The notes: generated by a model not told the origin, from the letters alone. A stretch of DNA of 64,000 nucleotides from Epithemia pelagica (GCA_946965045.2 OX337233.1:1302001-1366000), one strand, 5' to 3'. Positions 1-64,000 are shown, counted from the stretch's first letter. A program made the numbers and translations.

Positions 1-691
1 GGAGTCCCGTAGAAAAATCTTGTCTATTTAGACTCCGCCGACGACCATACTAGCTTATGATGTCGCTAAGTAGGAGAATATTTGGTCTTGATTGGTCCGC
101 TCGAAGAACGTTACTTAGCCTTTGTCTAACGTCTATGCGAGGCGGATGGGGGATGGGCTTCACTTGTTGAACTAAAAAACTGGCGCCTGAAGAATGCAGA
201 CGTGTACCAAGAAAAAACGCAGAAAGAACCAAACACAACGCGCCATCATGATCGCACAAAAAGCAAAGATCCGATCCGAAACGCCAAACTCTTGTGCCAG
301 ATGGGTCCGATCATCAACCAATGAGCCACTAGCAACTGGCTGGTACCATCCAGGGCACCCTTTCTCTAGCGACAAGATTTCCTTATTGGCTCACAACACT
401 GTTCCTGTGGAACGGTTTCGTAGATACCTTGTCATTGACAAAACGAGTTTCATACGACAGATGTAGTACAATATTCTATAGGGCAGTTGTTCAAGGCCGG
501 ACCATGACGAAATTTGGCCCAACGAGAGCGTCGCTACCACTCGTTTCTCGTGTTTGCGAATCTCGTATCCAAGTCGTTACTCTTCTAGAGAGAGAGAGAG
601 ACTCTCCCCTAGTAGAGCAATGGGCGATTCGGTCCTTAAGGAGCCCACAACACAATATACAACAACATCTTTTGCGTCGTCGTCCACCAGC

Positions 692-1410
692 ATGAAGGTC
701 GTCTCATTCGTCTCCCACTTCCCATTCCAATTCGCATCTTCTTCTCATAGTGCGACCCATAAGCGATCGAATCTTTCCAGCTTCCGAATGTGGACCTGGC
801 CCTTTGTGCGATACGGGACCACGAATACGCCGGACGACGAGTCCCGGACACATACTACCTATATCGCCATCACACAGCCACTGCTTCCAACGCATCCATG
901 CAAGCAAGCTACAAAAGCCCCCCCAAACAACCCAACGAGACGACGATTCTCGTCATGGGACTGGGTATCTTCCCAATTTTCGGTGAGTACGTTGTGGCTT
1001 TCCTCTCGCCATATCTCATGGCCACAAACAAGAATCCATCGCGCACCTTTCGTTTGCCGGGTCACACGGCATGGATGCAACAACAACACATTGTGAGAGT
1101 GTGTCTCTGCGTACATTCCGCACGACCGTAGAGTGAGTCCGTTGAAACGATTTTTCTATCATTCCATCGCAACGGAACAGCGATTATTTCTTTTACACAA
1201 TCCACCAATTCCTTGCCAAGAAGAAGCACAGCGATAGAAAACCCATCTCTCGAACCACTTCGCCGTTCCACGACTCCGTCACCGAAAAACCGTTCTGCAC
1301 CGCCTGCAATCTTGTGGAAGAGTCTCATCCTCTTGTTTCTCCTATTGTTGTGGACGACACAAGCTTTGTTGTTTGTTGTTGTTGTTCTCGTGAGACGACG
1401 ATACGAATGA
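692..1410 (+). CDS. Possible small two-exon hypothetical membrane protein (692-1051, 1132-1410)
   Basis: ATG at 692 lies in ORF 554..1096. A putative GTTTGC..TAG intron (1052-1131) joins it in frame to an open stretch ending in a hydrophobic segment (ILWKSLILLFLLLLWTTQALLFVVVVLV). No homology recognised, and an antisense ORF (1062..1460) competes. Confidence 0.25.
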
Positions 1411-1498
1411 CCCACAGTCAAAGCCGAATACCAAGACAAGAGAACCAACCACAACAACAACCACTACTACTACCACCACTCCTAGTACCTACCAAACC

Positions 1499-4138
1499 TT
1501 GCAACTCTTGAGAGAAAGAGAGAGCATGTCATCCACAAGGATGCACTCGTCGTGGACCACCACTCCCCACAAGCCGACGACAACAACGACGGCTCCTCAA
1601 GTTCGTCTTTCGACCAATTATCAAATGGTGCTCGTGTCGTTGTCCTCTCCACCACCACAACAACATCAACGATCGTGGCAAGCACCACCACCCCCGTTGC
1701 CACAATTGCAAGCACCACATTTGCTGGACAATTCATTTACCCAGCCACCCCCACCGCCGCCGCCGCGAACCATGAAGAAGACGAATGAAACCGAACCGAA
1801 TCGCAGTAGTAGCAGGGAAAAGGATTCGATGCATTCGTTCCCACAACCACCACCACCCTGCGTACCAGAAAAACAGTCCTTTTGCTCCCCACCAGGCACG
1901 GTTCCCCTCCCAGATCCCCAGAGTTCCTCGGCGGATGACACGTGCTCCATGAGTTACTCGGATTCCTCTTGCTGTTCCTGTGAAGACTTGACGACCACCA
2001 CCCATTCCAGTCCTTCTCCCACCCACCCACCAACAACAACACTAGAGGAACCACCACAACCCACACGATACCTTGGACGTGATGGTGGTGGACAACAACA
2101 ACAACAACAACAACAAAGACAACGAATCCGACCCGTCATGGCACGAGAAGATTATTTTTTTGGGATGCGACGACACGAGGATGAAACGACAACGTTTTCT
2201 AGTCCCCAACCACCACAACCCACCACCAATCCTCTATTCCACCAACAGGAGCAGCATGATGTGTCGCCCACAAGCATGGCGACTGTGGAGGAGAAGAAAA
2301 GCGATGAGGAACAACAACATGAGACTGAAAACGAAACCAGCGAGCCGCCGTATCCGTATTCACCTTCGTGCCAAACGGACCGAACCAAGACTCGTCGTCG
2401 TCGTCGCCATCGGTTCCAGTGGGAAGCCAAGGAACATCCCGTAGTCTTGGTATGGGAGCCGCAAGAAACAGACCCGAATGGCGCCACCAACAGCAGTAGT
2501 ACTACCGCAGCATCCGAGTACTTTGACGAGCAAGAAACCTTTTTGCAAACCCATGGAGCGTCGATTGACCACGATGTCACCGTGTTTCATGCTTCTTCTT
2601 CTTCTTCTTCGAGTACGAAGAGTATGGAATCATTTTCCAATCGAGTCGACACTCCTCTCCCGTCTTCCTGGGAGGATTCACCGACTCGTCCGTCTTCTTC
2701 GTCTTTGCAGTTTGTCTACCAATCGTCGTCCTTCTCACCCACAAAAAAGAGTCCCAACACCAAACGACGAATGGGAGAGGATGAATGGTCGCATCAAACC
2801 GCCATAACGACCCTGACTACCACTACCAGTGCCTCGGTCACGACCATGGAAACGACTAGCCAGGAGGGACCCGACACTAGAGACGCCACCACCCAAGAGC
2901 CGGAACCGACCATGGAACCATGTAGTGGTGGTGGTGCTGTGCCAGACCCATTGTCTCCTGGTTTGGAAGTGTCCCATTCCCTGTCCTTTTCGTCCATTCA
3001 CGACCCCGAGTTTACCTCCATGATTCGTGCCACACGCGAGATTGGAATCCCGAATCACAACCACAACAACGACGACGAACCAGACTTGGAGGAACAAGAC
3101 ACCCACAATAGCACGAACGACGTAAATGTCCTTGAAACACCCGAACACCAGGCGTCCCACGATCCAGTGGTACTACCCGACGATGAACCGCAGGCATGGA
3201 ATCCAGCCTTACTGCACACGGTCGTAGATTTGGTCCAGGAATTGGAAAACCAACGGAACGAAACCAACCCGGAAGATTCATCGGATGAATCCCCCACATC
3301 CTCATTCCTGTTTAAACAGGAGGAACAACAACAACAACAACAAATGGCGGATAATAACGCCAAACTGGAACAACCCACACAGCCCGATATGAATGTCCAA
3401 GAGGGAATTAGAGACAGCAATGACCACGACACAAGTCCCCCACTCAAATACCTTGTCAAGAGTACCGACCAGGACGTCAACGACATGTCAACCACGAAAC
3501 GGTCATTGTATTCAAAACCTTGTGATTTCGAGGACTTTTCTGCTTCCTCAAACCGGGACCAGGGTAAAGATGCTATGAAACAGAAGCCTTCTCCAAAGGA
3601 TACGGTGACGACGACGGAAACACCCAAAACCAGGGAAACAAAAGCCACCAAGGTTTTGTCTCCGGTGGCTGCGGCGGTATCCAAGGAGCTTTCGGTATTT
3701 TGGCCTGGTGCGGCTGGTGCCTATACCATTTACAAACACCACAAACAACGACTAGAGGTTCAACAAAAGAGACAGGAACGACCCATTTCCAGCTGGGGTT
3801 CTTCCTTGGGTCACTTTGAGCACAATCGGAACCAAGCGGAAAACGACACGGACAACCGTAGCGAAAACACGACTCCACCTCTGTTTTTCTGCTGTGGTTC
3901 CTACTACTACGACGACTATCTGTACGATGAGACGGATCAAACAGACTATCATGCATATTACCGGGGCAAGGCCAAAGACAACCAACATGACCAAGCCAAG
4001 AAAGATTGCGATGAAGCACCGTGGGGACACGATTGGGATGCGTGGATGGGAAAGGTTGCGGCAGTACCAATACCTCTTTCCACGAACAACAACGAAAAGG
4101 ATCATAACCCACGAGAACCCACCGTTAAAGAGGTGTAA
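1499..4138 (+). CDS. Low-complexity S/T/P/Q/E-rich hypothetical protein (~870 aa)
   Basis: 879-codon ORF with first ATG at 1526; the frame is open from 1394, so an upstream exon is possible. Poly-Q/T/S/P runs; no recognisable domain. Confidence 0.65.
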   Translation: MQLLRERESMSSTRMHSSWTTTPHKPTTTTTAPQVRLSTNYQMVLVSLSSPPPQQHQRSWQAPPPPLPQLQAPHLLDNSFTQPPPPPPPRTMKKTNETEPNRSSSREKDSMHSFPQPPPPCVPEKQSFCSPPGTVPLPDPQSSSADDTCSMSYSDSSCCSCEDLTTTTHSSPSPTHPPTTTLEEPPQPTRYLGRDGGGQQQQQQQQRQRIRPVMAREDYFFGMRRHEDETTTFSSPQPPQPTTNPLFHQQEQHDVSPTSMATVEEKKSDEEQQHETENETSEPPYPYSPSCQTDRTKTRRRRRHRFQWEAKEHPVVLVWEPQETDPNGATNSSSTTAASEYFDEQETFLQTHGASIDHDVTVFHASSSSSSSTKSMESFSNRVDTPLPSSWEDSPTRPSSSSLQFVYQSSSFSPTKKSPNTKRRMGEDEWSHQTAITTLTTTTSASVTTMETTSQEGPDTRDATTQEPEPTMEPCSGGGAVPDPLSPGLEVSHSLSFSSIHDPEFTSMIRATREIGIPNHNHNNDDEPDLEEQDTHNSTNDVNVLETPEHQASHDPVVLPDDEPQAWNPALLHTVVDLVQELENQRNETNPEDSSDESPTSSFLFKQEEQQQQQQMADNNAKLEQPTQPDMNVQEGIRDSNDHDTSPPLKYLVKSTDQDVNDMSTTKRSLYSKPCDFEDFSASSNRDQGKDAMKQKPSPKDTVTTTETPKTRETKATKVLSPVAAAVSKELSVFWPGAAGAYTIYKHHKQRLEVQQKRQERPISSWGSSLGHFEHNRNQAENDTDNRSENTTPPLFFCCGSYYYDDYLYDETDQTDYHAYYRGKAKDNQHDQAKKDCDEAPWGHDWDAWMGKVAAVPIPLSTNNNEKDHNPREPTVKEV

Positions 4139-4188
4139 ACCAGCTACGAATCACAGCTGGTTCTAACCTTCATTTCTATAGAAGTAGA

Positions 4189-6738
4189 CTATTTTGTATT
4201 CTTTTTCTTGTTCGCTGCTCCTCGTTGTTTTCGTGCTGGTACACCTTTGCGCAACAGAACTTGAATGGCGGTGGGTGGAACGTTGTAGGGCGAATCTTTG
4301 GCACCCCCATGAGAGGTCAATGACGCATCTCCCACCAACAAGGCTTCCACTTCGTCGACCCAATTCCCTTGCAATTGCAATTCCACGTGACCAACTTCTT
4401 CCACAGTGACGGCACAAGCGAAACGATGCATCAATTCCTGTCTCAAGGTGGGGACGTGAACGCCGTAGATGTCCATGGCGGCAGTACCGTAAAGTTTGGT
4501 ACAATACTTTTTGGTTTGTCGTCGCACCACTTCAATGGTGAGTAGTGGTGGTTTCCCACGTCCCAATTTTTTGACGCGATTGCCTGGCATGGCGACCAGA
4601 GCATAGGCTGTCTCCATCTTGTCGAGCCATGCGGCCGACAAGTCCTTTCGCGATAGTTGCATTGGGGGAGGAGGTTCGTCGGCACTACTGCCTGTTTGCT
4701 GTTGTTTTTGTTTGTTGGCTTTCTTGTTCTTGTGGTACAAGGCATCGGTCAAGGGTCCATCCAATAGAACCTGACCAGGATTTCGACGATCCACCAGGGA
4801 TTCTCGTTCCAGGTATTGTTCCAGAATAGCCTTGACTTCTTTGGACGTTAAAAATCCTGTCCCTCGTCGTTCGTCACTCGAGGCATTTTGCGCTTGGACA
4901 TCGGCGTCATTTAAACGAAGGAGTGCGACCCAGTTTTGAGGAATACGATACAAGTCCACCAACACCAGTCGGTCCACTGTGGACTGTTGTTGTTGTTGCT
5001 GTTCATTGGATTCTTGTTGTTGGGCTTTCTTTTCTTGTTGATAGGGAATCAAATCGTCATGTCGTGGATCATAGGCCACTAGCATGGCCATGGGATCCTT
5101 TTTGCCAGCATCGAGTCCCACTTGAATCAATTCTCGATCAATTTGTTCTTGCACGTAGACTCCAAACTTTTTGTACCGTGTTTGTTTCAATTGAATCTTG
5201 GAGGATGGTTGTTGTTGTTTCAACACGTGTTGACTGTAAAAGACGGACATAGCCATGGGCAAATCACGCTTGAGATGCAATTGTACCAAGGCACGACACG
5301 TTGCTTGATGCAAAACCTCCTCGGGAGAAAGTGTGGCCTCCGAGAGACTGGTTTGGTCGTTGACTTGTTGGTCTTGTTCCTGTCCTTGCGAATCTGTTGT
5401 TGTTCCTGCTGCAGCTGTCGAAGATGCCTCAATAGGAGTACTTGCAGCTGTGGCGACCTCAGCAAGATTGTTCTTGTCTTCACTGGTATCGTCCTCCACT
5501 ATTGCATCCTCGTTTGACACTGGAGGAGTGTCTGTCAAACTGCTAGTATTTGGGTGGTCCGTCTCTTGCTGCTGCTGCGATGCTTCGTCTGTTTGTACAG
5601 CCGCCACGACTGGAACCACATGTTGTCCTTGGACAAAACCAGGATTGCCATAGTGTCCTTGATCAAACAAGGACAAGACGGTATCGTTCGGCGTGGTTGG
5701 TTTTGTGGTTGTTGTTGTAGGTGGTGGCAATTGTTGTCGCCACAAATCGTCACCATAACAGGTATAGATGTTCACGGCCACTCCTTGCGTTCCTGGTCCA
5801 TACAAGGAATCGGAGGAAATCCATTCCTGACAGTCCGACTCCAAACATCCAACAGCAAAGGGTTGTGGATTGCCTTGGACTTGAATCAAACAGAGCCAAG
5901 ACGAGAAAGAGGACTGCAGGAGGTCCTTGTCCTTGTCGTCTAAAGACCAATTGTTGGGTAGATGAATTTGCGCAATCCCTGCCTTCATCAAATCGGCACC
6001 ACGACACAAGTACTTGGAAACATGTGGAAAAATGACAATGGTGGGAAGCAAGTCGGCAAACAAGGGTGTTTTCGTTGTGGTTGTTGTTTCTGTAGTGGTT
6101 GTCGTCGTCAGGACCGACTGCAAGGGAAGGAGTGACAGGGCACTCATCAATGCCACAGTTGGCAATGGCAAGTACTGTGATCCACTTTCTTGGACTTCCA
6201 ACCAAATGGCTTGTGTCAATTGATGATAGGGCCAGAACCAGACTGAATCATCCTTGTCCGTCGATTCGTCATCGTTGGGTCCACGATAATAAATTCGTAT
6301 CCGTTTTTCCGTCACGGGCTGGACCAAAGTACGTTGCAGCAAACTGCCCTTGAGAAAAATGTAGTGCAACTGGGTGGCCCATGTTGCCGCAACAGAAGCC
6401 TCCGTGCTGTGTGGTGGTGGTTGCTCTTGTTGTTGCAAAGACGACGACGATTCCGCCTCTTTTTCGTCATTTTCCGTCACATGGATGTCCTCATTCACAA
6501 CAGAAGACGACAACTGAAAGACTTGCAGAGCGTTTTGCAACAAGTGTCGACGATCCGATTTGCGGACCGGTGTATCCTTGCCTCGTTTAATGGCAGGCAA
6601 CGACGCAGAAGAAGAAGGTTGAGGTCGACGCGAATTGGAGTTCTTGCCCTTTCCTTTGGAAGTATCTTTGCTATTCGTTGGTGTCGTAGTTGCTGTTGTG
6701 GTTTGGACACTGCTCTTGTCCTTGCCAAACAACACCAT
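4189..6738 (-). CDS. eIF2D: Eukaryotic translation initiation factor 2D (ligatin/TMA64)
   Basis: N-terminal KSDRRHL; PUA-like segment IVIFPHVSKYLCRGADLMKAGI; SWIB-like KEVKAILEQYLERESL..LLDGPLTDAL; C-terminal SUI1 domain (VRRQTKKYCTKL..ELMHRFACAVTV..LQLQGN). Probable ATG at 6738. Confidence 0.92.
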   Translation of the reverse strand: MVLFGKDKSSVQTTTATTTPTNSKDTSKGKGKNSNSRRPQPSSSASLPAIKRGKDTPVRKSDRRHLLQNALQVFQLSSSVVNEDIHVTENDEKEAESSSSLQQQEQPPPHSTEASVAATWATQLHYIFLKGSLLQRTLVQPVTEKRIRIYYRGPNDDESTDKDDSVWFWPYHQLTQAIWLEVQESGSQYLPLPTVALMSALSLLPLQSVLTTTTTTETTTTTKTPLFADLLPTIVIFPHVSKYLCRGADLMKAGIAQIHLPNNWSLDDKDKDLLQSSFSSWLCLIQVQGNPQPFAVGCLESDCQEWISSDSLYGPGTQGVAVNIYTCYGDDLWRQQLPPPTTTTTKPTTPNDTVLSLFDQGHYGNPGFVQGQHVVPVVAAVQTDEASQQQQETDHPNTSSLTDTPPVSNEDAIVEDDTSEDKNNLAEVATAASTPIEASSTAAAGTTTDSQGQEQDQQVNDQTSLSEATLSPEEVLHQATCRALVQLHLKRDLPMAMSVFYSQHVLKQQQPSSKIQLKQTRYKKFGVYVQEQIDRELIQVGLDAGKKDPMAMLVAYDPRHDDLIPYQQEKKAQQQESNEQQQQQQSTVDRLVLVDLYRIPQNWVALLRLNDADVQAQNASSDERRGTGFLTSKEVKAILEQYLERESLVDRRNPGQVLLDGPLTDALYHKNKKANKQKQQQTGSSADEPPPPMQLSRKDLSAAWLDKMETAYALVAMPGNRVKKLGRGKPPLLTIEVVRRQTKKYCTKLYGTAAMDIYGVHVPTLRQELMHRFACAVTVEEVGHVELQLQGNWVDEVEALLVGDASLTSHGGAKDSPYNVPPTAIQVLLRKGVPARKQRGAANKKKNTK

Positions 6739-7230
6739 GGTGCCCCAACAAATCCAACAGAAAGGATTTGGAGCGAAACAATTAAAAGTCAGTCTTGTCA
6801 CGGGTACTATGAGCGACCCCCTTATAAGGAGGTCTCTTTTAAGTCGCTTAAATCAGCTCTCTACCTGTCGACTTTTGGCCACCTTGTAGTTGTAGGTAGG
6901 AGTACCTTAGGAGTGCCACAGAAACTACCGTCGTAGACGGCTGCCTGGACTTGAGATCACGACTCCAATTCAAAGTAACGTGGCACAACATACTCACTCT
7001 CTTCTACTCCTAGAGTAGGTTTATGGGAGTAGTTGGTATTATCATCTATAGGCATGCAATCTTACAGCAATGACTTTCTGTACAGTCTATCTAAAATCTA
7101 AGCCGAATGGCAACATTTCTTCTCTGGTATCTTGTTCCATCATTGTGGTTTGAGCTCGATACAATTCCTTTCGAAAATGAGTTTTGTAGTGAATCGGTGT
7201 GGCACACAGCCTACAATCCAATCCTTTATA

Positions 7231-7928
7231 TTACTGGTGCTTCGCCGGTGTCCTCTTGGAAAGCCATTGTATTGTAAAGCGTTCCCAACGACTCGATCCA
7301 CGACTTGGAAAGGAGGAGGACGACTGCTTTTTCTCTGGTGGCGATGAAGGACGTTTTGATGATTTGAACACCCCTCGTGACGACACGGTTCTTGTTTTGG
7401 TGGTAGTGGTGGTGGTGACGGACGGCACCGAACTAGTCTTGAAATCTTGATTCTTGGTTTCGTCTTCTTGCAGATCCACCGTGAAAAAGGGACCGTCTTG
7501 ATCGTCTTCCGAATGGTTGGACAAGTCCGCCGTATGGTCGTCCCAGTAGTCGTCGTCGTCGTCCATAAAGTTGACAGAATACCTCTTCTTCTTGTCGTGA
7601 TTGCCGGAGGAGGATGAAAAGAGAATTGGTGTGTCCACGAGTTTTCGAATCATTCTGCCTTGCTTGAGGGTTGTTGTTGTTGGTTTGTTCGTTTGGGTGT
7701 TCTATTGTGCGTGTGATTATTTGTGAGAAAGCGAATGGAGTGAACGTGGTCTTGGTCGGAGTAATTCACATTGGATCTTGGATCTTGCGAGTTTGGGTGC
7801 GGTTTTGTTCGCGCTTGTTTGTCACGGTTCATGTCGTGTTGCCTTGCGACCTTATGTATCCGTAGCAGTCCGGTTGTCGCAAGTGCAGCCGTGAAAATGT
7901 CGTACGGAGTCGCAAAACCGGTTTCGGA
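7231..7928 (-). CDS. Hypothetical protein, spliced (exons ~7928-7770 and 7701-7231; 5' end unresolved)
   Basis: A GTGAAT..CTCAC..TAG intron (7769-7702, 68 nt) joins ORF 7650..7832 in frame to ORF 7231..7653. No domain recognised. Confidence 0.4.
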
Positions 7929-8595
7929 CTATTTGGCAGTTCGGGCTCGCGGAACGGAGGCCCATCCTCCCGACGCAGGCCGGACAGCCAGCAAACACAA
8001 ACATCGAGAACAATCAACAATGCTCGTTTATGTAATGTTTTGTACAAACGCAGTTGTGGACTATGCCAAGAATGATGCGAATTCCTGCTTTTGCGCTCCT
8101 CCTCCTAACCCCAGCCACACAAACGTCGTATTTTGATCGTGTGGAGCTCGAAGATTCCAGCCTCCCAAGCGAGACGACGGAGAATGCCTCCCTTGGTCTC
8201 GTCAAACGGGACCCAACTTTGCCCATCATCATCATGGGAAGTCCTAGAATATACGACAATGTCGCTTTCCCGATAGTTTCCCCCATATCGCATTCAATCA
8301 TGTTGTCAAACCCAGAACATGGAGTGTAGTTCCAGAGCTACAAACCAGCAGAGTCCGACTCAATGAGATCGAATGAGAATCCAAGAGAGACGGAATGATC
8401 CATATTCGTTGCAGATCGTAGATCCATAATGAAAAATAATTGTTATATAGAATGATAGTGGATGCCCATCAGGAACCTCAAAGTGAATTTGCGATCAGTC
8501 TTAAACTTTAATACTGAGATTAGCCTAACGTTCTACCAAGAAAGTACTGAGACCACTTTATCCACAGAGAACCGCGATTTATCGTTTCAGATGAA

Positions 8596-11500
8596 CTAGT
8601 CATCTTGGTGCTCTGCGCGTCGTTGTTCCAAGGCATCCATGGACCCTGAGGAATTCAGGACGACCTCGAGGCATGCGCGACAAATGAACGGATTGTTCTC
8701 ATCTTCTTCAGAACGGATAGGTTCATAAAACTCTTGGTTGCATTCATCGCAACGGTAGAGAGCATGTGTTGGGACCTCATGGTAGGACCTTCGATCAGGC
8801 GTCACCGGTGAGGAACTGTAGCGTTGATGATCCGAACGGCGACTGGATCGCTGCGAGTGACGATCATCGTCTGAATGATAGTCATCATCCAAGCTCGACA
8901 AAACGCGGGCAACAACTTCTTTCGTAGACCGCCGTCCTTCGCTTTTGCAAGAACGTGAAGAGGAACGCAACATACTTGGACCATGCGGAGGCGTTTCCAT
9001 ATTGGAAATCTTGGACACTGATCGTGAAATTCTATCCGAAGGTGTTCCTCGCACTCCATAATAGCTCGTTGACCTGGAGTGACCGTCGGATGATTGAGAA
9101 ACACTCTCCGAATATCGTCTTCTTGGACGAGTCGGCGTGGTCATGGCGGCTTTCACAGATACTGAGATATTTTCAACCGCCTGTTGTACGAACTTTTCTT
9201 CTTTCCGCTCTCTAACCTGAGCCATGTACTGTGAAGCCTCCCGAAATCGACGAACGTCATACTCATGAACTGCCATGAGGAGGACTCGGTGTTGTTCAAA
9301 CATCTCCTCCATCTCAGTTTCAAATTCGCGTAGTTGAAGGCGAAGGTTAAGCTCCTTGTCTTCACATTCCTTCGCGAGTGAGTCTTCCGAAGACGTTGAA
9401 GCTGCTGTAGGGATTGTTTCTTGTTGCAGATGGGGAATTGGTCCACCATATATCTCATTCTGGTTTCGTGAATGTGAACGAACCTGTGACTTCTCATTTT
9501 CTTCCTGAATCAGGGCCTGAGGTTTCCACACTGATTCAATATTTTCATCGTTAGATGCGTCATTTTCAGTGCTGACTGGAACAACAAGATGAACATCGTT
9601 TTTGTCCACGTAAACAAGAGTATTGTCGTCGTCATCATCATCTTGCTGACCGTCACTGTCATGTGTCTTCTCAGGACTCTCGTTTTCAGTTCTACCAAGC
9701 TTTTTATTGCTTTGCTCGAAAGCGTCATGCACTGGATCGGAGGGATCCTTTCGATTCATTTTGTTCGTCTCAGTACACGGACTGGCCAATGCAGCAACAC
9801 CATCTTTGAACGCTTCTATAAGCTTGTTAGCCGAGCAGTGGAAGTACTCACGCTGCGAAAGAATTTCAATTTTGCCTTCGTCTTCTTTCTCCAGTTTCAT
9901 TCCATTGCACCTATAAGTGCCTTTTTTCAAACCCCTTCGCTCCAATGGAGGATTCCTCTTCTTTTTGGTCGGATGCACCATGTAGCTGACCGAGCATGTG
10001 CGAGCAAAGACATGAAAGGTGACAGTTAGATTCTCTCCAGTACTTGTGGTGTCGGACGCCGAAAGAATTAACACTTGCTGTGGATCCTCCTGGAATGATT
10101 CTTCGACTAGACCGTGACAAGCAGTCACTCCACGAAGAAAGTCCACGGTCCATGGCGTATCCGCTGCCGCGTCTCCTTGAACAGAAGCGTCAGGAGACGC
10201 GTTCGATTCGGAAAGCAACTGCAACAGTTCTGAGTTTGATAAACTTTCGGTACCATCGGGTCGTCGATCGAAAATCCACCCGGACGTGTTACACACGCGG
10301 TAAAATGTGATTGGCTTTTGCTTTCCTTCTCTGGAATACACAGTGCTTCCCACATCCATGATTTGGTAATCACACTGCAAAATAGTGTTGGGAGGAAAGA
10401 CTGTTGATCCTGTCGCATTCTCGGAAGGAGAATGGTCCAAGAGAGCATCCAATTCATCAGGTCCTGTATCATCTTCTTCAATGAGACGACGGCATGGATG
10501 TCGTCGCAATTCCATCCCTGCTCCATCATTGGCATTGGTAACTCTCACTTGCCACAAGCCCTTTTGGACTTGAACTTGGGACATGACTCGTCGTTTTTGT
10601 TTGTGCACAAATAGCCAACCAGAACCATCGGACAACCGCAAAAATGGTCCATCGCCAGCCGCATCATACTCGGGTGACGAACGAATCACATCCACCGATA
10701 CCACTTGGCCCTGTTGTATTTTCGCCTTGACGACAGAAGATCCAGTCGAGTTGGAGCTTGTTGGAGGTTCCGTAGTGGCACAAGGTTGCACAGTTAAATC
10801 GTAAAGCGCACGGAAGCAAAAGCATCCCGTTTGAACACACTCGGTTGTCAACAACATGGACCGAGGAACTGGATCATTCAGAGTCGGCATTTGTTTGTCC
10901 ACTAGCCATCCGGAGATGGTGGACTGGACACGATAAAACTTGACTTGTGAAATGGGATGAATGACACACGCATCACAAAAGACTTTTTGCATGGGTTGAT
11001 ACACCACCTCCAATGAACCAGAAACGGATGCATCTCTTGGCCGCTCCAGCTCTACTGCGAGTTGCAAGCCCGGCTTTGTGGAACGTGAGGATTGTTGTTG
11101 CTGCTGCATCATGGGATGACGCTTGAGGACCTGTCCATGAGGAACATTGTCCACATGCAGGGTCCAGAGTCCCCGTTCCAATGGTACTTGACGCATGCGG
11201 TCCACAGCCACCACTGTTCCACTGCTGATAAAGAATTGCTGGACGGGTAACCAGCCGGAACGATCCGCGAGCCGCACAAACTCCACGGCAATGAGTTCCT
11301 CATGGCTAATAGGGGCCTGACGAGAAGGATGATTGCTACGGCTGGAGAGAGAAGCACCACAAGAGGGACTGTTATCTTCCGATTCTCCCGTTCTTCCAGC
11401 TGTATAGCGACGATTGTTACGAAGCGGGGTTTTGTTGTAGGCATTGTCACTTTCGTTGGAAGCGGTTTTCCCTAGTGTTTGGTGATTTTTTGTCAAGGTT

Positions 11501-12424
11501 GAAAATGACATGTGTTGAATCAAATCCACGGCCACGAGTTCGTTCGCTTTAACGACACCAGATGACGATGCACTAGTGAATCGATCGTTTCCAGCGCCAA
11601 GAAGAGTTGGCCGACTTTGCACCACCAACTCGTCTTCCATAACCATGAACACAAACAGACCTTGTTCGTTCCATGTCAGTTCTGGAATACAAAGTAGCGA
11701 GCGATCAACCTGCGTGTCACCAAATTTTGTATCTCCTGCGCCTGTTGCGACAGACTTGGACTGCGATCCAAACACGCTGCTGCCTCCTCTTTTGACCATG
11801 GTTGAATGATTTTGTTTTTGTAACTGATCTGGTGAATTCTGGCGGATACCAGAAAGGGAAAAGTTATTGGCGACACGGGTACCATGATTGGAAGGACCTC
11901 TCATTCCGATCGTGTCCATCATTTTCTCGTCTTCCAAAGCTTCCTACTAAACCAAGAGAACGTTAAAGGCTTCAGAGAGTGATAGGAATGATGTTGGCGA
12001 CAATGCCCAGTTGCATGGAAGCGCATTTGTAGATGTTGTCGCTCATGGAGAGCGACGACTGAGTACAAGAAAATGTTGCCGCCTGGCGGCCTGTCCAGAA
12101 TTTGGGTCTTGCGGTGGTCATGCGCTTTTCGCAACTAATATTCTCCTTAGCAGAATATGTCAGTCTGTATTTAGTATTTAGGTATCCGGCACTTCAAACA
12201 TCCCTGAATTGCCCGCCCTATATTTACATTAAGTCGACGCTGGCTTCATCCTTCGCACGCATGGCGGCATTTCTAGTCCCTCGTTTTCGCAATATCCTCA
12301 AGATCTCTCTGCCACCCGTTGGGAAATTGTTTGTGGGAAAGCAGACGGTCGGTCCCTTCCTCTTTGGAACCATCTCGTCTGGAATATCAGCCGTGGTAAC
12401 AATCCACGGTTCTTGAGTTGACAT
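8596..12424 (-). CDS. Large hypothetical protein with four SH3-like 'SGW' repeats and a C-terminal CxxC..CxxC zinc ribbon
   Basis: 1113-aa ORF 8596..11937, preceded by an acceptor-like TAG at 11944-11946. Probable 5' exons at 12424-12228 and ~12134-12002 (splice sites uncertain). Repeats RLADRSGWL, RVQSTISGWL, RLSDGSGWL, RVCNTSGWI; C-terminal CDEC..CRAC. Confidence 0.75.
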
Positions 12425-12814
12425 TCCTCATTTCAAGCGGAATCCTAGAACATCGACAAGCAAATAAGAAGTCGACCACCTTGACGATTGCATCGAGTAT
12501 CCACTTCTCCTCATACAATGTCAAAATACTGCACACATGTACAAAGGGTAAAAACATCCGGACGCTGTCATCTCCTTATATCTAGCTACCCCTATGTCAG
12601 GTACGGATTGCGTGTCTCTATCTCCAAACTACTCCGAGCTGCTATCAATAAAAACTGAAATGCGATATATGATGATATATAAAGGTTTTTCCTTAGTTTG
12701 TTTCCGTCGAAATCTTTCTATCATAATGAAAGGGTCACATTCATGTGATAAGATCGACTTACTCCATAATCTTCTGACGCCGACGACGAGGTTGCGACTT
12801 ATAATCACAATCTT

Positions 12815-13555
12815 CTATATTGTCATTAGCTCAGGGAAATCCACAACCAAATCCATGCTGGTAAGGGCCTCATTGGCTTCGCCTGGAACCCAAAAGACTT
12901 CGGCAGCATTCACACAATCGCCCTCCTCCACCATGACATCGCTAGCAATCGATTGCAATACTTCTTCCGTCTGTCCAAACGAAAGTCCGGCACCATCAAA
13001 TTGCGTCCGATCGCCCACGAGTTCCAGCAAGATGCTTACCACCACCACTGTGGCGCCAGCATCCTCGGCACTTTTGATAGGATACTCCTTTTCAAATTTG
13101 ACAGCTTCTCGATTGGCCCATTCGTTGTACAATGATTCTGCCCGGCCAGCGTCGTCTTCCTTGAACCATTGTGAGGCACTGGATGCGGCAGTCCAAGAAT
13201 CCCTCCGTCGCAACAGTGATAAACAAACCTCCTGGGTCAAACAGGCCAAATCATAATTGGTGGAACCTTGATTTTTTCGAACAGCTCGTTGGAGTGCGCC
13301 AAAAACCGAATCGCTCGAACGATCCGTCGTTGTCAAAGCCACTTGCACTTTACCAACTGTGATACCCTTCCCCAATGGACCTTCCTCTTCAAACATCTTG
13401 TCAAAAAATGCCAACAAGGGTGTCTGTCTTGTGTTGAAACGAGTAGTGAGAGGAAATTGCCGCGCTGAAGGAGTAAAGGCGACACCACCTCCAACCAGAA
13501 TGGTGGTAAGAAAAACTCTCAAACTAAGAAACCGAGGGAAATGGATCATGGTCAT
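12815..13555 (-). CDS. DUF1517-family protein (FLAP1-like), predicted plastid-targeted
   Basis: Signal peptide ending VA-F followed by a transit-like sequence. DUF1517-type segments VGKVQVAL, EVCLSLLRR, ESLYNEWANREAVKFEKE, VVVVSILL, and C-terminal EVFWVPG..L...DLVVDFPEL. Confidence 0.8.
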   Translation of the reverse strand: MTMIHFPRFLSLRVFLTTILVGGGVAFTPSARQFPLTTRFNTRQTPLLAFFDKMFEEEGPLGKGITVGKVQVALTTTDRSSDSVFGALQRAVRKNQGSTNYDLACLTQEVCLSLLRRRDSWTAASSASQWFKEDDAGRAESLYNEWANREAVKFEKEYPIKSAEDAGATVVVVSILLELVGDRTQFDGAGLSFGQTEEVLQSIASDVMVEEGDCVNAAEVFWVPGEANEALTSMDLVVDFPELMTI

Positions 13556-14086
13556 TGTTGGGCGCTTGTCCAGAAGACAAATAAATGGCGAGATTCAATG
13601 TATGCGGGCAATGGGCAACCGCCATTGTCGAAATGCAACGACTGACGTCATAATGGAGCCAAATCGGGACTGGATTAGATCTTCACAGGACTAAAATACC
13701 TAGGAGTAATGTGCTAGGAGTATGTGGTACCGTCACGTGTCAACATGCTTTCGTATCGACACTCAAAGAAGTATCATTTCATGAAGCAAGGACGATGCGC
13801 CATGTCTTCTACTAGGTTTTGCGACAGACAAACAAATGAACGATGAAGAATATCTTCACTCGTTCGTGTTTTATTGATAGATTAAAAATTCAGTGCGTTC
13901 TCCCTGGGTCATCTTCATTCTTAACAACGAGACCGAACAGAAACAAACGGCTTTCGAGATCGCGCATTCATAGGACCACAGATGCGCACGATTCAGCTTA
14001 TATAAAACTACTTCACATGCTTTATATCGCGTCTTGATTGTCGATTCATCGTCCTCTTTGATGTTTTCCACTTCTTGGAAATGTAC

Positions 14087-15091
14087 CTAGACAGGAAAAT
14101 AATTGCGATTTCGTCGTTCCTCCCGCTCCGCAAGATCGGTGTTTGCAATCTCCTCCATGGCATTGAGGGATTCCACTGTCAGCGGTAATGAGTAATGAGA
14201 CAAGAATGCCTTGACCAACTCTTCTTGTTGAAGAAGATCAGGGTCTGATTCTTGTCCTCCACTCTGCTGAATCTGCCGGCGCAAGCGTTCAATCACAGAG
14301 AGTATCATACTCCAAGTCTCTGGCTTGGACATGTTGCCCGGTGGGGACAAGAAGAAACTATTGCGCTCATTCGCTAGCAAATCAGAGGGCACTCCTTCTC
14401 TCCACTCGAGACCCTGTCTGGGTTTAACTTCTAATTCGGCCGCTTGAATGACAAGGCCTTGCTTGTAGAGCCCTCTGTACATTTGCGAAAAGATTTTCGA
14501 GCGATCATCAAAGAACACGGTATGCAGTGTTGCGCGTTGCAAGTGGATTACATGACCACCGCCACCTCCCACTTTATACCAAAAGTAGTATTGTTCGTTC
14601 GCGGAAACACGAAACGTGAATCGTAAACGAGCCCACTGATGCTTGGCAACCGTTGAAGAGAAAGCAACGACACGGCCATTCGGTCTTGATTCGTGTTCTT
14701 TGGGAATATCATCACAAGATATGGATATAGGGTATGCAATGATACGGCATTCTGTTTTCCGATTGCCCCATCCTTGATCTTTCCAATTGAATTCCATTCG
14801 AACACTATGAACCCGTCGTTGATACATAATCGGGAGCCGAAACGCCCTTATGTAGTTATCTCCCGTGTGGTAAGGACCTGTGGCATGAAATCTGTCGAAT
14901 AATAGACGCCCTGGTTCAAGACGTTTCAAAGACAGTGCCTGATTCACGCGTTTGCAGGACATGGACAGATTGACGGCATCACGAAGCAACAGGAAACCTG
15001 CCACCCGGCGTTGCAGTTCGTCCGGAAGCTTCCTGAAATCAAAGGTTGTCGCATCCTCATGATTGTCTTGAGACGTCGTCTGTACTGACAT
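14087..15091 (-). CDS. F-box protein
   Basis: N-terminal F-box FRKLPDELQRRVAGFLLLRDAVNLSMSCKRV; central domain with WKDQGWGNRK and WYKVGGGGGH motifs. Confidence 0.75.
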   Translation of the reverse strand: MSVQTTSQDNHEDATTFDFRKLPDELQRRVAGFLLLRDAVNLSMSCKRVNQALSLKRLEPGRLLFDRFHATGPYHTGDNYIRAFRLPIMYQRRVHSVRMEFNWKDQGWGNRKTECRIIAYPISISCDDIPKEHESRPNGRVVAFSSTVAKHQWARLRFTFRVSANEQYYFWYKVGGGGGHVIHLQRATLHTVFFDDRSKIFSQMYRGLYKQGLVIQAAELEVKPRQGLEWREGVPSDLLANERNSFFLSPPGNMSKPETWSMILSVIERLRRQIQQSGGQESDPDLLQQEELVKAFLSHYSLPLTVESLNAMEEIANTDLAEREERRNRNYFPV

Positions 15092-16437
15092 TGCCTTAAC
15101 GTGAGAGCCTGTTTCAAGAGATTAGAATGAGCACAAGAAGTGGGAGTCCTTCCGCACCTCGGTGTCGCTGAATCTTCCAACTGTGGGGGCCGCGACTGGG
15201 AATTGGGAATGGATGGGGGAGGTTTTATTCGAAACGTGCATTTGTCACTCCCTAGCGCTATCGGGGTTGGTTTTGAGCGTTTAATACATCAGTGGCACAA
15301 TTACACCCTCGTATCCTCCATCGCTAGGGAGTGGTGAATTTGTGTCTTGGATTCTATTTACACTCCAGCGAGTGATATCAAACCTGATAGAAGTAATGAA
15401 TAATCGAATGTCCCTTCCCGCTAGATACGGGACTAAGATTCGGAAGCGTGATGATTGAACACGACCTGACTCGCACTCACGACTGACTTACCCCCGGGTA
15501 AAGAAAGTCTCTTTTTCGGTTCACACAAAAATTTGGAATCATCGCAACTCTGAAAGCCACAACTGTGCACAAAGCAAAAACATGAGCCAGTTCTTTTCTT
15601 ATCTATAAGCAATGCGGACGAAAAGAGTTTCAAACTCAAAGTCCAGTGATAACTGGGCCTAGTACTCCGATTTCGTCCATCATGCTGAACAAGGAGTTGG
15701 AGGAGTCTGCATCATTCAAGTGGACACCTTCTGTGAGCTCCAGCTCGAATTCTTGGATTAAACAGCCCAACAACTGCCAAGTACTCAATAAGCCGAAGGA
15801 ATCAGTGAGGATTGCGCAATTGCAGAACTTCTGATGAACCATGGTCAAGTGCAGGAGGCCGACCAAATGGCCAACAGCGTAGGTATCAGCAGTGAAGCCA
15901 ACTCTGTCTGGGTCGATAAGTCTCAGGGATTATTTTCACTAGTGCTGTCCAAGCGATTGTTTCACGTGCAGGGTGCATGTCGGTGATTACTACATTAAAT
16001 TTGGCCTCAATAGTTTCAAGCGGTGTTCGGGGGCTATCGTCTTCCTGCTCGATCTAGATGGACAAGGTGACCACCGAAATCTACGTACGAACTTTGGTTT
16101 CAAATTCCCTTCCAATTTTAGTTGAATCTTCATTTCCAAGCCGTCTTTGGCTATGGTGTGGTCTTCATCAAGTGTTGATCTTCTTGGCGGGTCCTTCAGC
16201 TGGCCTGGAGGGAGGAATGTATCTTTTGTGACTGGCTAGAGTGCTCTGCAACGTGTGAATGTGATGACTGGAATCGAAACTCACTTCTCCTCTAGGTGCT
16301 CCTCGCTTATTGGCAATTGGCAAACAAAAGAAACGGTAACTGGAACACTTGATCCCATCATGTTTGAGTAGTGCACACGGCATTGATTCGGCTACTATGA
16401 TTTGGTTTCCTCCAGCAGATTACTCGTTAGTTCCGAC

Positions 16438-17874
16438 TTAGACGAACTGGTTTGTAGCATTTGTTGTCGTGTTGGATTCGTTGCCATTCTCGTCTGAGTC
16501 GAATGGAGTCTCTGTTTCGAGTAGCAATGGTGTGGTATCCATTCCTGCCGTCGCACCATCGGTACCATGGCGGCCGATGCCACATCCATACGCCAGGTAG
16601 GCCATGGAGAAGAGAATGGACGCCATCAAGGATGTGATCACTGTCAACGGTGGAAACACAAATGGGACATAAAGGTTGGCCTTGTCGCTGAGCATGTAGC
16701 TTTGACGAGCTAGCCATATGGTATAGGTGCCCATCAAGGACGCGAACGTCGACAGGATGACCAGGAACCCTACTTGACCATTGGATACGTTCTTGGGGAC
16801 TGTGCACAAGGACTTGGCAGTTGCGTTGTTGTTGTTGTTTTCCGTCCCAGACGATGCCAAACTCAAGAAATTGTAGGCAATGCCGCTTCCGTGCAAGGCA
16901 ATGGCAGGGATTAAGAACAAGACAAATGGCCACCAATGTGCGGCCGCTAGGACAATCAGGAACAAGGCCAACCAACGATGCAAGGACCGAAACACAGTCT
17001 TGACAATCTCGTGCTTGCGACAAAAGGCCACTGTTGTGTGCACCAAAAAGATGAGTAACGTGACGATTCCCAGGAAATAAATCAAATCCTCGCCGTCCCC
17101 CGAAAACGTGAGAATCCTTTTCAACCGAGATTGTTGGCTGCCCTCCGAGGGGACCATGGCGAGATATACGAGTTCCCCAAACCCATGAACAACCATCCAG
17201 AACGCAGCTGTGTACGAGATGAAGCGGTGACATTCAAAGAGAACTGGTCGACTCAAGTTCAACAGCCTCGAAGTGATGCCAGACACTGGAATGGCCGCAA
17301 CCATCAAGTTCCAGGACAATGCATGAGAGGCAGCCAATGCCAGGGCCAGAATCAAACGAGAAAGGGGAGATCCATCGACTTCACTCATTCCGGTACCGAA
17401 TACACCAAAGGGGACCGCGAACCACAAAAGATTCAACCCAATCCAGACCATTGCCAACAATCCAAGAGGTGGTAATGGGGCATCCTGAGTCGAGTTCATG
17501 GTTGAAGTTACCTGCAATGAATTTCCATACACTAGAGCCACAAAGCACATGACGGACGCCGCCAAGACCAAGGGGAAAATCCAAAGAAGGATCATGGTCC
17601 ATGCCATGGGTGTAAAGGGGCCACCGTCCATTCCTTTTTGGTAACAATAGCTGTCGTGATACTGTGTCGTGTTGCAAGCTTGGGGGCCTGCAAGATTGGT
17701 CAGTCCACCGACGCCACCTACACCTCCAATGTAGTGTCGAAACCTTGATAGGAGGGACAGCCGTACCGGTTCATACAATGTCGCAATCAGAATCATAAAC
17801 GAAAACGCCCATGCGGCCGGAAGTCGACGCCATTGGGCTGAAAGTTGCTGCGAAGATCTCGACGTCATTGCCAT
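16438..17874 (-). CDS. Ferric reductase-like transmembrane (bis-heme) protein without FAD/NADPH domains
   Basis: Multi-pass hydrophobic ORF with two H-x13-H heme-ligand pairs (HRFISYTAAFWMVVH; HRWLALFLIVLAAAH). No FAD- or NADPH-binding motifs seen downstream. Confidence 0.8.
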   Translation of the reverse strand: MAMTSRSSQQLSAQWRRLPAAWAFSFMILIATLYEPVRLSLLSRFRHYIGGVGGVGGLTNLAGPQACNTTQYHDSYCYQKGMDGGPFTPMAWTMILLWIFPLVLAASVMCFVALVYGNSLQVTSTMNSTQDAPLPPLGLLAMVWIGLNLLWFAVPFGVFGTGMSEVDGSPLSRLILALALAASHALSWNLMVAAIPVSGITSRLLNLSRPVLFECHRFISYTAAFWMVVHGFGELVYLAMVPSEGSQQSRLKRILTFSGDGEDLIYFLGIVTLLIFLVHTTVAFCRKHEIVKTVFRSLHRWLALFLIVLAAAHWWPFVLFLIPAIALHGSGIAYNFLSLASSGTENNNNNATAKSLCTVPKNVSNGQVGFLVILSTFASLMGTYTIWLARQSYMLSDKANLYVPFVFPPLTVITSLMASILFSMAYLAYGCGIGRHGTDGATAGMDTTPLLLETETPFDSDENGNESNTTTNATNQFV

Positions 17875-18766
17875 GATTGATTGGAGCCTTTAGAGTCACA
17901 ATGTGCTACTTTGATGCTGTGCGAAGCTTTTGTTCCCCACTCATTCAAGATATTCAACCAGACCTCACACATCATTTGAATGCTGGATAGGCCTTTCCGG
18001 AAAGATGGTTCGCTTCTAGAGAAGAAGCTTCACTTGTGTCGAATAAGGAGGAGCTACGCGGTTTGTTGTCCTGTCTGTTGTCGGCCTTTTCTGATGTCGA
18101 TAGACAGGCCTTAACTTTCAACGTTCAGCTGCAGCGCACAAAAGCAAAGAGGCCCATGGCACAGCACATTTGCATTGAGCACATGGCCACAGGCCACAGT
18201 GTTGTCTGTTCTCGCTAGCTATGACAGCTATATGTCTTGTCTCTTCGATGATAGGAGTAAGGTTAGAAAGCACAAAATGAAGTCAATCTAAGGAGTAAGT
18301 GTACGGATACTTCCCAAGACGCTATAATGTGGCAATTCGATGGAAGCCTTCAGAATGAGTATACTTTTCATACGAACGGCTGCATCTAGAGATGCTGGCA
18401 GAGATCTCCGGTAGCGCGAAGTCGTGAACTCGGATCTCGGATGACGCAGAGGTCATACCCCTCGAGTCTTACAAATTCTCTAATGCCAATCTGTTACGCT
18501 TGTTGTTGGTCTTCTATTGATGCCCACATTAGGAAGCTTTGACCTGTTGGCCGAGAAAGTGGCCTACCTAGGCTGTTACTACGGGAATAGAACCATGCGA
18601 CATTGGAAGATCAATAATTTCAGTGTCTAGAAAAAGTGATTTTTACAGTTTCCATACAATTGGTGCAAGCCAATACTCTGAAACCAAACACACTCGTAGA
18701 GAAGAGTCCATGTCCATCCACCCCGATAATCCAGTTGGTCCCAACGTGAAAACCAGTGCCTCTTTC

Positions 18767-20752
18767 TTAACTCATGGCAACCGTATTCATATCACACTGC
18801 AAGTACTCGCTCGCCTTGGTGGCAGCATCCGACGATAAACAAAGGCCATAGACACCGGCGGCATTGCACCACACACAGGGAGATCCTTCACTGTCCTTGG
18901 TGGAGTTGCAGACATCTTCGGCATCATCAGATCCCATACCGGCTGCCAAACAAAGGGGATCCAAGGGATAGGTCGTTTCCTCTTCCCCGTCTTGCACAGC
19001 GTCGTCATTTACAGCGGCATCGTCGTCGTTTCCTGCATTCTCATCTCCACAGTCAATGCCAATGGACTCGGCAACTTGCGCTTGTTCTTCATTCAAACAA
19101 AGATTCAACGAGGCTCCTCCTTGTTGAAGGGTACAGAATTCACAACCATTGCCATTCACGTCGTTCGTATCGGTACAGGCCGAGCGTGTCGGATTTTGCA
19201 AATACGCCAAAGCACAAGTGGGATCGTAGGGATCGTCCAAGCTGGCCGTGACAGTCTCAGCCGTGGCGCCGCAAGACAACCATTCGTCTCCTCCCACTTG
19301 ACTGGCCAGGTCGGCTTGCAAGGACGTCAAACACAGGGGAGCTTGAGGAACATCCGTCACAAAGCAGAATTCACAGGGAGCGCCTTCATTGTCGGTGGCA
19401 CTGGTACAGTCTTCAGGAGTCATGCTGCCCTGAGCATTGATAAAGGCCATGAGACAAGAGGTATCCAAGGGATTGGCTTCCACCATGGAGGGCTTTTCAC
19501 TGCATTCAATGCCCATGGCACCGGCAGCTTCGGCTTGGTCTTGCGTCAAACAAAGTTCCATGGAAGATCCTGGAAGAGTACAATATTCACAGGGGGACCC
19601 TTCGGTATCCTTGGTTTCCACACAGGCATCTTGAGTCGGGTTGGCCAAAAAGGCCAATGCACAGGTCGGGTCACGGGGGTCCTTCTCCTCTGGTTCTTGC
19701 TGGACGACAGGTTCTTCAGATGCGCACTCCAAGCTGGGAATAAATTGCTGTCCAATTTGGGCCTGTTCCTGATTCAAACAAAATTCTTGACTGTTCAAGG
19801 TGCAGAATTCACACTTGGCACCATCGCTATCCACAGCCGCTTCGCATCCGGCTTCGGTAGGATTTTGCAAAAAGGCTTGCAAACACGAAGGGTCCATGGG
19901 ATCCAGCACTTCTTGTTCGTCGTCCGATGAACCACATTCCAAACCAATCAATTGTTCTCCAATTTGGGCTTGTTCCTCATTCAAACAGATTTGGACTTGT
20001 TGATAGGAGCAAAATTCACAAGGAGCGCCATCCGCATCCACGGCAGCTTCGCATCCGTCCTCCGTGGGGTCTTGAAGAAAGGCTTGCAAACAAGACAAAT
20101 CCGAAGGGTCTGCCACAAAGGGCTGGGCCAACAAGGTGGCTTTGGAGGCAGAAAGTCCAGAAGCGGTTCCGCGCAAGGCAGAAGTAACCGCTTGTTCCAG
20201 TTCTTCCTTTTCCTCTCCGTCAACGGACGAGGTGGTGGTCGAAGAATTGGTGCACGTGAAAAAGTCCGATTCGGCCGCCGATTCGGCCGTCGGTCCAGTC
20301 ATGCAGACTCCAAAGCCATATTGGTTGGAAGTGCACCAAGTACAATCGGCGGCCACACACTTGTCGGACGTTTTCTTTTGCAAACAAGTCCAAAAGTCAT
20401 CGGGAATCGAATCGTCACTGGGAGTCGGAGCTTCATCGTCCGTCGTAGGTGTCGCATCGTCATCCGTGGCGGGAGTTGCGTCGTCGTCGGCTCCACTGTG
20501 ACGATCGCATTGAATGCCTGGAAGATTCTCTTCCATGGATTCCGCTTGATCTTCGGCCACACAAAAGCCAAAGCCAGACAAGTTACACCACACACAATAC
20601 CCACTGCCTCCATCGTCCTTGGCATCCAAACAGGTCGTTTCATCCTTGTTGGTAAGAGTGCAAGAGAACTGGGCACGAGTCACTGTCGTCGACGACGACA
20701 AGAGCAAGAGCGTAGCGAGCCACATCATGGCGGGAGAACGAGACAACAGCAT
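18767..20752 (-). CDS. Secreted acidic protein with ~8 six-Cys repeats
   Basis: Signal peptide from ATG 20752 (MLLSRSPAMMWLATLLLLSSSTTVTRA). Repeats of DPxCxxAFLxxPTxxxCxxxxDxxGxxCEFC..CLxxxQA..C separated by acidic linkers. Confidence 0.8.
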   Translation of the reverse strand: MLLSRSPAMMWLATLLLLSSSTTVTRAQFSCTLTNKDETTCLDAKDDGGSGYCVWCNLSGFGFCVAEDQAESMEENLPGIQCDRHSGADDDATPATDDDATPTTDDEAPTPSDDSIPDDFWTCLQKKTSDKCVAADCTWCTSNQYGFGVCMTGPTAESAAESDFFTCTNSSTTTSSVDGEEKEELEQAVTSALRGTASGLSASKATLLAQPFVADPSDLSCLQAFLQDPTEDGCEAAVDADGAPCEFCSYQQVQICLNEEQAQIGEQLIGLECGSSDDEQEVLDPMDPSCLQAFLQNPTEAGCEAAVDSDGAKCEFCTLNSQEFCLNQEQAQIGQQFIPSLECASEEPVVQQEPEEKDPRDPTCALAFLANPTQDACVETKDTEGSPCEYCTLPGSSMELCLTQDQAEAAGAMGIECSEKPSMVEANPLDTSCLMAFINAQGSMTPEDCTSATDNEGAPCEFCFVTDVPQAPLCLTSLQADLASQVGGDEWLSCGATAETVTASLDDPYDPTCALAYLQNPTRSACTDTNDVNGNGCEFCTLQQGGASLNLCLNEEQAQVAESIGIDCGDENAGNDDDAAVNDDAVQDGEEETTYPLDPLCLAAGMGSDDAEDVCNSTKDSEGSPCVWCNAAGVYGLCLSSDAATKASEYLQCDMNTVAMS

Positions 20753-21080
20753 GGTGTAAATCAACAGAGAGAAACTTTTCGTGATGCAAGCGGGGGATAC
20801 GAGACAAGTCTTCTGCTGTTTATGAACAAAAGTGTCACCTCCTCTTTGAAATCTGTTCTTTTGAATGAACTCAAGAGACAATGGGAATGGGGCTCTCTGA
20901 TGACAACAATCGACAGCGAACAAGATGAAATTGAATCGTGACAGAACGACAAAGTTGTCTATTCTCGCATGAAAGATACACAACTCTTAGCAGGAAGGTA
21001 AACATGATATACTAGAATATAGTTGATTCCTATTATTTCCGACCTCTGGGGTGTCATTTTACCCGAACCCCAAAAGATTT

Positions 21081-21117
21081 CTTCACAGACAGTCAGTATC
21101 ATATGTTCGTTGTCAGT
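21081..21117. repeat. 37-bp exact direct repeat, copy 1
   Basis: cttcacagacagtcagtatcatatgttcgttgtcagt is identical to 24431-24467. Confidence 0.9.
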
Positions 21118-21323
21118 TAGGAGCTCCTATCAGGCAACTGACAGACACTACCCCAAGCGGAATGATGAGTCTTGTGTTCTCGTGAATGCCGTCAGGTTCA
21201 TGTCTTGGGAACATAAAATTACGCGCGACCGAAAAATAACCCCCGCCTGGGCGTAGTATCGGTACATTGACCATTGACATCTTGGACAAGACGGTTGGAT
21301 TCTCTACACGTCTTCAGGTTTTC

Positions 21324-22103
21324 ATGGCAGCAACGACAGCAGAATGGGACTACAGCATCGAGGATGCACAGGATGATACCGGGGTGGATGACAACAACGT
21401 TGTCGGCAGCCAAGACGAAATCTGGCGATACATTGACAACATCCCTCCGGAAAGTTTGGGTTTCGACGGTTGGTTCGACCAAGAGATTGCAACCTTGTCG
21501 AATTCTGTGGATCTGTCCTGGTCCAAGTTCCCGACAAAGCCCCGTCCGTACGATAGTCGACCTTCCAGCGTTCCGGCACAACATCCGATCCGGGCAATTG
21601 CCAAAGTCCTCCAAGAAGCGGCCCGAAACTCCACCGTTCGCATCTATTGCGACGCGTTGTCCGACCCTTTTGCACTGGACCTACTCATTCATCATGGACG
21701 AGACAAGACTGTCAAGATTATTATGCAGCCTTGTGAAGGTTCCAAGAACCGTATCAAAGAACTGTTAAAGAGGTTTGAAAAGGTCAACAGCTATGATGTT
21801 TTTTATGCGCGAGTCCAGATTCGCATTGCCAACCTAAACTCGCCGGCATGCACGAGATATACTTCCATGCACGACAATAGAGTGATGACGGAACAGCATT
21901 GCTTGTATGGATCCTACAATTTGACTCCAATGGCAAGATGTACTAACTGGGAGGCGATTGCTTTGACCAATACGTTGCAACGAGAAATGGACGAATTTGA
22001 AACGGAATGGAGCAGCTTGCTTGGACGAGCAATTGACGAAGTGTTCCCAGACTTTTATCCGGAAACCTTCACAGTGCCAAAACGCCGCCGCGTGAATTCG
22101 TAA
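21324..22103 (+). CDS. Single-domain phospholipase D/nuclease (PLD6/Zucchini-like fold) with atypical HKD motif
   Basis: SMHDNRVMTEQHCLYGSYNLTPMARCTNWE aligns with the HxK(x4)D(x6)GSxN(x)T..A...NxE consensus. The upstream VRIYCDALSD..KTVKIIM segment fits the PLDc_2 pattern. Confidence 0.8.
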   Translation: MAATTAEWDYSIEDAQDDTGVDDNNVVGSQDEIWRYIDNIPPESLGFDGWFDQEIATLSNSVDLSWSKFPTKPRPYDSRPSSVPAQHPIRAIAKVLQEAARNSTVRIYCDALSDPFALDLLIHHGRDKTVKIIMQPCEGSKNRIKELLKRFEKVNSYDVFYARVQIRIANLNSPACTRYTSMHDNRVMTEQHCLYGSYNLTPMARCTNWEAIALTNTLQREMDEFETEWSSLLGRAIDEVFPDFYPETFTVPKRRRVNS

Positions 22104-22504
22104 ATTTCGATGCCTGCCTTCACAATCGCCAAGCCGACGAAAGTGATTTCATCTTGATGCGTATCAAGGGTTGGCAAACCTAGGACCCGCAACCACGAAT
22201 GGCCCCGGCGGCGGAGAGCCCACCATGCCGTTCAGAAGGTGCTGCTGCCACAGCAGGATCTCATCATGATCGCGCTTACCGTTGGGGTCTTTGGGGCCAT
22301 CCAAGACGGGCTCCTTCCAACGATGGTTGCACAAGGCCGGACCGTTTGGGGATATGCCTTGAACTTCATTGATACATCAGCGACAGCTACTTCCGTCTTT
22401 TGAGCCTTTCTCTCCACCCTCGTCCTCGTGGAATATGAAAGGATGAGGTGTGGCACATCGACAAAAAGCGCTTGTTGCATGTTGGGGTGCCTCCCAAAAC
22501 TACG

Positions 22505-24020
22505 GTGAGATATGGGCGATCGTGTCAAAAAGACAAGTACCCAGTCGCGCAGCGGTGAAATACACTTCAGCGTCCCTTTGTTTGAATAGAAAGGAGTATC
22601 ATTACTCTTCTGGAGATAGTAGATGAACTGAAATTCTAAAGAATCACGCGCTGGGATTTATCCAGGGGTATTTCCCCCATTCCCCCTTCTTGAGAAAAGA
22701 CTTCATTTTTGTTCCACACACTTCACACGGAACGAACATCAACACTTTCAATACCAACAAGATGCAACCCGTTCGCCAGGATGACGAGGAGGAGTTTGAC
22801 GATGAGTACGACCACCATCGAGAACTGTCCGTCTCTCAAGTCATGTTGCCATCCATCAAGGAATCGGATCGCTACACGACCGAGGATCGTGTCGAGTTGG
22901 CCATGAAGGGTGTCTTGATCACTATTTTTGCCATTGCCGCCAATATCTTTTTTTGGGTCCTTGGATGGATTGTCTTTTACTTAGTCTTTTTGGTGCTCGT
23001 GGGACCCGTCTTGATTTGTCAGGCCATGTGTAGTGAGTTCAAGGGGAACATTGAATTGGTCCCCACACCTCGCAACGAGACCTGTCCTTCCTGTGGTTCC
23101 GAACCACAACAACGACAACCAAATCGACCTTCCGTGGAATGGTACAAGGAAAAAAGCGGGCAGCAGCGGGGCAGGCAAGTGGAATGGATTCCCAAAATCC
23201 ATTGTCGTTGGTGTGGCTACAAGGCCGACCGTGGTGCCATGCCGGAAGCTCGTGTTCCGGTTGTAGCAGCCACTGCTGTACGTTCGACCCGAACCCGTGC
23301 GGCGAATGCGGCACTTCCGCAAAACCTTCCCGATGATCCCATTGCCAAGGCACAAGCAATTCTCCGTTCGTCCAAGGCCAAGCAACAAACATCTCAGGAT
23401 GGCAAGGCAGACTACACAACGGTCCCAGTGGTGGAAGCCAAGATTGTTGCCTCCTCCGAAGATGCTTCCACGAGTACGAGCGCTACTAGTAGTAGTACGG
23501 CACAGCAGGACGCTGTGGTGGAAATGACAAGGGCGCAAAACATTGTCTGAGGCAAAACGGATTTCAGTTTGCGAGTAATGATGAAGAAACCAAGAAGGAT
23601 TGGACAATGCATACAAGAGTAGTCTTTAACCGAGAGCTTTTATGTACCGCAGAGATGATATATTTTTATTGTATTGGATGGCTGTACTCGTTCTAGATGA
23701 ATCCGTCGGGTCCGATTGTATAATCAGCTCCATACTAGATGGGTTTCGTGATGTGATAAGGAATAGTCCGTACGCGCTACCGAATGGGCCTATTGAAAAA
23801 TAATCCATCTCGTAGCCTCGTTTCATATAAGTACATCTATCAATCCATTTATATGCTTTTGTTATTCATTCGCAAAAGTTACTTTCGAGAAAAAGAGAGC
23901 GCGCCAGAGTCCCAATGTCAAGCCCAGCATTAGGGCGGGTATGTAGGTTCATTCTATTTAGATAGCGAATTGGTTTTCGTTCGTTTCGCTTCATTCATCG
24001 ATACGCAGCAGAGAGCAGAG
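22505..24020 (+). repeat. Segmental duplication, copy A
   Basis: Collinear with ~49036-50570; the 3' part also matches ~61389-61730. Confidence 0.85.
22762..23550 (+). CDS. Membrane protein with zinc ribbon (paralog 1)
   Basis: ATG at 22762; hydrophobic hairpin followed by CPSC..CRWC. Paralog at 49323. Confidence 0.7.
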   Translation: MQPVRQDDEEEFDDEYDHHRELSVSQVMLPSIKESDRYTTEDRVELAMKGVLITIFAIAANIFFWVLGWIVFYLVFLVLVGPVLICQAMCSEFKGNIELVPTPRNETCPSCGSEPQQRQPNRPSVEWYKEKSGQQRGRQVEWIPKIHCRWCGYKADRGAMPEARVPVVAATAVRSTRTRAANAALPQNLPDDPIAKAQAILRSSKAKQQTSQDGKADYTTVPVVEAKIVASSEDASTSTSATSSSTAQQDAVVEMTRAQNIV

Positions 24021-24430
24021 AGCACACAATATACATATCAGTATTAGTAACGTAGTTTATCGATAGCAGAACCTCTACTCCCATGTATTTTTGTGCCATC
24101 ATGGTCTCGTATCGTGCCATATTGCAGGGCCACTATATTCATCCTTTCCTAGAGTAGCACTCATGTACTGTGCCGCTCACAATGCACTACCATGGTACTA
24201 ATATGAAGCATATGGTGGTCGGATCATGATGTGGTGATCATAGGAGGTCACCAGCAACAACAAAGTTTGATTGTCCTGTGGAGCAAATGAGATATGCCTG
24301 CCGATTAGAACTATCTTACCTACCTAGGTAATTAGACCCGATGTGGGGGTGCTACACGAAATTAAACCCTCTTACACCCTCTTAGCCACCCCCGGACCCT
24401 CACCCCATATTTTATATCCCACAGACAATC

Positions 24431-24467
24431 CTTCACAGACAGTCAGTATCATATGTTCGTTGTCAGT
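24431..24467. repeat. 37-bp exact direct repeat, copy 2
   Basis: Identical to 21081-21117. Confidence 0.9.
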
Positions 24468-24935
24468 AAGGACCCATCCAGTAGTCTACGTATTACCTAC
24501 TCCTATTACCTACTCCCCTATTGTATCCGGCACCTCTGTGGGGCTTACTGCACTCCACTTTTCCTGTAAACATGGAAGAAAGCAAAGGTTAGTTACTGTT
24601 GTCATCACATCCATCGGCGAGGGAAACACTTACTTTCTGTGCCGCTGTGGCTTTCGGCTTGTTGTTGTTGTTGGTGATGACAACGGTATGACAACGCAAT
24701 GGCAACGCTATGGTGGTGGGAACGCTATGGTGGTGGGAACGGATGGAGTGATGATGGTGTTGTGTCTTCGGTGTAATCACTGGTTTTTGTTACCAATTAT
24801 GAGGAATGAAATGTGGATGGTGAGATGTCCACGGTCTTTGGTACTACTGTTTGTGTTATACTGAGAATCAAGCGATTTTCCGGTACAAATTTCACGTAGC
24901 CAGGTACATACGTGATTCCTGTGTAGAAAGCTTGG

Positions 24936-25239
24936 TACTGAGGATCTGTCTGTTTCTGTCGCTCATTTTTTTATGGCAAGATTTGATTGGGTAGTTAGAA
25001 AGTTCGAATTATGCCCAGTCCCACAGCCGCGGGGGATTTGTCATTCCTCATTTAACTCCCTCCACGAAAAATGATCACTATAGACATTAGTGTAATCAAG
25101 ATATACCAAGACTAAAAATTGGCGACGGTTATATCGGTTTCCCGTTAGGAAGTGGAATCCCTCATCCTATGGCAAGTCCTTCCTTTCCCCTTCCCTTTCC
25201 CCCTTCGCCTGCCTGGGCCCCCCCCAAAGTCGGGGGGAG
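24936..25239. repeat. ~300-bp direct repeat R1
   Basis: Matches 48267-48563. The right ~200 bp are nearly identical and the left ~100 bp are more diverged. It ends in a C-run/aaagtc/G-run hairpin. Confidence 0.92.
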
Positions 25240-25667
25240 GGGTGCAGTTTCCTCAGGCAGCGATCTGATTGGTGCCTTTTCCCCCCTGTCACTATCCTCC
25301 AACTGTCAACCAACCGTCGGAACAACACTAATAATTAGTCTAAAAAAATCCAATGGCGATCCAATTAGCTATAAAAAACATCTAAGTAACACTATTCAAT
25401 ATTTCAAAGTCGGTGGTCCCGGTCGGATGGAATTCGGAACATGCCGATTCCCCACCGAGTTCACCAGAAAATGCCAACCACAAAAATTCCCTCCTCAGCT
25501 CTCTAAAAAATCACACAACACACAACTACGCTCATATTTGGAAAAACAAAATAACAACCAAGAGGTATGGAAAAAGGGGAGTTTAATATGGGCTTTACTG
25601 GCCAGGGCATCTCTCCAGAGACGACCCAACGGACTACGAGCGGCAAACCGTCGACTCTGGATCCCTT

Positions 25668-26451
25668 TGTTAGAATTCTCACCGTCTATGGTGGTTAGAT
25701 TCTACATCTCATCGATTCCCCATGTCACATAGCCTCGTGCTATCGCATCATGCCATCTAGCTTCGAGCTATGTTCCCTAGCTTCGCGCTATATCGACCTA
25801 TATTTCTTCGCAAATCATGAAAAGTGAGAATAGATTGACGAACTCACTCTCAAGACTAAACTGGGTCGTGCGGTATTACAACGGACGTAAATTTGGCCGT
25901 TGCTCGGACATTATACTAACGCCCTAAGCGTACGCGCCCAAAATCATCGAGCGCGCCCAAGCGACATCCGAGCGCTGTCGGCATCTATCTGACCCAACGG
26001 TCTAAGTATCCCAAGCACGACACACGATCACGCGAGACCATATTTCCATTCCCACAATCTCCAAATTGTCAACAAGCTGCGCGCCATGAAAACAACTATG
26101 CCAATCCAAAGCAAGAGCTGTTGACCCTGTATATGTTATCCGTCCACATATACATGTCATATACATCACATGAATCGACTCCAACTATTCCAAACCTGTT
26201 GCCGCCAAGAACCTATGACACATGACCCTTGGCAGGATGGAACATTTCACGTAGACCTATCGTAGTAATCAACACACAATCTAACAATATCACCATTTAT
26301 CACATCCTCTTTTGTGTCCCGACTATCCTTTTGATAGACTACGACTTGCTTTCCTCTCTTACCCATGGAGAGGTTTGTATCGGTTGGTGACTACCTGATT
26401 GTCTGCTCTACCGAGCATCAACGCCTCTGCAATTCCAAGAGAATTGTAACA
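25668..26451 (+). repeat. 5' LTR of Copia-1
   Basis: tgttagaa..tgtaaca; about 5 substitutions relative to 33244-34027 by manual comparison. Confidence 0.97.
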
Positions 26452-26487
26452 GATTAACAGTCTCAGAGCTTATTTCCTTGTGGTTTC

Positions 26488-27240
26488 ATGGATACTAACA
26501 AGCTTATTACTCCTGTACGACAGATCTATCGAGCCAACCTGCATTCCGGGCAGCCCGATACCCTGGTGCAGCAGGACACATCGGTCAACATCTACGTCAA
26601 CAGTTCCAACAGCAACCCATTCGAGACTCCAACCCGGCCTCACGCTCCGATCCCTGCGCCGTTGCTTCGGCCCCCGAGTCCGCCTCGTCGGCTCGTCCCT
26701 TCTCGATCCCGTCGTACCACCCGGTTGATTGCTGATCATATCAAGTACTTCCGTCAACCAACTTCTTCGACCTTCGATCCCGAGATCATCCGTGGGGAGA
26801 CCCAGATCGAACGCCAGTTCCAATCGGTGACCCACATCGTCGACCAAGAAGACATTGACCGTCTGAACGACCAACTTCATCGCTCTCCGAGGCGTCGCCT
26901 CATCTTGGCCGCCCTCTCGGGCAACCCCATCCGTACTGTCCACGTCCGCTTCCTAACCTTCGAGCGCCCAACTGGATACTACAATACCATCTACGTCGTG
27001 AACGCGACGACTTGCCCTCTGCCTCCTAACGTTGTACGCCTAGATAACTACGTTGCCTACATCCACGAGGTCCATACCATCGAGGACCATCGTGCAACTA
27101 TCTTCCCTTTGCGTGCCGAGGCCGAGAACCACTTGGCTGAAGGTAATACCCCTTCTCCTGTTGCTTGTGCTGCCCCATCTGAGCCTGGAAACAACTCTGA
27201 TTATTCGGAAGAGAGTGGAGATTCGGAAACCGAAGCTTAA
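26488..27240 (+). CDS. Extra 250-aa ORF inside Copia-1, upstream of gag
   Basis: ATG-initiated sense ORF between the PBS and the polyprotein; no recognisable domain. Confidence 0.6.
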   Translation: MDTNKLITPVRQIYRANLHSGQPDTLVQQDTSVNIYVNSSNSNPFETPTRPHAPIPAPLLRPPSPPRRLVPSRSRRTTRLIADHIKYFRQPTSSTFDPEIIRGETQIERQFQSVTHIVDQEDIDRLNDQLHRSPRRRLILAALSGNPIRTVHVRFLTFERPTGYYNTIYVVNATTCPLPPNVVRLDNYVAYIHEVHTIEDHRATIFPLRAEAENHLAEGNTPSPVACAAPSEPGNNSDYSEESGDSETEA

Positions 27241-27561
27241 TTACTCATAGTTAACTCCCGTCCTCTCAAAACCTTTCCAAGACTTAAACTCAACGCACAT
27301 CCGGGTACCCTTGGTCGCACAACACGCCACACATTCCCGTCAAATCGCGAAAATTCGGCGAAAATTTGTTGAAGCTCGGCGAAAATTTGTCGGAATCAAC
27401 GGAAATTTCCAGGAGTCGCACATCACAACACACATCCGGGTATCACATACGTGGTACATACGTGGCACACGTGGTACATCCGGGTTCACATCACATCACA
27501 CATTAAATAAACCACATCACACCGCACATTAAATAAACATCGAACCAACCAAAATAACACC

Positions 27562-30500
27562 ATGGATCCTCAATCACCCAAGACACCTACGACTCCTAAG
27601 GGAGAAGATAACCACGACAATGTCTCGAACACAGACCTATTCGACCACATCATATTTACTGTCTGCCAATTCTTTACCAAGGAAAGGGCCGAGTACTTAA
27701 TGAAGTGGATGAAATACCATGGTTTTGAGAACATTACCCATGTTATCTCGTATATGCAAACCAATACCGAGGAATCCATGAACGAACTGACCCAATACAA
27801 GGTCAACAAACAGACACATGATCTACAAGGCCCCACAAGACAGCAGATCAAGCTCTTGGCTTATTGGGCCATATACAAGACCAACGAAATTCAAGACGAG
27901 CTATCCAATAGCGACTGGATGAACCTAACAAGGAAAGAGTTCAACACTTGGAGGATCAACACAGATTTCTCTAAGGGACCACCTAGCCAAGTTCCAGTCT
28001 CGCCAATGAAGTCACCGTCATCTGTGAAATCTGTCAGCACAGTTACTGCCGCATCCCAATCTCAACAAGACCTTACAGCATTCAGAAAGGGAACTAAGCG
28101 CGACGCAACTGCGTATGAGGTATTCAAGGATGAACGATACTACGATTCATTCTGGCGTGTATTCAAGACTACAGCTAAGGCTCAAGGCCTATCCAACGTT
28201 CTGAATTTCAAATACACACCACCCCATGATGATGAGTATGCCGAAGAACTTTTTCAAGAGCAACAAGTATTTCTTTACTCCGTTCTTGTCCGTATCATTC
28301 AGACTGACCAAGGTCAAGCCTATGTACGTGAACATGAACATGATGAAGATGCGCGTGCCGTATTGCAGAAGTTACACTCTTTGCATACCGAATCCGACCT
28401 AGCAAAACGAGAAGTCCTCCGTTTAACCAAGTACATTTCCAATCTACGTCTTGACGACACATGGCGCGGAACAACACGTCAATTTCTTCTACACTTTCAA
28501 GAGCAGCTACGTTTGCTAGACAATCTAGTGACATTGTCTGATTGCATCCCTGATCATACCAGGATGACCTTCCTCATGCAAGCTGTAGAAAAGGTACCTG
28601 ATCTCCGCCGAGTCAAGATCTTGGATAATGTGGTGAACACCAAATCCGGTGCAAAATCCCTTTGCTATCAATCATACTTCCGTCTCCTTCTAGACGCAGC
28701 TTATGACCATGATCAAGCAACCCAGTCATCTGTTCATAGTCGCCGTCGACATGTCAAACAACATGAATCACTATATGGCCAAGATACAGATGCTGACATA
28801 ACCTCACAAGACGATATGGAGTATCATGTCCACAACACCAAAGTGACATCTGAATCTCCATCCTCTTCGTCCAAGGTTAGTCTACTGCGTGACCTATGGT
28901 TCAAACTTTCTGAAGAAGATCGCAAGTTGATCATTGAGTATAACAAGATGATTCAAGCACCTTCATCAACAACACCAAGGAAAGTGCAAACACATGCCCT
29001 CGACATTGATCCGGAACCTGATCCTGACCCCAACCAAGTCGCATCTGATGACGACTCACCTGGCGCAGTCCCTGAGCATCCAGATGATTCAGATCCGGTT
29101 ACACAATTTATCAACCAAGCCATGACGACTGATATCAATCACCCGGCAACTGACCTGACTAGTGTTCTTTCTAACGCCAAGTCCAAGACGAGCAAGAAGG
29201 TTACTTTCAAAGCCAACATGCATAAACAAGCAGGACATGTTCCACGCTATTTGTTTTCCAGGAAATCTACTTTACCAGGAAATCAATTGATTGACCGTGG
29301 TGCTAATGGAGGACTTGCTGGTTCTGACATGCGCATCCTTTCTAAGACTGGCCGCCATATCACTATTGTGGGTATTGATAACCATGAACTTACTGGACTT
29401 CCTGTCGTCACATGTGCCGCAAAGTTTGAGACCAATGATGGACCTATTGTCGGCATCTTCAATGAATATGCTTATTATGGAAAGGGCTTATCTATCCATG
29501 CTCCTGGTCAATTCGAGCATTTCGGACTTGCTGTTGATGAACGATCTGTTAAAGTTGATGGTAAACAACGCATCACTACACTTGATGGTCGTGCTATACC
29601 CCTTCACATCAAGGATGGGTTAGCCTACATCCACTCCTTGGGTATCCCCAGCGACGATGACATGAATACCTTACCTCAGATCATCTTCACGTCACCCAAC
29701 ACATGGGATCCTGGTGTTCTGGACCATTCGTATTCTCCCACACCCTCTGACAATGATCCTGATTGGAAACACGTCAAGACTGATGGTAGTATGTCAAACC
29801 ATCCATATGACAACTATGGGGAGTACACTGATCGTGTTGTTTGTAACCTCAATCTCCTTTTGGATCTCCCATACGATCATGGACCTGACGACGCACCCTT
29901 CTTTTCTATCTATGCTGACGCAGAAGGTAATGATCCTACACTTCATGCCTCTGTCCACCGTCGTTACCAGGAAGCGTATGACTGGAAGAAGTTCCGTCCA
30001 TTCTTTGGTTGGCAATCTGAAGATGTTATTGCCGATACGTTCAAGCACACTACACGTAATGGTAACATTACTTTTGACCACGACACCCTCAAGAAACATT
30101 TCAAGGCTCGCAATCCGGTCCTTAATATACGTCGACGTCATGAACCCGTTGCTACTGACTCGGTTTTCTCCGACACCCCTGCTGTTGACCATGGCGGTAA
30201 AGTCGCACAATTCTTTGTTGGTCGAGATACTCTGGTTACTGATATCTATGGGATCAAGTCCACCAAACAGTTAGTCAATACTCTTCAGGACAACATCCGG
30301 TTTCGTGGTGCCATGGAGACTCTTATCAGTGATGGTGGTTCATCTCTCATCTCTCAAAAGGTCAAAGATATTCTTTGCACTTTGCTTATTGGGGAGTATC
30401 GATCCGAACCTTATCATCAACACCAGAATAAGGCTGAAAACCGTTACCAGACCGTCAAACGTATGACCAACGCTCTCATGAATGCCACTGGTTGCCCTGC

Positions 30501-33249
30501 CAACACCTGGCTTCTTTGCCTTGAGTATGTCTGTGACTTATTGAACCATACATCATCACCCACCCATTCCGGTCGCACTCCTCTTGAGGCTCTCTCCGGA
30601 CGCCCACCCGACATTACTCATCTCTTGTTCTTTCCTTTCTGGGATGAGGTTTACTACTGTGTCGACCCCGATGAACCCAATTCTGGTTCATATCCATCTT
30701 CTTCTGATGAGAAACTTGGCCACTGGGTTGGTTTTGCTCACAACGTTGGTGATTCTTTTACTTGGAAGATTCTCACCCAAGATAACCAGATAATCTACTG
30801 TTCTGCCGTTCGCCGTGTTGAATCCACTACACCTAACCCACGTGTGGATCGACCTTCAGGGGAGGATTCGTCTGAGAAGGATGACAATGATAAGCAAGCT
30901 GACACTGTCTTCATTCGCAGTGATAGTGAAGATCCATCCAAACCAATGCCCACGATCGATTTTGACGACATGATAGGACGCACATTCCTATGCGACACAG
31001 AAGAAAATGGGGAGCGACACCGTGCACGTGTCATCAAACGAGTCATTGATCTTAATGAAGAAGCAACGAAACAGAAAGAACGTGTCAAGTACATCTACCG
31101 AAAGACAAATTCTGATGTTGATGAGATGATATCCTATAATCAACTCATGGAGTATATCAAACGAGATAACCAAGCTCAAACCTCTGGAGATAATCTTTTC
31201 AGGTTCAGGGACGTCATTGCCCATCAAGGCCCACTGAACACAACTGATCCAGATTACAAGGGGAGCAAATATAATTTGCTTGTTGATTGCGAAACTGGGG
31301 AGACTACCTATGAACCTTTATCACTCATCGCCAATGATGATCCGATCACTGTAGCAATTTATGGAAAGAAACATGGTTTACTCAACGAACCTGGATGGAA
31401 GCATTTGAAACGTTATGTCAAAACAAGCAAACGTATCATTCGAGCAGCCAAATAGTCAAGGATTAAACAAGTTCACCATTCCGTCAAGTATAAGTTTGGA
31501 TTCCAAGTACCACGCAATTATGAGGAAGCTGTCGCTCTTGATAAACAACATGGCAACACAAAGTGGCAGGATGCAACAGAATTAGAATTGTCACAGATCC
31601 AGTCCTACAAGACATTCAAGGATTTTGGGAAAGCCATCTTCATTAAAGGGAAAGTATCCAATGCACCTGAAGGATATCATAAGATACGTGTACATCTTGT
31701 CTTTGACGTAAAACATGATGGACGACATAAAGCAAGACTTGTCGCAGATGGGCATCTCACAAAAGAACCTGTTGAGACAATCTATTCAGGTGTTGTTTCC
31801 ATTCGCAACCTCCGCATTGCCTTATTCCTGGGTACTTTGAATGACTTGGAAATATGGGGAGCAGATATTGGAAACGCATACCTGGAAGCCTTGACAGGGG
31901 AGAAAATTTTCATTGTCGCAGGACCTGAATTCAAGGAATTAGAAGGTCACATCCTGATTATATACAAGGCACTTTATGGATTGAAGTCATCAGGCGCACG
32001 CTGGCATGATGTCTTATTCGATGTTTTGACAGACATGGGATTTTCACCAAGCAAAGCAGATCCGGATATCTGGATGAGGAAAGCACCTGGAGAAGACTGT
32101 TACGAATACATTGCCGTATACGTTGATGACTTAGCCATTATTTCTACTGATCCTGGGAATATCTGCAAGATCCTGAAGGAGAAATACAACTTCAAACTCA
32201 AAGGAGATGGACCTATTGATTTCCACTTGGGATGTTGTTACACCAAGAATTCTGATGGAACATTAGTAGCAGATCCAAGACGCTACATTGGTAAGATGAT
32301 GGACACTTTCAAACAAATCTTCAAGGAGAAACCCAAGAAAGCCAAAACACCTCTTATTGGTGGAGACCATCCTGAATTGGATGATTCTGAGTTCCTTGAT
32401 GAAGAAGGTACTAGCCATTTCCAAACTCTGATTGGACAACTCCAATGGGTGATCACTATTGGTCGTTTCGACGTCTTCACCGCTACAATGACGCTATCAC
32501 GCTTTCGTGCTGCTCCGAGGAAAGGACATCTTGATAGAGCCAAGCGTATCTATGGATACCTTGCACATCTCCCAGAAGGCGCAATCAGATTTAGGATTGG
32601 AGAGCCTGATTATTCAAGTCTTCCTACCCAAGAATTTGATTGGACTCGCACTGTCTATTCGAATGCAAGTGAACGTATTCCTGAAGACTGCCCAACACCT
32701 CTTGGCTGCTATGTTACCACAACTCATTATGTTGATGCCAATCTCATGCATGACATAGTCACTGGTAAATCCGTCACTGCTGTTCTACATTTGTTGAACG
32801 GAACACCTATTGACTGGTACAGCAAGAGACAGAGCACGGTGGAAACTGCTACCTATGGATCCAAGTTTGTGGCTGCAAGGACAGCAATAGATCAGATTAC
32901 AGAATTACGACATTCTCTCTGCTACCTTGGAGTACCTATCCGAGAGCGAAGTTACATGTACGGAGATAACAGATCTGTTGTGCTCAATGCAACCGTTCCT
33001 CATTCCATACTATCCAAGAGACACCATCTTCTGTCATACCACCGAGTTCGTGAAGCCATCGCAGCAAAGTATGTTGCATTCTACTGGAAAGATGGAAAGA
33101 CCAACCCTGCCGATATCCTTAGCAAACATTGGGATTTCGTATCTATTTGGCCCATGCTCAAGCCATTGTTGTTTTGGAAAGGAGAAGTTCAAGACCTCAA
33201 CAAATCCAATGATGACAAGGCTGAAATGACAAGTTGTGGGGAGTGTTAG
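27562..33249 (+). pseudogene. Copia-1 gag-pol polyprotein with one premature TAG (31453-31455)
   Basis: Protease LIDRGANGG; integrase TDSVFSD / ISDGG / QNKAENR; RT HKARLVADG, DIGNAYL, LYGLKSSGARW, YVDDL; RNase H YVDANL..DNRSV..NPADILSK. ORFs 27562..31455 and 31588..33249 share one frame. Confidence 0.95.
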
Positions 33250-34027
33250 AATTCTCACCGTCTATGGTGGTTAGATTCTACATCTCATCGATTCCCCATG
33301 TCACATAGCCTCGTGCTATCGCATCATGCCATCTAGCTTCGAGCTGTGTTCCCTAGCTTCGCGCTATATCGACCTATATTTCTTCGCAAATCATGAAAAG
33401 TGAGAATAGATTGACGAACTCACTCTCAAGACTAAACTGGGTCGTGCGGTATTACAACGGACGTAAATTTGGCCGCTGCTCGGACATTATACTAACGCCC
33501 TAAGCGTACGCGCCCGAAATCATCGAGCGCGCCCAAGCGACATCCGAGCGCTGTCGGCATCTATCCGACCCAACGGTCTAAGTATCCCAAGCACGACACA
33601 CGATCACGCGAGACCATATTTCCATTCCCACAATCTCCAAATTGTCAACAAGCTGCGCGCCATGAAAACAACTATGCCAATCCAAAGCAAGAGCTGTTGA
33701 CCCTGTATATGTTATCCGTCCACATATACATGTCATATACATCACATGAATCGACTCCAACTATTCCAAACCTGTTGCCGCCAAGAACCTATGACACATG
33801 ACCCTTGGCAGGATGGAACATTTCACGTAGACCTATCGTAGTAATCAACACACAATCTAACAATATCACCATTTATCACATCCTCTTTTGTGTCCCGACT
33901 ATCCTTTTGATAGACTACGACTTGCTTTCCTCTCTTACCCATGGAGAGGTTTGTATCGGTTGGTGACTACCTGATTGTCTGCTCTACCGAGCATCAACGC
34001 CACTGCAATTCCAAGAGAATTGTAACA
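33244..34027 (+). repeat. 3' LTR of Copia-1
   Basis: Near-identical to 25668-26451 and followed by the TSD ccctt. Confidence 0.97.
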
Positions 34028-37000
34028 CCCTTCTTCTTCCGCTGCTACATTGATCCTGAGGCAGCGGAGAGAGCACAGAACAGTATGAATCCAACGGACC
34101 AAGCAACAGATGAAGAAATGGGCATCCAGAGCCAAATGCGCCAGAAAGCCACCACTGCTATCAAACAAAAGCAGGAATTCCAATACCGATGGTATCAGAA
34201 TAAGGGGCAAAAGAAGATGACTGGCAAAGTCTCCGACAATGCACTCGATTGTAACGCCAAAGCCTTCGACCCCTCGAAGGACTGCATCATGTGCTATACC
34301 AAGCTTAATGGACTGAAACAGCCACACCGAGGCCACCATGTTCTTTACCCTCACAATCGCAAGACGAAAGGGATGAAAAATGACACCACCGTGAAATCTG
34401 AGGAGAACGACAAGAAACTTGCCGCTACCAACGATAAGCCCTTCACAGGGACTTTCTTCAATATTTCAACCGCAGAACCCAACGTACGTGAATATGCCCA
34501 GAAGATGGTCGCTCCCCAGAGGACCAATCATACGAATCTGCACGACGCAGTGCGAGATGCAATGGCCGATCCGGATTTTATTTCTTCTTCTTCAGATAAG
34601 AAAACTGGCGCTCCTCTACCAATTATGGCAGTCGTCCGCCATCTCATGAATCATAGAGACCAACAGTGGTTCACACCCCAGTCTTTGGAGTTCAAGATTC
34701 CGGTGGTCCGTTACGGCCAACCGATAGATCCTCACTACCATTCGGTAGAAGGTCAAACCATCTATTATGTTTGTTGGGAAGATCAATTCCCTGGCTTGGA
34801 GATCCCCTGTCCTCAGTGCAACCAAGGCAAGATGCGTCGCGATAGAACAAATTTCTCGAAGAACAAGAAACTGTTTCCGCTCTTCAAGATGGATGGACCC
34901 CCCTCCTGGGCCATCGTCATGTCCTACAAGTGCTCTCATTGTCAAGCTCGAATGGACGGTAACAGTGCTCGTTTGCTCATGGCTCTTCCAATCCATGTGC
35001 GATCAGCATACCCAGTCGAACCGAAATTCGCTGATAATTTCATGTTGTTTCACATTGATAAGGCTTGCAGTCATGTACTCGAAGAGAACATGCTGACGTA
35101 TGGCAACGGTGACAAATTGTCCCGTTCGATTTATGCGGGGATCACGAAGACTCACTTGTCTTGCTTCACGGAGTTTCTGTCAGAATGGAAGAGTCTCAAG
35201 AATGTCTGTGAAGTATCCATCCCTGTCGCACTGTATCCGGAATTAGCCGGAGAGTACCTCACGACGTTTCCGCCAACGGGCGATTCGCTCCGAGATCTTT
35301 TCGATCGGGCGTCTTGTTCGAAGGCAAACAATTATGGAGTTTCGGACAAACACCGTTGTACGCTGGAGATTCAATCCGTTACTACTTCAAGTATGTTTGC
35401 GCAGGACCACACTATGGAGGCTGCCAAGAATTACAAGAAGTCCATTGGAGTCAAGGCCGTTTAGGATTCTGCCACGGAGACTGGAGAGATTGCCTCCGCT
35501 GTTTGCGTCGAGGATACGAAAACGAAATCGTTCGCCCATGCGGCCGAATGTTTGGCTCGTTGTCATGGATTTCAACCAGTGTCCATGTATAGTGACACTT
35601 GGCCGAACAAGATGAAGTTCTGGAAACTTCTCTTTGGGGATACAGTGGAGGGCCGTCTTGGTCTCTACCATTTTCAGCAACGCATTATCAAGACGCTGCG
35701 TCAGGGACATCGACATTATCACAAGGCTCTGAACGAGCTCTTGGAATGCGTTTATGGATTTGAACCAGAATCTTACAATGCTCTTCTGAAAGCGTTGAAA
35801 GCTGGTCAAATGGGACGGTCTGGCCCTCTTAGCACAGCCGAAATCTTGGAAATGCAGTCGGGACCGGAGTTCCGCCGCAAGTATTCGAAGTTTCTCATGA
35901 AACAGATCAACCCTCCTGATGTTATTGCCCACAACTTGCAGAAGTGGATGGATCAGTACAAGGGTGATGTCGATCCGTCCACTGGTAAGAAGCTCTTCAC
36001 CATGGATACCAAAACGGCTGTTACGGAACAGATGAAGAACGCTGTCCATATCCAAGACTCATTACCGTTGCATGAGAAGTATCGTGTGATAAAACCCACT
36101 CCTTCCACAAAACATGAATGTAATGAATACATTTCCTTGCGTTGTGAGTCCAAGGTGGAACAGTTCCATGACCAATTGGCTCACTTTGCAAATTGTGGCA
36201 TGCGGATGGAACTTTGCGATACATTGAATCTTTTGGGTACGGCGCGGTACAACGTTAAGATTCGCCACAAGATCCGCATGGCTAATGCGTCGACTGTATC
36301 TCGCCCTTGTGTGCCATCTGGATGGAAAAATCATCCCGAATATTTCAACCACAGTGAATTGATTGTGGCGAATGGCTTGGCAGAGTCCATTGGATACCCT
36401 GTCCTGCCTTTTGATTATGCTCGTCCGCTTCCGGAAGACAATGGAGAATGGTTCTTTGCAGAGTATCTCGTTGAACAGGTTGAACAGGAGAATAATTTCC
36501 AGTCCAGTACGTTGTCCGATCGTTGTTATTGTCCGTCATGTGGCGCCGGCTGCTTCACCCTCTCAGTTGTCTTGTCCACTCCCATCTCCAATGGAGTGTG
36601 AGGATGAAATTTATACTATCAGTACCAACCGAATCGAGTTGGACACCTCCGCAGAGATTGCCACCATTGTTCCCACCCAGTCCGAACCAAAGACTCAGGA
36701 CAGTGTCTTTGTCGAACCGTTTTGTGTCGAGGTTGGTTCTGCTCCTCCCACGTTTTCGCAAGCGTTCAACGATACTCCTGCAAAGAAAACTCCGGCGAAG
36801 AAGAATCCTCCCGTCTCAAAACACCGAGTTTCGGATGTTTCTGGCATTCCTTCCTCTGTGAGGATGCCTAATCCGTATAAGGCTAAGTATACACCGCCTG
36901 AGGGTGTCAGGAAGGCTCTTGAAATGGCGGGAACTCGTGAGAGTCCCATTGAAATCGGATCGTTGGCTTCCGGTTCTCCTTGGTCTTGGAGCAGTATTCC

Positions 37001-37389
37001 ACGAACCAAGCGACCCAAGGCCCAGCAGCAAATTTGTTGTCAGGCTTTCTTGGAGTGGGCGAAACGTCCTAATCGTAACGGACGTCCACCCCATCTTCTC
37101 GGTTGTCCTAACCGGAAGTTGTCTCAAGACTCAACATCCTCTGGGTCGACGTAATTGGCGTCGTTCACCCTTGTCCTTAGGTCGAACTGTTTCATTGTTC
37201 GCCTTGTTTCTATATCAACAATACTCGGAAAATTTAATGTCTGATTCAACAGCATCTTTCGTACGTAAACTCAAATAGTTATTGGTTTCATCGTCCGGTT
37301 TTCTTCACACACTTCTTTATTCGTAGAGATACAATGCAACTGTATCTCCAATAACGAATAGAGACCGGGATGTTTTCAATCGCCAATTC

Positions 37390-39108
37390 TTAGCGGCGAG
37401 AATAAGGAGGAGGACCGTGGGAACCATGTGGCCCATGAGATTGGTTGTTACGCTTCTCTTTCTCTGCTTCGCGGTAATAGAGTTTCGTGAGGTACTCTTT
37501 GTGAGGTACGACCACAAAGAGTTTGATACCTGGGGCGACTTCCAGGGATTGACCTGGTTTCAGATAGACTTCCCCCGGGTCCATTACGACTTTCACGGTT
37601 TTGGGTTCGGGAGGAGTGACGGTTTCTTGTTTGGCCGACGCCAACGACGTTGCTTTTTCGGACGAGGGGTTCGATTCCATTTTCTCGTCCTCAGCTTTTT
37701 CTTGCTGGGATGTCTCCGCTTTGGCCTTTTCTTCCGTGGTTTCCGGCATCGCTTCCGGCTTCAAATCAGCAGGTTTTGTCTCTGCCGATTCAGTAGCCTT
37801 TGACTCTGCGTTCGCCTCCGGTTTCGGTTCTGTGGCTGCGGTTTTCGCATCCGTGGCAGGCGGGTTCTCTTCCGTAGTTTTGGAAAGCACATCAGGGGTT
37901 GGTGGGTGTGCTTCTTCCGAAATGTTTGGAGGCGTCGTTGTCTTCTCCTCCTTCTCCGTGGTAGTCTCTGTAGAGGGTGGACTGGGGGTCGTCTGATCGG
38001 TTGGTTCCGTCAGGTCCTTGGTGGGAGGGCTGGTCCCCTGGGCGAGTTTCTTTATCATCTTATCCGAGTAGGATTCGATGCCTTCAATCGCATGTTCGAG
38101 GCGTTTCATCATTTCCTCGTTCTGGCTTGATGCTTCCAATCGCGAGACAGCCTTTTCGAGGCGCTCCACCATGACTTCCTCTTTGTCTTCCTTCTCCTGG
38201 CGACGCTCCACAGTGCCATCGCTGTTGACGATTTGAAGATACTTGAGTTTCAGAAGATTCTTCTGTGTCACGGGTAGCGTGTAGTCTTCCTTGGCGTTGT
38301 AAATCCAGGAACCGCAAACTGCAAATCCCGAAAACTTGGATTCACCCGGGTTGGGGAATACGACGGCGATTGGGGTATATGTGCCGTATGCCAGTAGGCT
38401 GAAGGTGTCGTCCTCACATTTTTGGAGGCAGTACAAAGGTTTCAACAGATGGTTGATCCAGTTGTTTGTCTGCATAACGACCTGTTCCTTCAACCGGTTA
38501 GGGTTGGGATTGCGGATATGCATTTGGACGATGAATGCAAATAAATCGGAGCCTGGACTGCGATAGCCCGGAGGGAACCAAATGTTGTCGTCAATGGCAT
38601 TTGCCAATGCAACGGCGGCGGAAGCCAGCTTGTTGTTCGTGGTGTAAGTCAGACGTTTTACTCCAATACGTTCGTAGAACTTGGCAAGAGCGAGAGCCCT
38701 GCATTCGACGATCGTGTAGTTGTCTTGGAGATCGTCTTCGTCCACCTTGGTGTCATCTGAAAGTGATGCGCTGGACTTTCCTTCGCCGTTGAGGTTCAAC
38801 TCTGGCTTTGCTGCCGTCTTTGTCGCCTTTTGGCTTCCCAACACCTTGACTGAGGAGTTCTCCGAATGAGAATCTCCATATTCGTTTTCTCCCTCATCCT
38901 GGTTGGCCTCCTTCGGTTCGGCCTTTTTCGCTTTCTTCGGGATGGGGTCCAACCAATAGTCTGTTGGTTCTGGTTCCGGTTTCTCCTCGCGTTTTTTGGA
39001 GCGGGATTCGGGTTTTGTTGTGGAAGACTCAGTCGGTGTGCTCGCCTTGGCAGCGGCGACGGTCGGAGTACTCGATGCCGGGGGTCGAGGTTTACGATCG
39101 TGCGCCAT
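37390..39108 (-). CDS. 572-aa hypothetical protein convergent with the transposase (putative transposon accessory gene)
   Basis: ATG-initiated ORF. A globular core (..FAVCGSWIYNAKEDYTLPVTQKNL) is flanked by low-complexity regions. An intron-like GTAAGT..CTAAC..TAG at 39312-39238 suggests additional 5' exons. Confidence 0.7.
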   Translation of the reverse strand: MAHDRKPRPPASSTPTVAAAKASTPTESSTTKPESRSKKREEKPEPEPTDYWLDPIPKKAKKAEPKEANQDEGENEYGDSHSENSSVKVLGSQKATKTAAKPELNLNGEGKSSASLSDDTKVDEDDLQDNYTIVECRALALAKFYERIGVKRLTYTTNNKLASAAVALANAIDDNIWFPPGYRSPGSDLFAFIVQMHIRNPNPNRLKEQVVMQTNNWINHLLKPLYCLQKCEDDTFSLLAYGTYTPIAVVFPNPGESKFSGFAVCGSWIYNAKEDYTLPVTQKNLLKLKYLQIVNSDGTVERRQEKEDKEEVMVERLEKAVSRLEASSQNEEMMKRLEHAIEGIESYSDKMIKKLAQGTSPPTKDLTEPTDQTTPSPPSTETTTEKEEKTTTPPNISEEAHPPTPDVLSKTTEENPPATDAKTAATEPKPEANAESKATESAETKPADLKPEAMPETTEEKAKAETSQQEKAEDEKMESNPSSEKATSLASAKQETVTPPEPKTVKVVMDPGEVYLKPGQSLEVAPGIKLFVVVPHKEYLTKLYYREAEKEKRNNQSHGPHGSHGPPPYSRR

Positions 39109-40047
39109 GGTTAATGGGCAACGGTGACTGTTCTTCGGTGGGGATTATTCGAGACCGCTGTTGTTCACGGCTTCTTTCGATGAGAAAGGGGTGAAGACTT
39201 CTGAAAGGAAGCTTCCCAAAGAAGATGATCGGTTCTTCTAAACAATGCGGTAGAAAGCAATTGAGAGTTAGACGCCGTTCCCTTTCTCGTCATGGTCAAT
39301 TGGGTCACTTACCTTTGAAATGAGCGATGGGGTTGGCGATGTCAGTGATGTTCTCAATCACTTCGTGCTTGACATGGGATGAATGAATGATGCCACGAAA
39401 GGTCTCTGGTGGCAAATTATGAGGGATCGTTGTTGGGTGGTGCAAAAACCCACGCTTTGTGTTCTACTATTTTGTCTACAGTCCATTCGTGACAATTTCC
39501 TGGTAGAAATTTCTCGTAGCCAGATACATACGGAATTCCTACGTAGAAAGTTTGGGCACTTCTCCTTTTGACGCTTCTCTTTCTTGACATCGACGTGACC
39601 TTGACTTTGATCCGACAATGAGTCCATGAACGCGAGGGACAAGAGGAGTACAGTACATATGTTTGCTATGTACTGTTAGTTAGGTAAGGGGAACTCCATC
39701 CTTTTGGAGTGTGACTCAGGCGCATCAAGGTGCACCTAGTCACTGAATCGACGTGTTCCAACTTACTGTCAAAGCTGGACCACTCACACCTCCCGCAGTA
39801 GACTTCCAGTCACGAAGCCGGTAGTCCTCGGACAATGTCCGAGTTGGCACGCGGGGCGAACCTCCGCAAAAGCCATTCGTTCAGCCGACACTTGCCACAG
39901 TGACGGCATCCCGAAACTCCATAACTCCATGCCTCTCTGTCCACCGACAGTAGGCTTGCAAACGACAGAGTGCAAGCACTCTTCCCCCCCCCCCCCCCCC
40001 CCCCTGTCTCGTCCGAACAATTTATTTCTTCTTCAAACTTTTGGGTT

Positions 40048-41589
40048 TCACAATGCGGTTGAATATTGCAACAAGGTTTCCAAGGCTGCAACGACGTCAG
40101 TGTACAAGTCGATCATATCTGCTTGAGCGAATCGTCCCCGTGCTTGTTCCTGAGAGCGCCATCGATTGTTCAAGACAATTACATCTTTGGGTACCCGCTT
40201 GTTACGAGCTTGGGTTGTCGAGCCTCTCCGCAACGATCGTCTGAAGCTGTATGTTCCGAGGGAGTCAAGATCGTTTCCCAAAAGATCCTCCCGCTCCTTT
40301 TGACATTCGACCAAAAGATCATGCAACCACACATCGAGTTGCTGAATAGTGGAGGATCGTTCACTGTTTGGTTTGGGTCGGAACAAAGGTCCCTGAGTCA
40401 CTTGTCTGCGATCATAAGCCCGCAACAATCGCACCAACCACTTGCGATTATGTACCCCCGAGTTCGTCCTTTCTGCCAAGGGGATTTTGTGTTTTTGCCG
40501 CGCGATCATTCCTTTGAATCTTCCTTCAAGGGCAATGAGGACATGAGGTCGAGTCGGATGCATGTGTCCTTGTTTAGTCAATTCACGAGTTTCAAAAAGC
40601 CGGGCATGGCCCAACTCCTCTCCTCTTAAAGCACTGGAGAATCCGATCATCAGGGCGGCACCAGCATTGGCCAATTCGAATACCAACTTCTGATCCTGGT
40701 TCTGTTCTGCGTCCTGATAACGCTGCTCAAGTATTTCTCCGAGAACCAACAACACATCAACAGACATCGCCGCGTCTTGAATTTTTACATCTCCCATTCT
40801 TTCGTGGGACCCGTCCATGAAGCGCTTAAACCAAAGCGTGTTGGATACGCTATCTGTTATCCGCGTTGACTTCCTTCCGTCACTCAGCACCGCTCCCTTC
40901 GAACCCGACGGAGTTGAATGTACAAAATTCGAAAAAGCAGATCTTATTCCCCTCATTGTGTCCCATTGGATGGTTTTTGAGTTCTTGCCTCTGTCTAACG
41001 ACCGTTGTAAAGACACCATCGCTGGGATCATACCAAGTGTATCATCAAGGGGATAAGGTCCTCTTCGATGTCTTGGAGCAGGGGAACCAATTCGTAGCTC
41101 GGCCAGTATACTCATGGCCTTAGCCATTTCACGTGCATTGCCCTGCACTGTGCTGGTACGCCGCGCCCAGAACGCATCCAGATTAGCCCGAATCATGCAT
41201 TTCAAGGACCATGCATCTTGCTCATTTTCAACAACGGGATCTCTCTTGTAGATATTCCGAAAGTGGCATAGCTCACATTGGAACGGCGTCATGAGATGGT
41301 CGCCCGCCCTTGCCGTTGTAAACCATGATTTTAAATCTCCTTTTTCTGCTTCGGTACTTTCCCAGCCTGGTTCCTCGGGGATGTAGTTTCCATGTTCGTC
41401 TTGCTCCATTTGAAGAGGCTGGAGGTCTCTAGGGAACGGATCTACCGTCCCTGGCACCACGTAGCATTGAGGATGATACGCCCCCCGGCATGGTTTCCAG
41501 TGCCCGCGAGCGTACCCAAAATTGGCGCAAATAATCCCTCGCGTGTGCGATAGACTTCCGGTGCATCTGACGCAACACATCTCCTTCAT
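40048..41589 (-). CDS. Tyrosine recombinase of the DIRS-like element
   Basis: Catalytic set: R (ALRGEE), K (GRFKG), RSLRRG in the HxxR position, W (NRW) and Y (DLYT). Cys/His-rich N-terminus. Overlaps the pol 3' end by 161 nt in another frame. Confidence 0.9.
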   Translation of the reverse strand: MKEMCCVRCTGSLSHTRGIICANFGYARGHWKPCRGAYHPQCYVVPGTVDPFPRDLQPLQMEQDEHGNYIPEEPGWESTEAEKGDLKSWFTTARAGDHLMTPFQCELCHFRNIYKRDPVVENEQDAWSLKCMIRANLDAFWARRTSTVQGNAREMAKAMSILAELRIGSPAPRHRRGPYPLDDTLGMIPAMVSLQRSLDRGKNSKTIQWDTMRGIRSAFSNFVHSTPSGSKGAVLSDGRKSTRITDSVSNTLWFKRFMDGSHERMGDVKIQDAAMSVDVLLVLGEILEQRYQDAEQNQDQKLVFELANAGAALMIGFSSALRGEELGHARLFETRELTKQGHMHPTRPHVLIALEGRFKGMIARQKHKIPLAERTNSGVHNRKWLVRLLRAYDRRQVTQGPLFRPKPNSERSSTIQQLDVWLHDLLVECQKEREDLLGNDLDSLGTYSFRRSLRRGSTTQARNKRVPKDVIVLNNRWRSQEQARGRFAQADMIDLYTDVVAALETLLQYSTAL

Positions 41590-44500
41590 GCTTGAGAATG
41601 TCCGAGAATTTAATTCGCCAATGATTTCTGTTTAGCAAAGGGAAGGCGAAAGCGATAGTTAGAGGTTCGTGTTCGATATCTTTAGGCCAGAATTCCTCAC
41701 TGAAAGGGAGCACACAAAACATATCCACCGCCTTGCTCAACATTCTTCTCCATCGTCCACTCAACAAGGATGGTGCAAGAAGCACATGCGTGTTCCAAGG
41801 GCGTACATGCCAAGCCTCCGCCATCAGAAAGACAGCGACGTCGGCCAAACATGGCGGTGGGATCCACACAAAAACTCCATCTTGTTCCTGAGGCACTGCG
41901 AACCAGTCGGCCACATCCAAGATTCTCATCGGATCAATATCGTCCACAACTTGACGCAGAAACTTGGTCAAGAGTCGGGGTTGTCTTTCGGCTGCCGTTT
42001 TGTGAAGAGGAACGAACTCCAACATGTCAGTTCCTCGCATGACCCCATTTGTGAGATCGGAACGTGACAATCCATCGGTTCCTTGGGCGATCATTCTCTT
42101 TCCAGACACCCAAACGACGTGAACAAACGCTTCGCCGATCATAAGGATTTTATGGAGTCTGAACATTAGACGCAACACTTCAGGCGATTTGGCGGTGCCA
42201 CGATAGAATGCAGATTCCGCATGCATGTTATCGGTGAATATGAAGACTTCCGCCAACGAGTTCAATCGTCCCTCTTTCGCCATTTGTTCTATTTTCATTA
42301 CAATATTCGCCAGTTCTCGAAAGTTGGAGGACGATCCCTGCATCTTGTCGGATTCCCAGGATCCAAAATCTACCTCCACCTTTTCATCTCCTGGCGTCCA
42401 ACCAGACATCCCAAACCCGGCGCCGGAAGCATCTCCGAAGAAATACCGTACTTTTGCGCCCTGTTTATCTGGTCTTAAAATTCGCTGTGGGGGTTCAGCT
42501 GACTCGGTAAGTTGCTCTAAGGCTTCGATATCGAATTCCATGCGAGGGACCATTCTCACTCTTTCTGGTGCTTTGTCAGTTGCTTCGATGTTGTCTTCTA
42601 GAGTTTCAGAACCGACCTTCCATCCGTCCTCATCTCGATCAGGCCGCCAACTGTTCATGCTGGCGTACACTCCATTGAGGTAGATTCGGATAACTAAATA
42701 GGCCCTGCCCACATGATTAAGAAACCCCGCAACTTGTTCAAGCGTCTTTCGACTTATCGATCCCCTTGGTTTCGCTTGCGTCCTTTCATCCACTTCCTTG
42801 CGCAAACGAGCTATTTCCTTTTTAGTCTTGTCCCATTTCTCTTGAGACACGGCCATGAACGGCCGTCTAGGTGAAGTTCCACACACTACTCCAGCCCATG
42901 CACCAGGGCTTTGAGTTTGTTCGCGACGCTTGCGCGCTGCGTCTTGTACTCCGTGGTACGATGCAGTTTTCGCTATCTTGGAACTAACCTGCCAAGCATC
43001 CTCAGCTGTCGGTCCCGTTCCTCTTAGATCATCAACATAGTCATGCGCATCAGCTGCTAATTCACCCGTGGATCGGTACTTGGCTATCCACGGTATCCCA
43101 GGCTGATAAGTGCGTGTACCAGGTAGGTTGGTTATCACACGACTCCATCGAAACACGTTTTCAGGATCGTCCGCCTTTCCCAGCATAACGCGTTTCAGTC
43201 GCCGCGTTTGCTGGACAGTGTTGAAGGGGGACGGACTTTGTCCCATCGGACATCTGGCCCATCCTTCAACAAACAATTCTCCCGTCTCGGTTTTCCCATA
43301 TATGGGGGTAAGATCCATGCCACTGAATGATTACAAATCCGGGTGGATCCAAAAATTCAGAAACATCTCCCCATAATCGTTGTCGACGCACCAATACGCA
43401 TCATCCAATGTTCTGGTCAGAACGTCCGCGTCTGGCAGAGGGAACCAAGGAGCATGAAGGCACGAATTCAGTCCGCTCTTGGTTCCGTCGTATACCATTC
43501 GGATGTCTGTCTCACCCTTTGGCACGGCGAAGTAGTTCATTGTGGCTTTCCATTCGCCGGGCCCAACATATTGCTTACTTCTTACATCCTCTATCTTCTC
43601 TTTGATCTTGTTGATGGTTTCTTCGTCGCCTAAACCTTGCTGACGCTCGATCACAGGTCGAGGAATTCCTGTCCAGAGTGGGGGCACTCCAATGGCCAAA
43701 TCTCGAATATATTCTTCCGGCCATCGCCAGAAGAAGACTCCCGAACCCATTGGCCATCCCCAGAACGTCGCTTTCATCGCTTGTTGACAGGCTTGTACTC
43801 CGCGGTTATACACAAGTCGCCACCAGCGAGGTTCATTAACTTTTATTACTGATTCATACTTTAACCACCAATCAAACCATGATCGGCGAACGTTTCGCTT
43901 CCAGCGAATCAGCATTACGGTACGTAATCTTTCGAATGCTCGATGATGCTTGGATTCTAATCTCTCACAACCCAAAAGGAACCTGACTCGATCGTCCCAC
44001 AGTTCGACAGGAACCGCGGCCTTGTCGTGCTTGACCGCTTTCTCCGAAGCTGTATCTGCTGACGAGTCCTTGTTCCGCTTGTAATACTTCATGCGTTCGA
44101 ATGCGGCGTTGCCGTGTTGAACACCAACTTTGGTGGATAACTCGGTAACTGTTGTTGTCGTTTTGCTTCGTTTCGCTTCAACGGTCGAGTTGGTGTTGCC
44201 TGATCTCACATCTTGGATGGGTTCCGATTTTCTCTTCCTGGTTGTGCTCGTCCATTCAGCTAAGCATGTCCCGAGAGCCGCGGCCGCCTTGATTGGCGTG
44301 GTCAATTCTCGGATCATAACTTCCTTTGTGGGTTCATTCCAACCTTTTGAAAGAGTTGCCGGCACGTCCAAACAAGCTACGGCTTCACCTACCGTTAAGG
44401 ACCTTCGAGTGAATGACTTTGGACCATATACTGTCGGCAAAGTCCAGAGCTTCTTACGTTTCTTTCGCACGGCAGCCCAACTGACATGCTTTTGGCTTTG

Positions 44501-45208
44501 AGCCTTTTCTTCTTCTTGCTCATTCCGACTGCGTTTCCCTGTCTTGGTTTTATCTAACAAATCTTGGAAAGAACTTTCTGCTCCTCGCAGAAGATCATCG
44601 ATCCAAAATTCATATGGGGACGAACCGCTTGAATCGATTCGCGTCCAAGCATGCGCCCTACCTTGCCAATCAGTAACACCCCCCAGAGTTCGATGATCCA
44701 ATACTCGACTTGACACCTTCCAACCCTGGGGGGGTTTGCCTCGAGGCAAACGATACGAAAGCACCACTTGCAAGTCGTCGTTCCAGAACGAAGTGTCCGA
44801 TCGCGGCGGGCGAAATGGTCCTTCGAATACCACCACGTGACATCTTGGATACACCGACCAGTCGATGCTGTTGTCTGGCTCGGGTGATCTTGCATCTTCT
44901 TTTTGTTTCATCCAATATATTTCGGTTTGAGAGTCGACCATGTTCTCCCAGTGACTTTGAGTTTTCGGTATCAGGAGCCAACTAAGGGAACAGTTCGACA
45001 AATTGCTCGTGAGTGCCACCCATGCTGGTAAACCCTCTGAGACTACACCCATCTTCAATTCGCCTTCTTTGAGTGTTACAAATCTTCGGAACCAAGAAGA
45101 GTACGATTCAGTTACGGGCGTTGCTATTTCAGATTTTTCTACGGACACTGATTTCGTCTCTTGGTCGATGGCTTCATGTTGGCTGGGTTTTTGCGATGCG
45201 ACAATCAA
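41429..45208 (-). pseudogene. DIRS pol: C5-MTase-like N-domain, RT, DIRS-type RNase H, Dam-like C-domain; one premature TAA (43331-43333)
   Basis: RT: VPKGETDIRMVYD, DYGEMFLNF, PMGQSPSP, YVDD. RNase H: GDASG, SSNFREL, FTDN, GTDGLSR. Dam-like: DWF..VWIPPP..HVLLAP..W. ORFs 43331..45208 and 41429..43318 are in frame; first ATG at 45052. Confidence 0.9.
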
Positions 45209-47977
45209 TCATTCTTCCTTGGTGTTGTTATTGTTCTTGGCTTTCTTAGAGGGTAGACGTGCTTGGATGTTCTTCACTTGGCTTTCCACAGCGTCGACTT
45301 TTCTTTTGGCCTGCTGAGCGTCTGACAATGCTTTCTTCACATCATCCACAATGGGATTGACATCGTCGTGGAAACTCACGACATCCAACAGGAAATGCGT
45401 CAACATGGGGCCAACCTTCGGATGGTTCTTGAATTGATGCTCGACAAATTCTTTCTGAAGACGATGAGCCTGCAAGGTGGCCCACAACAAGTCCGGAGCC
45501 CGTTCCCGCGACGTGGCTTGGTTGATGGTGATTTCGCTACACGCCCGTCTTGGCAGACTTATCACTTCGAAAACGATGCGGGTGATGTTCTGGACAAGGT
45601 CCCAGCGTCTTGTTTCGGAGAGATTAGTGTCCGAGCCATAATCTTCGACTTGATCCTTCATGTATATGAAGAGCGTGTCTAAGAAACTCTTGGCATCAGA
45701 AAGTAAGTAACGAGCGATCACCTTGGCGTCCCGGGACATGGAGGACGTCTCAATCTCAGACATAAGAGCTGGGTACTTGTCGGAGATCATCTTTCGAATT
45801 GCATTGGCTGTACCTGAATCTCGCGATCCTGACCCCTTGAATTTCTCGTACGTTTCAACTTTACTCAACTTCCTAGGGCTTGCTCTGGCTTGATCGGGAG
45901 TTCCAGCCAATGCCGTGGGGGCAACCAGCTGGAAAGAGTATACTGCTTTTTGATCACTGGCGCGTTCCATGTTTGACCGCTGGCCGCGATAATGTACATC
46001 CACGTTTTCGGAGAAACTTTGCGAACCCGTGGTGCACATCTCCATAAGCGCCATGGCGTCTACGAATTTCAAAGCCTCCGTCGTGACGCTGTTGGAGGAC
46101 ACGAACGCCGCTACGTGCGATAACGAGGTGAACTTGAACCCCTCGACTTCGACAGTTTGGCTCTCCGTTCGGGCCTCCAAGTCTTGGATTCGGACTCGAT
46201 TGTTCTGGAACTCCTCCTCCAATTTACTAACCAACTTGCGGACTTCCACTACTTCGTCTTGCGTGAGATTGAACATGGAGGTCTGGCCTCCCGTGCTTCC
46301 TGCGGCTTGGACCGCCGCTGCAGTTGTATTTCGAATATGATGCTCAAAGTCGGTGAGCCCTCCTTTGAGAAAGAACTTCTCTGCGACCTTGAGGGTTGGA
46401 GAAGTTTTGGACAACTCGGCCCATATGGCCTTGTTGACCTGTTCGGTGATTAAAGCAACAAATTCCTTGCGAGACGAGTGCATGGCCTCATTCTTCAAAG
46501 AGTGCATGCGAGACTGCAGCGCGTCGATGGATGCGTACATCCTTTTGAAACTTTCACCGTGGAGCGCCTGGCTTTCGTGAATGGCTTGCAACAGCGCAGG
46601 ACTGATCTTTTTCTCTTCCTGGCCAGAGTCATCGGGTGGTGCACCCAACAATCCACTGAGTACGTTGACCTTGTCAACAAGAACGTTAATCAACTGGTTC
46701 TGTTCTCCTTGACGGATCCGCATAGCGGCCAATTCTGCGGCAGTGGCACGATGGATGTGTGCGGTAGCAACCGTATTCTGGGTCACTTTCTGCTTGAAGG
46801 TCGTATCGTCCAAGTCTTGACCCAAATCTTCCAATTCACTTTCCTCGATGGGCGACGGTACCTCCACTGCTTCCAACTCGAGCCTCTTGGCTGGTGTAAA
46901 GGCCGTGAAGGTGGCGTCTTGTTGGATTTCCTCGAGGGTCTTGTGCTTCAATGGAGTAGCAGGACCTGGATTCATCAAGGTCGTGTCCTGACCTTGAGTA
47001 TCTCCACTCAACATGGCGAACATGGAGGACCAGAGCCAAACTGGTTTAAGAGCCCGCGTCATTTCTTGGAGTTTCGACTTGGGCAACTTGGTAGCGTCCA
47101 AAAAGGGGTCCTGAAAAGCTAGCTGCGTAGCGGAACTCGCTGACCCAGTTTTCGGCGTGGGTACCCGAATAAACAAACACTGTTGGAGACCCTGATCCCG
47201 GAGACCACCAGTAAGGGATACAGCCTTGCGATGCGACTTGGTACTGCACCGGCCAAAGGGCTGAATGCAAAACTTTCCAGCTACGCCAACAACGGCTCCA
47301 CAAACAGACTCGTTCGACACATCCAACACAACAAGAGACACAGAATTTTGTAAATCGTTAGTAACACTAGTAGTTGGCTCACCATTAGTGGTAGAGGACT
47401 TCGCATCTCCTTGAAACTTCACGCGGCTGCCCGCAGACGGAGCATCATAATCCACGAACTGAGACGTGTCTCGGGCGCCCGTTTCATGTGTATCCAAACT
47501 GGCAGGCTTGAGAACACGTGGATCAGTCTTAACCCAGTTGCGACGAGACGCAGCGTTAACACTTGCGACGTCCGCCGCAGTAACTGCGGACTGCGAGCGA
47601 GACTCGGCGGTCAACGTGGCCGTCATGAGATCGGTCTCAGTAAGTCCGTCCAAAGAGAAAGATTCGCGAATCGCCGTGGCATCAGCGTTCGTTTCCGCGA
47701 GGAGCTGGTCCCCGAACGACCGAACCGATGGCACCGAAACAAACTCCCCCCCCGTATCACCGCCAGGAAGCGCAGCAAAGCTGCGAGCAGTTACACCAGG
47801 ATCCCGCGAGGCCGAAACACCCACCCCCAAGCCGAAATCCGAGAACGCCGTAGCTAGGTCAGGAGGACCAGCAGGCGGAGCGGGAGGCGGACCAGGCACC
47901 GGAGAGTCACGCGAACGAGACGAGACGCGGGGATCGCGATAAAGCGACGCACAAGCGGAAAAACCAGAAGACGACAT
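45209..47977 (-). CDS. gag-like ORF1 of the DIRS-like element
   Basis: Long ORF in the gag position with probable ATG at 47977; Cys/His motif CGAVVGVAGKFCIQPFGRCSTKSH; coiled-coil segments. Confidence 0.8.
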   Translation of the reverse strand: MSSSGFSACASLYRDPRVSSRSRDSPVPGPPPAPPAGPPDLATAFSDFGLGVGVSASRDPGVTARSFAALPGGDTGGEFVSVPSVRSFGDQLLAETNADATAIRESFSLDGLTETDLMTATLTAESRSQSAVTAADVASVNAASRRNWVKTDPRVLKPASLDTHETGARDTSQFVDYDAPSAGSRVKFQGDAKSSTTNGEPTTSVTNDLQNSVSLVVLDVSNESVCGAVVGVAGKFCIQPFGRCSTKSHRKAVSLTGGLRDQGLQQCLFIRVPTPKTGSASSATQLAFQDPFLDATKLPKSKLQEMTRALKPVWLWSSMFAMLSGDTQGQDTTLMNPGPATPLKHKTLEEIQQDATFTAFTPAKRLELEAVEVPSPIEESELEDLGQDLDDTTFKQKVTQNTVATAHIHRATAAELAAMRIRQGEQNQLINVLVDKVNVLSGLLGAPPDDSGQEEKKISPALLQAIHESQALHGESFKRMYASIDALQSRMHSLKNEAMHSSRKEFVALITEQVNKAIWAELSKTSPTLKVAEKFFLKGGLTDFEHHIRNTTAAAVQAAGSTGGQTSMFNLTQDEVVEVRKLVSKLEEEFQNNRVRIQDLEARTESQTVEVEGFKFTSLSHVAAFVSSNSVTTEALKFVDAMALMEMCTTGSQSFSENVDVHYRGQRSNMERASDQKAVYSFQLVAPTALAGTPDQARASPRKLSKVETYEKFKGSGSRDSGTANAIRKMISDKYPALMSEIETSSMSRDAKVIARYLLSDAKSFLDTLFIYMKDQVEDYGSDTNLSETRRWDLVQNITRIVFEVISLPRRACSEITINQATSRERAPDLLWATLQAHRLQKEFVEHQFKNHPKVGPMLTHFLLDVVSFHDDVNPIVDDVKKALSDAQQAKRKVDAVESQVKNIQARLPSKKAKNNNNTKEE

Positions 47978-48266
47978 GGGGGCGATGGCAGGGTGTGACA
48001 GCAAAAACAAAAACAGATGATCGTCAGCCAAGAGATACAATACCTGCAACGTAAAGCACCTTCAATCAAACAATCAACCTGAGAGACAGTGACTCTATCG
48101 ATCTCACTCCCAACCACAACTCTGGATCTTTCGCATAGAGATACTTCAAGATGACCAGAATCGCATTGGGCGTGATCTTCGTCTTTTCGTCAAGTGTCAG
48201 TCGATGCGTACGTCATTTCATCTTCTTCATATCGATCGCCATATTAGCAGAGGCACATGTAGTACT

Positions 48267-48563
48267 GGGATCTGTCTGTTTCTGTCGCTGGTTTTTTATG
48301 GTGAGATTTGATTGGACAGGAAGAGAGTTCGAATTAGGCCCTGTCCCCCAACCGCGGGGGATTCGTCATTCCTCATTTAACTCCCTCCACGAAAAATGAT
48401 CACTATAGACATTAGTGTAATCAAGATATACCAAGACTAAAAATTGGCGACGGTTATATCGGTTTCCCGTTAGGAAGTGGAATCCCTCATCCTATGGCAA
48501 GTCCTTCCTTTCCCCTTCCCTTTCCCCCTTCGCCTGCCTGGCCCCCCCCAAAGTCGGGGGGAG
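48267..48563. repeat. ~300-bp direct repeat R2
   Basis: Matches 24936-25239 in the same orientation. Confidence 0.92.
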
Positions 48564-49322
48564 CTCTGGAGATTCCTACAATAGAGAGTTAGTCTGTGGT
48601 CTCAGTCTCAAGAAGCAGACAATTGGTCGTCCGTTTTCTCTTCAGAGAACAGATTGACTATTGGTTATTGGTTGCTGCTCCATGTCCTTGTTGCATATCT
48701 TGGAAACCAAGGGAATTTGGACTAGATTGGAGAGAAACTCACACACTCTTGAGAAAGAGGGTAAGGAACAGCGTCATTCACCCCAGAGCATATTGTAGAC
48801 TAGCCCGTAGGCCGAATCTCATGTCTCATGGCACATGGGACATGGGACATGGGACCAAGCCCAAACAACGTTGTAGTTTGTAGTCGTGAAGCATCTAACA
48901 TACAAGTCCATTCACTTTTTTTCTGTATCTGATGCAAATGCAAATGAAGAGCGTCGACGTTCGACGTGTACTTAGAGTTCATGTATCCTCTTCGCAACTA
49001 CAACAACAGCTCGCGCACTCGTGCATGTTGTCGCAGGTGAGAAGGATATGGGCAATCGTCTGTGAAAAAGACAAGTACCCAGTCGCGCACTGGTATCATA
49101 CGCTGTCAAAAGGAGTATCGCTACTGTTGAGATACAAAATATACTAACGTCTGAAATTCATAAACATCACTCGCTGGGATTTATTTGGGGGCCCCTTTCT
49201 GGCGAAATCTGCACCCAACATCTTCAATATAATAATTGTCTTGTCGACTTTGTTTCATTTTTTTGTTCTTCACGCGGAACGAACATCATCAATACACCAA
49301 CAGCAACAGCAACACCAACAAG

Positions 49323-50098
49323 ATGCAAACCGATCGCCAGGATGACGAGGAAGAGTTTGACGATGAGTACGACCGTCATCGAGAACCGTCCGCCTCTCAA
49401 GTCATGTTGCCATCCATCAAGGAATCGGATCGCTTCACGTCCGAGGATCGTGTCGCGTTGCTCAATATGGGTGTCTTAAGCACTATTGCCGTTGCCGTCA
49501 ATATCATTGCTGGGCTTCTTGGATGGATTGGATTGAAGATTGTCCTTTATTTTGTCCTTTTGGCGGTCGTGGGACCCGTCTTTCGTTTTGCCTATTTGTT
49601 GGTCGTCGGACCCGTCTCTTTTTGTCAGGCCATGTGTTGTGAGTTCAAGGGGATCATTTATTTGGTCGACACACCTCGCAACGAGACCTGTCCTTCCTGT
49701 GGTTCCGGACCACTACGAAACCTACACGGACATCGACATCGAACTTCCGTGGAATGGTACAAGGAAAAAAGCAGTCGACAGCGGGAATGGATTCCCAAAC
49801 TCCATTGTCGTAAGTGTGGCTACAAGGCCAACCGTGTGGCAGCCACTGCTGTACGTTCGACCCGAACCCGTGCGGCGAATGCGTCACGTTCGACCCGAAC
49901 CCGTGCGGCGCGTACGAAACGTCCCCGAAACCCGTCCAAGGCCAAAAAGCAACAAAAATCGCAGGATGGCAAGGCAGACTACGCAACTGTCCCAGTGGTG
50001 GAACCACGATTGTTGCCCTCCCCGACGATGCTTCCACGAGTACTAAGGTACAGCAGGACTCTGTGGTGGAAATGACAACGGTACAAAACATTGTCTAA
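49323..50098 (+). pseudogene. Membrane protein with zinc ribbon (paralog 2), frameshifted near the C-terminus
   Basis: Homologous to 22762..23550. A 1-bp deletion near 50003 (gaagcc to gaacc) moves the conserved C-terminus VVEMTxxQNIV into another frame; this could also be a sequencing error. Confidence 0.7.
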
Positions 50099-50668
50099 GG
50101 CAAAACGGATTTCAGTTTGCGGGTGGATGATGAGAAACCATGAAGGATTGGACAATGCATACTTGAGTATTCTTGAAAGGATAGCTTTGTATTTTTTGAA
50201 GTGGATGACTGTACTCGTTCTAGGTAGATGAATCCGTCGAGTCCGATTGTATGATCAGCTCCATACTAAATAGATGGGTTTCGTGATATGATGATACAAC
50301 AACTGGAAGGAATAGCCCGTATTAGGGCTGCAGAAAAACAATTCATCTTGTAGCCTCGTTTCATACAAGTACATCTATCAATCCATTTACATGCTATTAT
50401 TATTCACTCGCAATACCTGGTTCCTTCCGAGAAAGACCGACAGACAGACAGAGCCAGAGTCCCAATGTCAAGCCCAGCATTCGGGCGGGTACGTAGGTTC
50501 GTTCTATTTAGATAGCGAATTGGTTTTCGTTCGGTTCGCTTCATTCATGGATACGCAGCAGAGAGCGGAGAGCGGTGAACCTGAAACGATACAGGACGAA
50601 TGTCGCTGAAGTTTGCCAAGAATCCTGTTTGCTCTTGTTGTTGTCTGTTTCGTGGCAAGTTCTTTACT

Positions 50669-52187
50669 TCAACGGCGAGAAGGGTTTCGATACGGTCGTT
50701 GCAACCAGACATGATCCAAGACGGTCCCAGCATCATCACCACCACCAACACTCTCGTCCTCGGTGGGTGAGGAGGATGACGACGAATCTGGATCGGCCAC
50801 CTTGACAAATTCAAACAAGAGCGAGGTGGCATTGGCCACCGTGATTCGTCCATATCCATACGTATGTTCAATGGATGCCACAGTCCATTCCGTTTCGTAC
50901 AGGTCTACATCGTCCAATCGTCCTCCTGCCGTTCCGAAGGTAATATGCGTCGGTCCCCCATACTCGTGGGTCGTGTCGTGACAGTGACTTCGAAACAGGC
51001 CATCGCAGGTTCGCAAATAGGCATGGTAATGACCCGAAACGACCAAATCGACTTGGTAATCAAACAAGAGATTTTCAATTTCATAGCACATTCCAATACC
51101 CACGGCATTTTGGTCCCAAAATTCTTCCGATTGATACAAGGGACGATGCATTTCGACAATGACCCAGGGCGTTTGCGATCGATCCACGCCGCGAGACAAA
51201 TCGGCCAAGGCCCAGGTATATTGAGGAGATCCAAACGACAAGTCATGTTCGGACGACAAGACAATGGTATGGACATTTCCAAAATCATGAGAATACCAAA
51301 AGACACCATTGCTGGGAGGAAGAAGGGAGGCATCCTCGTTTCGCTGGGGCATGGTAAATCGTTTGGTGGTGGGGACTCCACATTCTCCCCCACTGTCATT
51401 TTCAAAGTTGCCCCAGGCGGGATGAAATCCATTGTACTCGGAATCTGGAACGTCGTTGGAGGAATGTCCATTCTCATGGTTGTTGTTGGTGTGGTGGTGG
51501 TGGTGGTGGTGGTGGTACCGAGAACTGCTCGGGGGAGGAACCACCACGGACGGATCCTTCGTTCCTCCCGTCAAGTAATCGTATTCATGATTGCCCACGG
51601 AGGTTCCATACACCACCACGGCCACCATGGCATTGGTCAATCCGGCATGACCGGAACGAGTTGAAAAGGACACCACCATTTCCGATGGATTTGATGTTCC
51701 ACTCAAGTGAATCCCAAAGGGAGATGTGACGGACGTGATATGAATCGGTGCCGTGGTGGCCAGGTAATGCAGTTCCACCGAGCCCTTGTCGTGGTTGTCG
51801 GCGTCGTCGTTGGCGTGCTTCGGAAATGTATTCTTTTTGCTCTTCATCTTTCTCTTCTTTTGCTGATACAAGAGGAATTGACAGTGTGAAAAGCGGTACA
51901 CGGAAAAGTGAGGAATGTGCCATGTTCCTGAATTCCAAACCGAGGAATTCGTCGAGTGTGGCGACGACGAAAAGAGGGAACCCAACCGTCGTTGTTGTGC
52001 ATTGCCCGATGAGGTTGCTTGTGGTTGTTGTCCTTGTTGTGTGGTTTGTTTGTACTCATGTGTGGCACGAATTTGTGCCAGAAGGTTCCCACTTCCAACA
52101 GTTGCCGTGTACTCTGTAAAACGGACCGTGGGTGGACAAACTCTTCGTTGTCGTCCTCCTCCTCCAGTTGCCAACAATACAAGGCCA
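50669..52187 (-). pseudogene. Purple acid phosphatase copy, 5'-truncated with a 588-bp in-frame internal deletion
   Basis: Retains GNHEYD, MHRP and GHYH but lacks the GDQG and GDLSY motifs present in the 61831 copy. Homology to that copy stops at 52187. Confidence 0.88.
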
Positions 52188-52940
52188 CCGATGCATGATA
52201 GTTAGGTAGTCCTCGCCCTGCATTATGTGCAGGGCTGTATCCCCAGCGTGGGTGGATTTTAGGGTGTAATTTCTTGAGACTACAGCCTCAAAATCACACC
52301 CTCTGGGGGGTAGCAGGGCCGATGCGTCGGTCGACGGTACCCCACGCGTCAGCGTTAAAATAGACTACACCTTTTTTATTTTTTAATAATGACCATGCTA
52401 CCTAGGGGGAAGGTCGAACTTGAAGCGGGAAGGTCGAACGTGCCGAACGTGCCGAACGGAGTATGAGCCTGGAACGCAAGAAAGCCAAACTTAACCCTGG
52501 TGATGAAATAGAGACGATGGAATTAGCAGATGATGCATCAGCCGCAGCTGCTCAAGGAGTAACTTCGATCTCCTTGATTTCTCCAGAAACTAGACAGACT
52601 TCAAACAGAGACGCGTTGTTACGTTTGCGGCCGATTGTGCTCGGTTTGCAAGACAACAGCTACGACGACTTATGTCGAAGCCTAGGTGGGATGAGAGATT
52701 TTCTTCAGGTGACCTCAGTTTCGCGAGACAAAGGGGAAATCTCGAATGTGCTCTCAACAATCTACATCGAGCTGAGGAAGCTTGAAGCGGCAAGTGTTCC
52801 AACGGAGGGAGACGGTCCTGTTGACGAAAAGTATCGAAATACAGCGATTGAGATTCGGAATGCGATTCTTTTCTCCAACTTAGAAGAGATTCCTGGTGGT
52901 GATGGAGTCAAGTTTTATCAAGGGTTTGTTCCAAACCTTC

Positions 52941-53152
52941 TGTTGAAATCCAACTGTCGTCCCCGTATAGTTGGATGGGCTAAAAGCGCTGAAATTAAAA
53001 GGGGAAAAGAGTATTATAACGTTACGTTGACGGTGTCCCTTAGCGATGTGTTGGTGAGTGATTGGTAGGGTACGTCAGGCGGAAAGTGCCAGTTGATGAC
53101 GTGTGCTTCTGGGGGATGTCCCCGAAGCACCGGGTGACCCAATATCTTCACA
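52941..53152 (-). repeat. 3' LTR of Copia-2
   Basis: No difference from 59166-59377 on manual comparison. Confidence 0.97.
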
Positions 53153-53189
53153 CTCCCTCTCACTTTTCGTCCCTGGTGCTCTTTGCTGA

Positions 53190-56100
53190 TCACCAACCGA
53201 GGACCCGTTTGCGTAGCCGCCTTAGCACATCCACTGCAAGTGGCTTGGTGAGATAGTCCGCCAATTGGTTTGTTGTGTCTACCGCATGTATGGATATCTT
53301 CCCTTCTTCCACGTAGGATCGAAAGTGATGCAATTTGACATTGAGATGTTTGGTGCGTGGTCTGAACTTGTAGACTCGCGCCATCTCCAATGCCCCGCTG
53401 TTGTCTTCGAATACCTTACAATGCACTTCCGCTTTGGTGGAGTGTATTTGGATTTGTTGCTCCTTCATCTCTTCGAGGAGTCGCATGAGTGGGATTGCGG
53501 CTCTGAGGGCGTACGAAAGTCCCGTGTACTCGCTCTCCGTCGAACTCAATGCGATTTCTGTCTGGAGCTGTGACTTCCATATGACGGGGCAGCCCATGTA
53601 ACGGATTATGTATCCGTGACGCGAGCGCGCCGTGTCCCTGTCTGTGCTTGCCGTCTCCTTATTCCAGTTCCCCGCGAAGTCGGCGTCGACGTACACCTCC
53701 AGCCCCAGTGCTGGGTTTGGGTGGAATGTCATTCCTTGCTCTCGAGTCCCTTTTAGGTATCTCGCTATCCATCTTACTGCCTCGCCGTGTGGTTTGCGTG
53801 GGTTGGACGCAAAGCGAGCGCATTGATGTGTCGCGTATGAGATGTCGCTCCTGGAACCTGCTTCCAGATAATTCAACATCCCTACTATTGAGCGGTAGTT
53901 GAATGACTCGTCGAAAGCTGGCTCGTCAAGGTGGCGATGCAAGATCTTTGATGACGCCATGGGATTGTCTTTCGTAGTTGTGTTGTCCTTGAAGTGAAGG
54001 GCCTGCAGTATCTTTTGGATAAGGTGCGGCTGTGCGAATGTGATTCGTCCATCAGCATGTTTGGTGATGTTTACGCCGAGAAAATCCTTTATGTTGCCTT
54101 CCACAGTGATGTTGAGCTTCGCCGCTTTGAGGTCGGCGATTACTTGGTCAATCTCCTGTTGGTTTGGCCCACAGAGGATGCTGTCGTCTGTGTACAGTAC
54201 GTACACCACTGAGCCACGGTAGAAAACACATTCGTCTATGGATGATTTGGTGAACCCCACATCCTGTACCAATCTCCTCGATAAGTGTTGGTACCATACT
54301 CTCCCGGCCTGTTTTTGGCCATATAAGTTGGCGTGGAGCTGTAGGGCGTAGTCCGTTTTGGATTTGCCTCCTTCCAGTTCATAGCCCCGGGGAATCTCCA
54401 TATAGACCTCCCGTTCTACTGGCGCCTGTGGATATGCCAGTACGTAGTCAATTTGCGTCGTGTGCCAGTTGAAGGCCGACACCAGCGCTAGCACGAGTCG
54501 AATTGATGCCCAGTTGGCCACGGGTGCATACGTTTGGTCGTAATCACGCCCTTTCTCCATACGTGAGCCGTCGAAGTTCAGCCTTGCCTTGTGTGCTTTT
54601 ATGTCTCGCGTGATGATGTCGCGTTTTCGTTTCATCTGCCACACTGCTTTGAAGATTTTTGTCCCTTTGGGGATCTTGCTTCGATGCACAATCGAGAAGT
54701 TCCCATCCTCCATTTGTCGGTCCATTTCCTTTTGCATCCCCTGCACGAACTGGGCGCTATCTTCCTGCGCCATCGCCTCGTGATGATACATCGTATCGGG
54801 GTCGGAAATGGCCGCTTTGAAGGCTATCGGGTTCAGCTTTGATTGTTGCTTGGTGGCTTTCTTTCGTTTCTTGCTCTCTTTTGCTCGCTCTTTCGCGGCC
54901 TCGTGCTTGATCATGGTCTTGTAGGCCAATAGCCCGTCCTCGGCCACCATGTCATCTTGAGGGCAGAGGGTGGCGTAGGTGAATATTTCGCCTGGGATTG
55001 TTTCCTCGTCCTCTGTTTCAGCGCTCATCACCTCGATGAGTCGTTGTGTGGGCTTCCTGATCCTTCCGGATCGGGTGCGAATGGTTGGTGTCTGGGGAGG
55101 AGCACTCGTCTGCTCCCTCTGACTTTGCACTTCTCTCTTTTCCTGGCTAGTCGCTGGAGTCTGTTGTGCGGTTTCAAATTGTTCCATGGTCAGGTCTCCC
55201 TCTTGCGGCAGCGTCCCGTCCTGCATTGGGTCATGATCCTTTTGTTGTTGTTGTTGAGTGTTAGTTGCGCGCGTTCCCAGTTCCATTCCAGGTGCGGCTC
55301 CCTCTTGCCGCCGGCTTCTCTTTGCCGTTTTCCTTGGTTTGGGTTGCTGGTCCTTTTTCCCATTCGCCTTTCCTGTCGCCGTCTTGAAAAACGTGCTGAC
55401 TTGCCAGTTTGCTTCCACCCTTTCTTGTTTCATCGTATCGAAGCCCTTATCGAACCGTACGTGAAACTGTGGGCTTACGTGTCCTGTGTGGCGATGCAAC
55501 ACTAGGGCCACGTTTCGGTTGTGGATTGGGGATTGGCCTAGGTAGATGCCAATTCGTGCTCTCTCCTTCCATTTGTGGTGCGGCTTTCCGGACTGCAGCG
55601 CCTCGCTCAACACGTACACTGGACAGCCGAATGGTTTCCAATGTTTTCGGTTGATGTTGACGGGCGTCTGTGCGAAAAGTTGGATTGGTGCTTGCTTTGA
55701 TGAGTGCTGCATGTTCGGTGAGTTGTTGATGCAGAGGTTTGCTTGGCGCAGTGCGTACGGCCATAGGTGTGCCGAGATGGCCTCTGGCCAGCGCTTGTGT
55801 GCGTGCATCAGCATCGTCCGTGCCATCTCTTGTAGCTCCCGAATCCGCCGTTCCGCCTTTCCGTTGGCGTGGTGTGCTCCAACTGCTGCGAAGGTGAGTT
55901 CTTGTCCGTCCCTCTCGCAGCTTTGGACCCATGCTTTCGCCTTGAAAATTCCATTGTCCGCGTGGTACGCCTCAATCTTGACTCCACGGTTGAGTGCGTA
56001 CCGCTCGAATGCCTTCTTGCCCTGGATCGTTTCGGCCGCTGTCGCTGTGCGTTGCAGATACACGAATCCAAGGGACGTTGCTTGGTCCACATAGACCGTT

Positions 56101-57578
56101 GCGTAGTTATACCTCTGTTTAGTGAGGAATCCCGTCATTTGGGCGATCAGTCCAGGAGTCGGTGACACGAGTTGGTCCACTGATACCACTTGGCCTGGCC
56201 TGGTTGGTTTTACCTCGGCCTCCCTGTCTCGAACTGTCTTCGATCGCCATGGCCTCTTGGTGGCCTTGGCGTATCCACATGCTGAGCATACTGGGACGTG
56301 ACACTTCGCCAGCCGTCTTGGCAGCTGTCCGTCCTTGGCCATCTGTTGGAGCTTTGGAAATGGTAAGTGTCCAAAGTCGTAGTGGCACCTCAGTAGCTCG
56401 GCTTCCGCTGATGGGACCCGTTCCTCCTCATCTGGGATGATGTCGGGTGTTTCTTCGAGTGTTGCTGCGTCCTTGGCGTTGATGTCGAATGTCCTGGGTG
56501 CCGGCGCTTCTCCATCCGCCGTAGCTGGTTCCGCTTCATTTGGTTGTATAGCGCTGTGCCAGACTGGTGGCGGCGCTTCGTTTTCGGGTTCGATATCATC
56601 GTTCTCCGATCCATCCTCGTCGTCCGAGATTATGGATGGTTTTACTTCGACGTCGTTTTCCGTCAGTGGGTTGTTGTCGTACTCGGGGTCGTCTGTTCCG
56701 GCACACTTGCAGTACTGATGATACTTGTCGTATCCGCTCGCGAGACTGAATGTCGCCACGTTGTTGCCATATGACTCGATCGGGATCGTCCGGCGTGACT
56801 TCCGATTGTTCCAAAAGAGGACGACTTCTGTTCCTGTGGTCGTCTCGCCTGCTCCTCCCCGTTTGTCGACATTGTTGCGTGTTTGTGCCCAGTGCTGCGG
56901 GCTCAGCAGTCGCACTCCTCCTTCTGGCACGTAGTACGAATTCGGTATGGTCATGTGGTGGACTTCGCCTTGGTCGTCCTCCCATTTCCAATGGATTGTG
57001 CATTGCCACACGTTGAAAGTCCTCGTTCCCCCGAAGCCTTTGATTGCTCTTTTGCATGGGGTGATTGATCCTGGTATGTCTTCTCGCTTGTGCGTAATGC
57101 ATCCGGAACATCGATTGTCTATGCCAACCATGCGCGAGTCTGAGTCAAAGGGTGCGCATTGTCTTGCGCTGCAATTGGCTGCCATGGCAAATATGGCTGC
57201 CATGCACAGTCGTTTTCGGTTGGAGCTTTTCGTTCGCGTGTGTTTTCGGTGGTGTGTTTTTGCTTTGATGTGGATCCTGTTGTCCAGCCATTCTGCTGCC
57301 GTTTCGGTTCCTCTTCCGATGAAATGGAGTATTTTTGACATCCATGCTTGTGCTGCCATGGTATTTTCGCTGTCCTCATCCTCGTTCCGTTCGACGATGG
57401 TTACTGTTGCGAGTATCATGTATTGGAGCAGTAGCTGGAGTGTCGTTAGGATGGTGCTTGCTGCTCTCGCTATGAGGATCGTGGCCACGATGTCTATGGC
57501 GGCTATGAGGGAGAGGGTGGAGTAGATGTTAACATAGATGGTTAATGCATTTACTTTGGCCCACTCTCTCCATAACCG
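53190..57578 (-). CDS. Copia-2 pol (PR-IN-RT-RNase H), in frame with gag after a TGA
   Basis: Protease VGIDNRCSGC; HHCC LRCHYDFGHL..CSAC; integrase VSVDQ / HADNG / NGKAERRIRE; RT HKARLNFDG, IDYVLAY, LYGQKQAGRVW, YTDD; RNase H VDADFA, ESEY, EDNSGA, LADYLTK. The frame is open from the gag stop. Confidence 0.96.
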   Translation of the reverse strand, partial: RLWREWAKVNALTIYVNIYSTLSLIAAIDIVATILIARAASTILTTLQLLLQYMILATVTIVERNEDEDSENTMAAQAWMSKILHFIGRGTETAAEWLDNRIHIKAKTHHRKHTRTKSSNRKRLCMAAIFAMAANCSARQCAPFDSDSRMVGIDNRCSGCITHKREDIPGSITPCKRAIKGFGGTRTFNVWQCTIHWKWEDDQGEVHHMTIPNSYYVPEGGVRLLSPQHWAQTRNNVDKRGGAGETTTGTEVVLFWNNRKSRRTIPIESYGNNVATFSLASGYDKYHQYCKCAGTDDPEYDNNPLTENDVEVKPSIISDDEDGSENDDIEPENEAPPPVWHSAIQPNEAEPATADGEAPAPRTFDINAKDAATLEETPDIIPDEEERVPSAEAELLRCHYDFGHLPFPKLQQMAKDGQLPRRLAKCHVPVCSACGYAKATKRPWRSKTVRDREAEVKPTRPGQVVSVDQLVSPTPGLIAQMTGFLTKQRYNYATVYVDQATSLGFVYLQRTATAAETIQGKKAFERYALNRGVKIEAYHADNGIFKAKAWVQSCERDGQELTFAAVGAHHANGKAERRIRELQEMARTMLMHAHKRWPEAISAHLWPYALRQANLCINNSPNMQHSSKQAPIQLFAQTPVNINRKHWKPFGCPVYVLSEALQSGKPHHKWKERARIGIYLGQSPIHNRNVALVLHRHTGHVSPQFHVRFDKGFDTMKQERVEANWQVSTFFKTATGKANGKKDQQPKPRKTAKRSRRQEGAAPGMELGTRATNTQQQQQKDHDPMQDGTLPQEGDLTMEQFETAQQTPATSQEKREVQSQREQTSAPPQTPTIRTRSGRIRKPTQRLIEVMSAETEDEETIPGEIFTYATLCPQDDMVAEDGLLAYKTMIKHEAAKERAKESKKRKKATKQQSKLNPIAFKAAISDPDTMYHHEAMAQEDSAQFVQGMQKEMDRQMEDGNFSIVHRSKIPKGTKIFKAVWQMKRKRDIITRDIKAHKARLNFDGSRMEKGRDYDQTYAPVANWASIRLVLALVSAFNWHTTQIDYVLAYPQAPVEREVYMEIPRGYELEGGKSKTDYALQLHANLYGQKQAGRVWYQHLSRRLVQDVGFTKSSIDECVFYRGSVVYVLYTDDSILCGPNQQEIDQVIADLKAAKLNITVEGNIKDFLGVNITKHADGRITFAQPHLIQKILQALHFKDNTTTKDNPMASSKILHRHLDEPAFDESFNYRSIVGMLNYLEAGSRSDISYATHQCARFASNPRKPHGEAVRWIARYLKGTREQGMTFHPNPALGLEVYVDADFAGNWNKETASTDRDTARSRHGYIIRYMGCPVIWKSQLQTEIALSSTESEYTGLSYALRAAIPLMRLLEEMKEQQIQIHSTKAEVHCKVFEDNSGALEMARVYKFRPRTKHLNVKLHHFRSYVEEGKISIHAVDTTNQLADYLTKPLAVDVLRRLRKRVLGW

Positions 57579-59084
57579 TCAGTCGTAGTCCGAGTCTTCT
57601 TGTTCTTCGATGAGCGTCTCGTGTGCTGCTGCCAGCTTGAGTGCCCCATCCTTGGTCTTCTTTTCCTTCTGTCCTTCCTTCTTGGAGGAGTCCTTCTTTG
57701 CCGCGTATCCTCGGCATTCGGACGGCTTGTGAGTCCTCCAGCGTCCGTCACACTTGCCCTTGGTTTCACTGGAGCACCAATACCATTTGGTGCCATTCCA
57801 TGTCCGGAACTTGTGCATTTTGTCCGCCTTCGGTTTCTCGTTGTTTTTGAGCCACGCTGGTTTCTCCGGTTTCGTCGGGGCTCCATGTTTGTCGTTGCTC
57901 GATTTCTTTGCTGGGCCTTCCTTCTTGCTTTCGAATTTTGTGCCCTTTGAAGGTGCTCGTTTCTTCAGCGATTGCACTTCCGCTTGGAGGGCTAGCACTT
58001 CCTTCTGGTGCTGCGTGGGTTGCTCCCACTCGTCCCTTGTGACTTGTTTCTTGTAGAAGTTCACTGCCTTGATCATTAAATCGCGTGCCGCAGTGATGGT
58101 CGCTGTCCCATCCTCGTGTCCGTCTTCCACTTGTTGGATGTACGCTGCGAATCGTTCATCGTTGACGGCCTTGTATCCCTTGAAGAGATTGACGATCAGG
58201 TCTGACGATGCTTGTCCGCGCGACGATAGGCCGTCCACTTGGCTCTGTACATACGCATTGAATGCGACAATGTCACTGCCGTTAGTTTCGATGTACTTGT
58301 CAAGGCTGGACAAGTTGAGTCGCAGTGTCGAGACTGTGGCGTGGGAGTCGAGGTAGCTTTCTCGTACCACTACCTTGAATAGGCATCCTCCCGCGTCCAG
58401 GCCATTCACTTGAGTCTGCTCTTTCCAGATTTGGATTCGCTGAATTCCTGTTGGTGACAGGGAATTCATGATCAAGTCATAGAGCATCTTCGAGTCTTGG
58501 CTTTTTCGACTGTTCCCTGCGATGAAGGATTGCTCCCATGCCGTTACATGGGCCAGAGTCACCCGCCCATAGTCGTTGATGAGGTCGACTTGGTTTGCTC
58601 CTGGTGTTGCGAGGTCCATTGGGACCTTTGCGTTTGATCCATCCTCCAACATGCCCAAATCTCGTGCCCGAGTATTCAGCAGGTTGATGAATAGTTGAAA
58701 CCGACTCGGTTCCACATCGAATTTTTCATCCGTACTAAACAAGGAGCGAGTGGCTTGCTCGTAGTATTTTCGACCTTGTTTGGTACTAAAATCCAATTGC
58801 TGCCCGATTCCGGCTCGGAGTGGGGTCCTTAGGAATGGTCCTGGTCCTCCTCCTCCTGGTGCTCCGCCTCCTGCGCCCCCTGCTGCTACAGCAGCGGCAG
58901 CTGCATTCGCGGCGGCATTCGCAATAGCTTGCTGGATTGCTTGCGTGGCTGCTCCCAGTGCTCCCACGATTGCAGCTGCTTCGGCTCCTAGCGGTGCTGG
59001 TCCTCCGCCTCCGCCTCCGCCTGCTGGTGGTGCTCCACCACCACCGCCACCTCCTGGTGCAGGAGCGCCGTCTCCGCCGTCCAT
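57579..59084 (-). CDS. Copia-2 gag
   Basis: 501-aa ORF after the PBS; Gly/Pro/Ala-rich N-terminus; C-terminal variant zinc knuckle WYWCSSETKGKCDGRWRTHKPSEC. Confidence 0.92.
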   Translation of the reverse strand: MDGGDGAPAPGGGGGGGAPPAGGGGGGGPAPLGAEAAAIVGALGAATQAIQQAIANAAANAAAAAVAAGGAGGGAPGGGGPGPFLRTPLRAGIGQQLDFSTKQGRKYYEQATRSLFSTDEKFDVEPSRFQLFINLLNTRARDLGMLEDGSNAKVPMDLATPGANQVDLINDYGRVTLAHVTAWEQSFIAGNSRKSQDSKMLYDLIMNSLSPTGIQRIQIWKEQTQVNGLDAGGCLFKVVVRESYLDSHATVSTLRLNLSSLDKYIETNGSDIVAFNAYVQSQVDGLSSRGQASSDLIVNLFKGYKAVNDERFAAYIQQVEDGHEDGTATITAARDLMIKAVNFYKKQVTRDEWEQPTQHQKEVLALQAEVQSLKKRAPSKGTKFESKKEGPAKKSSNDKHGAPTKPEKPAWLKNNEKPKADKMHKFRTWNGTKWYWCSSETKGKCDGRWRTHKPSECRGYAAKKDSSKKEGQKEKKTKDGALKLAAAHETLIEEQEDSDYD

Positions 59085-59165
59085 TCTTGCTTGCCTGCGA
59101 GTCCGTATCTTGTAATACCCTTGTAGTTCCCTTCAAATCCTGGTTTCGTTAGCGCAGAGGAAGCG

Positions 59166-59377
59166 TGTTGAAATCCAACTGTCGTCCCCGTATAGTTGGA
59201 TGGGCTAAAAGCGCTGAAATTAAAAGGGGAAAAGAGTATTATAACGTTACGTTGACGGTGTCCCTTAGCGATGTGTTGGTGAGTGATTGGTAGGGTACGT
59301 CAGGCGGAAAGTGCCAGTTGATGACGTGTGCTTCTGGGGGATGTCCCCGAAGCACCGGGTGACCCAATATCTTCACA
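59166..59377 (-). repeat. 5' LTR of Copia-2
   Basis: Identical to 52941-53152. Confidence 0.97.
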
Positions 59378-61388
59378 ACCTTCAGGACGTTGGGACAATG
59401 ATCAAGGTAATCGTTCGCCCCGAAGATGAGATTTTTTGGGAACGCTGCATCAGTCTTAGTTTACAACGTCGTCCTGTCTGTGGAGTGGGTAATCCCGGTA
59501 TTGGGAAAACAACAACGTCGATTTACCTTTTGCAAAAATTGGTTCGCGAAATGTATCGACCGGTTGTCTACACCATCCGCAAGAAAGCGGGATCGAAAGA
59601 CGTGTTTTACGAGATTACTCCAGTTGTCAAAAATGATCGGCTCTCGGATGTAATTGTCAAAGTTTTTAAAATATTGCCAACGGAGAAAAGCCAAAAAATC
59701 CCTGCTATGAAAAACGACAAAGCAGTTTTCTGTGTTGATCCTGGACTCTACGAATTCTCCTGTGACGATAGGGATGAATTGTTTGAAGCTAACTTCATCA
59801 TGATATCGTCAAACGATGAAAAACATTGGGGTGGAACAAACTTCACGAAATTTCGCGGAGCAGCTAGTCAGTTGAGGTTACCTGGCGATCCAGCATCTTC
59901 TCTGCCAGGAATTCTGGTTTTTGCCTCTTTGTGGACAGGTCGCCAAGTGATTGCTGCGAAGCCACACTTGCACGCCATACGGGAGCTTGACGACAATGAT
60001 GTACAGTACCGCGTCCGTGTTGTGGGAGGATCTTTGCGAGATGTGTTATTCTTCGACGAGACAACTTTCAGGAACAAAGTGCAAAGTTTAATTACCGGCC
60101 TCGAAACGAATACCGTCCATCAGCTTGTGGAAGCAAAATACTTGTTTTCCTTCAAGCCGCAAGCTCCTTCGAGTGTACTTGTTGGTATCGGTCCTGCAAA
60201 CAACGAGTTGACTGTGCACAAAGTAACGCTTACGTCGGACTATGTGGCAGAGTGCCTTGCCACGGCGCATCTGAAAATGGCGTGGTATGCAGTTCTAGAC
60301 GAAGACAACTCAAGTAACCGGGGCAATCTTTTCGAAGCATACCTCCGAATATTGCTTTCGCAAGAAGCTGTGCGTTTCGATAAAGCGCGTGAAAGCTTGA
60401 GAGAAAAGTCTCAACAAGGCAAAAAGACCGAAAACAAGAACTACCAGCCATTGGGAAACGTAACGGTCGGGTCCAAGCGTACCGTACGTCGAGTCGCTAA
60501 GTTGGCCGAAGCTGTCAGCGCCGACATTACCCAGCAAAGCTTGTACTACTCAAAAGATGAGTTTGAGCCGTTGATAGACATGATATTCCGAGTTGATGAC
60601 GGGTATAATTCTGTTCAGGCAACAGTGAATTCTTCTCACGATGCCGCGGTGGAGAAAATCAGGACCTTGAAATCAAGACTGAGCTTGAAAGACCACGAAG
60701 TCCTGCGGATTTATTATGCAATGCCATCGATAAGGTACGAGAAGTTCGTGACAGACCCGGTTAACCCGCTTTTGGACCAAGCCGATCTGAGGAACGTGCA
60801 CATATACCACATTGGTGTCGATGGTGACTAGCCACTTGCGTAGTTCAGCGTTCGGCGTTTGAGCTGGTTTTTTTTGTGCTAGAGTAGAATGTTAACGCCA
60901 TTCGTAATCGAGCAGTGAATAGCCTGGTCCCATAAACGGGAGTCAACTATGCACTGCTCCCATAACTTTGAACCCATCTCTAGCTTGAAATATAGACGTT
61001 ATTCCAAAAATGTGAACCTATATTATGAAGTTTAGGAATTTTCAAGCATTTTAGTGTACAGCAAAAAAACCATCATCATCGTCGTTTTGGCACTCGAAGT
61101 AGGAGTAAAATTTAACATCTTCGCGTCACCTCGTCTTGGACCCAACTTTGACCTCCTACAACTCCTCCTACAATGCAACCAGTCTCCATTCTGGCTCATT
61201 ATATTACCAAGAACTGGTCTGTGTGTTTACATAACATTCCAAACCACCACTGGCGAGCAATTCACAATTTCCTCTCTCAGACCCCTGTTTTCGTGCGTTA
61301 CAAGATCCATCCCTTTTTGACGCATTGATCCACTCCATGGTCAACTGTTGCCCTCACACTCTATCTGCCTTGACCATTTGACACTACT

Positions 61389-63932
61389 GGTAGATGAATC
61401 CGTCGAGTCCGATTGTATGGTCAGCTCCATACTAACTAGATGGGTTTCGTGATGTAATGATCCAACAAATGGAAGGAATAGCCCGTATTAGGGCTGCCGA
61501 AAAACAATTCATCTTGTAGCCTCGTTTCATACAAGTACATCTATCAATCCATTTATATGCTATTATTATTCATTCGCAATACCTGGTTCCTTTCGAGAGA
61601 GAGAGAGAGAGAGCGCCTGAGTCCCAATATCAAGCCCAGCATTCGGGCGGGCACGTAGGTTCATTCTATTTAGATAGCGAATTGGTTTTCGTTCGGTTCG
61701 CTTCATTCATGGATACGCAGCAGAGAGCGGAGAGCGGTGAACCTGAAACGATACAGGATGAATGTCGCTGGAGTTTGCCAAGAATCCTGTTTGCTCTTGT
61801 TGTTGTCTGTTTCGTGGCAAGTTCTTTACTTCAACGGCGAGAAGGGTTTCGATACGGTCGTTGCAACCAGACATGATCCAAGACGGTCCCAGCATCATCA
61901 CCACCACCAACACTCTCGTCCTCGGTGGGTGAGGAGGATAACGACGAATCTGGATCGGCCACCTTGACAAATTCAAACAAGAGCGAGGTGGCATTGGCCA
62001 CCGTGATTCGTCCATATCCATACGTATGTTCAATGGATGCCACAGTCCATTCCGTTTCATACAGGGCTACATCGTCCAATAGTCCTCCTGCCGTTCCGAC
62101 GGTAATATGCGTCGGTCCCCCATACTCGTGGGTCGTGTCGTGACAGTGACTTCGAAACAGGCCATCGCAGGTTCGCAAATAGGCATGGTAATGACCCGAG
62201 ACGACCAAATCGACTTGGTAATCAAACAAGAGATTTTCAATTTCATAGCGCATTCCTATACCCACGGCATTTTGGTCCCAAAATTCTTCCGATTGATACA
62301 AGGGACGATGCATTTCGACAATGACCCAGGGTGTTTGCGATCGATTCACGCCGCGAGACAAATCGGCCAAGGCCCAGGTATATTGAGGAGATCCAAACGA
62401 CAAGTCATGTTCGGACGACAAGACAATGGTATGGACATTTCCAAAATCATGTGAATACCAAAAGACGCCATTGCTGGGAGGAAGAAGGGAGGCATCCTCG
62501 TTTCGCTGGGGCATGGTAAATCGTTTGGTGGTGGGGACTCCACATTCTCCACCACTGTCATTTTCAAAGTTGCCCCAGGCGGGATGAAATCCATTGTACT
62601 CGGAATCTGGAACGTTGTTGGAGGAATGTCCATTCTCATGATTGTTGTTGGTCCGGTGATGGTGGTACCGAGAACTGCTCGGGGGAGGAACCATCACGGA
62701 CGGATCCTTGGTTCCTCCCGTCAGGTAATCGTATTCATGATTGCCCACGGCAATGTGCAAGGGGACACGTGCGGCATAGGGTTCAATCATGTGGAACCAG
62801 GCATCCCAATGATGACCGGCACCCTTGGCATAACTCAAATCTCCCACATGATGAACGGCTCGAATCGGAAGGCTATTATTGTTGGTGGTGGTGCCCGTGA
62901 TTTCTCGTTCCACCATGGCGGCTGTCCACGCCGATCCTTGACCCCATCCATTTTCGGGACATCCTTGATCGCCAAAGACCAAGTACGAAAAGGGTGGTAC
63001 ATAATAGTCGGGCTCCTCCATCGTCGTCGTCGTCGTCGTCGTAATACTACGATTGTTGTTATTGTCGGTGTCATCCACAGTCGGTCGGGGCACCAAGGGA
63101 GATTGAAAGGAGTAGACCGTCTTGGACCACGTGACACCTTGTCCATGTTGCAATCCCACTTGATAATAATACCGCGTATTGGCTTGCAATTGCGTCAAGA
63201 GGACGGTATGCAATTGTCCCGGATCGGTAAATTTGCCCGGTTCCGTCAAATTGGCCGGTTCCATACACAACTCGGCTGCCGTATAGGTTTGACTCGACGA
63301 GGGGGCGGCCGTAACTTTACTGTCGTGCGGTGGATTGGAGGTGCCATACACCACCACGGCCACCATGGCATTGGTCAATCCAGCATGACCGGAACCGGTC
63401 GAAAAAGACACTACCATTTCGGATGGATTGGATGTTCCACTCAAGTGAATCCCAAAGGGAGATGTGACGGAAGTAATATGAATCGGTGCCGTGGCGGCCA
63501 GGTAATGCAGTTCCACCGAGCCCTTGTCGTGGTTGTCGGCGTCGTCGTTGGCGTGCTTCGGAAATGTACTCTTTTTGTTCTTCAACTTTCTCGTCTTTTG
63601 CTGATACAAGAGAAATTGACAGTGTGAAAAGCGGTACACGGAAAAGTGAGGAATGTGCCATGTTCCTGAATTCCAAACCGAGGAATTCGTCGAGTGTGGC
63701 GACGACGAAAAGAGGGAACCCAACCGTCGTTGTCGTGCATTCCCCGATGAGATTGATGGTGGTTGTTCTTGTTCTTGTTCTTGTTGTGTAGTTTGTTCGT
63801 ACTCGTGTGTGGCACGAATTTGTGCCAAGGTTCCCACTTCCAACAGTTGCCGTGTACTCTGCAACACGGACCGTGGGTGGACAAACTCTTCGTCGTCCTC
63901 CTCCTCCTTCAGTTGCCAACAATACAAGGCCA
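61389..63932 (+). repeat. Segmental duplication, copy C
   Basis: Collinear with 50223-52187. Confidence 0.88.
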
Positions 63933-64000
63933 AGACATCCGTAGGTTGCAATACCACCTGGGTGGTAGACTGGGTGGTCGAAGAAGGGACCTTCCAGTGT
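61831..64000 (-). CDS. Purple acid phosphatase (FN3-like domain + calcineurin-like metallophosphoesterase); 5' end lies beyond the window
   Basis: All five metal-ligand motifs are present: FGDQG, VGDLSYA, VGNHEYD, MHRP, GHYH. FN3-like LHTVLLTQLQANTRYYYQVG. The frame is open to the window edge; a short in-frame intron is possible. Confidence 0.92.
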   Translation of the reverse strand, partial: HWKVPSSTTQSTTQVVLQPTDVLALYCWQLKEEEDDEEFVHPRSVLQSTRQLLEVGTLAQIRATHEYEQTTQQEQEQEQPPSISSGNARQRRLGSLFSSSPHSTNSSVWNSGTWHIPHFSVYRFSHCQFLLYQQKTRKLKNKKSTFPKHANDDADNHDKGSVELHYLAATAPIHITSVTSPFGIHLSGTSNPSEMVVSFSTGSGHAGLTNAMVAVVVYGTSNPPHDSKVTAAPSSSQTYTAAELCMEPANLTEPGKFTDPGQLHTVLLTQLQANTRYYYQVGLQHGQGVTWSKTVYSFQSPLVPRPTVDDTDNNNNRSITTTTTTTMEEPDYYVPPFSYLVFGDQGCPENGWGQGSAWTAAMVEREITGTTTNNNSLPIRAVHHVGDLSYAKGAGHHWDAWFHMIEPYAARVPLHIAVGNHEYDYLTGGTKDPSVMVPPPSSSRYHHHRTNNNHENGHSSNNVPDSEYNGFHPAWGNFENDSGGECGVPTTKRFTMPQRNEDASLLPPSNGVFWYSHDFGNVHTIVLSSEHDLSFGSPQYTWALADLSRGVNRSQTPWVIVEMHRPLYQSEEFWDQNAVGIGMRYEIENLLFDYQVDLVVSGHYHAYLRTCDGLFRSHCHDTTHEYGGPTHITVGTAGGLLDDVALYETEWTVASIEHTYGYGRITVANATSLLFEFVKVADPDSSLSSSPTEDESVGGGDDAGTVLDHVWLQRPYRNPSRR

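Follow-up and report, generated by a model that had tools for sequence, protein, structure and literature searches.

Layout of the element

The window analysed here is a 64,000-nt stretch of the Epithemia pelagica genome, and all coordinates below are positions within it. At 39555-48268, on the minus strand, lies a slightly decayed diatom retrotransposon, probably of the tyrosine-recombinase (DIRS) order. The order of its parts is A1 repeat, gag, an in-frame TGA, pol, an overlapping putative recombinase ORF and B1. The features are as follows, with the basis of each assignment after the semicolon.

48007-48268 (-): A1, the 5′ terminal repeat, bounds approximate; counterpart of the 262-bp A repeat in the C8 copy
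45212-47977 (-): gag-like ORF, from its first ATG; ORF list and translation
45209-45211 (-): in-frame TGA separating gag and pol, a likely readthrough site; direct reading of the sequence
44213-45127 (-): pseudoenzyme domain of predicted C5-cytosine-methyltransferase fold, pol aa 28-332; AlphaFold2 (AF2) model, structure searches, copies and dN/dS
45020-45058 (-): strand beta-1 and loop at the motif I position (LKMGVVSEGLPAW), without FxGxG; model strand 27-32
44783-44839 (-): strand beta-4 and loop at the motif IV position, without the catalytic Pro-Cys; model strand 101-104
44657-44704 (-): motif VIII position, H-x3-G-G-V-T instead of G-x-P-Q-x-R-x-R; model strands 139-147 and 158-166
44429-44440 (-): LP(S/T)V of the small (target-recognition) lobe, between motifs VIII and IX; column counts
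44360-44407 (-): motif IX (RRSLTVGEAVACLDVP); hhalign to R.LTvRE.A.LQSFP of canonical DNMTs
44261-44302 (-): motif X position (TTPIKAAAALGTCL), GN(A/S)V gone and only the Pro remaining; same hhalign block as motif IX
42056-44023 (-): putative RT and RNase H part of pol; motif positions and ESM-Atlas clusters
43331-43333 (-): premature in-frame TAA breaking pol of the window copy; sense codon in intact relatives
43028-43039 (-): YVDD; motif position within the RT
42422-42439 and 42212-42235 (-): RNase H motifs; motif positions
42056-42073 (-): GLSRSD; motif position
41432-42055 (-): conserved C-terminal pol domain with W-x-P-P-P-(C/A), putatively 'Dam-like'; alignment
40048-41589 (-): putative tyrosine-recombinase ORF, in another frame and overlapping the end of pol by ~160 nt; ORF list
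39555-40047 (-): 3′ untranslated part, probably the B1 repeat; blastn of the window against L031

The 5′ homology to other copies stops at ~48262-48268, and blastn homology to the nearest intact copy (L031) stops at 39555. We found A1 and the probable B1 in the window copy, and neither A2-B2 nor terminal repeats. The repeat architecture was therefore read from the C8 copy, in which split direct repeats (A, 262 bp; B, 438 bp) are arranged as A1-coding-B1-A2-B2. This is the split-repeat arrangement of the PAT/Ngaro type within the DIRS order.

No ORF of the window copy or of an intact copy had a meaningful Pfam match, a PHROGs search gave nothing useful, and a full-length pol profile found nothing among PDB sequences (HMM/phmmer). 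The gag-like product is rich in coiled coil and had no match in a family search; two metagenomic relatives, L060 and L061, have an ORF at the same position. In pol, we found YVDD and RNase H motifs of the D/E/D type, and the nearest ESM-Atlas clusters of this part carry RVT_1 and RT_RNaseH (score 0.94-0.96). It had no Pfam or PDB sequence profile match. The third ORF shows a conserved pattern, ALRGEE / GRFK / RS.RRG / NNRWR / YTD, in four diverged elements (R / K / RRG / W / Y), and neither this ORF nor its profile matched Pfam, PHROG or PDB entries. The RT and recombinase identities are thus putative, being based on motifs and language-model features without a profile match. Searches of the whole element gave neither an integrase nor a protease.

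In the preliminary description, the ORF with the methyltransferase-like N-terminus was said to end in a Dam-like domain. In the window copy the TAA at 43331-43333 interrupts pol, and therefore the two domains are not in one ORF there. They are in one ORF in intact copies, for example L031:4179-7946:-, which encodes a pol ORF of 1255 aa. The C-terminal domain itself was modelled by AF2 with pLDDT 66.6. Its Foldseek matches were weak (best E 6e-3), to RlmJ, CAPAM and N6-adenine methyltransferases (M1.HpyAVI). Its matches in VIA-wide, at Z ≤ 5.5, were CheY-like and other generic alpha/beta folds; Dam (2ore) scored Z 4.8. No Pfam or PDB sequence match was found, and these searches did not confirm a Dam-like identity. 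Its motif reads W-x-P-P-P-(C/A), where (D/N)PP(Y/F/W) would be expected of an amino-methyltransferase.

It seems that pol is translated together with gag. The two are in one frame with a single TGA between them in 26 of the 28 informative copies, in all lineages, and the gag and pol ORFs of L060 and L061 likewise share a frame. No Met is conserved ahead of the N-terminal domain across copies. We also folded 135 nt around the gag TGA of 12 copies and found no conserved readthrough structure (z ~0, with one copy at -2.6). As judged from frame conservation only, the domain is likely to be expressed at the junction of a Gag-Pol fusion produced by UGA readthrough.

Fold and motifs of the N-terminal pol domain

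A degenerate domain resembling C5 cytosine methyltransferases (C5-MTases) had been proposed ahead of the RT, between 44255 and 45052. The five motif strings quoted for it are all present, in the order given, in the minus-strand translation of this interval. The domain is real, but wider than proposed (44213-45127, pol aa ~28-332). The Met taken as its start is not kept in other copies, and the conserved domain begins upstream of it.

We modelled the domain with AF2 from an alignment of 16 genomic copies (pLDDT 83.6, pTM 0.80). In a Foldseek search against the PDB, all 45 matches at E ≤ 1e-3 were C5-MTases, and the best was a full-length match to Dnmt2 (E 4e-7). VIA superposed the model on M.HhaI with Z 16.0-16.8 (VIA-align, Z 16.8 and rmsd 4.0), covering 250-252 of the 327 M.HhaI residues and spanning residues 3-327. 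Similarity to Rossmann-fold methyltransferases, which had been set beforehand as the test of the proposal, was thus found (Foldseek E 4e-7, VIA Z 16.8). VIA-wide, which is independent of Foldseek, compared the model with 48,161 PDB representatives; its top 19 were all C5-MTases (Z 16.0-9.8). Bacterial, DNMT1 and Dnmt2 types scored Z 15-16, and DNMT3 structures Z 12.9-13.4. The next fold was that of generic class-I methyltransferases, which reached Z ≤ 8.0 and matched only the Rossmann half of the model; a generic Rossmann fold was rejected for this reason. The top matches in BFVD were viral cytosine methyltransferases. ESM-Atlas ranks 2 and 3 were PF00145 clusters, one of them from a diatom (score 0.87), which serves as a lead only.

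At the sequence level the similarity is much fainter. The domain is 8-13% identical to bacterial and phage C5-MTases, DNMT1 and Dnmt2. PF00145 had no match at E ≤ 10 in the 16 genomic N-terminal domains and none at E ≤ 0.01 among 50 relatives (66 members scanned altogether), and a profile of the domain found nothing among PDB sequences (HMM/phmmer). When the family (62 sequences) was compared with canonical DNMTs (95 sequences) by hhalign, motifs IX-X aligned with P = 3.9e-4 and a probability of 35%, and P281 of the domain was paired with the P of GNAVP. Against four host DNMTs only, hhalign gave no useful alignment, and its global and greedy modes gave alignments that were meaningless or added nothing. 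Sequence comparison therefore did not place motifs I-VIII. The motif assignment in the N-terminal, catalytic lobe comes from one predicted structure, its 16-sequence alignment and the order of strands.

It could be argued that AF2 imposed a familiar fold on a shallow alignment and that the motif likeness arose by chance. The 16 input sequences, the blank Pfam and PDB sequence profiles and the hhalign probability of only 35% would agree with such an artefact. However, all five AF2 models had pLDDT 79.7-83.6, and among the 48,161 chains there was a sharp gap between the 19 C5-MTases (Z ≥ 9.8) and the rest (Z ≤ 8.0). The independent profile alignment fell exactly on motifs IX-X in the correct order, and the language-model feature search pointed independently to PF00145 clusters. 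We regard an artefact as extremely improbable. On the predicted model, the domain at 44213-45127 is a homologue of DNA cytosine-5 methyltransferases, with profile support at motifs IX-X alone. In this model the two-lobed architecture is whole: the catalytic lobe with its Rossmann fold, the lobe for target recognition, and motifs IX-X. The proposal of a degenerate C5-MTase-like domain is therefore upheld by a strong and specific structural match over both lobes as well as by the motif IX-X profile.

We then counted residues by column in 274 family sequences, with denominators that vary by column. At motif I, G30 (118/120) and W39 (120/125) are conserved, and the second Gly column, G35, is Gly in only 56/124; the loop reads S-x-(G/S/..)-x-P-x-W in the family, and FxGxG is not present. 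At motif IV, P111 (179/205) and W118 (205/211) are conserved in the loop. The column equivalent to the catalytic Cys is Cys in 21 of 210 sequences (10%), and Pro-Cys occurs in four. The column on the motif VI strand holds W in 107 and S in 48 of 222 sequences and not the Glu of ENV. Motif VIII has H148 (236/240), G152 (238/241), G153 (235/240) and T155 (217/241), and no conserved Arg pair corresponding to QxRxR was found in the family columns. The recognition lobe has P234 (211/248) and V236 (208/252) in LP(S/T)V. Motif IX follows R-x-(L/F)-T-x-x-E...P, with R245 (243/248), E251 (243/245) and P259 (234/243) 96-99% conserved, and D257 in 234/243. In motif X, P281 (222/224) and K283 (219/223) are retained, and GN[AS]V was found in 0 of the 274 sequences. 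By comparison, the host's own DNMTs have all motifs intact.

The family signature can be summarized as H-x3-GGVT, LP(S/T)V, R..L..E.....D.P and P.K. About 20 positions are near-invariant across family sequences that are only about 20% identical. They lie in the motif IV loop, the motif VIII loop, the recognition lobe and motif IX, and not in the cofactor-binding motifs. Because catalytic and cofactor residues are missing, the domain is very likely incapable of canonical covalent cytosine methylation. This agrees with the earlier suggestion that it is probably catalytically dead, since across the 274 sequences the catalytic Cys, ENV, QxRxR, FxGxG and GN(A/S)V are not conserved. A search for copies keeping the Pro-Cys, which had been recommended, led to the Cys-bearing sequences mentioned above. 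Rescue of catalysis in this subgroup was rejected, because these sequences are also without ENV, QxRxR and FxGxG.

The domain was found in at least 58 copies in the E. pelagica genome, with 24-74% identity and mostly open frames. A word-index search with the N-terminal domain gave only two proteins, and therefore a profile search of a 1.84-billion-protein library was used. It gave 444 clusters, whose named sources are only the diatoms Epithemia and Attheya. Each of the 69 full-length pol relatives that we retrieved carries the domain, and no loss was observed. Every one of them has it in frame, and fusion of a host DNMT through misassembly or nested insertion was rejected on this ground. The window copy is 74% identical to its nearest intact copy over the domain and 91% over the RT; over the linkers that flank the domain, the figure is 41-47%. 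The dN/dS of the domain is 0.06-0.25. These comparisons indicate that it is maintained by purifying selection in every full-length family member.

Possible roles of the domain

The fold is kept and the catalytic and cofactor residues are gone, so a captured epigenetic enzyme was seemingly retained for a non-enzymatic job. After a short linker, the first ~305 residues of pol would represent a former C5-MTase that kept its fold and lost its chemistry. What has been lost is the AdoMet loop (FxGxG), the catalytic Pro-Cys, Glu in ENV, the Arg residues of QxRxR and, in motif X, GN(A/S)V. Nucleic acid would be bound by the cleft and the recognition lobe, both of which are retained, and the ligand might be element RNA, element cDNA or target DNA. 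The domain is basic in all 28 of 28 copies (pI 8.2-9.7, about 9), which is weak evidence; together with the conservation pattern it leans towards non-catalytic nucleic-acid binding, a role that we suggest tentatively. Taken as a whole, it is reasonably probable that a Gag-Pol produced by UGA readthrough has retained a captured C5-MTase as a module that is non-catalytic and probably binds nucleic acid.

A regulatory role has also to be considered, in which the domain, like DNMT3L, pairs with or titrates the host DNMTs and would either protect new insertions against silencing by 5mC or recruit methylation. DNMT3L is a precedent for a dead methyltransferase paralogue that acts as a partner of live ones, and the diatom domain likewise keeps the C5-MTase fold with cofactor and catalytic residues gone. 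There are several canonical C5-MTases in the host, and loss of DNMT5a de-represses young TEs in Phaeodactylum (PMC9998398). On the other hand, the domain sits inside a polyprotein instead of being free, and DNMT3-type structures match it worse than the other types (Z 12.9-13.4 vs 15-16). Its best-conserved positions are in the loops of motifs IV and VIII and in the recognition lobe, which presumably face the nucleic-acid cleft and not the dimer interface, by analogy with solved C5-MTases. A decoy or regulator of this kind seems unlikely.

If the fold were only a structural relic, it would do no more than space Gag from RT or help the stretch between them to fold, and would bind no ligand itself. 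The known functional motifs are all gone, and the domain evolves faster than the RT (74% vs 91% identity to the nearest copy), as might be expected of a relic. The low dN/dS and the ~20 near-invariant positions at only about 20% identity are hard to reconcile with it, as are the linkers, which drift freely on both sides of the domain (41-47%), and the finding of zero full-length members without the domain. We consider a relic quite unlikely. Conservation could instead mean that the domain is still an enzyme, a methyltransferase or another modifier of nucleic acid with a non-canonical site built from H148, T155, K283 and D257, which may act on element RNA or cDNA. H-x3-GGVT, P.K and D.P are 95-99% conserved, beyond the usual need of a purely structural role; a subgroup has Cys in the motif IV column, with Pro-Cys in four sequences; and the TE-borne DNMTs of Symbiodinium and Klebsormidium are active (PMC5890265). 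However, residues of every class on which AdoMet binding and C5 chemistry depend are absent across the family (FxGxG in motif I, Cys in motif IV, Glu in ENV, Arg in motif VIII, Asn in motif X), and the 10% of sequences with a motif IV Cys are without the other motifs as well. Retained enzymatic activity is therefore very unlikely in our opinion.

Comparison with known systems and significance

Among the closest known counterparts of the diatom element is SymbioDIRS-Dnmt3, a DIRS-like group of dinoflagellate retrotransposons whose Pol includes a DNMT (de Mendoza et al. 2018, PMC5890265). Both are of DIRS type, with A-coding-B-A-B split repeats and a separate tyrosine-recombinase ORF, which is putative in the diatom element. 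In both, the RT (putative in the diatom element) diverges too far for Pfam to recognize, and the Pol polyprotein contains a C5-MTase fold, predicted in the diatom case. The Symbiodinium domain is detectable by Pfam, methylates CG de novo in yeast and groups with Dnmt3 in phylogeny (PMC5890265). In contrast, the diatom domain is invisible to PF00145, is without all catalytic and cofactor motifs, and is closer to bacterial, DNMT1 and Dnmt2 structures (Z 15-16) than to DNMT3 (12.9-13.4). The catalytic residues, Pfam match and Dnmt3 affinity that mark captured active DNMTs of the SymbioDIRS-Dnmt3 or KnitGypsy-Dnmt3 kind were thus not found.

With M.HhaI, M.HaeIII, Dcm, DNMT1 and Dnmt2 the diatom domain shares the whole fold, including the recognition lobe, and the motif IX-X signal. 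It differs from them in being fused between Gag and RT and in having no FxGxG, PC, ENV, QxRxR or GN(A/S)V. DNMT3L resembles it in combining a C5-MTase fold under selection with lost catalytic motifs. DNMT3L is a free host protein without a recognition lobe and a partner of DNMT3A/B, whereas in the diatom domain the recognition lobe is complete, and the domain belongs to a TE polyprotein.

Retrotransposons with methyltransferase modules also include EpiLTRs and DAM-carrying DIRS and LTR elements. EpiLTRs have DAM and DNMT in one pol (Fernandez-Moreno et al. 2026 preprint, doi 10.64898/2026.05.21.726589); such a pairing had been proposed for the diatom element. In Cymbomonas, the DNMT of EpiLTRs was added to pol at its 3′ end. 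It is sister to DNMT4, and the DAM pocket of these elements is preserved; diatoms are absent from that preprint (doi 10.64898/2026.05.21.726589). Unlike in EpiLTRs, the DNMT-like domain of the diatom element is N-terminal and degenerate, and its C-terminal domain has PPP(C/A) and weak fold matches.

The theft of epigenetic enzymes by retrotransposons is a recent theme, in which known captures include the active DNMTs of Symbiodinium and Klebsormidium elements and the DAM/DNMT of EpiLTRs. The diatom family would add a different outcome, a methyltransferase fold that is apparently under purifying selection across a large family with all chemistry-related residues lost. In our literature search, no published description was found. 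A far-reaching version of this idea is that a whole widespread clade of tyrosine-recombinase retrotransposons of diatoms, and possibly of other marine protists, depends on a captured C5-MTase turned pseudoenzyme. Its old base-flipping cleft and recognition lobe would read DNA or RNA (for example cDNA of the element, the junction of its repeats, or target sites in a methylated or hemimethylated state), and so direct integration or escape silencing by 5mC. Such a capture would be independent of the Dnmt3 captures in dinoflagellates and charophytes, and would be the first TE-borne dead DNMT, unseen by every Pfam-based survey. That so much should hold together is rather doubtful.

Surveys based on PF00145 would undercount captures of this type, since no ORF of the family, including the RT and recombinase, has a significant Pfam match. 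The family has a second feature open to testing, the in-frame UGA that is conserved at the boundary of gag and pol. The domain may also serve as a natural pseudoenzyme for probing how the C5-MTase scaffold is used without catalysis. For the biology of TEs and methylation in diatoms, where DNMT5 loss de-represses TEs, it offers a candidate on the TE side.

Organization of the element

The C5-methyltransferase-like segment at the start of pol had been recognized in the preliminary description from five motif strings. All five were found in the minus-strand translation of 44255-45052, in the order stated, and they sit in a 625-aa open frame (window 43331-45208, minus strand). The Met that had been taken as the start of the domain was not retained as its boundary: conservation already begins upstream of it, and the conserved span is pol aa ~28-332, or window 44213-45127. 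In the window copy, pol is broken by one in-frame TAA (43331-43333), and the same frame resumes as a second half (41429-43318). A single unbroken 1255-aa pol is present in L031, an intact relative in the genome (L031:4179-7946, minus strand).

Features of the element in the window
End near 48268, minus strand: 5′ repeat, from homology with other copies
47977-45212, minus strand: gag-like ORF, from the open frame and its translation
45209-45211, minus strand: TGA after gag, read from the sequence
45208-41432, minus strand: pol, as two in-frame halves around the TAA
41589-40048, minus strand: third ORF of 513 aa, overlapping the end of pol in a different frame
To 39555, minus strand: 3′ sequence of ~490 nt; homology to the nearest copy ceases at 39555 in the comparison with that copy

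In 26 of the 28 informative copies, which represent all family lineages, the gag and pol ORFs are in frame with each other, and one TGA stands between them (window 45209-45211; L002-L030). The gag and pol ORFs of two metagenomic element contigs, L060 and L061, are likewise in one frame. No conserved Met was found across the copies ahead of the first pol domain. Because of the shared frame with its single TGA and the lack of such a Met, Gag-Pol is likely made by UGA readthrough, which seems to be obligatory. The codon following the TGA differs among copies. We found no conserved RNA structure downstream of it; 135-nt folds around the site were not more stable than shuffles, with only one of 12 at z = -2.6.

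No significant Pfam, PHROG or PDB-sequence match was obtained for any ORF of the element (gag, RT, RNase H, C-terminal domain and putative recombinase), and precomputed Pfam annotation was empty for each of the 120 pol relatives listed. The RT and RNase H are backed by the YVDD and RNase H motifs in pol, and the ESM-Atlas neighbours of this part carry RVT_1 and RT_RNaseH (score 0.94-0.96). The third ORF has no profile match either; its ALRGEE / GRFK / RS.RRG / NNRWR / YTD pattern is kept in four diverged elements and is compatible with a putative tyrosine recombinase.

A younger copy on contig 8 (1728-1737.6 kb; L080:1566-2725, L081:1809-2070) carries direct repeats in a split layout, A1-coding-B1-A2-B2, with A of 262 bp and B of 438 bp; the repeats are 99.6-99.8% identical. 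The same layout has been described for DIRS-type elements, SymbioDIRS included (PMC5890265). Repeat searches revealed no A2-B2 in the window copy; both this copy and a sister on contig 7, 98% identical to the contig 8 copy, end after B1. A repeat of ~305 bp adjoins the 5′ end of the element (window 48262-48577). It has at least 11 further genomic copies that are 92-94% identical, and one copy lies at window ~24935-25253 (G000:C6:1326935-1327253). Possible identities for this repeat are a solo LTR and a short non-autonomous element.

Conservation and predicted fold of the domain

At least 58 places in the 60.5-Mb genome matched the 266-aa query (24-100% identity), most of them in open frames of 1255-1290 aa. 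Between copies, dN/dS of the domain was 0.06-0.25. Compared with the nearest intact copy, the window copy was 74% identical in the domain, 41-47% in the flanking linkers and 91% in RT-RNase H. The domain is real and under selection.

Among 1.84 billion proteins, a profile of 28 copies matched 444 cluster representatives at E ≤ 1e-3, of which 164 reached E ≤ 1e-10. The RT part, used as query in a word search, gave 527 proteins, whose named sources were the diatoms Epithemia clementina and Attheya, and all 69 relatives of at least 1150 aa have the N-terminal domain. The layout of gag, pol and third ORF was repeated on metagenomic contigs of 8-10 kb. The family relatives include one MMETSP (cultured-protist) transcript, P0134, and the element-sized environmental contigs L060 and L061 (8.8-9.8 kb), which suggests that family members are transcribed in nature.

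The AlphaFold2 model of the domain, built on a 16-copy alignment, had pLDDT 83.6 and pTM 0.80 (79.7-83.6 pLDDT over five models). All 45 Foldseek matches in the PDB at E ≤ 1e-3 were C5-cytosine methyltransferases, with full-length alignments. The best was S. pombe Dnmt2 (E 4e-7), followed by M.HaeIII, M.HhaI, DNMT5, MET1 and DNMT3. Among viral predicted structures, cytosine methyltransferases of giant viruses and phages matched at E 6e-7. VIA-align of the model against M.HhaI gave Z 16.8 and rmsd 4.0 over 250-252 of 327 residues, with model residues 16-305 corresponding to M.HhaI residues 3-327. In a scan of 48,161 representatives that was independent of Foldseek, ranks 1-19 were all C5-methyltransferases (Z 16.0-9.8, 221-258 residues aligned). 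From rank 20 onward came generic class-I methyltransferases and other Rossmann proteins. As these other folds score Z ≤ 8.0 and span only model residues ~24-170, the match is specific to the two-lobed C5-methyltransferase architecture. In the same scan DNMT3A/B scored Z 12.9-13.4, against 15-16 for bacterial enzymes, DNMT1 and Dnmt2, a modest hint from the model against a Dnmt3 origin.

Degenerate motifs and a possible role

We compared a profile of 62 family sequences with one of 95 canonical DNMTs, for which the host's own intronless DNMT served as seed. Family residues 244-295 aligned with canonical residues 284-334 (P = 3.9e-4). In this alignment, RRSLTVGEAVACLDVP falls on R.LTvRE.A.LQSFP of motif IX, and P281 falls on the Pro of GNAVP in motif X. 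Several attempts at profile alignment gave no sequence-level alignment of anything N-terminal to this. Motifs I, IV, VI and VIII were therefore placed by the strand order of one predicted structure, which is not a residue-level superposition (beta-1, 27-32; beta-4, 101-104; beta-5, 124-127; beta-6, 139-147; beta-7, 158-166). Among ESM-Atlas features, PF00145 clusters, one of diatom origin, stood at ranks 2-3 (score 0.87), which we take as a lead only.

Column counts in 274 family sequences revealed Cys in 21 of 210 at the motif IV Cys column, with Pro-Cys in only four. W or S stands at the ENV position, motif VIII lacks its arginines, FxGxG keeps its second Gly in 56 of 124 sequences, and GN[AS]V occurs in none of the 274. 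In their place the family has near-invariant residues of its own: G30, W39, W53, P111, W118, H148, G152-G153-V-T155, P234/V236 (LP(S/T)V), R245, E251, D257, P259, P281 and K283. The host's own DNMTs retain FAGAGG, PPCQGFS, ENV, PQSRSR, TVRE..LQSFP and GNAVP. Contig 7 has three intronless canonical C5-methyltransferase paralogues in a stretch of less than 50 kb (G000:C7:3046649-3050717 and C7:3095133-3096062; L032, L034/L038, L033), which may be host genes or cargo of a further mobile element. They are 59-65% identical and keep all motifs; two are same-strand neighbours, whose open frames measure 805 and 970 aa.

Canonical C5 methyl transfer requires a Cys nucleophile, the Glu of ENV and an AdoMet loop. 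As all three are missing, the domain would be incapable of it. By column counts, the conserved positions fall in the loops of motifs IV and VIII, in the recognition lobe and in motif IX, and not at the cofactor motifs; by analogy with solved C5-methyltransferases, they would line the nucleic-acid cleft. The domain is also basic in all 28 copies (pI 8.2-9.7). Because of this distribution and this charge we tentatively favour a non-catalytic nucleic-acid-binding module, a reading that may well prove wrong. A DNMT3L-like partner or decoy seems unlikely to us, and a structural relic slightly more so. A non-canonical enzyme is quite improbable. That the resemblance is an artefact is barely credible.

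The C-terminal end of the same pol had been called Dam-like. This domain (window 41432-42055) is conserved and carries W-x-P-P-P-(C/A); its invariants are W..PPP(C/A)ADVA, H.RP, RW(R/K)..L.K and EPL..AF. Its predicted structure is an alpha/beta fold of mediocre pLDDT (66.6). The best Foldseek matches were N6-adenine/amino-methyltransferases (RlmJ, CAPAM, M1.HpyAVI), weak at E 6e-3 to 0.3. An unbiased structure scan gave CheY-like and other alpha/beta folds at Z ≤ 5.5, among which E. coli Dam reached Z 4.8. A second methyltransferase relic, likewise degenerate, is one possible reading of this C-terminal domain; a domain of another kind is the alternative.

Comparison with known elements

The closest known case is SymbioDIRS-Dnmt3, which has in common the element order, the repeat layout, an RT invisible to Pfam and a DNMT within Pol; its DNMT is Pfam-detectable, of Dnmt3 type and active (PMC5890265). 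A 2026 preprint (doi 10.64898/2026.05.21.726589) describes DAM-carrying elements as well as EpiLTRs with DAM and a DNMT4-sister DNMT, and does not mention diatoms. No DNMT-like domain borne by a TE is described in a survey of diatom DNMTs (PMC9998398), and DIRS is among the TE classes listed for Fragilariopsis. We found no prior description of the domain in the openly searchable literature (subscription papers and Repbase lie outside this scope). TE-captured C5-methyltransferases are already known; what appears to be new here is one kept, judging from motifs and models, as a putative pseudoenzyme. Pfam-based surveys of TEs or DNMTs would overlook the whole element family (window 40048-48049; relatives L031, L060, L061 and the proteins P0026-P0412).
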